A stretch of DNA of 64,000 nt from Cladosporium halotolerans. Lineage: Eukaryota. Below, piece after piece: positions 1 through 64,000 of the stretch (its first letter is position 1; each line of letters begins with the position of its first letter). The notes beneath the pieces were generated by a model. That model worked only from the letters and a program-made list of their open reading frames with translations, was not told where the DNA came from and did no database searches. The position numbers and the translations under genes are program-made. Location of the stretch: positions 310,001 to 374,000 of the forward strand of contig NW_027191457.1 in NCBI RefSeq assembly GCF_011745625.1, written 5' to 3'.

Positions 1-487
1 CCCGAAGCAGCTCTCTCGCCAATGCTCCTCCGAGGCCGGGAATACCTGCCCGCCAGCTCACCGCGCCAGACTTCTCAAAGTCAATGCAGCTGGGCATAGC
101 AGCTCTCGAGGCACAATCGCCAATTCTAAGGCCCCGTACGCCAGGGTCGACGCCTCTTATCAGCAGTCCGCTTAGCAGCCACGGTAAGACACCCTTTTGC
201 CCCCGAGTTGTGGTCAATCAAAGAATACTGACGTATCTTGCTCAGAGTTCACATTTCCAGAACCAGATGATGGTCGAGTATCAAGAGACTCAAGGCGGCC
301 GTGGGCTCGATCTCGCTCCAAGAGCGTCAGCACCGTGGCAAGCTCCAAGACCGCTAGAAGGGTCTTCGCGCATGCAGCCAGGGTCACAACGGACAAGGAG
401 GTAGACGTTATCGTTAACGAGCTTCACGAAGACACGACTAAGATAAAGAAGAAAGGGATTAGGGCATGGTTTGGATGGAAGAAGTAA
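1..487 (+). CDS. 3' end of a protein of unknown function (5'-partial)
   Basis: Intron 184-245 (GTAAGA...ACTGAC...CTCAG) joins the frame ...SSPLSSH to EFTFPEPDDGR...GIRAWFGWKK* (TAA at 485-487). Confidence 0.6.
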
Positions 488-1229
488 CGTGATCGGAGAA
501 CGCTACATAGGCGGATAAAGTGAGTGGAGGTCGTTTGATTCGCCTGGTGAAATCCCTTGTTCGTTAGCGATGAGTCCGATTTTCTTTCTGGCCAGCAAGT
601 CTTCGCGTTTTCTCCATGCAGCAACTGCACTAATAAGACATAATGTCTTAAGGTTGCAGCCTCACGTAAACTGAACCGTCCGACACACAGACAGGCTCGT
701 CTTCATCGCACATGTCGAATTCGGTCGTCCATTGTTCCACAAATCTTTGTTATTGATTCCATGATGAAAGAATATCACAGCATCAAACAACAGTCTTCTC
801 ATAATGATTGCAATCGGTCTGCGTGCTCTGCAAGCATTGTACCACAGCATCTAATTTATGTGGATCTCCCGCCATCCAGATCTTGACGAGCTGCACGAAG
901 CCGCGCTAGAGACGCCTGGATGCCGACCTAAACCCCATCAGTCTCTACAACCGAACTCAGGACCCCACCATGCCACCAACCTGCCGCCAAGGGCCAGCCT
1001 AGCGATGTTTTTTCTCGACAGCTATATTGCGCGCGAGAGCTTGTCTTGCGGCTCTGCTTTTGTTTCGATACCAACAAATGCTGTGATCAATTATTTGCTA
1101 CTGCGAGCGACTTCCTGGAGTCTTTGCGCTCGCTGCTGGTTGGAAAGGCTCCCGTAATAATTCTTTAACTGCGTTGCCGATAACCATCATTTACTGGATC
1201 CGAAGTCTGGCTGATTACTGCCCTCAGTC

Positions 1230-2510
1230 ATGTCAGCGAATGCAAGGGAAATCACCTCTTCGAGGGCGTCTCACGAGGACGATTCCGACATCCATCGCGC
1301 TGGAGTCATGGAACATTACAGCGTCCAACCTAAGGGCTCTTCCCATCACTCTTCCGTCGGCGAGTCCGCTGGCGAGGCTCGCCATGGTGCTGTTGAGCTC
1401 GTGGATTCGGATCCTAGCAACGGGGGCGATGGTCGAGCACCGGCTGGGACCGTCGCTGCTATCGAAGCCTCCAAGCCTGGCCGCTTCTCTTTCCTGCGGA
1501 CGAAGCAATTCTACATCGTCTTGCTGATTTCTCAAGCCCTTGCCGTGGCCATCACTGGAACGAACACGCTCTCGTCTCTCCTTGCGAACGAGGGTACGAG
1601 TATCCCGGCCTTCCAGACCCTGTTCAACTACATCTTGCTCACTCTGATCTACACGTCTTACACCCTGTACAAATACGGCTTCAAGGGCTGGTGCAAACTC
1701 ATTTGGAAAGACGGCTGGCGCTACTTCATTCTCGCCTTCTGCGACGTTGAAGGCAACTACTTCACCGTCCTCGCCTACCGTTACACGACCATCCTCTCCG
1801 CTCAGCTCATCAACTTCTGGGCCATCGCCGTCGTGGTCATCATCTCCCTGATCTTCCTCAAAGTCCGCTACCACATCGCGCAATACGCCGGCATACTCAT
1901 CTGCTGCGGCGGGCTCGGCATCCTCGTCGCCTCAGACCACATCTCCGGCTCCAACGGCGGCCAGGCGCTCGACGCCGTCAAAGGCGACCTGTTCGCGCTA
2001 CTCGGCGCGAGCCTGTACGGCTTCACGAACGTCTTCGAAGAGTTCCTCGTCTCCAAGCGGCCCATGTACGAAGTCCTCGGTCAGCTCTCCTTCTGGGCGA
2101 TCCCGATCAACGGCGTGCAAGCCGCGATTTTCGATCGCGCCTCGTTCCGCTCTGCCACTTGGAACTCGGCCGTCGGCGGCTACCTGACTGGTTACACGCT
2201 CATCCTGACCATTTTCTACTCCGGCGCGCCGATCGTGTTCAGAATGGCGTCCGCTGCGTTCTTCAACATCGGTCTGCTGACGGGCAATTTCTGGGGCGTC
2301 GTTGTCGGTGTCAAGGTGTTTGGCCTGACCATTCACTGGATGTACCCGATTGCGTTCGTGCTGATTATGGTGGGCCACTTTGTGTATTTTGGCACTGAGG
2401 GCGTGCTTGGTGAGGCGAGGAAGCCTTGGCTGGGCGAGAACCAGGAGGGCGGAAGTGATGGCATTGGTACCGCCAGGAGAAGGGTGGAGAACCCGAATGT
2501 GATGGTTTAA
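1230..2510 (+). CDS. SLC35F1/F2-like (DUF914) solute carrier, DMT superfamily
   Basis: Intronless 426-aa ORF with about 10 hydrophobic segments and family motifs DVEGNYFTVLAYRYTTILSAQL and GDLFALLGASLYGFTNVFEEFLV. Confidence 0.9.
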   Translation: MSANAREITSSRASHEDDSDIHRAGVMEHYSVQPKGSSHHSSVGESAGEARHGAVELVDSDPSNGGDGRAPAGTVAAIEASKPGRFSFLRTKQFYIVLLISQALAVAITGTNTLSSLLANEGTSIPAFQTLFNYILLTLIYTSYTLYKYGFKGWCKLIWKDGWRYFILAFCDVEGNYFTVLAYRYTTILSAQLINFWAIAVVVIISLIFLKVRYHIAQYAGILICCGGLGILVASDHISGSNGGQALDAVKGDLFALLGASLYGFTNVFEEFLVSKRPMYEVLGQLSFWAIPINGVQAAIFDRASFRSATWNSAVGGYLTGYTLILTIFYSGAPIVFRMASAAFFNIGLLTGNFWGVVVGVKVFGLTIHWMYPIAFVLIMVGHFVYFGTEGVLGEARKPWLGENQEGGSDGIGTARRRVENPNVMV

Positions 2511-2668
2511 TTTTCGAACTCGGGGTTGCTAGTGGCAATTGCACGATTGACAACGCGAGCAAACGAAGTCATGCTTACGACACGAACATACAGGATATGG
2601 CGCGTTGAACTCTCTGCGATTTGCACACCATTCATCTGAACAAGTGAATGAAACGATTGCTACGTACT

Positions 2669-4186
2669 CTAAAGGTTATAGACGAAGCCCAACGCCTTGT
2701 CGCCTTCTTTCCCATTACTCTCGACTCCCGCCTCCCTCAACCTCTCCTTCTCAGCATTCCGCGACCGCAAAGCCCACCACATGCCCACCACACATGCGAG
2801 CGCAAGGAACTCAGTCGCGGCGCTGACCGCATTGCCAACCAGATACCGCGGCGCGTCCGCCGAAGGGTAGATGTTCGACGACGCAATGCCCGAGATGTTT
2901 CCCAGACAAATGAACAGCGGCACGCCGACGCTCCGCTTGTAGTCCGGCGCCAGGTTGTTCGACACCCACGTCAGCAGCAAGCAGTTGAAGGCATAGATTC
3001 CACCACCGCAGAGGAACATCGCGGCGTAGCCCGCCGCATGGTTCGCGGTGCTGCACGCGATGATGTAGCCCACGATGACTGGCACAGGCATCACGAGCAG
3101 CACGGGCACGCGTCGCTTGAGCCAGTCTGACGTGCAGGTCGCGGTCGCCAACGTGATGGTCGCGAGCACGTAGACCGGGATTGTGAGGTAGTTGGCTTGC
3201 AGCGAGGTGTAGCCGAGGCCCTTGATGATTGTTGGCAAGAAGGTGCCGAAGCCGAAGAGCGGGATCGAGCAGCAGAAGAGGCAGATGGCGGCGAGGTAGA
3301 CGTTGACGTCTGTGAGGGCCATTTTGGTGTATTTAAGCGGGTTCTCGTCGTTGCCTCGGTGGGCGATGTCGCGGTGTTTGCGGGCTCGCATCATCTGTTT
3401 CTCTTCGGCGTTGAGGAACCAGGCATCTTCGGCGGTGTTGGGCAGTAGCAACCAGCAGATCCCGCACAGCCCGATTGAGGCGGCACCTTCGATGATGAAT
3501 AGCCATCGCCAGGCTTCAAGGCCTAGGCGAGTTCCCATGCTTTCAATGGCGAAAGCAATGAGACCTCCAAATGCGCCGGATAAGCAGTTACAGCCGTAGA
3601 TGATGGCGTTCCGTTTCGCCTGATCCTCTCTGGCCCAGATGGTCGAGATGATGAAGACTATGCAAGGGACCAGGCCAGCTTCGAATGCGCCTAGAAGCAC
3701 TCTGAGAGCTATCGCTTGACCGTAGTTGTGCATGAATCCGGTACACATCGTGATGACGCTCCAGGATACCATCGCGACACCAAGGACATGTTTGGCGCCA
3801 TACCTTTTGACGGCCATTGTCCACGGTGTCTCCAGCACAACATAGGCTGGATAGAAGCAGGTCGAGATGACGTTGAATTGGTTCCCTTTGAGTCCCAAGC
3901 CATCTTCGAAGCCGAACACTTTCGCATTGCCTGATGGATCGAGTGTCAGCGTGTGTTCGTATGGGATCGCCGAATTGTTCGCAAGCGCACCTAAATTGGA
4001 CCTGTCTAGATAGGCGAGCAGAAGGATAATCGTCAACGGCGGCAGCAAGTACTTGTCGAACTTGCGTAGCGTGCGTCGTTCTAATACGGGATCAAGCTCA
4101 ATTGCAACTTCTTGGATGACGCCCGGTGATACATCGCTGGTAGAAGTGTTCGAACTATCGATCTTGATCTCTGATTTCGACATCAT
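2669..4186 (-). CDS. MFS transporter, Dal5/Tna1 (allantoate/nicotinate permease) type
   Basis: Motifs YLDRSNLGNAK, RVLLGAFEAGLVP, AWRWLFIIEG and DAPRYLVG. One 60-nt in-frame intron at 3931-3990 (GTGCGC...GCTGAC...CAG). Confidence 0.9.
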   Translation of the reverse strand: MMSKSEIKIDSSNTSTSDVSPGVIQEVAIELDPVLERRTLRKFDKYLLPPLTIILLLAYLDRSNLGALANNSAIPYEHTLTLDPSGNAKVFGFEDGLGLKGNQFNVISTCFYPAYVVLETPWTMAVKRYGAKHVLGVAMVSWSVITMCTGFMHNYGQAIALRVLLGAFEAGLVPCIVFIISTIWAREDQAKRNAIIYGCNCLSGAFGGLIAFAIESMGTRLGLEAWRWLFIIEGAASIGLCGICWLLLPNTAEDAWFLNAEEKQMMRARKHRDIAHRGNDENPLKYTKMALTDVNVYLAAICLFCCSIPLFGFGTFLPTIIKGLGYTSLQANYLTIPVYVLATITLATATCTSDWLKRRVPVLLVMPVPVIVGYIIACSTANHAAGYAAMFLCGGGIYAFNCLLLTWVSNNLAPDYKRSVGVPLFICLGNISGIASSNIYPSADAPRYLVGNAVSAATEFLALACVVGMWWALRSRNAEKERLREAGVESNGKEGDKALGFVYNL

Positions 4187-4806
4187 GATATCAACAAAAG
4201 CTCGAGAATTGGCTCAAGGACGGTGCGGGATCATCGGTGAAGGCGAGCATTATAAACCCATCTTCTGTTTAGTCGGGTGAGCACGTGTTCCCGTTTCCTG
4301 CCGCATGAGGATTTGAATGTGGATCTGATGCACATGGCTTGATAAGACTAATGTTGCAGCAATATCGTGATAGACACGCAGACACATGCCGTTTTGGGCG
4401 ATCTTTCTGGAGTAATGGATTGCTAAACGGTTGATCACTATCGGCTTATCAAGATAGCAGATCCCGACGAGTTGGCCGATTGAACGATTGCAAGTTCCGC
4501 ATCAACGCAAAAAGCTGGGGATGCTTGGCTGACAGGCGCTTGACTCTTGCTTGGCCTTTTCTTATGTTGTATAGAAACTCGAACGAGCCTGACTCCATCG
4601 TCGTGCGACGAACGTCGCAGACGGCTCTGGCATACTGATATTGTGCGGCAAATATGGGTAGCCTATCTGCGATGGAACTTGAGAACACGCTCCTGATCTT
4701 TCATTTCCAATAATGGCGGGCAAATGGGAACTCGAACCTCTGCTATAAGCTGGACTGTGCTCGTATCTAAGACATTACAGATGTTCCCGGTAAATGGAAA
4801 CCAACA

Positions 4807-6487
4807 TCACCACGAGATCGGAACGGGCGTGTTTGCCACCCATCGCTTGTCGACATCCGATCGCGACAGCCAGACGACATCATCACCGACCCTTTGGTAG
4901 AAGATCCACAGAACAGAGAGGATCTGTACGGCATCCATACGCGTTGCTGGAAGTCCGGAAAACGTAGGCGCGGGCGAGATGTCCAGGTCGGAGCTGCGCG
5001 TGTTGTTACCGCCCCACGTCACGCCAACGACTCTCACCTGGTTGGTTGAGTTGTCTTGGAAGACAATGTAGTCGGCTGTGATGGAGATTGACGACGCGGA
5101 TTGGACGCCGTCGACTTTGAATGCCGCTAGGGGAACAGTCAGTCACGAAGCGAACAGATTAGGCGGTGAATTAATTACCTTCCTGCCAGTTCGACAAGTC
5201 GTCGCCCGCTGTGCGCTGGTACCAGAACTCGATCTGGTTGTTCAAAGTTACCAGTCCGAGGTGTGTGTTTGATCCATCGCCGTCTCGACAGCCGACGTTT
5301 GCGGCTCCGTCGTAGTCCTTCCAGCTGTTTTGCCAGACCCAATTATCCTCGTCGGCCCACAAGAGATATTCCTGGATTGTCGTCGCGTTGGAGGCGTAGA
5401 ACAGCCGGACTGGGACACTCGTATTGATACAGCTCCAGCAAGCCTTCAGTCCGACCAAATCAGCCCCCCACGCCCTTAATCCGGCCCTGTAGATCGATCC
5501 CTCTGTCCAGCCCTCGGTTGTGTTCTCGCTGTTGCTAGATCGTTGCCGAACGAGGTTGTCGGAATCGATATCTGATCAAACTGTTAGCAAGTCTCGCGAA
5601 CACGTCTCGCGCAAGCGTGCTGCTCCGCAGGACGGCATTTGGGGGTTTACGGCGACTCACAGAATACATTCCAGTAGCTCGTCCCATTCAGCATGTACTG
5701 CACCCCGGATATCGGCGTGCTGTTCCTGACGTCCGTGGCGACCACCAGCGAGCTCTGCGGCCCTTCTACCCATTGTGTATCCGACTTCATGCGCATCCAT
5801 CGGATCTCACCCGAATAGCGCTGGAAGTACACCACGTTGCTGTGATTGTTTTCCGTCGGCAGGCCGTCCAGATCCTGAGACAGGTTTTGCCATATATGGG
5901 CGACTCCAGAGCCGTTCCAGGCGCCTGACCTCGAGTAGAATGAGGGATCGATACTGCCACCAATTTGGAGCGGCTCACTGCCCGTCGGTGTAGCTGAAGG
6001 CTCGAGCGTCGAAGAGGAGGTGGTGTCAGGGGCAGGTGATGTTACGGATGGCTCACTGGATGATCCCGAAGTGAAACCTACGCCTAGGCCTACTGCGAGC
6101 GCTACCACAAGGATCACCATGGTTGCAAATACCCAGAACAACTTTCGTCTCATGCCACATATTCGAGGATTGGTGGTTGAAGGTTGTACCGGCTAATGTC
6201 GGCCGTTGCAATGATCGCATGGGCTCTCCGAAAGCCCTGTCAGATTGCACGACCTCCTTCCATTCCTGGTTGATGACTACTTTGTCACCTTCTTCGAGGC
6301 CGTTGACAGACTGCTTGTCGGTTTCGCTGGCCGGTGCAACCTCCAGTCCAGCCTGGGTGGAGGGGTCGAGCAGTGCCGGCGGCATGGCCTCTTGTTGCTC
6401 GGGGCGGGTGTTCATCTCGACAGGTGTGGTGTGTTGTTGAGGGCAGTCACTCTTACCCGATGGCAAAATGAAGGTGTTGGACGGCAA
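4807..6487 (-). CDS. Single-pass membrane protein with an extracellular fungal fucose-lectin-like beta-propeller (5' structure uncertain)
   Basis: RICGMRRKLFW followed by the TM segment VVALAVGLGVG, an S/T/P linker and W-rich repeats (VYFQRYSGEIR, RLFYASNATTIQEY, WIFYQ). Introns at about 5572-5660 and 5126-5178. There is a frame break near 6193-6250. Confidence 0.55.
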
Positions 6488-7118
6488 AGACAGATTGTTC
6501 CACAGTAATATTCATTGGCCCAGCCAGGACAATTGCCTGGGAAAGGTCTTGACATGACATTAAGACCCTGGCCGCTTGAGGCTGGACACCCGTTTATATT
6601 GGCAGACCGTTACACTGCCTCATCCTTCATCAGGTGCCCAAGTCGCTAATGTGGTGGCAAAGACGCATGTTCTCAGCTGGTGATCGACCGGTGTAGACGT
6701 GCGCGGGGTGAGAGCCTGACGATTGGCACAGTGCGTGCACGATAGATTGGCTGTCTGCCGTGCGTGCAGCGTGCTTCGCCAATGCAGCGGCATGGTTGAT
6801 GTCATTTGGGCGGTACGACGTTCCTAACGACATGTGAGAGCAAACCATCTATGCGCTCCATCGTCAAGGTTGTGCAGTGGGATATATGTACACGACTTTC
6901 AAGCCATCGACGGCCCCGCATGTCGTGGGCGAGATGATTATCTAGGATCAGGTCAATGATGAAGCAGTTAGCGAGCACATTTCGATATCAATGAAATTAA
7001 ATTTCGATTTGCAATCTCGCGTCATGTTTCCAAAGACACTTGGAGTGCATAAAATGAAGCAGCACACCCTCCCAAATCGCAGTCCAGCTTTGTAACAACA
7101 TACTCCGTCCATCGCAGC

Positions 7119-8966
7119 CTACTCGTCGTCCTGCATATCGACGACGGTCTTCTTCCACTGGCGCGCGGGCACCTTGCGCTTGAACAGGATGTCGATCTCG
7201 CGGTACGAGCGGCCCTTCATCTCCGGCAGGTAGAAGTACGCGACCACCAGGCAGATGAAGGCCGTGCCGCCCCAGACGTAGCCGCACTTGCCGCCGAGGT
7301 TGCCGCCCTGTATTTGGTCAGTAGAGATTCACCTAACATCGATGAGGAAGAAGAGGCGGTTTGGCTTACAGTAGGGTTGAGCATGTAGCTCGCGAGGAAG
7401 ATGCAGGGAATGTTGACGATGTAGTAGCAGCCGCGGCCGATACCGGTGGTGAGAGGACGCAGGCGGATGGAGGAGGTCTCGCCGATGATGACCCAGGAGG
7501 CAGGCGCCGGGCCAAGTGTGAAGAGGACGGAGACGATGAGGCCGAGCGAGGCCTGCGCGAGGGAGGCGGCGGTCGAAACGCCGAAGGAGGCCGCGATACC
7601 GAGGACGATGAGCAGGGCGCAGTTGATGGCGGAGCCCCAGACGTAGATCGTGCGACGGCCGAGGTACGTGGTGAGGATCCAGGAGAGCATGACGAAGATG
7701 GTCTGCAGGGCGGAGGTGATCAGACCAAGGGCGAAAGCCGTGTCGGTGTCCATGCCAGCCTCTGTGGTTCGAGTTAGCATGGCGTTCTTCAATGATAGAG
7801 AAACTGGTAGATGAGACTTACGCTTGAAAAAGTAGACGGCTTGGTTGGCAATGAGGTTGCCCGTCAAGTTTTGGGCAGCGTAAACACCGCAGACAATAGC
7901 AGTACGGTAGAGATCAGTGCCCTTGAACAGCTCCAGGTGGTTGGGCTCCTTAACATCCTTCTCGAGCTCGATAGTGCGGCGCATCATTGCCACAGACTCG
8001 TGAGTATTCTGCACAAGCGTCTTGCGGCCGAGACGTGCGACGGAGCGCGCCGCGTCTTCGAAACGTCCCTTGCGGGTCAACCACCAAGGAGATTCAGGCG
8101 CGATCCACATGAGGATAGCGAGCGGGGTGGGGAACATCCATTGAAGAGCAATAGGGATCCTGGAGTCGATGTCAGCTGAGATTAGTTGGTTGTCATTCGG
8201 AGAAGCGCATACCTGTACGCGGCGTCTGCTTCCAACTGGTTGTAACGGTAGGTAACACCACCCACAATGATGGCTCCGATAGCCCAGAACATCTGCAACA
8301 TCTGTGTCGCAGGGGCTCTCAGCGGAATGGGGACGATCTCGGAACAGTAGGCAGGTGCGTTGGCGATGAAGACACCCCAGGGCACGCCCTCGAGAAGCTG
8401 AGAGGCAAGCATGACCGGCAGCGAGTTTGCGAAGTAGAACACAAAGATGAAAGCATTCAAAAACATCAGAGCACCGATGGTAGCCCAACGGTAACCGATC
8501 CTGCTCGTGATGGGGCCAGCAATGCAGACGCCAATGATCGCACCGACGGGTCCGCCCATCTGGAGTGCCGATTGCCACTTGGTTTCGACGACCCATTTTT
8601 GGTCCGCGGCGCTCCAGATACCGTAATCTTCCTCGAAGGCTGGAAGGGCGATGAAGTTGCCCATCAAGAAGACACAGTAGGATTCCATGATCTGTCAGTG
8701 ATGTCAGCGTGAATTCTTCCTTCGCCAACATGGATATGCAGGGAAGTGCTCACAATTGTGCAAGACATGATGAAAGCCCACATGGAAGCCATTGGGTACG
8801 CTCGAACGGCCTCTAGCACTCCCAATCGGTGTTCCGCCTGCTCTGCTTCGATGGCATCGGCCTTGAAGTCCGAGGCCTTCGCCTTCTCGTCGAGATCGTA
8901 TGCATGCTCGATGTGGGCATCAGGGCCCTTGGAGGTGACATGCGACTCTGGATCGACGTTGCTCAT
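7119..8966 (-). CDS. MFS sugar porter, alpha-glucoside/maltose permease (MAL11/MAL31-like)
   Basis: Five exons with GT-AG introns (about 8692-8752, 8160-8211, 7763-7821, 7308-7370). Motifs AYCSEIVP, APESPWWL, GETSSIRLR and PEMKGRSYREIDILF. Ends VVDMQDDE* (TAG at 7119-7121). Confidence 0.9.
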
Positions 8967-9048
8967 GATGGCGGATGGTGTCCCAATGGATGTGATGTTG
9001 AAGGGGATGCCCGAGCGAGCCGTCTAACGCAGTAGGCCAGACGCAAGC

Positions 9049-9298
9049 ACTTATATCCTGCAACCGCTCCAGCATCCATACAACCGCTCCCCCAGAGATG
9101 GAAATTACACTCTGGCGCTAGCCCAGATACTCCGCTGGTTTCCTGCGACCTGATTCGCCGGCCGCCTATACCAAGACCCACGGCATTTAGGCATGTGGGT
9201 GTCGCTTCGACCGCTCGCCAGCCGCACGACCAGGTCTCGCCCCCAAAAGAAAGTCTGGGCACCCCGCGGCTAACCCACAAACGCCCACAAAACCCCAG
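9049..9298 (-). promoter_or_regulatory. Putative TATA element plus five CreA/Mig1-type SYGGRG sites upstream of the sugar porter
   Basis: TATAAG near 9050-9055 on the minus strand. SYGGRG at 9067, 9090, 9130, 9262 and 9293, all on the minus strand. Confidence 0.4.
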
Positions 9299-10068
9299 AA
9301 CTCAACGCCACCCCATCCGGGGATGCCGCCCACATGCCGGTCTTCACCATCCTCGGGCCCAAATTACCCGGCGCCTCTGCGCGCGTCGCTGAGGTCCGGG
9401 CGATCACCACCCGCCTGCTATCGTGCCGTCGCACTAACGCCCACCGAATGCCCAGAGGACGACGACGCCTCGAAAGCCTCTTTGCGCTGATGAGAGGGGC
9501 TCGACGAGACGAGACACTCACACAGCTCAAGACGGCCCAGCGGATGGCGTTCTGAACGCTGACAACGAGCGTCACAACAGCTCCGGCAAAATTGAACGAA
9601 GCCCGAGACGGGATGGCGGCTGCTCTCGAGACAGACTCGATAGGCTTCCTTGGTAAGGGCGGCGGCGGGATGCTTGACGGCAGCAGCTCGCAGCGGCGAC
9701 GAAGCGTGCGGCGCCGCCAAGCTCCACCAGCAGATCACGCGGCGCGCGGGCGACGAATGTTTCGCGCGGCCTGCGGGTCCCCTCACGTGGCACTAACGGC
9801 TTGGAAGACGCGCTTAGCAGGAGCCCAAGGCTGGTCATTACGCGCTCTAACGGAGACAAGGCTAGCAGGCGGGCGTATACGAAGCTTTAGATGAGAGGCC
9901 ATGTGTTTAGACTGGGTACAACGAGACCCGCTGAGGTCTAGAGTATCATTCCGCGACGGTCAATGGCAGGGGTTCATGCACGAGCGAGTATTAAGCGAGT
10001 GAGCACGCTTTCTATTATATTACCGTAAGGCGGCCGTAGCGAGCAAGCTCCCGTCATATCATCCTCCT

Positions 10069-12338
10069 TCACAAAGCGAGCCACACGCCGCAAGCGCCCA
10101 GCAAAGCCAAGCAACTCCCAGACCGCCACCCCTTGCCGGACGCCGCGCCGCCAGCAAAGGGCACAACCGACTCGGTGGTGTCGCCCCCGACAGAGCTGCC
10201 CGTCGCCTGACTAGCAGGACTGTCGCCTGCGCGGCCTCCACTCCCAGTCGGCGCTAAGGCTATCGTCGTCGACTCCCCGCTCGCCACCACCAGGACGCCG
10301 GCACTCGATGGCAGGAGCGAGTAGACGACGCCCGACACCGTGACCGCGTTGTCTTCGGCCGCAGAAAGCGCGTCGACGGCCATGATGAAGCTCCCGCTCT
10401 CCTCGTCGCCTCCTCCCTGTGAGCTCGCGCCAGAAAGTCCTTGCTCGATGTACTCCGCGAGCTCGTCCGAGCCACTGCCCGGAGCGACCACGACTCCGAG
10501 GCCAGACGGCAGAGCCGAGTACGCCGTGCCGGAAATCGTGGCGGCCTCGCCGCCTGCGACGACAGTGATGCTGCCGTCGAGCACGTAGCCGTCTGCCGCG
10601 CCGTCGACGACGCTCACGCCGGGCAGACTCGTTGCTTCGGAGGCCGCGACTACCCTGCTCTGGCCGTTGGCTGCCACGGCGATGCCGCTTCCTTGCGGGA
10701 GGGCGGAGTACGTGGTGCCTGCAACGACGACGGCCGAGCCGCCGACTGCGAGCGTTTGGGAAGGGAGGACGAAGGCGCTCGGGTCTTGCGCTGCTGTGCT
10801 CAGGCCGAAAGCGGGCAGGTCTGAGGGTCGGATTGTCGTGGAGCCTGAAGCGCTGATGGCGACTACGCCGGCGTTGGAGGGCAGGGCGGAGAATGATGTG
10901 CCGGAGAGGCTGATGCCTTCGCCGCCTTGGGAGAGTGTGGCGCCGGGGAGGACGAAGGCTGGAGAGGCGGTGGTGATGGGTTTGACGAAGCCGGTCGGAG
11001 GGCTTGTGATTGGTGCAGGTGAGGGCGTGGCACTTGGTCCTCCGGTAGCAACGGGTACGATGCCGCCGTTGGCGGAAGTCCGTACGGAGAAAGTTGTAGC
11101 TGGGTTGATTGGTGCCCCGTTGCCTTCGCTTGAAGGTCCTGATTCTGGGGCTCCGTTCGAAGCAGGAGGAGACGTGTCATCGGGAGAGTCATCGCTTGGA
11201 GCTTGCGGTGTTCCAGACGGGCTTGCTGGATTTTGCGTGGCAGGAGGCGCAGGCTCGTCACCATCGTCAGGCTGTGGCGTTCCGGATGGAGTCTGCGGAT
11301 TTCCTGTCGCCGGCGGAGCAGGCTCATCGTCTGGCTCTTCTGGAGTATTACTAGGCGTTGATCCTGGCTCATCAGGGTTGCTAGGGGGATCATTCTCCGC
11401 AGGCAGGTCGTCAGACTCTTCGGGTGGTGGTGCCGGAGCAGTCGTCGTAGGCTGGCTCGTAGTCGTGCGAGAAGGCGTCGCAGTAACACTATCCGCCGGC
11501 CGTGCACTCGTCGTAGGCGTCGTAGATGGACCGTCAGAAGTCCGTGTCGTAGTGCTAGGGGACGAGAGCGTCATCGCAGGCAGCTCGATCTCGTTCGCAG
11601 GCGTCAGAGCCACGGGCGGAGGGCCCGTCAGGAACAGGCTGCACTGTTCGAACACGCCCTCGTCCGGATACCAGGACGCCAGTTCGGGCATCATGAGGTA
11701 GTGCATCGACAGGGAAGCGACCGATGTCACGGTCGTTGGGCCGGCGTAGGTTGCAATGCCGTCTTTGAGGTATACGCTCGAGTCCAGGCAAGTGGAAGCT
11801 CCGGCGCTGTCTGTCGTGGAGACGTGGCCTTGCAGTCGCATCGTGTCGTTGAAATATATGACTGCGCCGCTGTTTCCCGCCACCGTCCTTTACGAGAGAG
11901 TGTTAGTATTGTCTCCATCGTCCATTCCGTGTTCATGTGTCTTACACAGTGTACGGCGTCAACTTGTAAGGGTCTATGACCTCGCAGACTGGATCGCAAT
12001 TATCGTTGAGCCCTACGTTCGCGCAGACCGAAGTTTGCTGGTACGCCGTCAGAGCGCCAGAGTTGCATATCGTGGACGTGCTCGTCGTGTTGCGCGACGG
12101 GTCGACGATTTGCTGGATGGTCCGGAGGGCAGGCAAGCTGGAGTTTTGCGACCAGCTTCCACGCCAGAGATCTGTTTCGCGTAGACGTCCAAGTCAGCGT
12201 CGATGGCTGTCATACGCTTTCGAGAGACGTACCGTAGATCTGGAGGTATGTGCATGGTCCGCAGCCGGCCGAGGCAGTCGCCGTCGATGTATTCGCGAAG
12301 GACGCGAACGTCGCGCTGGTAACAATCGAAATCGCCAT
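10069..12338 (-). CDS. Ser/Thr/Pro-rich cell-wall protein, probably GPI-anchored, with a Cys-containing N-terminal domain and internal repeats
   Basis: ATG at 12338 and two GT-AG introns (about 12173-12232, 11888-11945) lead into the 604-aa ORF. It has a mucin-like tract, four GG..ISGT.YSALP repeats and a hydrophobic C-terminus (SCLALLGACGVWLAL). Confidence 0.7.
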
Positions 12339-13245
12339 CTTCGCTGCCTCCTCACGCAACGCAGAAGGCAGAAACTCGTTCCGCAAACAAGACCGACACC
12401 GCGCACCTCATATAATAAGAATCTCCACCTACCCTGCTCATAAACCTTCAGCTCATCCTACCGACTGGTCTCGGCATCAGATCCAACACGTCCTACGTTC
12501 CCTAAATTGGTCGCTGCGGTTCAAAGGATTCACTCGGCTCAGCAGTAGTCGTATGCACAACTCGATGCCAAGGCCAAAGTAGACGTGCTAACTGGCTGCT
12601 ATGGCCGGGGTGCTAATTTTTCCGCGCTCGTGGCGTCGAAAGCTGGATGGTTTTATATTGCGCGTGAGGCTGGACTGCGCTGCGCGGCAAGTCGCTTGAG
12701 GCTTGTTTTACGAGTTTTGAAGAGCACGTGGGTTGCTTTGGAGGCCTGATGTTGGCATTGGGATCTTGCTGCCTTAGAGAAAATTTTTATGTATTGGTAG
12801 GTGAATTAGCTGTTCTGAATCAGTAGTATCGAGCATTTGGTAGCACATTTCACGTCCTTGTGCTCGAGGTTGGTTCGCCGGATTTTGCCGCTCGAATCGC
12901 ACTATTTTTGGCAAATGCCTGTTGCGCTGTGACCATGAGACACCCCTGTAAGCATAGTGATGATCTCGAGAAAAGATAAGATTGGAGGCCCTGGGACTTG
13001 GCACTGATGAGAAATACCCAGCTATTCCTTTGCCCATGCTCGGACGCGGGACCGGCCGATGCCTGCAAGATCGCTAGCAAGTGAAGTAGTCTGCGTAGCC
13101 CTCGCTTGCAGATTGCAGCATGGCCTTGCCCGGCGACGCTATAGCAAGGATTATACGACCATCGCCGTCGGTATGAACTCTTCGGCAGAAACGACTACCA
13201 CGGTCTCACAGCCGAGCAACAAAAACGAGCCCAGTGGCAAGGCGT

Positions 13246-13695
13246 TCATGAAGTTTCCCACATGACAGCCATCGGCGGTCCAGCGACCCTCTCCTTTGCG
13301 AAAGCTTTGAGATTCTTGTGTGCTTCTGTCGAACGTAAGATCGCCCGTCAGCTTTCCGGCGCAGCAGTTGCTCTCGCAAACAGCCAGACTCACCGCACTC
13401 CTCGTCGTAGTACTTCACATCATCGAGCGACGAGAAAGTCGTGTGGGCGAGGAAATTGTAGCCTTGCGTGCGAGGATCATCCACAGGCCTGTGGGCGTTG
13501 ACGGAAAGAATGTAAGGCTTGCCGTTCTGTTGTCGGCGGATGATGGATCAGCCGCTGGGCTTCTTCGGTCCCGTGATCTCGGGCAAACAGACAAACCTTT
13601 TGCTGGTTCTTCTCAAGGGCGCTGTACTGCTCAGCGAATGCAGGGATGTCACCCTCGTTGGCGACTTTGAACATGGTGATTCTTTGGACGGTCAT
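13246..13695 (-). CDS. Stress-responsive A/B barrel (Dabb) protein
   Basis: Three exons: MTVQRITMFKV...NQQK / DGKPYILSV...DPRTQGYNFLAHTTFSSLDDVKYYDEEC / ..AHKNLKAFAK...WETS*. Confidence 0.85.
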
Positions 13696-14757
13696 TTTGG
13701 CGGCAGTGGCGTGGATTGCTCGACAAGTGGCTGCTTTGAGATGATCGCAGATGTGTATAGAACGTGTGAAAGGAAATGCGCGCCCTGGAAGGAACATGGA
13801 GTGGAGATGCCGGCCTCTCCTACCTCAGAGGCTGGAGATCAGAATCACCCACCAGACAAGTGGTTTGGTCATGACCCGTCCGGGACTCGGATATCGTCAT
13901 CAGAGTTTCGGACACGGCCCATAGCAGCTCGAGTAGCATGATCGTAAACTTGGGCAATTGCCGTTCCTGGTACCTTGCTCTGAGGTGTCAGAGGCTTGAA
14001 ACTCCTCACAACATGTTCCAGGGGAACGCTCGACTGGACGAATGGGAAAGTTTAAAGATGGATGCCGACCCGGATGTTGACATTTCTGACAGGTTCAAAA
14101 CCCAGCCACCTCGCCAGCGCTGCCGGGAAACCGTGGGCGTTCGAACGCCTCAGGCAGGGGAGAAAGTCAATTGCCGAACTCTAACAAGCCCACGACCTTC
14201 CTCTTCCTGATGAATGCGACACGGGCGACACGTCCCGGCTGTGTGTTGGAGATATACCGTGGCGACCATGTGAAGAGCAGGTCACGTGCGGAGATTTGGG
14301 GCACGAGCAGCACCCTTGCGCGGCACCGCACGAGGCCCCGCCAGCACACCGCTTCTCGAGCGCCATCAGCACTCGAATGCAGCTCCCTCAACGCGCCGGC
14401 GCCCGGTACTCGTCCAGGCAATCTGCGCGACTGGGGAGCTGCGCAGGCGAATGGCGACTATCAGTGGCCCCGCGCGAGATCTCTCCGATGGGGGTGAGAT
14501 GGTGGCCCGCGAAAGCTTCCACCGCGTCGTGAGCAGTGAGCAGTGAGCACACGCATGCCGCATGCGCAGTCGGGCCCGAGGCTGAAGCAGCGCGGTGGTG
14601 AGGGTGAGGGTGGCATGCCCGGCCGGATCGAGTCCGACGCATGCCACATGCACCAGCGCACCAAACCCAGCCCTGCAGCGTCGCGGCGGCGAATGGGCGG
14701 GTGCCAGCGAATCGCCTGGCTCATGCGACACACCCGGGCATGAGCGGCGCCCTGGGG

Positions 14758-14804
14758 GACCGGCGCCATCGACCGGCGCCATCGACCTGCACCATCGACC
14801 GGCG
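14758..14804. repeat. 13-bp minisatellite (GACCGGCGCCATC), about 3.5 copies
   Basis: Read directly from the sequence. Confidence 0.7.
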
Positions 14805-15320
14805 ACCGCCCACCGCGGGTGAGTGCATGGCCATGCGTGCGGCCATGCATCCTCCCACACCTACGCGATTATGCATCCTCCCACTCCTCCGCGATTATCG
14901 TGGAGGCGGCTCTTGTGCGACGCCCCGCCGTACCCCGGCGCCGTGTGCCAGTTTCACCGTGGTCGTGCGGTGACCGCCAATGGCGAGAAGCGCATCGCGC
15001 GATCAGGATCGGGCCTCCATCTGGAGCACGATCTGAAGCCGTTGACAGACACGAGATTGACGTCTGCTGGCCGCGACGCCTTCTGATGGGCTCCTGCTCT
15101 TGCGCCGTGGTGGCTGCAGCGCGTATATGACGCTTGACAGCACATACCTGCGTGCCCGCCTTGCTCGACGAGCAGCGTCGGCTACACAACTGCCCGTCCA
15201 GCGTCGGCCTCCCTCAGGCTCTGCACGAGCTTGCTGGGGCCCAATGGCTCCTTCCTTGCTGTTGCCGGCGCAGTCGAATCTCGGCAATGATGGCGTCTGA
15301 CGGCGAGGCCAGCGCCACTC

Positions 15321-15367
15321 CCATGCCTGCCATGCCTGCCATGCCTCCCATGCCTCCCATGCCTCCC
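15321..15367. repeat. 9-bp tandem repeat CCATGCCT(G/C) x5
   Basis: Read directly from the sequence. Confidence 0.8.
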
Positions 15368-16293
15368 GTGGCCTCCGCCCAGGAACTATCGACTGCCCCG
15401 ACGAACCGCTGCAACCAAGTCGTAGTCTCACCTCCACCTAGCTCTGATTCATGAGGCAACCTCACTTCCTGCTGGTCGACACCTGCGTGCAAGGAGGGCC
15501 GCACAACGTCGTCGCAGGACACCAACCACAATCGACATCACGTCACGAAAGCGTTTCCTGTATGTGTACCTGACGCTCCCGATGACAGGGAACCAGCCAC
15601 ATGCTTTGATTACCCTCCGCATTATTGCCCTCGTGTGTACCGAGCTGCCGCGCTTGCGACGTGCATCCGCACCTGGGGATCTGCGCCAGACGCTGCGGCC
15701 CTGGACCCTGCACGGCACGCAGCAACGGCGGGCTACACGGCCATGTCTCCTAGTTCCACGTCTCGATCTCAATCCTCCTTCCACTTGTGTGGCAGAAATG
15801 CACGCCAGCGCATCGCACCGGGGTTTGGGCTGCTGCTCCACGGGTTGAGCCCTCTGGACCGTTCACTGCAGTGCAATTTTATCAGACTTTCTGGTAAGGA
15901 TGCCCTCTCCGGTCCACAGTGTTGGAGCTCGCGGTCCCAGGTGCCTTGCCACCGGTGTCCCGTCGGGTGCTCCTCATCGCTGCTTCACGTCCTTCCTCCA
16001 TTGTCTCATCATTGGGAGGAGGCCATATCTATACCAGCCCCAGCCGCGATCTCCCACGACCGTTTTTTTCAATGCAGCCATAGCCCTTCTCAGTGGATAC
16101 TGTCCCGTATCTTCGCCCTCATAGTGGCCGCCGGCATCTCGCCAGCCGACTCAAGCACTGCTGTGCAACGCTCTCCTTCGCCATCACTGGCCTCGCCCCA
16201 AGCACATCGCTGCTTTCGTTCAGTGGACGGCAACTGGACATACGCCTCACTGCTCCTTACGGCCAATCGCCACCCCGACTGAGTCGAGCCATC

Positions 16294-17098
16294 ATGTTCT
16301 ACTCAATGTATCTCTCAAGTAGGTCGTGCTCGAATCTGACCCGCGTGCCCGTTTCAATCGCATATTCCGCATCCCGTTTCCGCAGCTCGCTTGCGCCCCT
16401 CCCTCCCAGCCAACCAAGCCGTCTTTCCACGCAAAATAAGCCATAGACTAATCTCAAACGCCCGACCACCAGGCCTCTGCGAGCGCCGCCACTGGTCCTC
16501 GCCGCTCTACGAGCCCTACCAGACCCGCCACGGCCACTTCTGCAAAGTCCGCGTCAACAACCGCGAGTACAGCACCGACGTGCCGTACAAGTCCGCCGCG
16601 CTCGCCCGCGACGGCGCCGCCACAAAGGCCTTCATGATCTGCCGCAACTTCTCCGCCAACGACGGCATGTACCCCGGCCAGCGGCCCGGCGGCGGCGGCG
16701 TCGTGCAAGGGCTCCCCGTCGCCATCGGCGACGGCAGGGCCGCGCGCTCCTGCCGCAGCTCCCTGACCGGCAGCGACGTGAGCGCGAGCGAAGGCTCCGG
16801 CGGCAGCAGCGGCGGCGAGTCGCCGCGCAGCTTCGAGAGCGGCTACGTCGATGGCCAGGTCGCCGCCATGCCGAGGGCTGTCAAGATCGCTGGGCCTGCG
16901 CCGCCGGCGTCGAGTGCGCGCCAAGGCCGCAGAGGAGGCGGAAGGGGCTATCGAGGCTCTGCGGGAGGCGCTGCGCAGCCGCCGCCTGCGATGATGGGCA
17001 GCGAGTACGTCTGTCTCTGCCGGCGGGGCGCGGTGAGGGCGTACGGGAGGTGCGAGTGGTGTCTGAACGAGTGCGGGTGGAACGCTTACGTCTCTTGA
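16294..17098 (+). CDS. Small fungal protein with a dsRNA-binding-motif (DSRM)-like N-terminal domain and a Cys-rich C-terminus
   Basis: Exon 1 MFYSMYLS, intron 16319-16472 (GTAGGT...ACTAAT...CAG), then LCERRHWSSPLY...CKVRVNNREYSTD...ARDGAATKAF, which fits an alpha-beta-beta-beta-alpha pattern. Confidence 0.7.
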
Positions 17099-17550
17099 CG
17101 CCGGGGCCCGAAAGGCTTCTGGTGTCGGAGGGCGACAGCAGCAACGACGTCTTGCGGCGATCGGAACGCAGACACGAAGATGGTGCCGCGAGGCATTAAC
17201 GAATTGTACGATTTTTGACGAACTCACGAGGACGCGCGCGGCTGGCGGCAGGTCAGGTCAGGTCAGGGCGGGGCGGGTTCCTCGGTCATTTTGTTCTGTT
17301 CCGTCTAGACGAGCGAGCGAGCGACTTTTTATTTTCCATCTAGCTAAGCTCTCTCGGTTTAATAGATCCTGCTCATTGAAACTGTCAATCTACGAACCAA
17401 ACCCTCCCCCCTCCCCCCCAAGACGTCTCTTCCATTCACAACCCATCACCCCCTCCGCCACCCCCTACCAAATTGTCGAGCTATGAACCAGAAGCCACCT
17501 CACACGTCCCTTCCATTCACAATCCATCCCCCCTTCCGCCACCCGCCATC

Positions 17551-20328
17551 CTAACCCCTCCCACCAAGCGGCCTAAACGCCCCCTCAGCCCTGAAATCCC
17601 TACTCGAAAACCCCGCATGCACCCCCACCTCCCCGTCGCCAATGACCCACTGCTGCCTCTCGACATCCCAATAGCTCAAATCCCTGCGCATCAGCGGGAA
17701 CGTGACCACCTTGCTCTCGCCCGGCTGCAGCATGACTTTTTCGAACCCGCGCAGCACTCTGGCCGGCGTTACATCTTCGTTCGCGGGCTGCGGGAGCGAG
17801 AGGTAGAGCTGCGGGACGGCGGCGCCGGGGCGGGCGCCGGTGTTGGTCACGCGCGCGGAGACGGTGTAGAGGGTTTGCCAGAGGGCGGGGGCGCCGCCGG
17901 GCGGGTTGGGGCCCGAGGAAGTGGAGTTTGCGGACGGGGGGAGAGGGGCGATGGGGCTGGTGGCGGGGTCGGAGACGGAGATGTTGGAGAGCTCGAAGGT
18001 CGTGTACGACAGGCCGAAGCCGAACTCGTACTGCACGGGCAGGCCGTGGTGGTCGAAGTGGCGGTAGTCGATCAGCAGGCGCTCGCGGAAGTCGGACTGC
18101 CAGGCGTTGGGGTCGGTGGTGTTGAGGAGGGCGCTGGAGTTGGTGAGGGCTGCGAAGGAGTAGTCGGCTTCGGACTTGGCGATCGTGTAGGGGAGGTGGC
18201 CGGAGGGGTTGACGGCGCCGTAGAGCACGTCGACGATGCTGTTGCCGGCTTCTTGGCCGCCGAGGTGGGCGGCGAGGATGGCGGTTATGTTGGGGTGGTC
18301 GGCGAAGCTGGGGGGTTGTTAGTGGCGTTGGCATGGTAAGGATGGTTTTCTGGGTTGGTGCTTACGGTAGGACGTTCAGGCCGCCAGAGTGCGTCACTAC
18401 GATGGTGTTGGTGCAATTGTCGGCCACCGTCGTGGCGAGCGCCGTGCCGTTCCAATCGACTAGAAGGCTTTCTCGGTCGTATCCTTCGGTTGCCCAGGTC
18501 TTCAGGAATACGAGGCAGACCTCAGGTGCGGGATACATGGGTTGGCTAACTCACAGTCAGTACCAAAGTTTCCAGTCACGAGGCATCGCGCAACACACAG
18601 ATTACCGCTTTGGGTAGTGACCGAGTTGTTGAGCACATATTGCACCAAAGTTCCATCCTGTCGAGCTCTTTCCTTAATGGCATCCAGAGGTGGCACCACG
18701 TAAGTGAGTCTGCCGGCACCGGAGCCGCCTCCCATTGCAAGAATGCCGTAATCGAAGTTTCCGTCGCCCAAATTGAGGTTCGAGAGTGAGTATTGCCCGT
18801 TCACGAGGTCTCCTGCATCATTTCCGAAAATGCCGATGTTCTTCGGCGCTTTCAGCGGCAGGGCGTTGTCAACGTTCTTCAGCAGAACGATGCCTGCGGC
18901 GCCGAGTTCACGGATAAGATTTGCGTGGTCCCCGCGGACGTCGATGTCGCGCTGGGAGTTGTAAGTCCAGTTGTACAGGAATTGTGCGGCTAAATATAAA
19001 TATGATCAGTCATGAACTCGAATAACTTAAAAGCACCACTTACGCTTGAAGAAGTTGAGGCCGTCAGAGCTGGGGTCAACACCAGGGTACGACGCTTCAT
19101 TTTGACCAAGACGGAAATAGGGCGTCATGATGCGTCTGGCCATGTCGTCGACGCGCCCAATAGGGACGCTTCCGTTGTTGACTGCAGCAGTGAGGTTTCC
19201 GCCGAAGTATGAATGCTCTGTTTCCGTGAACGCAATTCCTCCGGGCATATCCATGTCGAGGCCAGCCAAGATAGGTGCGACACCGGCGTGCGTAGCTCCC
19301 CAGTCGGATACCACTAGACGTTGTTAGCCTGTGTGATCATATGGGCTCATGAGCGACAAGCGTACCATATCCTTGAAAACCTAGCTCATCCTTCAAGACG
19401 CCATTGAGCAATTTGCTGTTCTGGCATCCGTACGAGCCGTTGACGCGATTGTAAGAGCACATAATTGACGACGCTCCGGCTTTGACAGCGTTGGCGAATG
19501 GCCAGGCATAGACTTCGTGCATTGTTCGGTCATCGATATTAGACGAGACAGCCTCGATGGTCTGGCCGTCATCATTGACAGATGGGTTGCGCTGCGTCTC
19601 CTGCTCGTTTCCAATATAGTCTGTTCAATGTTCAGTTTCAATCGTCTGCCAAGTTCAGCGGTACTCACGCTTTGCGCAAGCCTGAATGCCCCTCTCTTCC
19701 ATGCCGACAATCGTCTCGGCAAACAATTCGCCAGTCAGCCATGGATCGGGACTGAAACCCTCCCAGTTTCTGCCTCCGTATCCCGATCTGCCCAATGGAC
19801 CAGCGACAGGTCCGAGGGCTACGTGCGCACCTTTTCCGACAAACTCGTCAGCCATGTCCTGGCCGCGAGCGTGGGCTAGGTTTCTGTCCCACGCTGCTGC
19901 GACTGTCAAGCCGGCAGGGAAGACGGACGCGTAGTCGGCTTCTCTGATAGCAAGCGGCCCATCTTGGAGGCAGAGGCCGTTGAAGCCGAGACGTGGCACG
20001 GGGCCGATGTTACCGACGCAAGGGCCGGCTGTGCCTGTGACTAGTCTGACTTTCTCTTCCAGCGTTAGTTGGGAGACGAAACCGCTGGCTTGCTCGAAAG
20101 CGGTTTCCCAGCCTTGGCCTGTTGCGTTTGCTGAGTAGGCGTCAGCTTTGGATCATGAGACAGATGTCGTTCGTTTATGTTCTTACGAGAAGGATACACA
20201 GGCGGGCTGGTTGCGTAGTCTGACTGAACCCAGGGTAGACCGGCGGTGGGAGTGTTCTGTCCGTGCACAGCGTGGGTTGCCAAAAGAGCGATGGCTCCCT
20301 TGGCCAGCGTACTCTTATGCCGTGGCAT
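17551..20328 (-). CDS. Secreted GH3 beta-glucosidase with C-terminal Fn3-like domain
   Basis: Signal peptide, six GT-AG introns, motifs [21 protein letters not shown], catalytic [25 protein letters not shown] and LRGFEKV. Confidence 0.93.
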
Positions 20329-21500
20329 TGTAACAGTGACACTCGTGGCGCACGCACACAATGTATAGCCCAACCGCGTATTGATCAAGCGAAACCAATA
20401 TACCACCGAAGGGCGATGATGAAGGGAGGCAGACTACACCAGAGCAGGGGAAAGTCTACTTATTCTCGCGAACTCAATCATCTCGGCGCCTTCTACGCCG
20501 ACAATGAGGAAAAGCGGCACCTGTCCCCTCAAGCCAAAGAGCAAATGCATCATGGGGCGCGCACTGTGACCCCACGGGGACACTGTAGCTGCAGGAACAG
20601 AAGAGCCCCGTCTTCGACTGAACGACGATCATTGGGAGAGGGGAGCGGGGGAAGTTCCTATAGCGCAGGCCGTATGTAGGATAGGCAATATCAAGCCCTA
20701 ATCGATGCCGGATAAAGCGGACTGTCGTCGCGCGAGGTTGTGAACAACGGCGAAGCTGACTCGTAAAAGCTCGGACTGGCGAACTGTAGATGATGTCCGT
20801 TGGGCTTCACGTGGCCCGTATGGCATAGACACGATCGGTAGATGTGCCGGTATTGAAAGTGATCAATGCCAAAGCGCAAAGTGACCATGAAGAGCTCGAG
20901 GAAGCTTAACCATCGCGATCATCAAGGCCGATGACAAGCATGAGTAGCATCGAAGCAAGCTTGATCAAGGTCGAAATAGCTGAACTCTATTTTCTAGCTT
21001 CAGAGACCCCGCACACAGTTGTGTTGTCGCGCCGGAATGTTTGTTTAATCGCCCGGCAGTTGCAGGTGACGTCGTGAGCGGGCAACGATCTCATCCGACC
21101 TCGAGGCAGATGAAGCCGCCACCCGAGCCGAAAATCCGGTTCGGAACAGGACAGGGTCGTCGCAGGCATTCATGGAGGACTGTTGACAAGCAATAGAACA
21201 AAATTGCAAGAGAGAAGAGAAATATTACTAGCAAAACATACTATGTGGCCATAAAAGTTTTATGATTTGTATATCAAGCAGCTCTGTCGCTTGTTTTGGA
21301 GGACCCCGCCCCATGTTCGCTGGAAGTAGACGCATGGGACCAGAACGCCGCGCGCTTTTCGATCAAAATGGGTAAAGTGATGCTGTATGTGATAGAGGGC
21401 AAATCCGCGAAGTGCATGCATAGCAAAAGCTGATCATGCTCGAGAGTAGAGATATCTGGGAACGTGCGAGAAGGGGTTCAAGGATGCTGCAAGGAGTCGT

Positions 21501-22712
21501 TTACATGATAATCGCGGGAGCTGGAACCAGTTCGTTAGTATGCTTGTCCCGCCAGTGAATGATACGGAAATGTCCAACTTACTGTCAATGTTTGCCTTGA
21601 TGCTCTTGTGCGGCAGCACGCTTGCACCGTTGCAGTAGATCTCGTCGCCAACTGTGACGTCGTCGCCGAGCACTGACACGTTCTCCATGCGCGCCCATCT
21701 GCCCACGGTGCTGTTCCATCCCACAATTGTGCTCTTGACCCACGCGTGCTCCTTGATCTTGCTGCCCTTCAACAGCACTGAGCGCTGAAGGCGCACTCCC
21801 TCGCCGATTTCAACGTTAGGACCAATGACAACATTGGGGCCAATCTTGCAGTTCTTGCCAATCTTGGCCGACGGGTCGATCATCACGTTTCCGCCGAACA
21901 CGTAAGGCTCGCTGGCAGGGGTGAGCTGGTCGCTACCCTGCTTGGTAAGAGAAGAGAGGTAGAGGCATGTGCCGGAGAGGAAGTCCTTGGGCTGGCCGAC
22001 GTCCATCCAGAAGCCCTCCAGGTCAAAGCTGTGGAGCTGACCATCCTTGACGATGGCAGGGAATGTCTCCTGCTCGATGGAAGTGGGGCGCAGGTCGATG
22101 CGCTTGAGGACGGAGGGGTTCAGGATGTAGATACCAGCATTGATGCGGTTGCCAACGAACTCGACGGGCTTCTCAACAAATCGGTCGATGCGCGAGGGGT
22201 GATCGGGCTTGTGCACAATGACACCGTACTTGCTAGGCTCCTCGACCTTGGTGACGACGATTGTACCCTCTTGGCCGTGTGCTTTGTGGAAGTCGGCAAG
22301 CTGCTTGAAGGGGTATTCGCAAATGACGTCCGAATTGAGGACAAAGAAGGGTGCGTCATCCTTGCCCAAGATCTTCTCTGCGAGCTTGAGCGGGCCGGCG
22401 GTGCCCAATGGCTCAGTCTCAACAGAGAACTCGATGTTGACGCCGTATTGCTTCTCGTAGCTCTTGAGGGCCTCGGTCATGACCTCAGGGCGGTAGTTGA
22501 CGGCGAGGACGATGTCGGTCACACCAGCAGCAGCAAGCGCTTCGATTTGGTGAACGATCATGGGGCGGTTGCCGAACTCGACGAGAGGCTTGGGGAGGGT
22601 GAGGGTAAGAGGGCGGAGGCGCGTGCCGAAGCCGCCGACGAGAATCAGAGCTGTGCCAGTGTCAGTGCTTGCCTGCATACGACCAGCTACTTTGCTATCG
22701 CATACCCTTCAT
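21501..22712 (-). CDS. PSA1: Mannose-1-phosphate guanylyltransferase (GDP-mannose pyrophosphorylase)
   Basis: ATG AAG G|intron|CT CTG gives [28 protein letters not shown]. Also [16 protein letters not shown] and a hexapeptide-repeat C-terminus. A final intron precedes APAIIM*. Confidence 0.95.
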
Positions 22713-23803
22713 GGTGATTAGGTTAGGGTATTTGGGTATCTAGAGTCGTAACTGGCGTCGCAGAACCAGCTGCTTGAAGCCGGCTCGGTGATGGAGTACG
22801 TGGGGTTGTTGCGGGATGGAGCGAGGGGAGGTAGCCTTGCGGTGGAGTACAAGACCAAGATGGCGATCAACTGATCAATCGGAGGTGAAGGTGTGAGAGC
22901 TGACGAGGATGCAGAGAGTTGTGCCGTGAGAAAGCGTGGAGGGCGGTCAGAGGCGCAGCTTTTCGGGAGGTGGTGGTGTTTGGCTTCCCCGTGTACAGAG
23001 ACCGCGTGTCATTTAGGGTGCCAGCTGCCAGGGTCCAGAATCAACCCCTCGTACCGGTTTGATTCGAGCGCTGCTGCGTGCAACATCATGCTCCGTGTTC
23101 CAATGCTACGCGTACGACGGGGCGGCCGTGGCAGTCATACGCATAGCCACTTGTTGCGTGTGATGCTGTTAAATATAGCCTCGCCTGCCGCCGCCCTGAG
23201 TCTAAGAACCATCAGCAGCATCATAATCATCACCCACCACCCGGGTCCGGCCGATGCAAGTTCCCGCGCCATCTCCACGACCCGGCGATCTCAGCACGCT
23301 CAGCCCTGGGGTCTGTGAAGACCCCTCCGCATCATTCTTCACCACTGACCAGGGATCGCTGGTTTGTAGGCCGAAGGCGACGTGGGCCGATAGGTTCATC
23401 AAGCCCTTGATCATACTGTCATTTACTTTTGGATGATTCCCAAACAAAATGCCCGCACTCATGGTGGTCAATTGTTCTCATCGAAATGGACGGGATTTCA
23501 CGAATTTGCGTCATAAACAAATCTTTGCCTTCTCGTCATTGTTCTCCTGCACAGAGGCTTGAGCGAATGTAACTTCTTCTTATCTTTCACGCTTCTTTTC
23601 ACCATATTAGAGCTACAACCTAGAGGCATTGTGATCTTTGTGACCACGCAGCGGAACGCATTTCCCTAGGCAGCAATACCGTGACCGTCAAATACTCAAG
23701 CTCATAGCCGCCTTCGCTGCCACGACCCTGCGTGTCAACGCCAACACCAGATTTATCATTTTCCGCCGCCAGTGAAAGCGGCTTCTCCCTCGTTAAAAGC
23801 AGA

Positions 23804-25102
23804 ATGGCCGAATCATTCACGCTGTCTCCTCGAGGGCTGGCTCTTGCGTCTCAGCCCTCTTTCCGAGCTTTCGCCACGCCCGTGTTGCAAAACTTGTACG
23901 ACCGGACGAATAGTCCGAATGGCAACATCAATATGGGAGCTGCTGAGAACTATCCCATGCTCCAATCTGTGGCTGACTTCACCAACTCCCGCGTCAAAGC
24001 AACGCCCAATTCATTCTCCTACGACGAAGGCGCCTGGGGAAGCCTTCGTCTTCGTGCTGCTATGGCAAGACACATGAACCGCTTTTTCGAACCCGTTGAG
24101 GAGATCAAGCCTGATGATTTACTAGTAGCCAACGGATGTATGAGTCTTTGCGAAATGCTGGGCTTCTCCATCTTCTCCCCAGGCCATGGCATCCTTCTAT
24201 CTCGCCCGTGCTACTCAGCGTTCGAATCAGATTTCGGCACCCGCGCGGGCGTCAAATGCGTCTACGCCTCCTTTAACAGCGAAGACCAGTTCTCTCCCAA
24301 TGGTGCAGTGAAAGGATACGAGCAAGCGCTCGAACAGGCCGAAAGCGAGGGCACCAAAATCCGCGCCCTTCTCCTCTGCCACCCGCACAATCCACTAGGG
24401 CAATGCTATCCAGCCGAAACCCTCATTGAGCTTATGCGATTCTGCAACCAGCGAGGCATCCATCTGATCAGCGATGAAATCTACGCCCTCTCAACCTACG
24501 AGATCAACGATCCAAATGCCGCACCAACAGTGCCATTTCGCAGCATCCTCACGATTCCCAACATCGTCTCGCACATCGACCCCGCCCTTCTGCACGTTCT
24601 CTACGGCATGAGCAAAGACCTCGCGGCCGGTGGCCTGCGCATCGGCACCTTCTACACGCGCAACAGCGAGCTGTGGCGGTGCTTGAGCGCCATGAATCAG
24701 TTCCACTGGGTTCCTGGACCGGCGGACGCTATTGCTACTGCGATGTTGGAAGATGAGGCGTGGATCGATGGGTTTATAGCTCAATCGCGGCAGAAGCTCG
24801 GCGAGACGAGCGCCTTGGCGAGGGAGATGCTGCGCGAGAAGGGCATTCCGTTCTGGGAAGGAAGCAGGGCGGGATTCTTTCTATGGGTTGATCTGCGCGC
24901 GTGGTTGGTGAAGATGGGAAAGCAAGATCCGTGGGCGGCTGAGAGAGCGATCAATGACGCGTTCGCGAAGGCCGGGGTATATTTGACTTCAGGTGAGAGC
25001 ATGCGTGCGGAGGAGGCAGGTTGGTTCAGAATTGTGACTAGCTTTGATGAAGAGACGCTGAAAAGGGGTATGGGGAGGGTGTTCAAGGCTTTGGGCATCT
25101 GA
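23804..25102 (+). CDS. PLP-dependent class I/II aminotransferase, ACC-synthase-like
   Basis: Motifs NMGAAEN, HPHNPLG, ISDEIYA, the PLP lysine in YGMSKDLAAGGLRIG, AGFFLWVDL and GWFRI. First ATG at 23804. Confidence 0.88.
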   Translation: MAESFTLSPRGLALASQPSFRAFATPVLQNLYDRTNSPNGNINMGAAENYPMLQSVADFTNSRVKATPNSFSYDEGAWGSLRLRAAMARHMNRFFEPVEEIKPDDLLVANGCMSLCEMLGFSIFSPGHGILLSRPCYSAFESDFGTRAGVKCVYASFNSEDQFSPNGAVKGYEQALEQAESEGTKIRALLLCHPHNPLGQCYPAETLIELMRFCNQRGIHLISDEIYALSTYEINDPNAAPTVPFRSILTIPNIVSHIDPALLHVLYGMSKDLAAGGLRIGTFYTRNSELWRCLSAMNQFHWVPGPADAIATAMLEDEAWIDGFIAQSRQKLGETSALAREMLREKGIPFWEGSRAGFFLWVDLRAWLVKMGKQDPWAAERAINDAFAKAGVYLTSGESMRAEEAGWFRIVTSFDEETLKRGMGRVFKALGI

Positions 25103-26504
25103 AGTCGGTTCCCGTTTGTGAGATGTTCTAAAAGTCCAAGATAAAGTATAGACGGTACAAATGAAGAATCGAAAGGCAACGGTACCACATCTCAACAAAA
25201 AAAAATTGAACACAGCGTGCTATCGTATCTCTGTTAGGGTAGCTGGTATATTTACAGGACACGCTTCTCAACCTAGGTGATTTGATGTTAGCCTGTGCCC
25301 AGACGGCGAAAGTGGGATTTTGAGATGCCAACTTACCCTCCAGCCATTGCTCAGCTCGAAACCTGCGGGCGCTACAGCCTGGTCTGTCTGTCCACGCAGA
25401 TATCCTGTAAGACGGCGGTCGCGGTCCATCACTGCGAAGACATGTCAGCCAATTGCGCCGCAATCTCTGCGCTCTCGAACCCGGCCGGTTTCACGTAGTT
25501 TCGCAAAATTCCATGCTCATGTCTACGCTGCTTTCCATGCTTTTAGGATGTCACGTACTCTGCCTGTCCCACTGGTCCACCGAGTGCCTCGGCCTCTTGC
25601 CGCCGTTCTGCATGTTCTTGATCTTCGAGAGACCAGCGCCGGAGACGCCGAAGAACTAGAATTCCCGCATTTTAGTATCGCTATCGCATCGTCTGTAGAG
25701 GGTTCTCGTGTGTCGCGGCAGCACTTACGGCAAGCTGTGAGGGACGGTCAGCAGTCATTCTCAGGCGGCGGCGGGACATGCGCGCAGCTTACCATGATCC
25801 CATAGGGGATGAGGGCCTCGAAGGGGACGCCCATGATCGCGGTGGGCTATTCGGTGTGTTCTGAGAGGGGAGATTGGGGTGTTGGTGCGGTCCGCGACCT
25901 TCAATGCTCGCTGACGAGGTGTAGTCGGAGGATTGGTTCGAGCGGGACTTCCCGCCTGGCAGCTTCCCAGACTCCACGACGTCGGCGCCGTAGGGGCGGA
26001 CGGGCATGTTACAAATCAACCACTCGACAGACAGACATCACGATTATTGCATTACTGTCGCATCGCTGCGAAGAGCTCCTCAAAATTCGAAAATACCTGC
26101 CGACTCCCTCGTTGCGACCACCAGCCGCGATCTTGGCTTGAGCTGCTGATTGCCGCGACCGGCGCGCCTCCACAACACGAACGCGTGCCCCTTCCGCCAG
26201 CACCTACGCGCGATCCATTTACAAACGACATCCTACACGTAATTACAGAAAAAGAAGACGCGATCACGAACAAAAGCAACGACACAACACTGCCGAGAGC
26301 ACGGACCGCGTGCAGCCAGGGGACAGTCACGTGGAACGCGTGGGAGCGTGCAAGTGAGCGGATGCGCTTCATCATATCGTGAGAGAGGGCTGTGCCGCTG
26401 CTCAGGCACCGGGCAAGCTGGCTACAATCGCGGTGTCACGCCTGGCGCTGACACCGAACAAGTTGCGCGGACGCGGCGTGCAGTACAGCCCGCGCACACG
26501 CAAC

Positions 26505-29500
26505 ATGGCACGCGAGCCCACAGAAGAGCCAGAGGATGAGGTGGATGCTGAGAACGAGGCGGAGGACTCTGAGGCTGATGCTGAGGGCGAGGTGGAAGAT
26601 GACTCTGAGGCCGACGCCGAGGGTGAAGACGATGATGACGAGGAGGTCGTGGGCGCCGTAAAGACTAGGTCGCTGCGACGGAATAGCAGGAGAAACGCTC
26701 AAGAAGACGAAGATGATTCTGATGCCGAAGCGGGAGAAGATGACGACTCTGACTCGGATTCTTCGGGTTCTGGTGCAGAGAACGATTGGGAAGCTGCAGA
26801 CGAAGATGCGGCAGACGAGGTCGAGCTTCCAACCGCGGCGGGGGGTCAATGCACGTAAGTTCAATTGCAGGTCAGCATTCTTTGACGTTGGTACTGACTT
26901 GCTTTGCTAGATTTTGTGGTCAGGATGAAGAAAATGACCCAAGCGAAGAATTTGAAGAATGGCTCGCATGCGCGGTGTGTGACGATCATGGTAAGTACAT
27001 TTTCCATAGTGCATCAAAGAAACATGAAGGGATGGAGAAGCAACTGCAATATAAAGTCGAGAAATCCGGGGTTCCAAGCGCTGACTGACGCATTCGCAGC
27101 CCACCGCCAGTGTGCCCGGGATAACGACGCGCTTGCTTCCGAAGAAGGTACGTCAGTCTGCACATGTGGCAAGCTTCATGCTGCATGTGTTCTACCACAC
27201 CCCTTTGTTAAGCAAACAAGTCTAATTGACCATGACATTCCAGAAGTCAAGCACTGGCGTTGCAAAGATTGCGTCGCAAACGACCTCCAGCCGGATTCCA
27301 GACATGCCAGCCCGACGCGTGATCGCCGCCACTCGTCTGCCCCTAAGATGGCGCGCGACCTGTTCCCGGCGACGAGAGGCGGTATCAAGCCCGATTCGCA
27401 TTCAGTTTTCAACACTCTCATCCTAGACGAGGACCCCATGGACGGCTCACGCGCATTGCGCAAGCGGAAAACTCCTATGGACGACGAAGACGACGAACCA
27501 CGGCTAGCTGTGCGTAAGCGAAGGAAATCCAGCAACAACATGGAGAACGACGAACTAGCAATTGACGACGAGGTCCTTGTTGGCGGCGTCGATGGCGCAG
27601 ATGATGCCGGGTCGCCGCGGTCGCGATCTGGAAGGCCACAACGAAATCTCAAGAACCGTAGGAAGGGCATGCGCGTCGTGTCACAGACTGATGAGCCCCG
27701 CAGCTTGATTGTTGGCATCGCAGTGACAGCGGCACAGTGGGATGATATCGAACGAACCGTGCAGAAGAAGCAAAGGCGGCGTGAGCGCGACCGCCAACGT
27801 CGCGCTCGCAATGCACGGGCACGCGGCGGCACTATCGAGGTCGAAGAGACCCAACACTTTCCCGCCGTACAGACTTCGATGTACACCAACCCTTTCTATG
27901 CCTTCCCCGATCGCGAGACGGATGAGAATAAAGGCAAGCCGTACGGCGGCATCCTCACCGAAGCAGAAGCAGACACAGCAAAGACGTATCCACAAGACGC
28001 TGATCGTAAGGCCTTTTCTAATGCTCGCGAGAGAGCAGAGGAGAAATGGAAGGAAAAGGTTGCCAAAGCAAATGGCGAGACTCCTGCTCGGACGAAACAA
28101 CCCGGACTACCAAGCAAGATCAAATGCATCAACTTCGGCGGCTACGAGATCGACACTTGGCATGCCGCCCCCTATCCAGAAGAATACAGTCGAAACAAGC
28201 ACTTGTACATTTGCGAGTTCTGCCTCAAGTACATGAGCTCGGATTTCGTTGCATGGCGGCATAAGCTCAAGTGTTCAGCCAAACACCCTCCCGGAGACGA
28301 GATCTATCGGGACAACATTATCAACCCAGAAACCGGCGCCCACACAACCTTGTCTTTTTGGGAAGTGGATGGACGTCGGAACCCATTGTACTGCCAGAAC
28401 CTCTGTCTCCTTGCGAAGCTTTTCCTTGGCTCGAAGACACTTTACTACGACGTCGAGCCTTTTCTTTTCTATATCATGACCGAAAACGACGAGTTCGGCT
28501 GCCACTTCGTAGGTTACTTTTCGAAAGAGAAAAGAGGACCTACTCCTCCACCTCTTTTGGACACGGAGACCGCAGGCGATGACGATGAGGAACCTCAAGC
28601 CAATGGCGGCGCGGATCAACCAGCGTACAACAGTAGCACTGATCCTGCATTGTCCAGCCCAGGCAACAACGTGTCATGTATTCTGGTCCTTCCGGTGCAT
28701 ATGCGACGCGGTTTCGGCAGAGTGCTCATCGAATTCTCTTATCTCTTGACAAAACAGGAGCAGCGGACCGGTTCACCCGAAAAGCCACTTTCAGACATGG
28801 GCTTAGTCTCTTATCGCTCTTACTGGCGTACAGTCCTCTGCCGGCTGCTTCTACGCTACAAGGAAGAACAAGGTGGCAGCACTCAAATATCGATTGCGCA
28901 AATCGCACGGGAGACTGGAATGACACCAGACGACATCATCTCGACCCTGGAGGCACTGCGATTTCTCGTCCGCGATCCCATCACGAAGGCCTACGCCATG
29001 AGGCTCGACTACGACTACATGAAAGAGTATGTCGATAAGCACGACAAGAAGGCGACAATTCAGCTACACCAAGAACTGCTGCTCTGGACGGCCTACGTCA
29101 TGGGCAAGCCGACCAACTTGTTTGCCATGGGCGAAGAGGCTACGATCAATCAGCCCATGCAAACAGTAGCGCCGCGCACCGAGGCCATCGAACTCCCTAG
29201 AGAGCCAGAAGAAGGCGTGCAGCAATCGATGAAGGAGAACCTCGACGAAGAGGGTACCGATCAGGCCCAAAAAGACAGCGTCGAGGAGTCGACGGAAGGT
29301 GGCCTGCCCAATGGTAGCCCCGGCAAGAAGAGAGGCAAGAAATCTACGCCAGAAACGACCGAAAAGTCTGGCGACCAGCCCGCTTCGCCCACTCGCCGCA
29401 CGTCTCCTCGCAAGACGCCCAACGGCATCACACTCACAATCACAAACACCCGTCCACGCAGCCAGAGCCCCTATGACTCTTACGACTCCGGGTCGCAACT

Positions 29501-29936
29501 AACACCTTCGGACCTGATTCCGCCCACGCGCTTCGAAGTCTTCCCGCCCATACCTGGCGCGCAGAGCGCGGCTAAGCGACGGGCGGGGAGACCTGCGCGA
29601 AGCGGCAGAAGAAGTCACGCCAGTCCCTACCGCGCGACTCCAGTGCGCAGGAGCTCCGCCAGGCGTTCCACGCCAGCTACGCGTGAGACCGCAGGGAGGG
29701 AGTCGACGCGGAGGACGAGGAGCAAGCTCGGAGCAATAGCCGTCGCGGCTGACGAAGCAGACGCAGATGATGTCAAGGACGAGCACGAAGTAGCGGTGGA
29801 GGACGATGAGGAAGAAGACGCCGAGGGCGAGCCGGACGTGGAGATGGGAGATGCCGAGGGCGTCGACGACGACCACGACGAGGAAGACGACGACGCCCCG
29901 GGAGAGCCCGACGACGAGGAGATCAGGTACGAGTGA
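26505..29936 (+). CDS. SAS3: MYST-family histone acetyltransferase, Sas3-like, with N-terminal PHD finger
   Basis: Acidic N-terminus and a PHD finger assembled across three introns (CTFC...CAVCDDHAHRQC...WRCKDC). MYST motifs [40 protein letters not shown] and [11 protein letters not shown]. Confidence 0.9.
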
Positions 29937-30391
29937 ACTCGCGGGCTCCACCTCCCTGCAATTGCTTGTATCACTACTCTGCTGCTTAGCCGCTGCGTTT
30001 GTGCGGTGTGTGGGAATCTGGGGCGGACAGCTGTGCCCCGGCTGGAAATGGGGTCGGATAGTGTACCAACAGATTCAATTGTACCAAAGATTGGTGACCC
30101 AAGATTTCACACTGGCGGTCAAAGGGCTGCTAGGCAACCAGAGAATGATTGCTTTACTTTCCCTCCGCAAACGGCTTGACCCTTGCGGGCTCTCACCGCA
30201 ACGTCGTCTCATGACCCTGTTCCCATTCTTTGCTTCGAAGCGCTTCACTATTGTATGAAGTTATATCAAGTATAACATTCCAGGCCACAAGGCATCCATC
30301 CACTTCCAAGTCACGTTACAAAACGCCCCCCAGCCCTAACAGCCACCCAAAACACAACGGCCGCAATTTCAGCCTGAGCACTGCCCGAACT

Positions 30392-30421
30392 CACCTGCAC
30401 CTGCACCTGCGCCTGCGCCTG
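30392..30421. repeat. Hexamer microsatellite C(A/G)CCTG x5
   Basis: Read directly from the sequence. Confidence 0.7.
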
Positions 30422-32903
30422 TCGCTCTGCCGCCGCAGGGTGGAGTGCATATGCATATGCAGCTACGCAGCTCGCTCCCACGTTTCGGAGCAAACCTAGA
30501 TCCTCTTTTTCATGCAATAACGCATGTATACCTACTGTAGCCGGCGCAAGTCACTCCATGTACTCACTACTTGCCGTGCCTGCATTCGCGGCTTAACTCG
30601 ACCTCACTTGCTCGATGTGGACTGCTCGAGCGGCCGCCACATCGCTCACAACTACTATTGGTGCTCTCCATCAGGGCGCAGCGGCTTCTCCCTCGACTGA
30701 TCTCCTGGCACGACTCCCTTTCTCGGCGTTCGGCTTCACCCTTGCACTCGCGCGCGAAAAGAGGCGTCCAAGATTACGGAGTCCGGACGTTCATGTCGTC
30801 CTCTGCTCGTCGATGCTGATCGCAAGGTACGGGGAGGGAGGCCTCACATCAACTCACCAGGCCCTATAACGTCGATCGACGTATGATCTCCCTTGCGCCT
30901 GGCCGCTTACGTGCCGACCTGCTGAATGTACATGTGACGGACGGCAGGCCGGAAGGCGGCAGATGCGAGGCGCCAGTGGCTTGGGCCTGGACGTCTTGCG
31001 TGCGGAGCCGGAGGGTCTTGGAGGGCGGATTGGTGGAGGCGTTGCGGGTCGGTCGTGCGTGAGGCTATGAGCTCGCTCGCGCGTGGCGATGTGGAGGCCT
31101 GGCGCGAGGCGCGGAGCTGCGCGCGCGAAGAGCTGGAAGTGGCGGTTGTGGTGTCTCACACTGCTCGTGTGTGTATTTGCGACAGGGGAGCAGCGTTCGA
31201 TGTCTCTCGTCCCAGCCTCTTGCTCCTGAAGAGGGAGGTTCGTGACGCGAAAGGGGCGGCGGGAACTGATACGGGGTCCTGTGTTCGAGCGGAGTGTCGC
31301 GGAGGCGCGTTGGTGGCCTGTCTTCGTTGTTGCATGGCGGGAATGTGCGTCTTGTCTCGGCACCTGCCACGCGCTTCTGACGTGCGGCGCTCTCAGTCGT
31401 GATCGCAGTTAGAGTCGCTGAGCAGGATGATTCCAATTATTTCCCGCCACACGCTGCTATACCCCGATCAATATCCCGCACCATCAAAGCGGCACGAAGC
31501 CCATCATGCGATCTCGAACAAGTCCGTTCCGCTGAAGCCCAAGACGCCTTCGCCCCGTGACATGACCTGACAGCGGCGGGCATTCCGTTCTATATCACTC
31601 CGCTCATATGATCGACATCTGTGGCTGAAGCGGGACTCGCTGTCAAACACGAGTCATGAATCTTCGCGCCCGCCTCGTCCTGCCAGCCTCGAGTCAGCGC
31701 CCACAAGGCTGACAGCTTCGTTAAGGTTGCATGCGTTGGCCGCCGCCGCCGGCCCCAACTCAATCTGCAAATCGCGCAATCGCTCGGCTCGTCCGCACGG
31801 CTCGACTCCCCAAGCTTCTTCCAATGGCACCGCAATGCGAGGCCGCCGCGACGGCTGGCCTGACCAAGGACGCCACCACCATGACGAGCAAAAATACATT
31901 TCGCCCGCGGCACCGCGAGGCCATAACGCTGCGAGGAATGTCCCGCCCCCTCCCCCCTCCCCGATCATTCTCCAGCCCGAGAAACCCTCGCCGCGGCCGC
32001 CAACATCCGTACGCTACTAAGCAATGGCAAATCACCACTCCCTCGCAAAACGCTCAAACGTGCTGTGCGCACGCGCACCTCAGACCCTTTGCCGCTCTCT
32101 CTCCGCCAATATGCACGGCCGTTGCGCGCCTGCGCTCTCATGCCCGTGTGATGATGCTACAGTGGTACATCGCACGTCCCTCGGCCGTTGCGAACCACCT
32201 TGAATCCCGTGACAGCCGCGCATCCTGATTCCCCGCCACCGCGGGCTCTGGAGAAGGCCGTAGACGAGTCCAGGGGGGATCGTGGGGTGAGAGCTGGGCG
32301 ATGCCGCTCGGAGCCCTGGGGCGTGAAGTGCGGTGTGGTGCCGGCACGGAATTTCACGCAATGCATGGTTGACGACTGGGGAGGGGTTCTCGGTGCGAGT
32401 TTAGGCAGAAGTCCATGTGAGTAGTTCAGATCAGGTTTGCGTATCTGACGAGAAGACATAGCGTTGCAATTGCAGGTTGGAGAGATTCAGGCGAGGAAAA
32501 GACCATTTTTGAGGACTATACTATATTACACAAGCACTCAGGAAAACAACGCGGACTAAGAATAAGAATGAACAAACATCGACGAGCCCTGCGTAGACGC
32601 ACGCCGCAACTCCATCCGAATTACTCCTTCCCACCCATCCGTGCCCACGGGAAACAATCAGACGAAGAAGCCATGAACACCAGTAGCACCATGTCGACGC
32701 TCCGGCCGGCAGCAGCCGGATCGCACCGACTCTATATCTTCCCAAAGCATCGATAGCTTTTTCTTGCTCCATATCGCGCCTTCACTGTAAGGTATCGCCG
32801 GGATCCTAGTGGAGTGGTCCGCCCGGGACGCAGCAGTAGTGACATATTAATTCCGGTATTAGTACAAAAAGTGTCGAACGAATCAATCGAGCCAGGAAGG
32901 ATC

Positions 32904-34938
32904 CTAACCCCACGGCGGCTGCTGCTTGACGTGCGTTGGCGTCGGGTACGAGGCCTCGTCGTGCTGGTAGAAGTTCTGCGGCATGCCTTCGCCGAGCAGC
33001 ATGCTCGTGCTCGCGGGGACCTGGCCGCCCGGCAGCCCCGAGGAGTAGGGTACGTGGTCCAGGCTCGAGTGGTGGGCGTGGTGCGGCTGGGCAGCGGGCG
33101 CGCTGGGGTAGGTCGGCGAGGACTGGACGTAGGTTGCGGGCGCGTGCGTGTAGCCGCCGGAGAGGGCGGAGTAGTCGTGCGGCTGCTGCTGGCTCTGCAC
33201 GGGGGTGTGGGCGCCTGCGCCAGCGCCGACGGACATGGCGCTGCTGGTCGACGGCATGTAGTTCGTCTCATGGCCCGAGGGCAAGGCGGCGATGTCCGTC
33301 ATCGAGGTCGGGGTCTGGAGGCCTAAGAGATTCGGGTAGCTGTCCGAGCTCGTGCGTGACGTCGAGCCGTACTGGCCGCCGGATGGAGTTTGGTAGTTCC
33401 CGCTGTACGAACCGTAGTTCGTGCCCGTGGCCGCGCTGCCGTAGTAGCTGCTCATGGGTCTCGGGACGGAAGCTGTGCGGGGTGGTCCGTGCTCGCTGAT
33501 ATTGCCCAGGGTGGTGTTAGTTGGCAACGGCGATGGCCCGGGCTGTTGCAACGGGTTCTGGTATCCGCTGATGCTCGACAACGGCGGTGGGTATGCGCTG
33601 GTGCCTCTGATGTTGTAGCCTAGGCTTTGGTCGCCGTAGCCCATCGGCATGCGTTCTTGCGGGTCTTGCTTGAATTGTGGAAAGCTCTGTGACAGCGAGG
33701 CTCCACCATAGCCAGAGTAGCTCGTCCGGGGCATCTGCGTCGGTGGGTAGACGTTCTCGGCGAAATCGCTGTCAGATCGTTGTCGCTTGAGTGGTCGAGC
33801 GCTGTCAACATAGCGGTCGTTCTGTCCTGCTTGTGCGTAGGGCTCCTGGGATGCCTGGGGCTTCTGCGCTTGTGGCGGGCTGAACTTCTGGGAAAGCCCA
33901 CGTCTGTGTGCGCTGGGATGTCTCAGTCGTGTACCACTTGCCAGCGGAGGTCCGTGAACTTACGATGCGATTGATCGAGGCTCTTTTCGCAAGCGAAGGC
34001 GCACGCCTTGATCTGAGAAAGCTCGGGACAGATAGGACGACTCCTCCATCCCGTGAAAGTCTTTGGCGGCCACGACTGATCTCGAACGTTAGCCTTGCCA
34101 GCCACACAGCGCTAGGTCTGAGCTCACTCACCCTGAAATGGCTCTGAAACAACGTCCTTGATGAACGCAGCGTTCTCCGCAGCCCTGAATAGCGTCAACC
34201 TTGTGAAAACAGAGTGGATGGGGATCGGCGGACTCACTTGCTGACATCGTAGAGCGCAAACCGCAGCTTGTGCCAGCCAATTTTCCTGACTGACAGATCG
34301 CCGAAAATGAAAAAGCCGCCGTCTGTTGCAAGACCGATTGTTAGTGCCGGGTGATCAGGAGACGGTTTGCGGATCGATCGGTGACGCACCTTGATTGTCG
34401 ACGTCTTTCAGTCTGTGAAGGGAGGAGCAAAGCTGGCCCAGCATGGAGCCTGACTGCCGCTGCGGCACTTGCTCGGCCTGCTCATCGGCGTGTGGATTGT
34501 TGGGATCGTGAGGCAGCAGAGTTGCGTACATGAAAAAGTATGGGCTGACAAGGTAATGCCTGTGAGATGTCAGAAATTGATCTTGCAACACATTGTCATT
34601 GGAGAAACGAACTTGAACGGGTCGACATCAGGCCGAACCTTGATCTCTACGATAGGAGGAGGATCAATGGGTTTTCGTGCTGATCGAGTATTAGCTTGAT
34701 TGGTTGTGTGCTGACTTTCAGGACCGGAGACGTACACTTCTCTTTGCCATCGAGAGTCACCAGAGCCGATTGAGGCTGCTGGCGGACTTTGAGGCTCACA
34801 CATGAGCTAGGTGCCATCTTCATTAGTCCGGTGTTTTGAAGAGCTGAGCGCGAAAGTCCTCAGTCGCTGCGCGAAGCCTTACCTATCCAGCACTTGTTGG
34901 TGACCAGATCCGTACGGGAAGGTGCCAGGATAGGACAT
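32904..34938 (-). CDS. vosA: Velvet-domain regulator, VosA-like
   Basis: Multi-exon reconstruction gives LKVRQQP...[15 protein letters not shown] / [10 protein letters not shown]...[12 protein letters not shown] / [13 protein letters not shown] / [26 protein letters not shown], followed by a low-complexity S/Y/P/Q C-terminus. This velvet gene is not visible as a single ORF. Confidence 0.85.
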
Positions 34939-36385
34939 GGGACTGGAGCTGATTGCAAATGTGGTGTACTAGTCCGTATAGTGGAAGTCCGGTGGGTCTC
35001 GAGTTGAATGGATTGTAACTGTAAAAGTATGTCGAGGCCGAAACGACCGAACCAAAGTCGCGATTAGGTCTTGTGAAGGTTGCAAAGTGTGGTGCAAAAA
35101 GTCGATGGGAGGGAGAGCCGTGGGTGAAGGAGTTTAAGATAGTTCGGGTCAGAATGTAATGTCTCAGAAGACCACCGAGTGGCCTATCGCGTGAAGAGCG
35201 TGGTCCAGGCTCCGGGGGAACTAGCGTATACCGTCACCGGAACTTGGCTGATCGATTGAAAGACGCCCCTGTGGTAGTAGCGCCCGGCGCATTGGCAATT
35301 GATGATCGTCTGCTTCTGATACCCTGAGAATCGGGCTCTCCTTGAAGGCGTCTATGCGTGAACGGACAATCCAGCCGTTGGGCTTGGTCGACATAGAGCT
35401 ACGATCCTCAGTCGAAGCACAGTCGCGATTGCGCAAGGGCCACGCACGGCAAAGCGTTGTGAACCAGTCCTTCCTGCGGTGCCGTATGATGATCCAGGAA
35501 GGCGCGATAGATTGCGACAGTTGTAATCGTTGAAAGGTGGGTGCGCTCCTCAGCCGTCAAAATGCTGCGAATCGCAGGGACCCGTCACCTGCGCTGGTCA
35601 TCAATATGTCGAGACCGACACGAGGTGTCGTTGGAAGAAAGTTCGGCGGTAATGCGCAACTCTCCAGACGTGCGCAAGCCTTATGGTTGAAGGGACCTGG
35701 TAATCAGCTTTGGGTTCAAGGATGCCCCGGACGGCCCGGTGGTCGTCGACTGCTTAAGAGGTCCCACAGTCTGCGCCCGGTACTTCGTGAGAAGATGCCC
35801 GAGGAAGTAAAGTCAATGCGAAGGTGGTCGAGCGATGTGGGACGGCTGACGGGTGAGGCTTTGTAGGGCAACAGCAGACAGGTCGTGTCGCCACAGTGGA
35901 GCCGAGATATCTCACTGGGGATTCGACGGTCAAGTCTCGTGACTGCTGATGCCGCCTCGCAATAAGGTGAATGGCGTTATGGCTGCGAGTGTTGGCAGAC
36001 GTCGGCTCAAGGTTGCTCGCCGGCGGAACCGCGTACCGGCCAGCAGCGGCGACAACGGCCAGGCGTCTTCGTCAAGATCTGGCAACCCGTGCCCTTCCCC
36101 GCCGCACTACTCGGCGAGTCCACTCGAGCTCTCCAGAGCGGAAAAGCGTGTCTGGAATGAAGGCGTCTGCGAATTTTCGTTGGCCGTGGTCAGCGGAAGG
36201 TTAGGAGCTTGCCGGCTCGCTACCAGACTTGGGCCGCGAGGCCGTGGGGCATTCCTTGCAAAGCCGCGAGTAAGTGAACGCCGGACGAGCGTAGTGGATG
36301 GGCACCGCGAGGATGCGGCGGCTTATGGGCAGACGGATGGCAACAGTCGCGGAGGGCAGCGCGCGGCGTGGTGGTAAGCGTCGAG

Positions 36386-36473
36386 GACGGGCACGACGGG
36401 CACGACGGGCAAGGCCTGCGAAACCAACACGACCAGCACGACCAGCACGACCAGCAGGCCCAGCAGGCCCAGC
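36386..36473. repeat. Compound 9-bp tandem repeats (GACGGGCAC x3; GACCAGCAC / GCCCAGCAG x5-6)
   Basis: Read directly from the sequence. Confidence 0.7.
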
Positions 36474-39400
36474 GGAACGACAACACCGCCGTCGCCGGCG
36501 CAAGGCATCTGCAGCGAGCGCGACGCAAGGCCACCGCGGCCACTCTGCGCCCATGTGCCCATGTGCGCATGCAGAGCGATGCCGCTGCTGCGCCGCCGGC
36601 GAGCCTCAGCGGGTACTCGCCTCACTGTACCTACATCCGCGATAATACGGCCTCCCTCGCCGCGAGACGACCGCCCTTGGCTCGCGCCGGAATGGCGTCT
36701 CGCTACGAGCGCGACCCATCGCGCCGCCTGCGCCCGTTGAAGTAGCCGCATCCTGGCGCCATGCACGTCAACTCGACCTCTGCCGCGCCCAATCCTGGTT
36801 GTCCTCATGGCCGTCGCCGCCGCCAGGCCGCCCACAGCGCCGCGAGCATGCTGTGTTCGCGCGTGCAGTCGGGCGCCTTGCGCCTCTCGCGCGCGTGGCA
36901 ATGCCACGGTACACTGCAGCCCGTAGTCGCGCGCGCACATAGGCAGGCGTGCAAGCGAACGGCAGCTTTCCTGCGAGGGTGTCGACGAGCGCGTCTTCTT
37001 CCCGGAGGGGAGGCGTCGCGAAGCCTGCGTCCACCAATGCCGCAATCCCTACGCCTGCAGGGAGATCAACGCCACTGCATACCGCGTGGCCGGCTGGGAT
37101 CAGTCTGGGCAAGCCCGCCGCTCTACTGCAGGTTGCCGCCCACCCTCACCACAGCACGGTGCTTTGACACTGACGCATGCACGGAGTGAGCAGGGCTGCG
37201 AGTCTGCGACCATTCCGGGCCGACAGCGCCTGGGCGTAATGCGTGTCGACAGCCCAATCCGGACGACTCCCTCGACGAAGCAAGCTATTCAGGTTAGGCT
37301 GCACGCTTGACAGCCATTGTGCCTCAGTGATCGCCACCATGCAGGCAGGCTATCGCCTTAGTAGCAGGGCCAGCCTCAGGCTTGCTGCATGCCCTGCAAT
37401 GCAATGTTCGCCCTCAGAGCGCTGGCGCTACCAACCGAGCCAGCCTCGTGAGATGGAGACCACCATACACCGCAACGGCACGGCGGCTCGGGTGACTGCG
37501 CGAAATGTGCCCTCGCGAAAGGCGTTCAATCGGCCACGCGGACGCAGGGAAGCGAAATCCAACCGGGTTTAGACGAGGCCAGCTCTATCCCTGCCAGTTC
37601 CTGCGCGGACGGCGCACGTCCCTCTACTGTACTTGCATGTCATCAAGAACCCGCTGCCCTGCCTGGGTGAGACGCCGGGCTGGCAGGAGGCCGAGGCTTC
37701 AGACGCCAGACTACTTCAGCCCCCAGCGCTGATACGATCATTCGATGCAATCGCTTGCAATCGGACGCCCTCTGCCCGAGCGGGGCCTCTTGCTGCGTTC
37801 GCTTGCGGGACGAAGCCGACGCCTCAGTCATCCCAGCCGTAAGCGGAGCACTCGACTAGCTCTGGCCGGAACATCGCAGCTGGTGTGCGCACCCACTACG
37901 CCCGCCTATTGGCTGCCGCGAACCTCACAAGCTACAATCGCTGAAAGTCTGATCTTCTCACACGCCACGCGCCACACCACCACCACCCCTCGCTCAACCT
38001 TTTCCAACATTCTCTGCGCGTGACTTGCCGCCGTCGCTTTTGCGCGATTCTCCTGCGGGAGCACCGGCAGCGATGACTGCTGCATGCCAGCGTTGCGGCT
38101 ACCCCTGCACAAGTCGCGGCGCCCCCCGCCGCGCCCGAAAAAGAACACATGCGCGATGCGTGCAGCCCGTCACACCATTGTACTCATTTCGCTTCGAGCG
38201 TGCAGCTGTCTGGAACCCCAGAGTAGCTATACATCCACGCCGTGCTAACAACAAGGACACGAGGCCAGCCCTCGGCTTGGGCCGACCGAGACCCCGTACG
38301 CGATCCGCCAACCTGCATGTCCATGTACCGCAGTACTTCCCCATACGACTCTCTCTTCACCACCACGTCTGTCGGCCGTTGCCCTAATGCAGCGCCTAAC
38401 GCACCCGCAGCAATGGCGAAACCGGCAGACACGCGTGAACCGTGAATTTGCCTTGTGGCTTATCACTTGGTGTTGCTTCGCAAGCCGTGGCTCGTCGATC
38501 CAATCCAGCCCAACCGATTCAAGCAAGCAGGTGCCACTCTTCTTCAAGAACTACATGACACCGGCCAAATTGCATGCGAATGGTTGTGCAAGCGCTGCTC
38601 GCTTCCACCCCTCGCCCCACATGTGTCACCACACCACCACAAAGTACATCGGTAGCACCGAGCTGCCATTTCCAATTCTGCTGTTGTTGCCGGAACAATT
38701 AGGGCTTTCAATCCCCAGCCGGCGGTCGTGTAACTCATCACCAGCGAGCTGGCATGTGACAAACAAAGGCCCGAGGATTCGCGTGGCAGCCACCGAATCT
38801 GCGACACAAGCGTAAGGTACAGTGCGCGACTTACCATTCCTGCATGATGCTGCAACCAAACAGTCAGCGCGCTCCGGGCGGCTATGAGGCGTCTTGCAAG
38901 CCACGCCGCCGCCCGCAACTGCCGTACGCTTTCAGCCTCGGAATGTCCTGTAGGTACAGTAGACATGCTGCCGCCCTTGTCACTGTCGACCAACACGCGG
39001 CTGACACGTGAGGGCTGTCGCACGACAGCGAGTCGTGCATTCCCTGCGCACTGAAAACAACCGACGGCTATTTAACCTCGACACAAAAATCGAATTGCTC
39101 CTCATCCGCTCACGCTCGGGGCTCAGCCGAAAACCACCCATGTCCAAGTCCAGCGACTTCTACCCAACCCCATCAGAACATGTGAATATGACAGCGGCTA
39201 ACTTCCGCAACCACCACCATCACTCACCTGCCCACCCACCCTCTCCCTTACCCAACATCTTCCCTCCACGAGCTAGTCCTAGCAAACAGGAACGCACCCG
39301 CCCGCGCCCCACGCGCGCCACCCGCCTCCAACTCCCCCGGAAGCCAACCCCCGGCCCGCATCGTCTGAAGAGGGGATATCCCTGCCGCCCGAGATCAGTT

Positions 39401-40452
39401 CCTGGCCCGAGGCACAGCACAGCAGCAACTAGTAACACGGCACGTACACAGTAGCGCCGTCAGCCGCAACGATTCAGCAGAAAAACTTACTCACCACCTT
39501 CCCGAAGGCAGTACAGACATGCCAGTATATACAAGGTGGCTGCCCGCGAAGCCGGGTAGCTTTCTCGCGGCAGGCCTTCCCCGGCGCCTCCGTGGCGCGG
39601 AACCGGCGTCTCGTCCTGCTGACTACTTCAGATAGTCGATGGGGATTTTCGCTTCCCCTGCTTAACGCGATTGGCAAAAAGCCATGCCACCGTAATCCCT
39701 ACAGTAGCTCGATTCAACCCCCATGTCACTCGCGCGTCGACCTGGTTGGCGGGAATAACGCTCCTCCCTCCCTCTCAGGGCTGGGCGGCGCTCGGGTCGG
39801 GCCCGATGTGGTTGTCAGACGCTCACAGGGCGTGAGACTAGAAAGCTGACAATCAGATATGCTTTCGCGCGGATGTCGTGCGTGCGTCGCCTGCGGCGAG
39901 CTAGCGAGGCCAAGGGTGCGATTTGGGGCTCGCGAGATGGCATCCCCACCCCCAACGACCAAGGCAATCTCGCTGGCCTCGGCCGGGATCTGCGGCCGTG
40001 TCCGCGCGCCGTCTCGCGGTTTTGGCGAGATGGTGGTGTGCGTGGTTGTTTCGTAATATTTACGTGAGTGGGCTCGCGGTGCCGTTGCGATAGAGTTTGT
40101 GGCGCTTTTTTGTGACAGGTCGATTTTTTGCCAAACGAGGGAGGAGCAGTTTGCTGCGGGTGAGGATGTCGCGCGTTCGCGAGGGTGCGTTGGGGCTGGC
40201 TTTGTGCTGTGGGCGCTTTTGCAGCGGGGTTCTGTCAGGGCCAGGAGCGTGGTGCCATGGCGACGGACTGCGCAGGTACACGTAGCGTTCAGCTTCGAGG
40301 AAGAGGGGCGAGTACAGACGTGCACGAGCGCAGGGCTTGATCAATACTGTCGACAGGCCTTCCTGGCCTCTTGATCAAAGGGAATAGACATCACTTCATT
40401 TCCATCACTACAGAGCGAAAACCTTCCGTTCTTACTTGCTAAATGGTATCAC

Positions 40453-42711
40453 CTACATCAAAAGCGCAACGCCAAATCCGAACCCCAGCGCCAGCGCTCC
40501 CAGAACCCTTCCGTCCCCACTCGTTCCGAACCGCCAAGCCGTCCTCGAAAGCGCGCCACCGGTCGGGCTGGGCGTGTTCGTCGCCGTGTACACGCCCGTC
40601 AGCTCCGCCGTCGACGTCGCGCTCGCGTCGCCCGTCGCCGTGCTCGAGTCGTCGGCGCTCGAGCTGAGCGGGCTGCCCGGGATGCCGGCGCGGACGCTGG
40701 AGCGCGGCAGGCTGATCGACGAGTCGTCTTGGTAGAAGATGCCGTTCGCGACGACTCCGTCGCCCGCCAGCATAGCCTTGGTGTCGTCTTCCGAGCACGA
40801 GTTGTTCCACGCGCGCACCCAGCACGTCGGGCTTGGCGGGTCGGGAGCTTCATTCGTGTGCGTGGCGTTCTGGGGGCCCTCGGAGGCGAACGTGGCCAGG
40901 TCGACCATGTCGCCCGTCGAGATCTCGGTGCCCTGGATGATGCGCGTGAAGACGGTGAAAGCCGTCTCGGGCTGGTAGTACGGCATGAGGTGGCCGGCGT
41001 CGTAGATGCGTGAGAAGCTGAGGTTGCCGAACTGGCGCACGGCGCCGCCCACGTAGCTGGAGTTGACGACGATTTCTGCGTAGCCTGCAGCGGGGAAGGC
41101 ATTGGCGTAGGTGGGCAGCGGTGGACCTGGGGGTCCCGGAGCAGCTACTCGTCTTGCGACTTCCAAGCTGATAGCCTGGCCGCCGGCCCAGTTGCATAGC
41201 CAGTCTGAATCGCCGTACATGAGTGCTACGCGGACGCCGTTACTGAGTAGGTATGCGAGGTCGTCTAGTTGGCCACCGCGGATCGTGTCGCCGGTCGAGA
41301 TGAAGCCTTGCTGCACATATCGATTGCTTTCGGTGTAGTTCACTCTTACGCCGATCGAAGCAAGCACTGTCTCGTTGTTCAGATACTCTTGGTACGCTCC
41401 AGGAGGATCTGGACTGGGTCCCTGCTGTCTGATGTCATATGGGTTGTATCCATTTCGCACATACGCCGCAGTGACGTTCAAGCAATTGTACTGCGCGGCT
41501 TCGCAAATTTCATTCGTTTGATCAACATCGCCCAACCCCTGAGGGTCCGTCGATGCTGCGGCAGTGCGGCAAGCATTGATATGTTCGAGACAGCCATCTC
41601 TTCCATTGAATGCCTGTAGCGCGTTGAGTTGGTCGGTCTGACTGTAGGCTTGGATCCCGTAGGTGTTATTGTAGGCGAAGAACGGATAGTAATAGTTTTG
41701 TACGGCGTCGTCGACTATGCCGTTGATGATGCCGAGGGACTCAAGCTGAATATCGAGCGAGCTGTTGTAGGGCATCATTCCATCCTTGCGCCTTTGCGTT
41801 TGCTGTTCAAAATATCGTGCAAATGTCGGACCGTACTTTCCGCCGTAAGACTCGGTGAAAAGGTGAATGCCGACGGCCGCTTCGGGCACCTGTGGAGAGG
41901 TGACGTTCGGTCGCACAGCAGGGTTGTACTGCGGGAAGCTTGACAGCCATGACTGCAAGAAATGCCATGTGGCAGAAGCCGCAATCTCAGTAGTATTAGA
42001 AGATGCCGACCATGAGACTTTCTCATCGGCGTTGGCGGTTCCGAATGTCCCGTCTAGGTTCATGAAAGCCGGCAATGCCTCGGACATGGCGGGTTCGTAT
42101 GCTGCGTTCGTGAGGAAATCGTAAGACCCATTCGTTGCTGTGTCGTAAGAAAAGCCGACTTGGTTCGGTTGATCGATGAACAACATATTGCTGCTACGGT
42201 CCCAGCCCCACATTCTTGGTTGCGTGCCGTAGCTGCCGTCGCTCATCTGGACTACCTCACATGGGCCGACTTCGGTGAACAAGCCAACCATGCTGCTTGA
42301 TCCTGGCCCTCCATTTAGCCATATCGTCAACGGTGCGCTTTCGGGAACTTGTCGTGCCTCGATGAACCAGAAGAAAGTGTTGATGCTGTAGTTCTGTTGT
42401 ACGGGTGCCAGAGTGTAAGGCGGCAAGGTAATGTAGCCTGTGTACTGCTTTTGGGTGGGAAACGCTGTCATACAGGTCCCATTGTCGGGTTGCTTATAGG
42501 AGATCGTGACATTTGAATCAATTGGCGACTTTAAGACATTATCGTATACTGGGACAAAGGGGTATTGTGCTTTTGTGGACGGTAGTGACAATGCGATGAT
42601 TGTGACAGTCGCGGCCAACGCACGCGGCAGACGTAAGAGCTATAAATTCGTCAGCAAGGTGTTCTCTGACAAAGTCGAAATCACAGCCTGAGAAACCGAA
42701 TGGCAGGACAT
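40453..42711 (-). CDS. Serine carboxypeptidase (peptidase S10) with S/T-rich tail and hydrophobic GPI/TM-like C-terminus; start exon uncertain
   Basis: Motifs WLNGGPGSSS, FIDQPNQVGFSY, TESYGG (Ser), GDSDWLC (Asp) and DAGHLMP (His). A splice acceptor at about 42640 (GCTGAC...ATAG) precedes the signal-like LLRLPRALAATVTIIAL. Confidence 0.88.
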
Positions 42712-44666
42712 CAGTATGGCGAAGTCAGCTCCAGTGCATTTCCGGATTGTGTTATATGGTGTCGGAGAACCAAGGTTCAGATGGCAATCGACCAGATGAG
42801 CACCCACGATGGTCGAAAAATGTTCGCTCGATCGTCGCAATGAGCAGGTTCATTTTCAAGCATCTACTATCCACGCACATGCCGGTCCTGAACGGAAAAT
42901 CAGGGGTGATGTAGCCTCTTCGCTCTGCACACGGTACGTTCACGAAGCGCCTACCAACCAGGTTTCCTGACTGCTGTTCTGCTCGTTCAACCGACTGATT
43001 CCCCGATTGTCATTTTCTTCAGCTAAAGGCCAGCCCTCGCGACACGTTCCAAATCCTAGCATTCGTTCAAACAAGATATCCAGATCCCAGCGCATCGATC
43101 CCGACCGACAAAGCCTCGTCCAGTATCCCACACTGTCGCACTCCAGTGTTCCAGTGGCCAGCGAACGACACGCAACGTCCAACTCACATTCATCTTTCCG
43201 CCCCCATCAAACGCAAACCCTCGAGTCACAATGTTCCCTCCCTCTCACGCGCACCGCAGCCGACCGCGCGTCGCGGCACGAGCATTCGAGCGCCGTTCAC
43301 AATCCAGAAGTATTGGTCGGGCGGATTGGCGTCGCATGGGTCGCTCGCTCGAGATCGTATATTGCGCGCAGCCTGAAGTGCGCCGAATGCGAAACCGAAG
43401 CGGTTGAAAGTGGATATGGCTAGTCGGTACGAAAGACGATGAGACGCGCGCGCGACGCTGACCGTCGGCGGACATCTCCAATTTCCCCACCGTCCATCTC
43501 CGCTTCTTCAGGGGCGACGAGACCCTCCCGCGCAGATGCAGGAACGTGAAAGCTGACGCGTGCGCGCTAGCCTGGTTTGGGATCCAACGAACCCAGAATC
43601 GATTTTGGACGCAAGGCGTACTTCGTCACATCACGACCGCTGGAATTCGCGTTAAGACGACCGGTGTTCTACCTCTCATACACTGCTCTCTGGGGATCCG
43701 GCGTCGATGGTAGGATCGTTCCGATCGGCCAGCGAGTCCATTCAGTTGCTTGACCACTCGGGCAATTCGCACTGCTAGCTTCTACCGCCGAACGCTGGGC
43801 GAAAGCTTGTGATATTATGGTCAAGAGGTTTTGCTTGGCGAAAGGGAGGTTCGATGGATTCATGTGAGGATAGAGAAGTGTGTTGATGGCGGATAATTGC
43901 TCAATATTTCACCGACTAAACGATCAGCAGATTCATTGGAAGGCAAGCGATTCCCCATGGCTTCCTGAGATCTCCTACTTGCATCGAAAAGTCATCGCCA
44001 TGGTGAGGTGACATTCGATCGAGAACTTTGACGAGCTTCAGGAATGAGGGGGAATCAGAGATCCTCAAGGCTTTTCTCTGATCGATGAGCCAACATTACG
44101 GTCCTCTGGAGCCCTTCGTCCCTCCTACACTGGATCGATTGAGACCGAATCACCCCGAACTCTCTCCTTATCATGTCTAGGTCCTATCCGACCCGCTCAC
44201 CTTGCTCGTCAACGGATTTCTTCCTGCGATCTTTCGAATCGCCAACAATGAGCTACGCACCGCTAATACCGAATTTCAAGAGATTTCATCAAGTCGGTTC
44301 TCTGGACAAGTACATGAATCAATCAATGTCAGCGGTGTCTGAGACACGCTCAACTTCGCTCATTTGTAAACTATGTCCGCTTGAAAGCTGTATTGATGTC
44401 ATGTTAGACTATGCAGCAGGGCGACCTCAGGCAAGCCTAAATTAAGCAGGCAAGGTAAGACAAGACGAGAGGACAAGCTCATCTAGGATTACCTACCTAT
44501 GAAAGACGGCCAGTAGCCTCCCACAGGTGCATCGCTTCGAAGAAAATTGAAACCTGCCTCTGGCCCCGATGCAATCATTACCGGCAGATATGCGCTCGCT
44601 TCTATGCCAGACCGAAACTCGCCATCGAGTACGCTCCAGGAGGGGGAAGGGAACAAAGACGCGTGC

Positions 44667-46597
44667 TCACGACTCAAACGACCCCGGCAGCGCCCCCGCG
44701 TCCACGCACATCTCCCTCCTCGCCTTCGCGACACGCGCCTTCTCCTCCGCCGTCTCGCGGCCCGTGACGACAAAGTCCATCTCCGTGTGCACCGTGAAGC
44801 CGATGACCTTCTCGTTGAACGGGCGCGCCAGGCGGCACGGCTGCAGGGTGAAGCGAAGGAGCGTCTGTCGCGGTCATCGTTAGCCTCGATCGAAGTTTGC
44901 CTTCTTTTGGGGGAAAGTGAACGTACCTCAGCAACGCCCTTGTTCAACTCCATGGTCGCGACGCCGCGGCCCAAACACCCGAACCGGCCGTAGCCGAAAT
45001 TCAACCCCACCGTCTCCGTCATCCTCCTCACCCTCTCCCTCTCCTTCTCGGCCTCGGCGCCCTCGCGCGCAAGCCAGCGCTCCGGGCGGAAAACCTCGCA
45101 GTCCGCCCCGAACACCTCGGCATCGTGCATCATGCCCCAGCTGTTCCAGCCGACCTGCGTGCCGCCCGGCGCGAACTTCGGCACGCCGTCGACGGCGATC
45201 GTGGCGCCGCCGTCGGGGACGCGCTTGGCCATCAAGCCTGAGACGGGCGGGTGGATGCGGAGGCCCTCTTTGATGCAGGCTTGCAGGTAGGGGAGCGTGC
45301 GGGCTTCGGCGTCTTTGATGACGGGGCGGGAGATGGCGCCGGCGGCGATGGCGGATTCGAGTTCTGTGAGCAGGCGGTCGAGGATGGCGGGGGAGGTGCT
45401 GAGGTGGTGGAGGGTGATGCGGAGCGCGGACGCGGTGCTGTCGGAGCCGGCGGTGATTTGCGTCAGAGTTTCGGACTCGAGCTCGGCTTGCGAGAGGCCG
45501 CGGGCGATGAAGGACGCGAGCATGTCGCGGCGGGCGAGGGGTTTGGGGCCGAAGCGTTCTTGCACGCGTTCGCGAGCGAAGCCCATGACGCGGCCGAGGC
45601 CGCGCTTGTCGGTTGATTTGGGGAGGGCGGATTTGAGGAGGGGGATTTTGAGGATGTTGGTGAGTTCCGTGTAGACGCCGAAGACGATGATGGCGGGGAG
45701 AAACTGCTCGAGGTTGGCGAGGTAGCCGAAGGGGTCGTTGTCGTTGTCGAGGAAGCCGAAGGTCTGGCCGAAGGCGATTTTGGAGATGACGTCGAGGGTG
45801 AAGAAGGAGGTCACGCGGGACAGGTCCATTGTGCGGTAGACTCCTTCGTCGGGGCGGGCGACATATTTGCTGCTGATCAGCTCGAAGAGTTGCAAGAGCT
45901 TCTCGTCGACGTCGTTTTCCAGATGCAAGTTTTCCTTCCCGGAGTAGCCTGGGGCCATGCGGGTGCGGAGGTCTGCATGGATGCGTTCGTCGACGTGGGA
46001 AGTGATGTTGTCACGCTCAGGGTGCAGTTTGAGGGCAGAATACCACGGGCCGCGGGTGAAGGGTGAACGGACAGCGTTCATGCGCTTGAACAGTTCCGGG
46101 TCGGAAGTGATGAGGAATTTGGGCCCAATGCGAGCCGTCGAGCCTACAAGAGCATGATTAGAGGCACGTTCAAAGTCAATCTACGAGGATGTCACGCCGC
46201 TCGGGACTGTAAAGATAGATATGCTGCTGGTATGGACGCAGGGCTACATGATTCATCTGTCCGACCGAGCGACGTGCGTGCAAGGTACGCGGGCGTGTTC
46301 CGTGTGCAGCGCTCGCGTGTGACAGCTTGCGCAGCAGTGCGCGAATTGGGCAAATGGAAATTGGACCCAGCAGGGCGGCAACGAGGAAAAGCCACGTCGC
46401 GTGGACGACTCACCATGCTTGCGGTTGAGCGCCGCAAAACGCTTGTGCATCTCACCGCTGCCTTGCGTGCGCAGCAGCCATAACCGCGACCAGCCGGCAG
46501 ACCAGTGGCCGCCGAACTGCTTGAGTGAGTTGTACGTCCGGACAGAGTGGATAACATAGGCCAGGGCCAGAGCGGCGAGGGCGACGAGGTAGAGCAT
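44667..46597 (-). CDS. Cytochrome P450 monooxygenase
   Basis: N-terminal anchor MLYLVALAALALAY, I-helix AGSDST, ExxR (KEGLR), FRPERW and heme motif FGYGRFGCLG. Introns at about 46144-46411 and 44865-44926. Confidence 0.92.
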
Positions 46598-47304
46598 GGC
46601 CGGGCCGGGTGTGGTAAGCGAAGAGCGGCGAGCAACAAGCAGCAAGCGACGGAGCTAGTGCTGCTGGTCTTTCTCGCCTGGGAAAGCGCACACAACTTCT
46701 CAGCGTCGTGCTCCTCCGAACCACGCTGCTGGGAGTCGGTATGGGGCGTGATTTGCCGCGGTCACGGGCGGGCGCAGAGGTTGACCAGAGCCCTGCTGCG
46801 CTTGCGGACGCTGGTGAGCAGTCGCGGCGGGTGTTGCAGTGCGGCGTCGGTCGCCAGGCGGTGGTGAGGGCGCGGAGAGGGACTCGCAAGCTGTGGTTGT
46901 TTTCCTCCTCCCGGGCCAGGGCGAGCGACGGCAGAGCAGAGCAGGAGAGCAGGCGGCGTGCCTGCGGGTCAAGTACTCGCGCGCGCGCGGGCAGGCAGAT
47001 GACGCGGGCACCTACGACAGGCAAGGGCGCCGGCGACTGCTCTACCACGCTGCCTCCCGACCGTCTAGTGCACGCGCCGGCGCGGTGAGTGCTGGTGGCA
47101 TTCGCCGCTGCCCGTGGCTCGCGGCCACGCGCAGCACACGCTGGTGAAGGCCGGGCCATTGCAAATCAAGACACACCTCGCTTGCGCGCAGCCTGCAGCG
47201 GCCGACGCCGTCGGAGCAGCAGCGTCTCGGAAGCTGCGTGGGCCGGCGGCCACAGAGGTCAGGCTGTGCCGCTGTGAAGATATCGCCCAGCGCGGTATTA
47301 GCAG

Positions 47305-47580
47305 TAGGGATGCACGTCCACAAAATCACAGCTTGGTGATCACCCGTGATCACGGTGATCACAGGTAGAGCTCTGTGATCTTGTGGATAGGTCTATTACC
47401 AAAAGGGTTAGAGGCGTCAGATAGCGTCTCTCAGCTGGCGCTAGGGCTCAATCCGGCCTCTCAAATCACGTGAGGGTCACGTGTTTTGATGCCAAGGCTG
47501 TGATTATCACTGTGATCACGGTGATCACAATCCACAACACTGTGGATTATCTTCCATCCACGGTGGATTGCACATCACTA
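47305..47580. mobile_element. Degenerate non-autonomous hAT-type element (MITE), 276 bp
   Basis: Imperfect TIRs TAGGGATGCACGTCCAC and, reverse-complemented, TAGTGATGTGCAATCCAC. 8-bp TSD ATTAGCAG / ATGAGCAG (7/8 identical). Five subterminal GTGATCAC palindromes. Confidence 0.7.
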
Positions 47581-48497
47581 ATGAGCAGAGGGCGCCGCCG
47601 TTGATAAAGTGGCGCCGGGCGTCGCGTGGGCCGGTGTCACGGCGGGAGGATGGCGGTTTAGGAAGGGCAGCCGTTGCGCCGTTGGACTACAGCTGAACTA
47701 CCCACGACGGCGTGGTCGGGGAGACGCAGCCGCTCCACGCACAACCAGCCTAGCGTGCGCAGAGCAGACGTGCAGTGCGTGCTCACTTGCTCGTTGAGCT
47801 CGCTGCTCAGGCCCTTGCTCGCCCGCCTTGCCAGCATCGCTTCCCTGCAGCCAGCCGGCCATGCCTGTCGGGGCGAAACGCGCGTGGTGGTATGCGCGCC
47901 AAGTGGGCGTCTGGGGTGAGCCCGGCGCGCCCTCGTTCAATCGCCACGCCGCGACTGCTCCGAGTGACATCCTCTCTGCTCGCCGCCCTTCACCACGCCC
48001 GTCCTGCTGGTAAAGACACCTCCACTCCTCGCCTTCGCCCTCCGCGCCCGTCCGCCCCAAAGGATGCGCCGCGCAGCACACCCCGCCCCGTCCGTGCGGC
48101 ACGTGACAGCTGAGGGGAGTGCGAGCAGCTCCGCGCCAGCAGATTAAGGTCGCCTCTAGGCTCGGGGAGCTCCAACCCAGTTTCGCCCTCTGACTCTCCG
48201 CCCTCTGCACTGTACGTAGTAGAGGCGCGCCGCCGCTGCTGTCCTGTTGCTCTTCGATCCACCGCCTCGCACTCGCAACCCCCCCTCCTGTTGACCGTTG
48301 ACCACCCTGCCGCTTTGCCGCCTTGCTCTCACGCCACGCAGCAGCAGCGCCATCTGCATTATTCTCGCCAGCCCTGACCTGCCACGGGCGCAATCGAAGG
48401 TTAAAGCCACCTGCCTGCCAGAAAGCTAGCCGCCATCGATCGGCGCCCGCCTCTGCAGGGCTCGACGCTTGCTGAACATCAGCCCTGACAGCCCGTC

Positions 48498-50232
48498 ATG
48501 GTTTCAGATAAGACGACTGCAGACCACGAACCACCGGTTCGTGATAATGAAAATGCTGCGACCGGCTCTCAGTCGGAGATAGATGGGAATGCGACCGGTC
48601 ACGGCGGGGACTCGACTTCTTCGGCTGGTGCGAATTCGCAGCCGGCCGCTTCCTCGTCGACGACTGCCGAGCTGAGCGCTCACGCTGAAGACGTCCGCGA
48701 TCAAGTCCAGCACGGGTTGCCTAACGATGCGCATACTCCATTGAGACCGCAGGTCGGTCAAGACGATGCCCTAGAATCGCATGCAGGTCCTGCGGGGGAT
48801 GGTCAGGACGACGGCCCTCTTGTTGGCCAGTTCGCGGACGAACAGAATCTCGAAGTGGATGTATGTCGCATTAGGGCTTGGATTTGAATCTGGCGATTAG
48901 TGATCAGATACTGACACTAGTACTAGGACGAGTTCGAGAGCGACTCTGCTATTGGCAGCGACACGTACGTGACCTGTCGTTTTGCATCAACCGTCCCGCG
49001 GCTAACATTCTACTCAGACAAAGCGCTACCACCTCGCTTGCCAGCTCCATCTACAATTATCGAAAAGAGCACGGACGTACATACCATTGTAAGTCCGTCT
49101 TGTGACGCTCATACGCACGCACGCGAAGACTACACATCCACGCAAGATTCTAATCCTTTCAAAGCCTACAAAGATGGGAAATACATTTTCCCGAACGATG
49201 AGGTGAGGATCAACTTGGCATGAAGACGTCCATGAGTATCCATGCTCATGAATTTGCAGCGTGAAGCAGATCGACTAGACCTCCAGCACCACGTCCTTTG
49301 CTTGACCTACAACAGCAAGCTCTACTTCTCGCCTCTGGGCAACCCTAAGAACGCCCTAGACGTTGGCACCGGAACAGGCATCTGGGCGATCGATTTCGGT
49401 AACACCGAGGCTTACCACGCATCTTCCCAGACCATCCCACTGACGTAGCCATAGCCGACCAACACCCAGAATGTCAAGTGACAGGCATCGACCTGAGCCC
49501 AGGCCAGCCCACCCTGTACTCACAACCCTTCCAACCACACGCAACCCCACCCACTAACAACCACCAGCGTCCCCCCAAACCTCAAATTCGTCGTCGACGA
49601 CGCCGAAGACACCTGGCTCTACCAAGACAAATTCGACTTCATCCACGCGCGCCTGATGGCCGGCTGCTTCGCCGACTGGCCCAACTTCTTCCGCCAAGCC
49701 TACGAGTGCGCCCATCCTCCTCCCCTCCTCACCCTCCCCCACTAACCCCCCACACAGCAACCTCGAACCCGGCGGCTGGCTCGAACTCCAAGACTACGGG
49801 CTCCCCGTGCGCTCTAAAGACGGCACGCACGCCGGCACCAACATCCACAAATGGGGCGCGCTGCTCTGCGAAGCGGGCCGCAAAATGGGCCGCCCCATGG
49901 GCTCCGACGTCTGCGACCACTACGTCGCCTGGATGCAGGCCGCGGGCTTCGTCGACGTGCAGCAGCGCATGTTCATGTGGCCGCAGAACGCGTGGCCCAA
50001 GGACCCCTTCATGAAGGAGCTGGGCCGCTGGAACCGCGTCAACTGCCTCGAGGGCCTGGAGGGCTTCTGCCTGGCGCTGCTGACGAGGGGCCTGGGGTGG
50101 AAGAAGGAGGAGGTCGATGTTCTTGTGGCGCTGGTGACGAAGGATTTCAACGATAGGGGGATCCATGCGTATTTCCCGATGCCGGTTGTTTTTGGCCGGA
50201 AGCCGTTCGAGAACGAGGTGGTCTTCCAGTAG
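48498..50232 (+). CDS. SAM-dependent methyltransferase, LaeA-like family
   Basis: Seven GT-AG introns. Motifs YRKEHGRTYH, FPNDEREADRLDLQH, LDVGTGTGIWAIDFAD, GIDLSP, FDFIHAR, LEPGGWLELQD and VFGRKP. Confidence 0.92.
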
Positions 50233-51072
50233 CGGTCGGTTGGTCGAGAGCGCTAGCTGGATTGTTTGGGGGTTCTGGTCCTTTTTTTTTTTTCTTTTTT
50301 TGGCGGACGAGAGGGGGTCTCGTCTGGAAACAACAATTTGAGCGAGGCGTATATCCTGTGCCGCGTTTGAGAGCGAGCGAGCGGTCTTCGGATGAGCTTT
50401 TAATATTCGGGTTTTTGTTTGGACAACATGAATGATGCTCCGCTCTCGCTCTCCCGTTCTTCTCGTAATTCACAAGCTTGCTTTCCACCGCAGGATAGCA
50501 AGACCGAGGATTGGACTAATGTAGGATGAATATCGACACTTGAGTCAACACAGACCTTGTAGAATGCTGACGTTTTTTCTAGCAGATGTTGTTGGGACCT
50601 GCCTGGATGATGTGAACAGGGATTTGAGGTCGTTTTACACGCCATATATTCTTATCACGAAATTGTTCATAACAGAATTCTTTGATAGAACTGCAGCATT
50701 GTGACACTCCCCAGTTCATTCGATAACGTCGGGGGAAAAAAAATGTCGGAGAATTCCAGACTCGGTCTGAACGTATTATTCAAAATGCCCTGGTTGCTGA
50801 CATCGTTTATGAACTTGCTGCGACGTTATCCGGACAGCCTCAGCGAAGCAATCTTGTCTATTCGAACATGATTTGAACGTAACAGAAATTCATGGGGACT
50901 AATCAGCATTGACATTGCCAATATACACCATCCTCTCGCGAAGCCCTTTCCAAATTCTTCAGCCATCGCACGAACAGTGAGCGGAATGCGCAGAATCAGC
51001 AGCCGCTGCTGAATTCGGCGTTTGCGGCGTGCAGCCAACGACTTCGGGTTCTGTTGGAGTAGAGAACGGGGT

Positions 51073-51150
51073 TGACATTTTGACTCGGCCTTTCGGATGG
51101 ACTCGACATTTGGACTCGGCATTTCGACTCGGGATTTTGACTCGATATTT
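51073..51150. repeat. 13-bp-period array of five GACTCG-core units (ATTT..GACTCG..)
   Basis: GACTCG at 51082, 51100, 51113, 51126 and 51139. Confidence 0.75.
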
Positions 51151-51570
51151 CAGAACCAAGCCATAAAGCCTGGCCTCTCGTAGCATCCCCCCACGACGGA
51201 CAACAGAAACCCAAAGCTTGAAACGGACCGGGAAGCTCAACGGTGTTCCCAGGATGTGCGGTCTGTCATCATACGGTCTTCGTCTCATGTATACATACTC
51301 TGCTCTCTCTCACAACACCAATGCACGACACCGACGCACACCTCCGCTCTATCCACCACTGAAGCCTCAAAACCCTGCAGCCACCACGGCAGGGGAGCTA
51401 GAGAGACCACCCAAATGCAACAAGAACAATGCAATGCCTTTTACTTCACAGTAATCCCAATTCACTTCATCATCAACCATCCTCGTCCTGAAACCTGGTT
51501 CGTGCTCCTTATGTCTTCATTAAACTCCTCCCTCCCACCCTCATCAAAGACCGGCAGTCCTCCGAATCCC

Positions 51571-54500
51571 CTACTGCATCTTCCCCTTCCCCTCATCCCC
51601 CTCATCCGGCAATCTGATATCCACCGCCGGCGGATCCGCCCCGTCCCCATCATCGACCGCCATCCGCGAATCCTCCAAGTGCAGCGAATCAACATACGCA
51701 TCGGACGTGTGCGGCTGCTCCGCGGCGTCTGCGTCCTCGTACTCGTATCCCGCTGCGTCGCCGAAACTGATCGTTTCCTCGAGCTCGTTCCACTGGTCGT
51801 CGGAAGCGGGCGTGGACGCCGAGCCGGCGATGGGGAGCAGGTCGTCGATGAAGCGGTCGCGGTCGTCGTCGTCGTCCTGCTCGGCGGCGGTGGAGTCGGC
51901 GTCGTCGTGATGGGCGGTTGTCGGCGGGGCACGGTCTTCTACGCTATCAAGAAGCATCTCTGCGCCGGAATCAGCATTGTTGTCCCGTCGCTGCTCGAGC
52001 GAGGCGAAGTCCCAAGCGGTGTTGCCGAAGTTGCCATACTGTCTGTTGCTGCCGCTGGGGGCCTTGAGCGGGGAGACCTCGAGGTCGTCGTCGTCCTCCT
52101 CCATCCCGATGCCCTCGTCATCGCTCGTCGCCTGAGTCGTCGGCCTCAGACTCCGCGCGGCTGACTGGCCGGCTGAACCACTTCCAGCGTCCCGGAGTGC
52201 CGTCGGACCCTGAGGTTGCAGGCCTTTGGTCGCTGCGGCTCCTGCTGCGATTGAATTGCTCGACGATCCACGCAGGGTGGAGGAAGGACCGCCGAGTCGG
52301 CCTTCCCCCGAATCGGACTCGTAGGATTCGTCGGCGGAGTTGGAGTTGGTCTGCTGCTGGGGCGGGTTGCGGAAGTCGCTAACGAGGTCTTGCAGGTACT
52401 GCGGGCCGAGGGGCTTGTCGGAGCGGCGGCGGTAGAAGAGAAGATAGGCGGCGGCGGACTTGCGGGGGGAGTCGCCGAGTTTGCTGGTCATTGAGTCTTT
52501 TTGGCATTAGCGAGTGATTCGAAGAACCAGTCATGTTAGCACTCACCATTGTAATCGTACCACTGCCCGTCGAAGAAGTTCTTGGCACAGGCAGTGTAGT
52601 GGCCACCACCAAGGCCTCCGAAGTGGTTGTCCACAGCGAACAGGTCGTAAATATACTCCTTACCATCCTCCTTCTGCCCGATCTTCTCCGTCAGATCCAA
52701 GCCCTCGATAGGGTAATCGACGAGGACATCGATCTTGTCGCGGAAGCTCCTCGTACCGCCAAAGCGCTTCAAATGCACGACGACGATGTCCGGGCAAGTC
52801 CAGATCTCGAGGGTCTTGGTGGCCTGGCGGAGCTCTTTGCAGCGGTTGCAGTACCACGCGTTGTCCTCGGAGAGCTTCTCGCGCTTGCCGGTCTCCATGA
52901 AACAGTCTTCGAGCGTGATGCCGTGCTTTTTCCGCATCTCGCGGCGGTTGCGCTTCGTCTCGGTGGCGGGGTCGTGGACCATGGGGAGGCCCTTGCCGTC
53001 TTCTTCGGACAGCCACTGGCCGCGGAGATCACCCGTGTCGTGGCGGTCGCCACCAAAGACACTGTCGAGAGCCTCCGGGAACCAGTCGAGGACGATGCAT
53101 TCGCCAAGCTTGAGGTAGAAAGTCTCGTCCTCTTGGGCTTCGGAGCCGTTGACGGAAGGCTGCGACTGCGGCGAGCCGACAGCAGCGCGAGCGCGAGCCT
53201 TCTTCATCTCCCTCTTCTCCTTCTTGCTAGGGCGCTTCTCCTTGTTCTTGCGGGGCTTGTTGCCCTTGAATTTGTTCTCTTTGCCGTTGCCACGTCTCTT
53301 TCCGGCGGCAGACTTGCCGTCAAGAGGATCAGCAGGGAGTTCGTCTGCGTCAGCTTCGCTAGCGAAGTCGACGTTCACGGCGAGTGGATCTTCGGTCGAG
53401 GCCTTGACAGAGGCATCATCATCCTCGTCACTCTCCTCGTCCGCATCAGCCTCGCCCTCGGGTGAGGATGGTCCGGTGTTGGAACCCTCATCTGCGGCCT
53501 CAGAATCCGAGCTGTCGGTCTTAACGCGAGCCTTCATGTTCCGAACAGACTTATCGTCGAAGCAGGCTGTACCAGTGCAGAACATGTTCTCACGACCCTT
53601 GGCGAAGTTCAGCGTGAAGAGCTGCTCACGGAGGACCTCTGGGATGCTGTAGCTAGGGTCATGGAATGCCTTGGGTACCTTAGCTTCTGGAGTTACGGTG
53701 CCCTCGGTAGCTTGTGCTTGCTTCTTTTCACCGTCCACGGAGACAGAGACGTATCCATCTTCAGAAGAGACCGAGTGATCGCTGACAGGCGCCGCGTCGT
53801 CTTGAGCATTCGCAGCATCGCCGTTCGTCTCGGTCTTCTCAGTCTCAGAAGAGGCGGCGCGCTCGTTCTCATGAGCCTCCATCAAGATAGGGCGGCTAGT
53901 CACTTGCGCGACAGCGTGCAGAACCTTCTTGAGAATAGCCTCGTAGTCCTGCGCCTGCTCCCGCTTGACGGTAATGTACTGGGGGTGCATGGTGGTATCC
54001 CAGCCGCTGCCGAAGCGGTTCTTCTTGCGATGAAAGATCGGCACGGCAAAGTTCTCCGCCATGTCAGAGTCCATGTCCGGGATCTCGTTCTCGTTCTTAC
54101 CGAAAGAATATCCCCCGTACGAGGTTCTCTGCGGCGGAGGAATGTTGGTTGGGACGTCGGCCAGCTCGAAGACGAAGATGTAGTCGTTGCCCTGGATGTT
54201 GGCCTCGGCGACGGTGGTGCGGTCGCTGAAGTGCTTGTACATCTTATGGTTGTACACTTCGACCATCCAAAGCTTCGCGGCGTCGATGTTTTCGTGCTTC
54301 GAGGCGATGAGCTTCTTGATGTCCTTGACGGTCAGGTGCTTCTCAAGATCGAGGTTGTGGTTCACCGGCGAGCCGTTGAAGGGCACGAAGGTGAAGTTGT
54401 GGATGAAGCTGCTTTCAATAGGGAGCTGAAGAGTAAGCGACGCGAAAGGATCGAAAGTCACGCTGACCTTGTCGCATGTAGGACACTCCATGGTATTCTT

Positions 54501-56756
54501 GTAGAAACCGCTAAAAAGGTCCATACACACAGACTCGTTACGCTTGGCGTGGTTCGATCGGTAAACATCACCAAGCTCACGGATGTATTCGGGATCCGTG
54601 ACGCGCGCATCGTCAGAGTCGGGGTTTTCCAGATACGGCTTCTTCTGGATCCTGTTCAGATCCTCATGGATAGAGTCGACCAAGTAGCTGAGGAATTCCT
54701 GGGAATCTTGCTGGCCCCAACCCGAGAACACCGGGTTCTGTGAGCTCAAAGTCTTCTTAAAATTAGTGGGCGAGAACGAGGAGCTCGCGTTGTCGCCGTA
54801 GATGCCCTGCAATACCTCCGCATACTTCTTGGCCATGATACCACCGGATCCGAGCACGTTGCTAGCGTTAATTTCGCTCTTGTACTTGTCCTGCAAGAAG
54901 TAGATGGCCAGCTCTTCCACGCTGCGAATGCACTGCAGAGCCGAGTTCATGTAACAAGTGTTTCCAAGGTTCGACAAGCCGACGGTGCCCCGAGTCTTGC
55001 CATCACGCCTGCGGCCTCTGGTCACCACATTGCTGCTCGGCGCAGGACTAGTCCGGCGTGATGTAGCCGCCGAGCTCGTCTTCGATCCGTTGAGCTTGCT
55101 TCTTGAGAAGAGCTTTTTCTTCTGGTCGGAAGAGAACTCACCGCCGGCGGGCCCGCGGGTCTGCTCCTCGAGAATGAGGGTCTGGTTTTCGAACAATGAG
55201 AAGAGTTCGATGGTGGAAGATCCGTTGTAATTAAGATTGCTGGTGTTATCAGGAAGCTCGATCTGCTCAATGTCCTTTCCGATCTCCATCTTCTGCCAGT
55301 CGGCGGCTTCAACGACTAGCCTCGTGCGTTCTGCTTGAGCGGCAGATGGCGACGTTTCGCGAGAAAGAGGGGGCGAGGCCACGCCGGGTTGGCGGTTGTC
55401 GGGCTCGTTGACAGCGATGTTGGTCGGCTTGAGAACGCGCCAGATCTGAACTTTGTGGTTGAGAGGAATGCCTGCGAATTCTTTTACGCGAGAAAGGAAC
55501 TTCTGTGCCCTCTCCTGTCGCGACGAAACAACCATCAAGGCGTCTTCAGGCTTCATCTGACCGCGCTGCCGACGCTCCTGCTTCAGCCTGAGCTCCACTG
55601 CTGCAAGCCTAGACTTATCCTGCGGTTCATTGCTGTCGTCACTCGGCTGAGGGACCTTCCGGACAAGAAAAACCGGAGGGTTGAGCTCATACACGACGTT
55701 CGGAGCGATAGCGCCATCCGGAGCGGTATTCTGTGCGTATCTCGTGATCTGCTTCTGGCCAGCCACAATGCCGTACCAGCCGACAATCTTCCCCCAGGCC
55801 TCATCCGGAAGTACTTGGAAGTCCTCTTCCATGGTCAAACCCTGCTTGAGAGGGATGAAAGGGTGGCCGTTGACATCGTGCAAGATTGGCTCAGCGAAGG
55901 CGTCCTGGGGTACGATGTCGGAGTTGTCGACGGGGCCGATCTCGCCCTCGCGCGCTGATTTGGGGTACTCGGTGCTGTTCTGGTGTTCGGTCGTCCTGGA
56001 CATGACCTTCTGCAGCCATCGTGAAGAGACAACGCTGCCCCGGTCCCCATGTTCGATGGGGGTTTGCAGCAGCTGCATGACCTCCCGCACTTGGTCATCC
56101 AGACTCGGCACGGGCGCGCCACCTGCCACTTTCCACAGCTCTCCGCTGCCGTTCTCGGCCGAATAAGGCGGTGGATCCTCAGACTGGAAGCTCGTCGCCG
56201 ACGTATTCGAAGTCATCGTGCCAGGCGCCGACGTCGCCACGCTGTTCACTCCAGTTTCCTCTTGGTCGTACAAATCGTTCGACGTCCCAGCCATAGCAAC
56301 GTCCTCGTTCGAATCCACCAGCTCGCTCCTTCCCTCCATCTCGCCCGCGCTCCTCTTCGCCGGGCTCGCCGCTCTCTGAATCTCAGCACTGCCGTCCGCG
56401 GCCTCCGCTCTCACAGCGATGTCCTGCCCATTCTCGCTGCCGGACATATCCACGCTGCTCCCGCTGTCGATCGTGATCTCCGCAAACGCGCCGCTGGGGC
56501 TCTGTCCCGCGACGGGTGCTCCAGAGGCGCCGGCAATCTCCTCCTGCAAGCGCGGCGGCAGGGCCTTGAAGCTGTTCGAGGGCGAAGCGCGGTCCTCGAC
56601 GGGGCTGGGCGGCGAGGTGCGCGGGGGGGAGGACGAGGACTCGCGCTGGCGGGCCTCGTAGGCGGCGTCGTCGAAGGCGGCCGAGGGCTCGGTGTGCTGG
56701 GATAGAGATGCAAAGGGCGCGAGCTTTCGCTTCTTGGGCGTGGACGAGGAAGCCGT
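51571..56756 (-). CDS. UBP12: Ubiquitin-specific protease, Ubp12/USP4-15 type (DUSP + split C19 domain); start probably a non-AUG codon at 56756, first ATG at 56447
   Basis: Cys box GLSNLGNTCYMNSALQC, QQDSQEF, WYCNRCKE, VHLKRF, His box NHFGGLGGGHYTA...WYDYND (intron about 52497-52546) and AYLLFYRRR. Confidence 0.92.
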
Positions 56757-57397
56757 GGCGAGCGGCCGTTAAACTGCTCTGCAACGGCGAGCAGCCCCGG
56801 ACTTTTCGGAGAGGGTTTGCAAGGAATGTTTTCGTGTCGCGGTGCAGTGTGGTGAGGCCGGGCAAGCGGTATGACGATTGCGGCGAAGGGTGGGGGATTT
56901 GCCGAACGGCCGGGGCGTACGATGATGATGATGTGTGTCGGAGAGGGTTTAAATGAGAGTCCGTGTGCCGTTTACTGGCGCGGTGGGAAGGCGGCGCGCA
57001 TGCAAAGGGCGATTCGTGAAAATGTGGGGAGGTCCGCGGTCGTGCTGGCCGGCTTTGGCTTTGGCTTGCTGCGGAGGTACGTCGTTCTGTCGTCGTGCGT
57101 GCTTGCTGCCTGAGGCTGCACAAGTAATCTTGAGCACTTCACTTCCGCCGACGAACGGAGGTATTGCGCGACGCAAGCCACGTGCAGCATAGTGAAAGAA
57201 CATGAAAATTGGAAAGTTGTCGAATAATTCACAACGTCATTCTGGTTGATGTCATCTTTCAAAGTCACACGACCTTCCGAACACCCAGTCACTCCTTCGA
57301 AGGCGCAGTGTTTCCAGTGTCACTAACGCAGTAAGGTATCTGCAACGTTTGATGAACCAAATTCATTCCTAGGTATTTCCACGTTACAAAGCTACCC

Positions 57398-60228
57398 TCA
57401 AGCCCTCCACCCCTGCACAAACCCATGCAACTTATCAATAACGACCGGCCCCCAAGCCCCCATCTCCCTCTCAATCAGCTGCGCGAAAAACGCAATCGCC
57501 TCGTCCTCGCTGCCATCAAGCTTAAACCGCTCCTCGACCTTCGTGACCGCCTGGTCGCCGAAAATCGCCAGACCCGGGATATTCGCATCCCTCATCAAAG
57601 AAAACAAATTCAGGATCAGCGAGCTGCTGCGCCGCAGAGTCGTGTACGCCGTGAAGCAGTACTGCCTGAAATTCTCGAATTGGGATTCCGAGGACGCCGG
57701 GGCGGAGCCGCCCATGCCGTCGAGCATTTCGCGCGAGAGCTTCATCAGCGGCGCCATGGGCTTGGGGTCGCGGCCGAGGATGTAGCCGTAGTCGATGTGC
57801 AGGAAGCGGCCGTCGGGTGTGATGAGGAGGTTGTCGAGGTGGCGGTCGCCGACGCCGAGGAGGTAGGTGATGACGCAGTAGCCGGCGACGCTCTTGACGT
57901 AGGTGTCCATGGCCTCCTTGCGGACGCCGAGGACGGACGGCGCGGAGGGGGAGGCCGGGTTGTTGTAGCGCAGGTAGCCGAGGATGGAGCCCTTGTACTT
58001 GGGGCTGCTGAGGATGGCGGAGACGGGGGTGCTGGGGATGAACTGGACGGCGCCGGCGAGGGTGGAGGTCGCGAGCGTGCGGTAGGGGGTGAGTTTGAGG
58101 TCGAGGTTTTCTTTCATGAGCAGCCGGTCCATGAGGGCGATGATTTGGATGACGAGCTGGTCTTGGCGGAGGTCGTCGCCTGTTTTGAACATGAGGGGGT
58201 ATTTTTCGCCGGTGTCGGTTTTGAAGTTGATGTAGAGCGGGAATAGGGAGGATTTGAAGACGTTGGCGTCATCGGGGATTGCGCCCACGATGTGAACTGT
58301 CGGGTCCAGCGGTAGAGGCAGCGGCGAATCCATGTGGACGAGCTCGTTCCTAGGATCCGCGAGGAACTTCTTAAGCTGTTCGACTTTCTTAGTGCGATCG
58401 GCTCTCGAGTTGACCACGTCCTTGCTGATCTTGCTTAGAACAGTGATGAACTCCGCCTGCCGAAGAAGAGTCTTCCTCCTCGTTTGCCCTTCTGGAGTAC
58501 GTTCCAACTCCTGCATGAAATCATAGCTCACCCGGGCAAACAATTTGCGGTTCTCAGGGTCTTGCGTGGGGGCCTCCTCGTCCATCTCAACCATGAGATA
58601 CCAGTAGAGGAAATTGCCGAGCTTGAAGTTCGCAGCCGATCTGGCAATCAAGAACGAAGCAAGCGACGAGTCCGGCTCGTGTTCGTCGCGAGACGCAACA
58701 GAGGGCTCGAACTTCAGCGCCTGCACAAGTTGCAATAAGTAAAGAAGCAGCTCCTCATCATCAGCCTTCCTAAGCCGGTCGACGGCATACCTGCGCATCT
58801 CTGGACTCCCTGCTCTAGGTCCCAGAAGTTCAAGCGCGTCGTCCACATCAATCTCGACCCACTTGGGCAAGAGAGCGATCGCTTGTCGACTTTCAGAGGG
58901 CTCGTTCCAGTTCACCGACTTGGCCAATTTCGTCAAAGCGCGCTTGTCACGAGTGAGGTGGTGCCTAAAGCGCCAGATCTCATCCTTCTCCTTATCGCTG
59001 AGCTCCACTGTAGGTCCGTACTCCAGCACCTTGTTGAGAAAATCTCGCATCTTCGGATTAGGCTTCAAGTCGCGATCGAGCGCGTTACGCTGCCCGCGTA
59101 TGAGTCGCCGATGTTTGGCTTCGGCCGGGTTGTCAGCGTAGCCGACTTCAGGGTCGTAGACCTGGATGAGTCTGGTGGTGCTGCCGCCCTCCGTGTCGCT
59201 GTTCCCATGGCCGTCCGGGTGTATGCCTGGGCCTAGCTGGACTTCTGGCGGTGGTTTGAAGTTGACTGCTCCCGGCTGCATGTGCGCGGGCTTAATGCTG
59301 CTGAGCGGAGGCGCTGGGTATTCGTGGTCCGTGAAAACGATGGGGTGGTCGAAGCGAGGAAACTCGATGTACAGGAAGAACGCCCCGTCAATGTGGTCCT
59401 TGTCTCCCTCGGCGCACAGCTGCCCGTTCGCGTTTTCCGAAGCCTTCTCCGGCACAGTCTTCGGCTTTGTCGAGTCTCGGACGCTCTGCCGCTCCATCTT
59501 CTCGATCTGCCGGAAAACCATCTGGTCCAGCCACTTGTTCTCTGTGATCTCGCCCATCTCGTGCTTCTTCATCAGCCCGACCAACCGCTCCAGCTCAGCT
59601 TCGCGGCGCACGAGCTTTTCGCTGACGACGACCGGCTCCTCGACCGTGTCCCGCCGACCTCGCCGCTTAGGCTCCCGCCAGGGCGTCGTGGTATCCGAGA
59701 AGCCGTCCGCAGCTTTATGCCTCCAGATACGGCACTTCTGACGACCCGTCCGCAGCGTCGCATCTTCGTCGTACAAGGGGATCGTCGTCCCGCCGAACGG
59801 GATATGGTGTCCCGCATCGCCTCCACTAGGGTTGATCGGCGAAAGATCCCAAAGCGTGATCGCTAGCTGGGTGTTCGCAGGCAAGGAGCTGTAGTCAGCC
59901 GGCAGCGTGAGCCACTGACCCCATACGCGGCCATGCTTAAAGTGCCTGTAGGGGGTCTGGGAGTGGACGGTGAGGGGTTTCGAGTCGGCGAAGGGCTGGA
60001 CGGTGATGTAGAGCTCGGAGTTGGAGCTGAGGTTGCTGCCGCGGTGGCGAAGGTCTGGTCGTCGGAGGAGGGTGGAGTATGGGAGGGGTTTCTCGTAGCC
60101 TTCAAGGCGGTTGCTGGGATATGTTAGACATGCGCGATGGGATGAGCTTGTCGCATCGAGTGGACCCACACCTTTATCGCAACTGGTAGATGCAGCTGCG
60201 ATGAGCTGGCGAACGTGAAAGGCTCCAT
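57398..60228 (-). CDS. VPS34: Class III phosphatidylinositol 3-kinase
   Basis: Exon 1 MEPFTFASSSQLHLPVAIK and an intron, then C2 and helical domains (LLYLLQLVQALKFE) and kinase motifs FKTGDDLRQDQL, GVGDRHLDN, HIDYGYILGRDPKP. Confidence 0.96.
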
Positions 60229-61688
60229 TTGGGTGGTGAGGTTGAGAGCTAGTATTCTGATAGACTCATTGTTGCGACAGCGACGTTGTCGCGTTCAGCT
60301 GCTGGTCATGTGAGGGAGGTTGTCATGAGTCCGAGATGCGGCTTGCTTGCAGGTGATTGCGTTGGATCGCAGCAAGCGCGAGCAGCTTGGACTTTCCCCG
60401 TGGGGCATGTCCTTTTCCCTTGGCACTTCACTTGAGCATGGATGCCACAAACACCAGTGACACAACTCAACATAGCCGTAGAAAATATTTTGAAATGAAA
60501 CAGACCTGCCGGATTCGGCACAAATATTGATAAGAACGTACAATATCATACTTTCACTCCTACTGGGCCAATGATACATTTCAAAGCTCGCGTTCAGAAC
60601 CCTTCACACCCGTTCGTACGCCCACATGACTTCTCCCAAACGCTATTACAAAAGCGACATGCATTGCTTCACGGGTGGCGCATACCAAGAGGCCATACCC
60701 TTGTGCAGAGCCGGACATCATGCACATCGGCAGCCACCTTGTCAACTCCGAGTGCAGGATGCCGGGAGGATGCGATGCTACCGTTCGGAACGTTTGCGAA
60801 TGATGGTCTTTAAATCTCAATTGCAATCCACGGTAATGGGAGACGCCCTGACAAATGCAACTGATCGATCTGCGAGCCGCATAGAACGCATAGAACAATT
60901 TCGGGGTTTCTTTCCCAAAAGAAGTCTTGGACTCGCTTAACATTGACCATGGTCGTCTTTATCAGAGTGGTGGTATTGGCTGGCTGGTAGGCGCAAGACG
61001 AGGAGGACGAGTCCTTCACAAGATCTGCTTGGGGATGGCCCTGACGTGACAAATGAGCGCCTTGGATTGGCAAGCGTGCAGCAGTCAAGGCCGTAGCTCT
61101 GCTCAATCAGGCGCAAGCACAGAGGCACGCACGAGAGGCTTTGCGGGAAATGATGGAGAGCGGCCTGGCCGAGTTCGAAGGACCTGCCCAGACACGATAG
61201 CGCATAAGCTCGTAACGAGCAGGATTGGCAGGGTCGGCGGGCTGTGGTACGATCAGCAGGCGAGTATCACCGGCCAGGATGGTCAGCCGCGGAGGGAGGA
61301 TGTTGTGCTGGGATGGAGCAGGCATCATGAGATCAGCGCATGAAAACGCTGCAGCCGTCGAGCTAGAAGTTCGCGGAGCATCCATGTAGCAGTGCAGTCG
61401 CTTCTGTGCGTCTGCCGGGCTGGCGGGGCTGTGCTGTGGTTTTCCAGAAGGCGGAGCCCGCCAACGTCTTCACCAGGCTTGGTACCCGTTCTGGAACATC
61501 TTGAGCAGGAGGAAGTTTGGGCCCGCAACAGATGTCTTGGTGGTTGAGCAGAATCTGTGTCTAGCGGGCTTGTCCCAGGACGCTGTCACACGGGCGCGGC
61601 GGCAGGGTTGCAGTGGCATGGAGGTGATCTCCGTGATGTCGGTTGGTATGGGCCTGGTATTCGGATTGTCTCCGCCAGCGGCAGCGCC

Positions 61689-62307
61689 CACGTGGGCGGG
61701 AAGGCGGGAAGGTCAAGCCATCCGTGCCGACGGCAGTGGGATTGGGAGGGCGACGGGCACTGCTGGGACTGGCGATGGCAGGCGGCGAAATGCGCGTGTG
61801 GCGGTCTAGGCAGGCCGGGCAAGCGAGAGCATGTCACGGCGGCACCGGTATAGGCAATACGTGCGTCTGGCGCCGGCGACACGCCTCGCGCGGGTCCACG
61901 GATCCTGTCATAGTCGAGCGAAAAAAAGCGGTTGCAGCATGAAGGGAAGACGACGTCGAACGAATGGTCGGCGCGCACTCACACACGTGCTGCTTGTCCC
62001 TGCTTGGCTTCATCGAGTCTCGGCGAGTATAAGACGCGCCCAGCATTGGCGCTTCGCTGCCCAGGCGCGACTCGCCCTGCCCTGCGCGCCGACACGACAC
62101 ACCACGCGAGCGTCACCCGGCCGCAGCCCGCCCAACGATGCTTCGATGCTTCACACTGGCTGCTGATGCGCGCAACACCACCGCGCGTGGAGATGGACCT
62201 GCCCGCCGGCGACCGCGCCTGGAGCCAAGCTGCCTTGGCGGACAATCGATGGGCTGCTTTTTCGCCCGGGCCTCAGCGCCCGCCGCCGCGCACGCTCGCG
62301 ATATAAG
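61689..62307 (+). promoter_or_regulatory. Putative PHO boxes (CACGTG) and PacC-type GCCAAG sites upstream of the phosphate symporter
   Basis: CACGTG at 61689 and 61984. CTTGGC at 62003. Inverted pair GCCAAG-ctgc-CTTGGC at 62224-62239. TATAAG near 62302. Confidence 0.5.
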
Positions 62308-62415
62308 TATTTCGGGCGCCGGGAGGCTGTTCGTCGCTGCGAACGCTACGTCCTCGTCACACCAGCCCGACCGTCCATTCCTTGCAGTGTCTCGCGCACT
62401 GCCCTACCGATCGAC

Positions 62416-64000
62416 ATGGCCACCGTCCCGCCGGCGACCGCGCCCTACGACTGGATCCTCGCGATCACGACCATTGCCTTCGTCTTTGCGTCCGCTTCCA
62501 ACGGCGCCAACGATGTCGCCAACTCCTACGCGACCTCCGTCGCCGCCAGGACCTTGACCCTCTGGCAGGCCGGTATCCTCGCCGCCATCACCGAATTCAT
62601 CGGCGCCGTCGCTCTCGGAGCCCGTGTCACGGACACCATCAAGAATGGAATCATCACCATCGATCGTTTCGAGGGTCGCCCGGCCGTCCTCATGCTGGCT
62701 ATGGGTTGCGCCGAAGTCGGTAACGCGACCTGGCTCACCGTCGCGACCTGCCTCGGCATGCCCGTTTCCACCACCCAGACCATTGTCGGCTCCTTGATTG
62801 GTGTCGGCTTTGCCTCCCAGTCCGCCATCACCTGGGGCTGGGAGAAGGGCAGTGTCTCTCAGGTCGCCGCCTCTTGGGGTATTGCTCCGCTGATCGCGGC
62901 TGGCTTCTCCGCCATCATCTTCGGCATCGTCAAGTACAGCGTGCTGGAGCGCAAGAACAGCTTCGAGTGGGCCATGCGCCTCATCCCCATCTACATGGCC
63001 TCCACCGGCGCCATCCTCGTCACCTTCTTGGGTACTGAGGTCCCCGACAGCCTCATCGCTGAAGGCTGGCCTCTCGGCGTGACCGTCGTCGCCACCTTCT
63101 TCTTCGTCCTCTTCGTCGCCTACGTCTTCTTCGTCCCCTTCTTCAACCGCAAGCTCGTCAAGGAGGACCCGAGGGTTCGCATCTGGCACGTCCCCATGGG
63201 TCCTCTCCTCTACAGGGAGAACGTCAACCTCTACTGGCCCGGCAAGACTGACGAGCTCGTCACCAACTACTACGAGGATGCTTACGATGCCGAGACCGCC
63301 AGCCACCAGTCTCACTCCGACGAGGAGAAGGCCAACATCAAGACCGGCCCGAAGGGCACCAGCACTGTCGACCCGTCTCTCGCGGACGGCTCCAGCTCTG
63401 GCGTTGACGCCCCGGCCAACGCCACCCGCCGCGTCGTCCCGCACCACAAGAAGCACCCTGAGCCCAAGGAGCGCTGGCTGGACCCCGTCAAGGAGCTGCC
63501 CTTCTTCCACCCCAAGAAGATCTGGAACTGGACCAAGTTCCTCCTCCTGCAGGGTGTCGCCCGCGACGCCGTCACTCACAACTCTGACGCCCTCCGCGCC
63601 ATCCACGCCCGTGCCCGCAAGTACGACGTCCGCGTCGAGCACCTGTTCACCTACTGCCAAGTTGTCTCCGCCATGATGATGTCCATCGCTCACGGAAGTA
63701 ACGATGTTGCCAACGCTGTGTAAGTTCTCACGTCCTGCTACGAAGTCAAACAAAAGACCACATCTCTAACAACCGCTCCAGCGGCCCCTGGGCAGCCACC
63801 TACCAAACCTGGCAATCCGGCTTCGTCGACACCGAGTCCAGCACCCCCGTCTGGTTCCTCGTCGTCGCCGGTCTCCTCCTCGGCGTCGGCTTCTGGGTCT
63901 ACGGCTACCACATCATCCGCGCCCTCGGCAACCGCATCACGCAGATGTCGCCCAGCCGCGGCTTCTCCATCGAGCTCGGCGCCGCCATCACCGTCCTGCT
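62416..64000 (+). CDS. PHO89: PiT-family Na+/phosphate symporter (Pho89 / Neurospora pho-4 type), 3'-partial
   Basis: Two PiT signatures, NGANDVANSYATSV and HGSNDVANA, plus PVSTTQ. Intron at about 63720-63781, then GPWAATY...RITQMSPSRGFSIELGAA running off the window. Confidence 0.93.

What the first reader, a model, noticed from the sequence alone, without database searches (positions are those of the whole stretch)
56445..56770. Probable non-AUG (ACG) initiation adding a 103-aa, NLS-like N-terminal extension to the Ubp12-like deubiquitinase
Seen in sequence: on the minus strand the UBP12 frame stays open for 103 codons upstream of its first ATG (56447), up to an in-frame TAA just above 56756. 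A few codons after that stop is GCC-ACG-G (ACG at 56756-56754), an ideal Kozak context. It would start (M)ASSSTPKKRKLAPF..., which resembles the SV40-type monopartite NLS PKKKRK. The extension looks coding-like, with C/G-ending codons, and I found no convincing upstream ATG-bearing exon. Established knowledge: near-cognate starts (CUG, GUG, ACG) are used in filamentous fungi such as Neurospora. Inference: leaky ACG versus AUG initiation could yield nuclear and cytoplasmic isoforms of the protease, which gene callers would miss.
Basis: partly seen in the sequence, partly recalled or inferred. Interest (0 to 1): 0.75.

Follow-up and report, generated by a model that had tools for sequence, protein, structure and literature searches.

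The report
Conserved ACG start in fungal Ubp12
Many moulds appear to start part of their Ubp12 deubiquitinase at an ACG codon just behind a conserved RNA hairpin, adding an unannotated N-terminal tail with a nuclear-import-like signal, so one gene probably makes a nuclear and a cytoplasmic form.

Summary
In detail: in-frame TAA at 56771, ACG at 56756, first ATG 103 codons later. The gene is the Ubp12/USP4-11-15 deubiquitinase of a Cladosporium-like fungus.

Relatives make the ACG start very likely. 16 of 21 testable fungal loci (Dothideo-, Sordario-, Leotio-, Eurotiomycete-like) have ACG 1-7 codons before a KKRK-type cluster, in frame, with no in-frame ATG back to the upstream stop. With the window, 17 of 17 have a -3 purine. 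The extension is under purifying selection (dN/dS 0.21). Out-of-frame ATGs are depleted (6 against 21 expected), which fits leaky scanning to the downstream AUG.

New here: a hairpin lies just upstream of the ACG in 16 of 17 sequences, with base changes that keep the pairs.

Five loci lack the ACG: four Chaetothyriales-like, and one started by AUG. Translation, transcript start and nuclear import are inferred, not shown. No report was found in 10 literature searches, but one key Neurospora paper could not be read. Verdict: new variant of a known kind, directly testable in Neurospora and Aspergillus nidulans.

The parts
56771..56797 (-). Conserved hairpin in the 5' leader: 9-bp stem (three G-U at the base), 9-nt loop, ending 14 nt before the ACG
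   Evidence: Stem -11.0 kcal/mol; lies in a block identical to L001 while the farther leader is unalignable; a stem of -8 kcal/mol or better lies in the 60 nt before the ACG in 16 of 17 sequences against 0-3 of 16-17 in five control windows
56769..56771 (-). In-frame TAA that bounds the open frame
   Evidence: stays in frame in X1, X2 and X19 despite a 1-base deletion at 56771
56754..56756 (-). Near-cognate ACG start codon with context (-4 C, -3 G, +4 G, +5 C)
   Evidence: ACG at the same place in 16 related loci
56448..56756 (-). 103-codon N-terminal extension, predicted disordered, with conserved patches KKRKL, PP(R/H)L.EE and SPS.A(F/Y)A
   Evidence: dN/dS 0.21 against L001; patches in alignment consensus; pLDDT 39-54 over residues 1-210
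56721..56738 (-). Basic cluster PKKRKL, monopartite-NLS-like
   Evidence: K8, K9 at least 90% and R10 fully conserved in 50 sequences; weak importin-alpha model support; NLS consensus is recalled knowledge
56445..56447 (-). First in-frame AUG (MSGSENG), start of the short isoform and of many gene models
52547..56447 (-). Exon 1 of UBP12 from the AUG: DUSP region and most of the UCH domain (Cys601, His1386 counted from the ACG)
52497..52546 (-). 50-nt intron (inferred); spliced product is 1711 aa from the ACG
   Evidence: GT donor, branch-like site and AG; splicing restores the homologous AYLLFYRRR motif
51571..52496 (-). Exon 2 of UBP12 to the stop
56816..56829 (-). 14-nt leader block identical in L001; role unexplained
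56972..57001 (-). 9-codon upstream ORF in poor context; no counterpart at this distance in L001
57398..60265 (-). Upstream neighbour in the same direction, VPS34-type PI3 kinase (context only)
   Evidence: Pfam PI3K_C2, PI3Ka, PI3_PI4_kinase

Best explanation
One UBP12 mRNA gives two proteins by leaky scanning. A minority of scanning ribosomes start with Met-tRNA at the ACG, helped by a near-optimal context, and make a long form whose first residues are (M)ASSSTPKKRKL; this exposes a classical NLS and sends it to the nucleus. The rest scan 309 nt free of AUGs to the AUG at 56447 and make a form without the signal that stays mostly cytoplasmic. The hairpin just 5' of the ACG tunes this split; I favour it raising or conditionally regulating ACG use. 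SHOWN: sequence, conservation of codon, context and frame, coding-type selection, AUG avoidance, hairpin potential. INFERRED: initiation at ACG (about 0.87), two isoforms (about 0.75), NLS function (about 0.7), hairpin acting on initiation as RNA (about 0.55; direction uncertain).
For: (1) ACG in 16 of 21 testable related loci, always in frame with the basic cluster although the spacing varies from 1 to 7 codons; ACG is only 22% of Thr codons in these genes. (2) Context over 17 sequences: -3 purine 17, -4 C 16, +5 C 16. (3) No in-frame ATG back to the upstream stop in any of the 17; the stop lies only 4 and 5 codons up in the window and L004. (4) Window against L001: 73 of 100 residues identical, differences 19/20/44 by codon position, dN/dS 0.21; 4 of 4 gaps in the extension are multiples of 3, 2 of 8 upstream. 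(5) Out-of-frame ATG 6 against 21.4 +/- 3.8 in codon shuffles (0 of 2000 as low); NAT before G 6 against NAC 59, downstream 52 against 61. (6) 68 of 86 gene models that reach this far show T-[AS]-x..K/R cluster, including Neurospora intermedia, Trichoderma, Aspergillus and Talaromyces. (7) One model begins MKKRKIF and L022 has an AUG-started tail with KRKL, so AUG can replace ACG. (8) Importin-alpha plus residues 2-41: weak support, score 0.51 against best of 3 controls 0.12, contacts agree at least 82%, partner pLDDT at least 46; passes at 0.60 or under came from 5 of 78 solved complexes and all 4 passing mismatches of 180, peptides are untested, and the pass may come from memory of solved NLS complexes. 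(9) A. nidulans UspA-GFP from the native promoter is mostly outside the nucleus with a smaller nuclear pool and pulls KapB and KapF (PMC6627422, passages). (10) A conserved ACG initiates in N. crassa extracts in cpc-1 (PMC5487733, passages).
Against: No ribosome, proteomic or confirmed RNA data were seen. 5 of 21 loci lack the ACG (L005, L006, L009, L055, L022), so it is dispensable in some lineages. L003 has 3 out-of-frame ATGs in the extension and L004, L008, L018 one each; L004 and L008 also lack the usual second AUG position. L017 has a weak hairpin (-5.5) and a divergent context. 9 of 17 hairpin cores are identical in sequence and so say nothing on pairing. Start-proximal upstream hairpins lowered initiation at AUG in a yeast system (10.1101/2021.12.08.471614, passages), the opposite of the direction I favour. 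The loci are related, so the counts are not independent. A. nidulans DNA was not examined.
Confidence: 0.75

Rival explanations
1. The extension is made, but from a separate longer transcript: alternative transcription starts, one before the ACG and one between ACG and AUG, give the two forms without leaky scanning.
For: AUG avoidance in the extension would also help a short transcript that starts inside it; transcript starts on both sides of a start codon are described for Cryptococcus PUS1 (PMC7049704, passage). No 5' end data here.
Against: An ACG is leaky in itself, so the long transcript would still give both forms; a short transcript alone would not need AUG avoidance over the whole 57-153 codons.
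Confidence: 0.1
2. An upstream AUG exon is spliced to the open frame, so the ACG is an ordinary Thr codon or intron sequence.
For: On paper 4 of 17 sequences have a full ATG/donor/branch/acceptor route, the window among them: ATG 57203 with donor 56975, or ATG 57190 with a GC donor at 57106, to an AAG acceptor before 56732 behind TTAAC at 56772.
Against: 13 of 17 have no route and the four routes are not homologous. In close relatives 57201 C>G (X1, X19) removes ATG 57203 and 57104 T>G (X1, X2) damages the GC donor. The acceptor would cut off the ACG and the codons after it, which keep frame in all 17. The CAG at 56774 is followed by the in-frame TAA. One X2 contig bridges 55900-57010 without a joint (uninformative if X2 is DNA).
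Confidence: 0.04
3. The conserved block (inverted repeat plus TTCAC.ACG.CTTCC) is a DNA or RNA protein-binding element of the promoter or leader, and nothing is translated before the AUG.
For: Nucleotide conservation exceeds coding need at +6 and +9 (T 13 of 17, C 15 of 17); 9 of 17 stems share one palindromic core.
Against: Does not explain 57-153 stop-free codons, frame-keeping indels, dN/dS 0.21, or peptide patches conserved 60-90 codons downstream. Stems with different sequence keep pairing (L013, L018, L004, L008); the sense strand folds better in 13 of 17 and 5 have inner G-U pairs.
Confidence: 0.04
4. The ACG is changed to AUG by C-to-U editing guided by the hairpin, as in plant organelles (recalled).
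For: ACG, not CUG or GUG, is the codon kept in all 17; a conserved structure lies beside it.
Against: No G>A at 56755 in X1, X2 or X16 contigs, though none is on record as RNA and contigs drop rare variants; ACG works unedited in N. crassa extracts (PMC5487733); nuclear C-to-U start creation in fungi is not known to me.
Confidence: 0.03
5. ACG initiation is real, but the basic cluster is not an NLS; the tail serves another purpose (partner binding, stability), or the ACG mainly caps the amount of long protein.
For: Two further conserved patches in the tail suggest binding motifs; the importin model pass is weak.
Against: The cluster is the best conserved part, sits at the free N-terminus of a disordered region and matches the K(K/R)x(K/R) consensus (recalled).
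Confidence: 0.12

Closest known systems
N. crassa cpc-1 non-AUG N-terminal extension (NCC8 = ACG), PMC5487733 (passages seen)
   Same: Pezizomycotina-wide conserved ACG in near-optimal context, in frame with the main AUG, extension under purifying selection (dN/dS 0.35 there, 0.21 here), missed by annotation.
   Different: cpc-1 has several near-cognate codons that bypass an inhibitory uORF2. Here one ACG (sometimes doubled) puts a basic targeting-like cluster at the N-terminus and follows a conserved hairpin; 'secondary structure' had 0 hits in that paper's main text.
Cryptococcus LeuRS (ACG/AUU) and ArgRS (AUU) dual-targeted isoforms, PMC7049704 (passages seen)
   Same: Near-cognate start in strong context adds a targeting sequence; downstream AUG gives the cytosolic form.
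   Different: Targeting there is mitochondrial; those authors found no enrichment of predicted nucleus/cytoplasm dual localisation. Here the signal is NLS-like and the protein is a deubiquitinase.
START / downstream-hairpin-assisted non-AUG initiation, PMC11165317 and 10.1101/2021.12.08.471614 (passages seen)
   Same: A stem-loop close to a near-cognate codon is the proposed tuner of initiation.
   Different: Those structures lie downstream (best at +23 to +26). Here no downstream structure stands out (mean z -0.3 to +0.4); the stem ends 8-14 nt upstream in 13 of 17, a zone where the second paper says structure is selected against in yeast.
Ubp12 / A. nidulans UspA / human USP4-USP11-USP15 family, PMC6627422 (passages seen)
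   Same: DUSP plus UCH domains, Cys and His boxes; homologues carry this name.
   Different: UspA is described as 1418 aa with C469, which matches the AUG-started short form; 'start codon' and 'NLS' had 0 hits in that paper's main text.

Membership tests
Ubp12 / USP4-11-15 deubiquitinases | N-terminal DUSP domain | tested here: met
   PF06337, E 1.6e-12, residues 238-341; folded with pLDDT above 90
Ubp12 / USP4-11-15 deubiquitinases | UCH catalytic domain with Cys and His boxes | tested here: met
   PF00443, E 5.7e-56; C601 and H1386 invariant in 36 sequences
Ubp12 / USP4-11-15 deubiquitinases | Association with the COP9 signalosome; enzyme activity | not testable with these tools
   Known for UspA, Usp15 and S. 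pombe Ubp12 from PMC6627422
Conserved non-AUG-initiated N-terminal extensions | Near-cognate codon conserved in frame, with no in-frame AUG above it | tested here: met
   16 of 21 testable loci plus the window
Conserved non-AUG-initiated N-terminal extensions | Conserved favourable start context | tested here: met
   -3 purine 17 of 17, -4 C 16 of 17; +4 is G in 6, T in 10
Conserved non-AUG-initiated N-terminal extensions | Purifying selection and frame-keeping indels in the extension | tested here: met
   dN/dS 0.21, one pair only, window against L001; 4 of 4 gaps multiples of 3
Conserved non-AUG-initiated N-terminal extensions | Codon lies in the mature mRNA (start upstream, not spliced out) | tested here: inconclusive
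   Contigs bridge the site without a joint, but no run is on record as RNA
Conserved non-AUG-initiated N-terminal extensions | Initiating ribosomes or N-terminal peptide at the codon | not testable with these tools
   No ribosome profiling or proteomics available
Leaky-scanning dual-isoform genes | No AUG between the weak start and the downstream in-frame AUG | tested here: met
   0 in the window and in 13 of 17; 6 against 21.4 expected; not met in L003, L004, L008, L018
Classical monopartite NLS | K(K/R)x(K/R) core in a disordered region (consensus recalled) | tested here: met
   PKKRKL at residues 7-12; pLDDT below 55 there
Classical monopartite NLS | Binds importin-alpha and directs import | tested here: inconclusive
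   Weak support 0.51 against control 0.12; may be likeness to solved complexes; import itself not testable
START (downstream structure-assisted) initiation | Stable structure about 20-26 nt downstream of the codon | tested here: not met
   Mean z between -0.3 and +0.4 for windows from 0 to +69 in 16 sequences
Rfam cis-regulatory families | Match to a covariance model | tested here: not met
   0 matches at E up to 1 in 56300-57500

The most novel reading that the evidence does not exclude
The hairpin plus ACG is a dedicated cis-element, kept across four fungal classes: a stem that ends at the 40S exit channel when the ACG is in the P site and so sets, perhaps according to helicase activity or temperature, how many ribosomes start at the ACG. 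It would be an upstream counterpart of the known downstream helper hairpins and would act as a translational dial for the nuclear pool of the signalosome-associated deubiquitinase, explaining the small nuclear fraction of A. nidulans UspA.
Probability: 0.3. Interest if true: 0.87.

Novelty: new variant of a known kind. Interest (0 to 1): 0.74.

Why it matters
Ubp12/UspA is the signalosome-associated deubiquitinase that affects development and VeA levels in moulds, and how it reaches the nucleus was left open in PMC6627422. A hidden ACG-started form with an NLS would answer that and would mean that clones built from the annotated AUG lack the nuclear form. It also explains scattered wrong gene models: stretched N-termini and fusions to the upstream gene. 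For translation biology, a hairpin conserved just upstream of a near-cognate start is unexpected, since structure there is thought to be selected against. Existing Neurospora ribosome profiles and Aspergillus pull-down spectra can test the claim without new experiments.

Tried and rejected
Expression: no RNA holder listed. Contigs of X2 and X16 stop at 57010 and 57012 and resume at 57369 and 57368 where X1 runs through, which looks like transcript ends, but neither run is on record as RNA and X16 has a loose end there, so it is not used as evidence. Assembly error or strain SNP at the ACG: rejected (and 16 related loci). CTG start inside the stem: in frame in Sordario- and Leotiomycete-like loci, but 35 nt from the ACG (out of frame) in L002 and L021, so rejected as the conserved start. 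The 'ELHRQL' peptide seen upstream in many models is read as the hairpin, not as protein: the stem is invariant and the loop changes the residues. Downstream helper hairpin: none found. Folding of the conserved tail patches onto DUSP: not seen, tail disordered. MAFFT alignment of the hairpin region was too poor for covariation counts; the pair table uses my own register to a 7-bp core. Rfam: 0 matches. Earlier scan notes: none by words or by sequence. Literature: 10 searches found no report of a non-AUG start in this gene; one search was uninformative (no listed paper held 'ubp12'). Wei et al. 2013 (J Biol Chem; recalled to list conserved near-cognate starts in N. crassa) is not held, so prior mention there cannot be excluded; no supplements of any paper were read. 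The tree is low-resolution, about 225 residues, and serves only for rough class placement.
Full report
OBSERVATION. On the minus strand an in-frame TAA (56771-56769) is followed by four codons and then ACG at 56756. The frame stays open for 103 codons to the first ATG at 56447, and no ATG occurs in any frame between 57001 and 56447. The protein has DUSP and UCH domains and is 74% identical over the first 620 residues to a Cladosporium fusiforme protein. It is the Ubp12/USP4-11-15 deubiquitinase; with one inferred 50-nt intron it has 1711 aa from the ACG. The upstream neighbour is VPS34. Four sequencing runs were laid on 55900-57500. In X1, X2 and X16 the ACG is not ATG; X19 cannot be fully checked. 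The listed indels all lie upstream of the ACG. Of three listed substitutions in the extension two are silent.

CONSERVATION OF THE CODON. 28 loci matched the DUSP region; I dropped 5 that look like other USP types or gave no usable upstream frame (L025, L031, L032, L042, L080), and 52 had no such match. Of the 23 fungal loci, 2 contigs begin downstream of the site (L015, L061). Of the 21 testable, 16 have ACG 1-7 codons before a KKRK-type cluster, always in frame, and none has an in-frame ATG back to the upstream stop. ACG makes up 22% of Thr codons in these genes. Over the 17 sequences (window included), -3 is a purine in 17, -4 is C in 16, +5 is C in 16; six have tandem ACG-ACG. A rough tree and named homologues place them among Dothideomycetes, Sordariomycetes, Leotiomycetes and Eurotiales, with L017 and L018 unplaced. 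Five loci lack the ACG: L006, L009 and L055 resemble Chaetothyriales and have no basic tail, L005 resembles that group and keeps a basic cluster without ACG, and L022 has an AUG 73 codons before KRKL.

GENE MODELS. Of 360 homologous models, 268 start too far downstream to show the site and 6 had no anchor. Of the 86 that reach it, 68 show T-[AS]-x..basic cluster, 12 a basic cluster in the same zone (five Onygenales with T-P-S-S-K-R-R-K-V), 6 neither. They include Neurospora intermedia, Trichoderma, Colletotrichum, Aspergillus, Talaromyces and Paecilomyces. Above the Thr the models are unrelated to each other apart from the read-through of the hairpin, begin at chance ATGs, or fuse with the upstream gene. 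Three of the first 240 have Met within 9 residues of the cluster, one beginning MKKRKIF. These are predictions; their codons were not seen.

THE EXTENSION IS CODING. Against L001, 73 of 100 aligned residues are identical, differences fall 19/20/44 on codon positions 1/2/3, and dN/dS is 0.21 (0.13 for the region after the AUG). All 4 gaps inside the extension are multiples of three, against 2 of 8 upstream. This is one pair. Across 50 sequences three patches are kept: KKRK, PPHL..E and SPS.A.A. AlphaFold leaves residues 1-210 disordered.

THE DOWNSTREAM AUG IS KEPT REACHABLE. Between ACG and first in-frame AUG there are 6 out-of-frame ATGs in 17 sequences against 21.4 in codon shuffles, with 0 of 2000 shuffles as low. 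Codons NAT/NAC followed by G use T in 6 of 65 cases in the extension and in 52 of 113 downstream. This is the pattern expected when ribosomes that pass the ACG must reach the next in-frame AUG. Against it: L003 has three such ATGs, and L004, L008 and L018 one each.

A HAIRPIN BEFORE THE ACG. In 40-nt windows the region -40 to -1 has mean z -2.85 against dinucleotide shuffles, while windows wholly upstream of -20 or starting at the ACG or later stay within -0.7 to +0.4 (16 sequences). A single stem of -8 kcal/mol or better lies in the 60 nt before the ACG in 16 of 17 sequences, against 0-3 in five control windows; it ends 8-14 nt before the ACG in 13. In the window it spans 56797-56771 and lies in a block identical to L001 while the farther leader is unalignable. 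Nine sequences share the same core, which says nothing on pairing. L001, L013, L004, L008 and L018 change both sides of one or more pairs, five have inner G-U pairs, and the sense strand folds better in 13 of 17 (my own register, related sequences). Rfam has no match. No downstream helper structure is seen.

SPLICING. A full ATG/donor/branch/acceptor route exists on paper in 4 of 17 sequences, the window included. The routes are not homologous. In the window both are broken in close relatives: 57201 C>G removes the ATG at 57203 in X1 and X19, and 57104 T>G damages the GC donor in X1 and X2.

MECHANISM. Shown: the features above. Inferred: a minority of scanning ribosomes start at the ACG, giving a long form with PKKRKL at a free disordered N-terminus, and the rest start at 56447. 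A conserved ACG in such a context initiates in N. crassa extracts (PMC5487733, passages), and near-cognate starts give dual-targeted synthetases in Cryptococcus (PMC7049704, passages). The importin-alpha model gave weak support only: 0.51 against best control 0.12, contacts agreeing at least 82%, partner pLDDT at least 46; passes this low came from 5 of 78 solved complexes and from all 4 passing mismatches of 180, and likeness to solved NLS complexes may explain it. A. nidulans UspA is described as 1418 aa with C469, matching an AUG-started form; its native-promoter GFP fusion sits mostly outside nuclei with a smaller nuclear pool (PMC6627422, passages). That fits a minor NLS-bearing form, but I did not see A. 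nidulans DNA; the inference rests on L021 and other Aspergillus models. For the hairpin, single-molecule work shows that a stem 6 nt before an AUG pushes the 43S complex back and lowers 60S joining, and that structure at -40 to -1 is selected against in yeast (10.1101/2021.12.08.471614, passages). A plain damper seems less likely to me, because a poorer context would do the same job and the context is instead near optimal; I therefore favour a helper or conditional role, by repeated passes over the ACG or by contacts at the exit channel. This step is inference, about even odds.

COMPARISON AND NOVELTY. It works like cpc-1 NCC8 and the dual-targeted synthetases and meets the sequence criteria for a conserved non-AUG extension; direct initiation could not be tested. 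It fails the START criterion of a downstream structure (PMC11165317, passages). It differs in the NLS-like signal and the upstream stem. Ten searches found no report for this gene; an Alternaria UBP survey has no 'start codon' hit (PMC12295320, passages). The library lacks most subscription papers, Wei et al. 2013 could not be read, and no supplements were read, so earlier mention in a table is possible.

VERDICT. Real and well supported by comparative evidence; a new variant of a known kind. Interest 0.74.

Noticed in passing
window 56816-56829 (-); L001 about 60 nt before its ACG: A 14-nt leader block is identical in the window and L001 while its flanks are unalignable; not found as such in the other loci. 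Role unknown.
   Followed up: partly
window 56748-56753 (-) and 16 loci, positions +4 to +9: Third codon positions right after the ACG are more conserved than the Ser/Ala residues need (T 13 of 17, C 15 of 17), hinting at a downstream context preference or another overlapping signal.
   Followed up: no
L003, L007, L010, L018, L019, L021 at the start site: Tandem ACG-ACG in 6 of 17 sequences; recalls redundant ACG starts of yeast ALA1 (recalled, not checked).
   Followed up: no
window 56972-57001 (-): 9-codon upstream ORF in poor context, 245 nt before the ACG; whether it lies in the transcript is unknown.
   Followed up: partly
protein models P0035, P0054, P0057, P0058, P0090, P0092, P0093, P0120, P0283, P0318, P0335, P0339, P0342, P0343, P0348: Public models of 2000-2400 aa join UBP12 to the upstream gene (PX/sorting-nexin domains in Eurotiomycetes); probably gene callers looking for an ATG for the open extension.
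   Followed up: partly
L004:4525-4912, L008:1174-1558: These two loci lack the usual second AUG; the first in-frame AUG falls about 128 codons down, and each has one weak out-of-frame AUG with a 6-codon frame in the extension.
   Followed up: partly
L005:4700-5200: Keeps a basic cluster (KRRRV) and part of the tail without the ACG; an ATC in good context lies 16 codons upstream and may be a replacement start.
   Followed up: no
window 57398-60265 (-): The VPS34 frame is open for about 250 codons before its first Met and that stretch includes the C2 domain, so it needs an upstream exon or another start; not examined.
   Followed up: no
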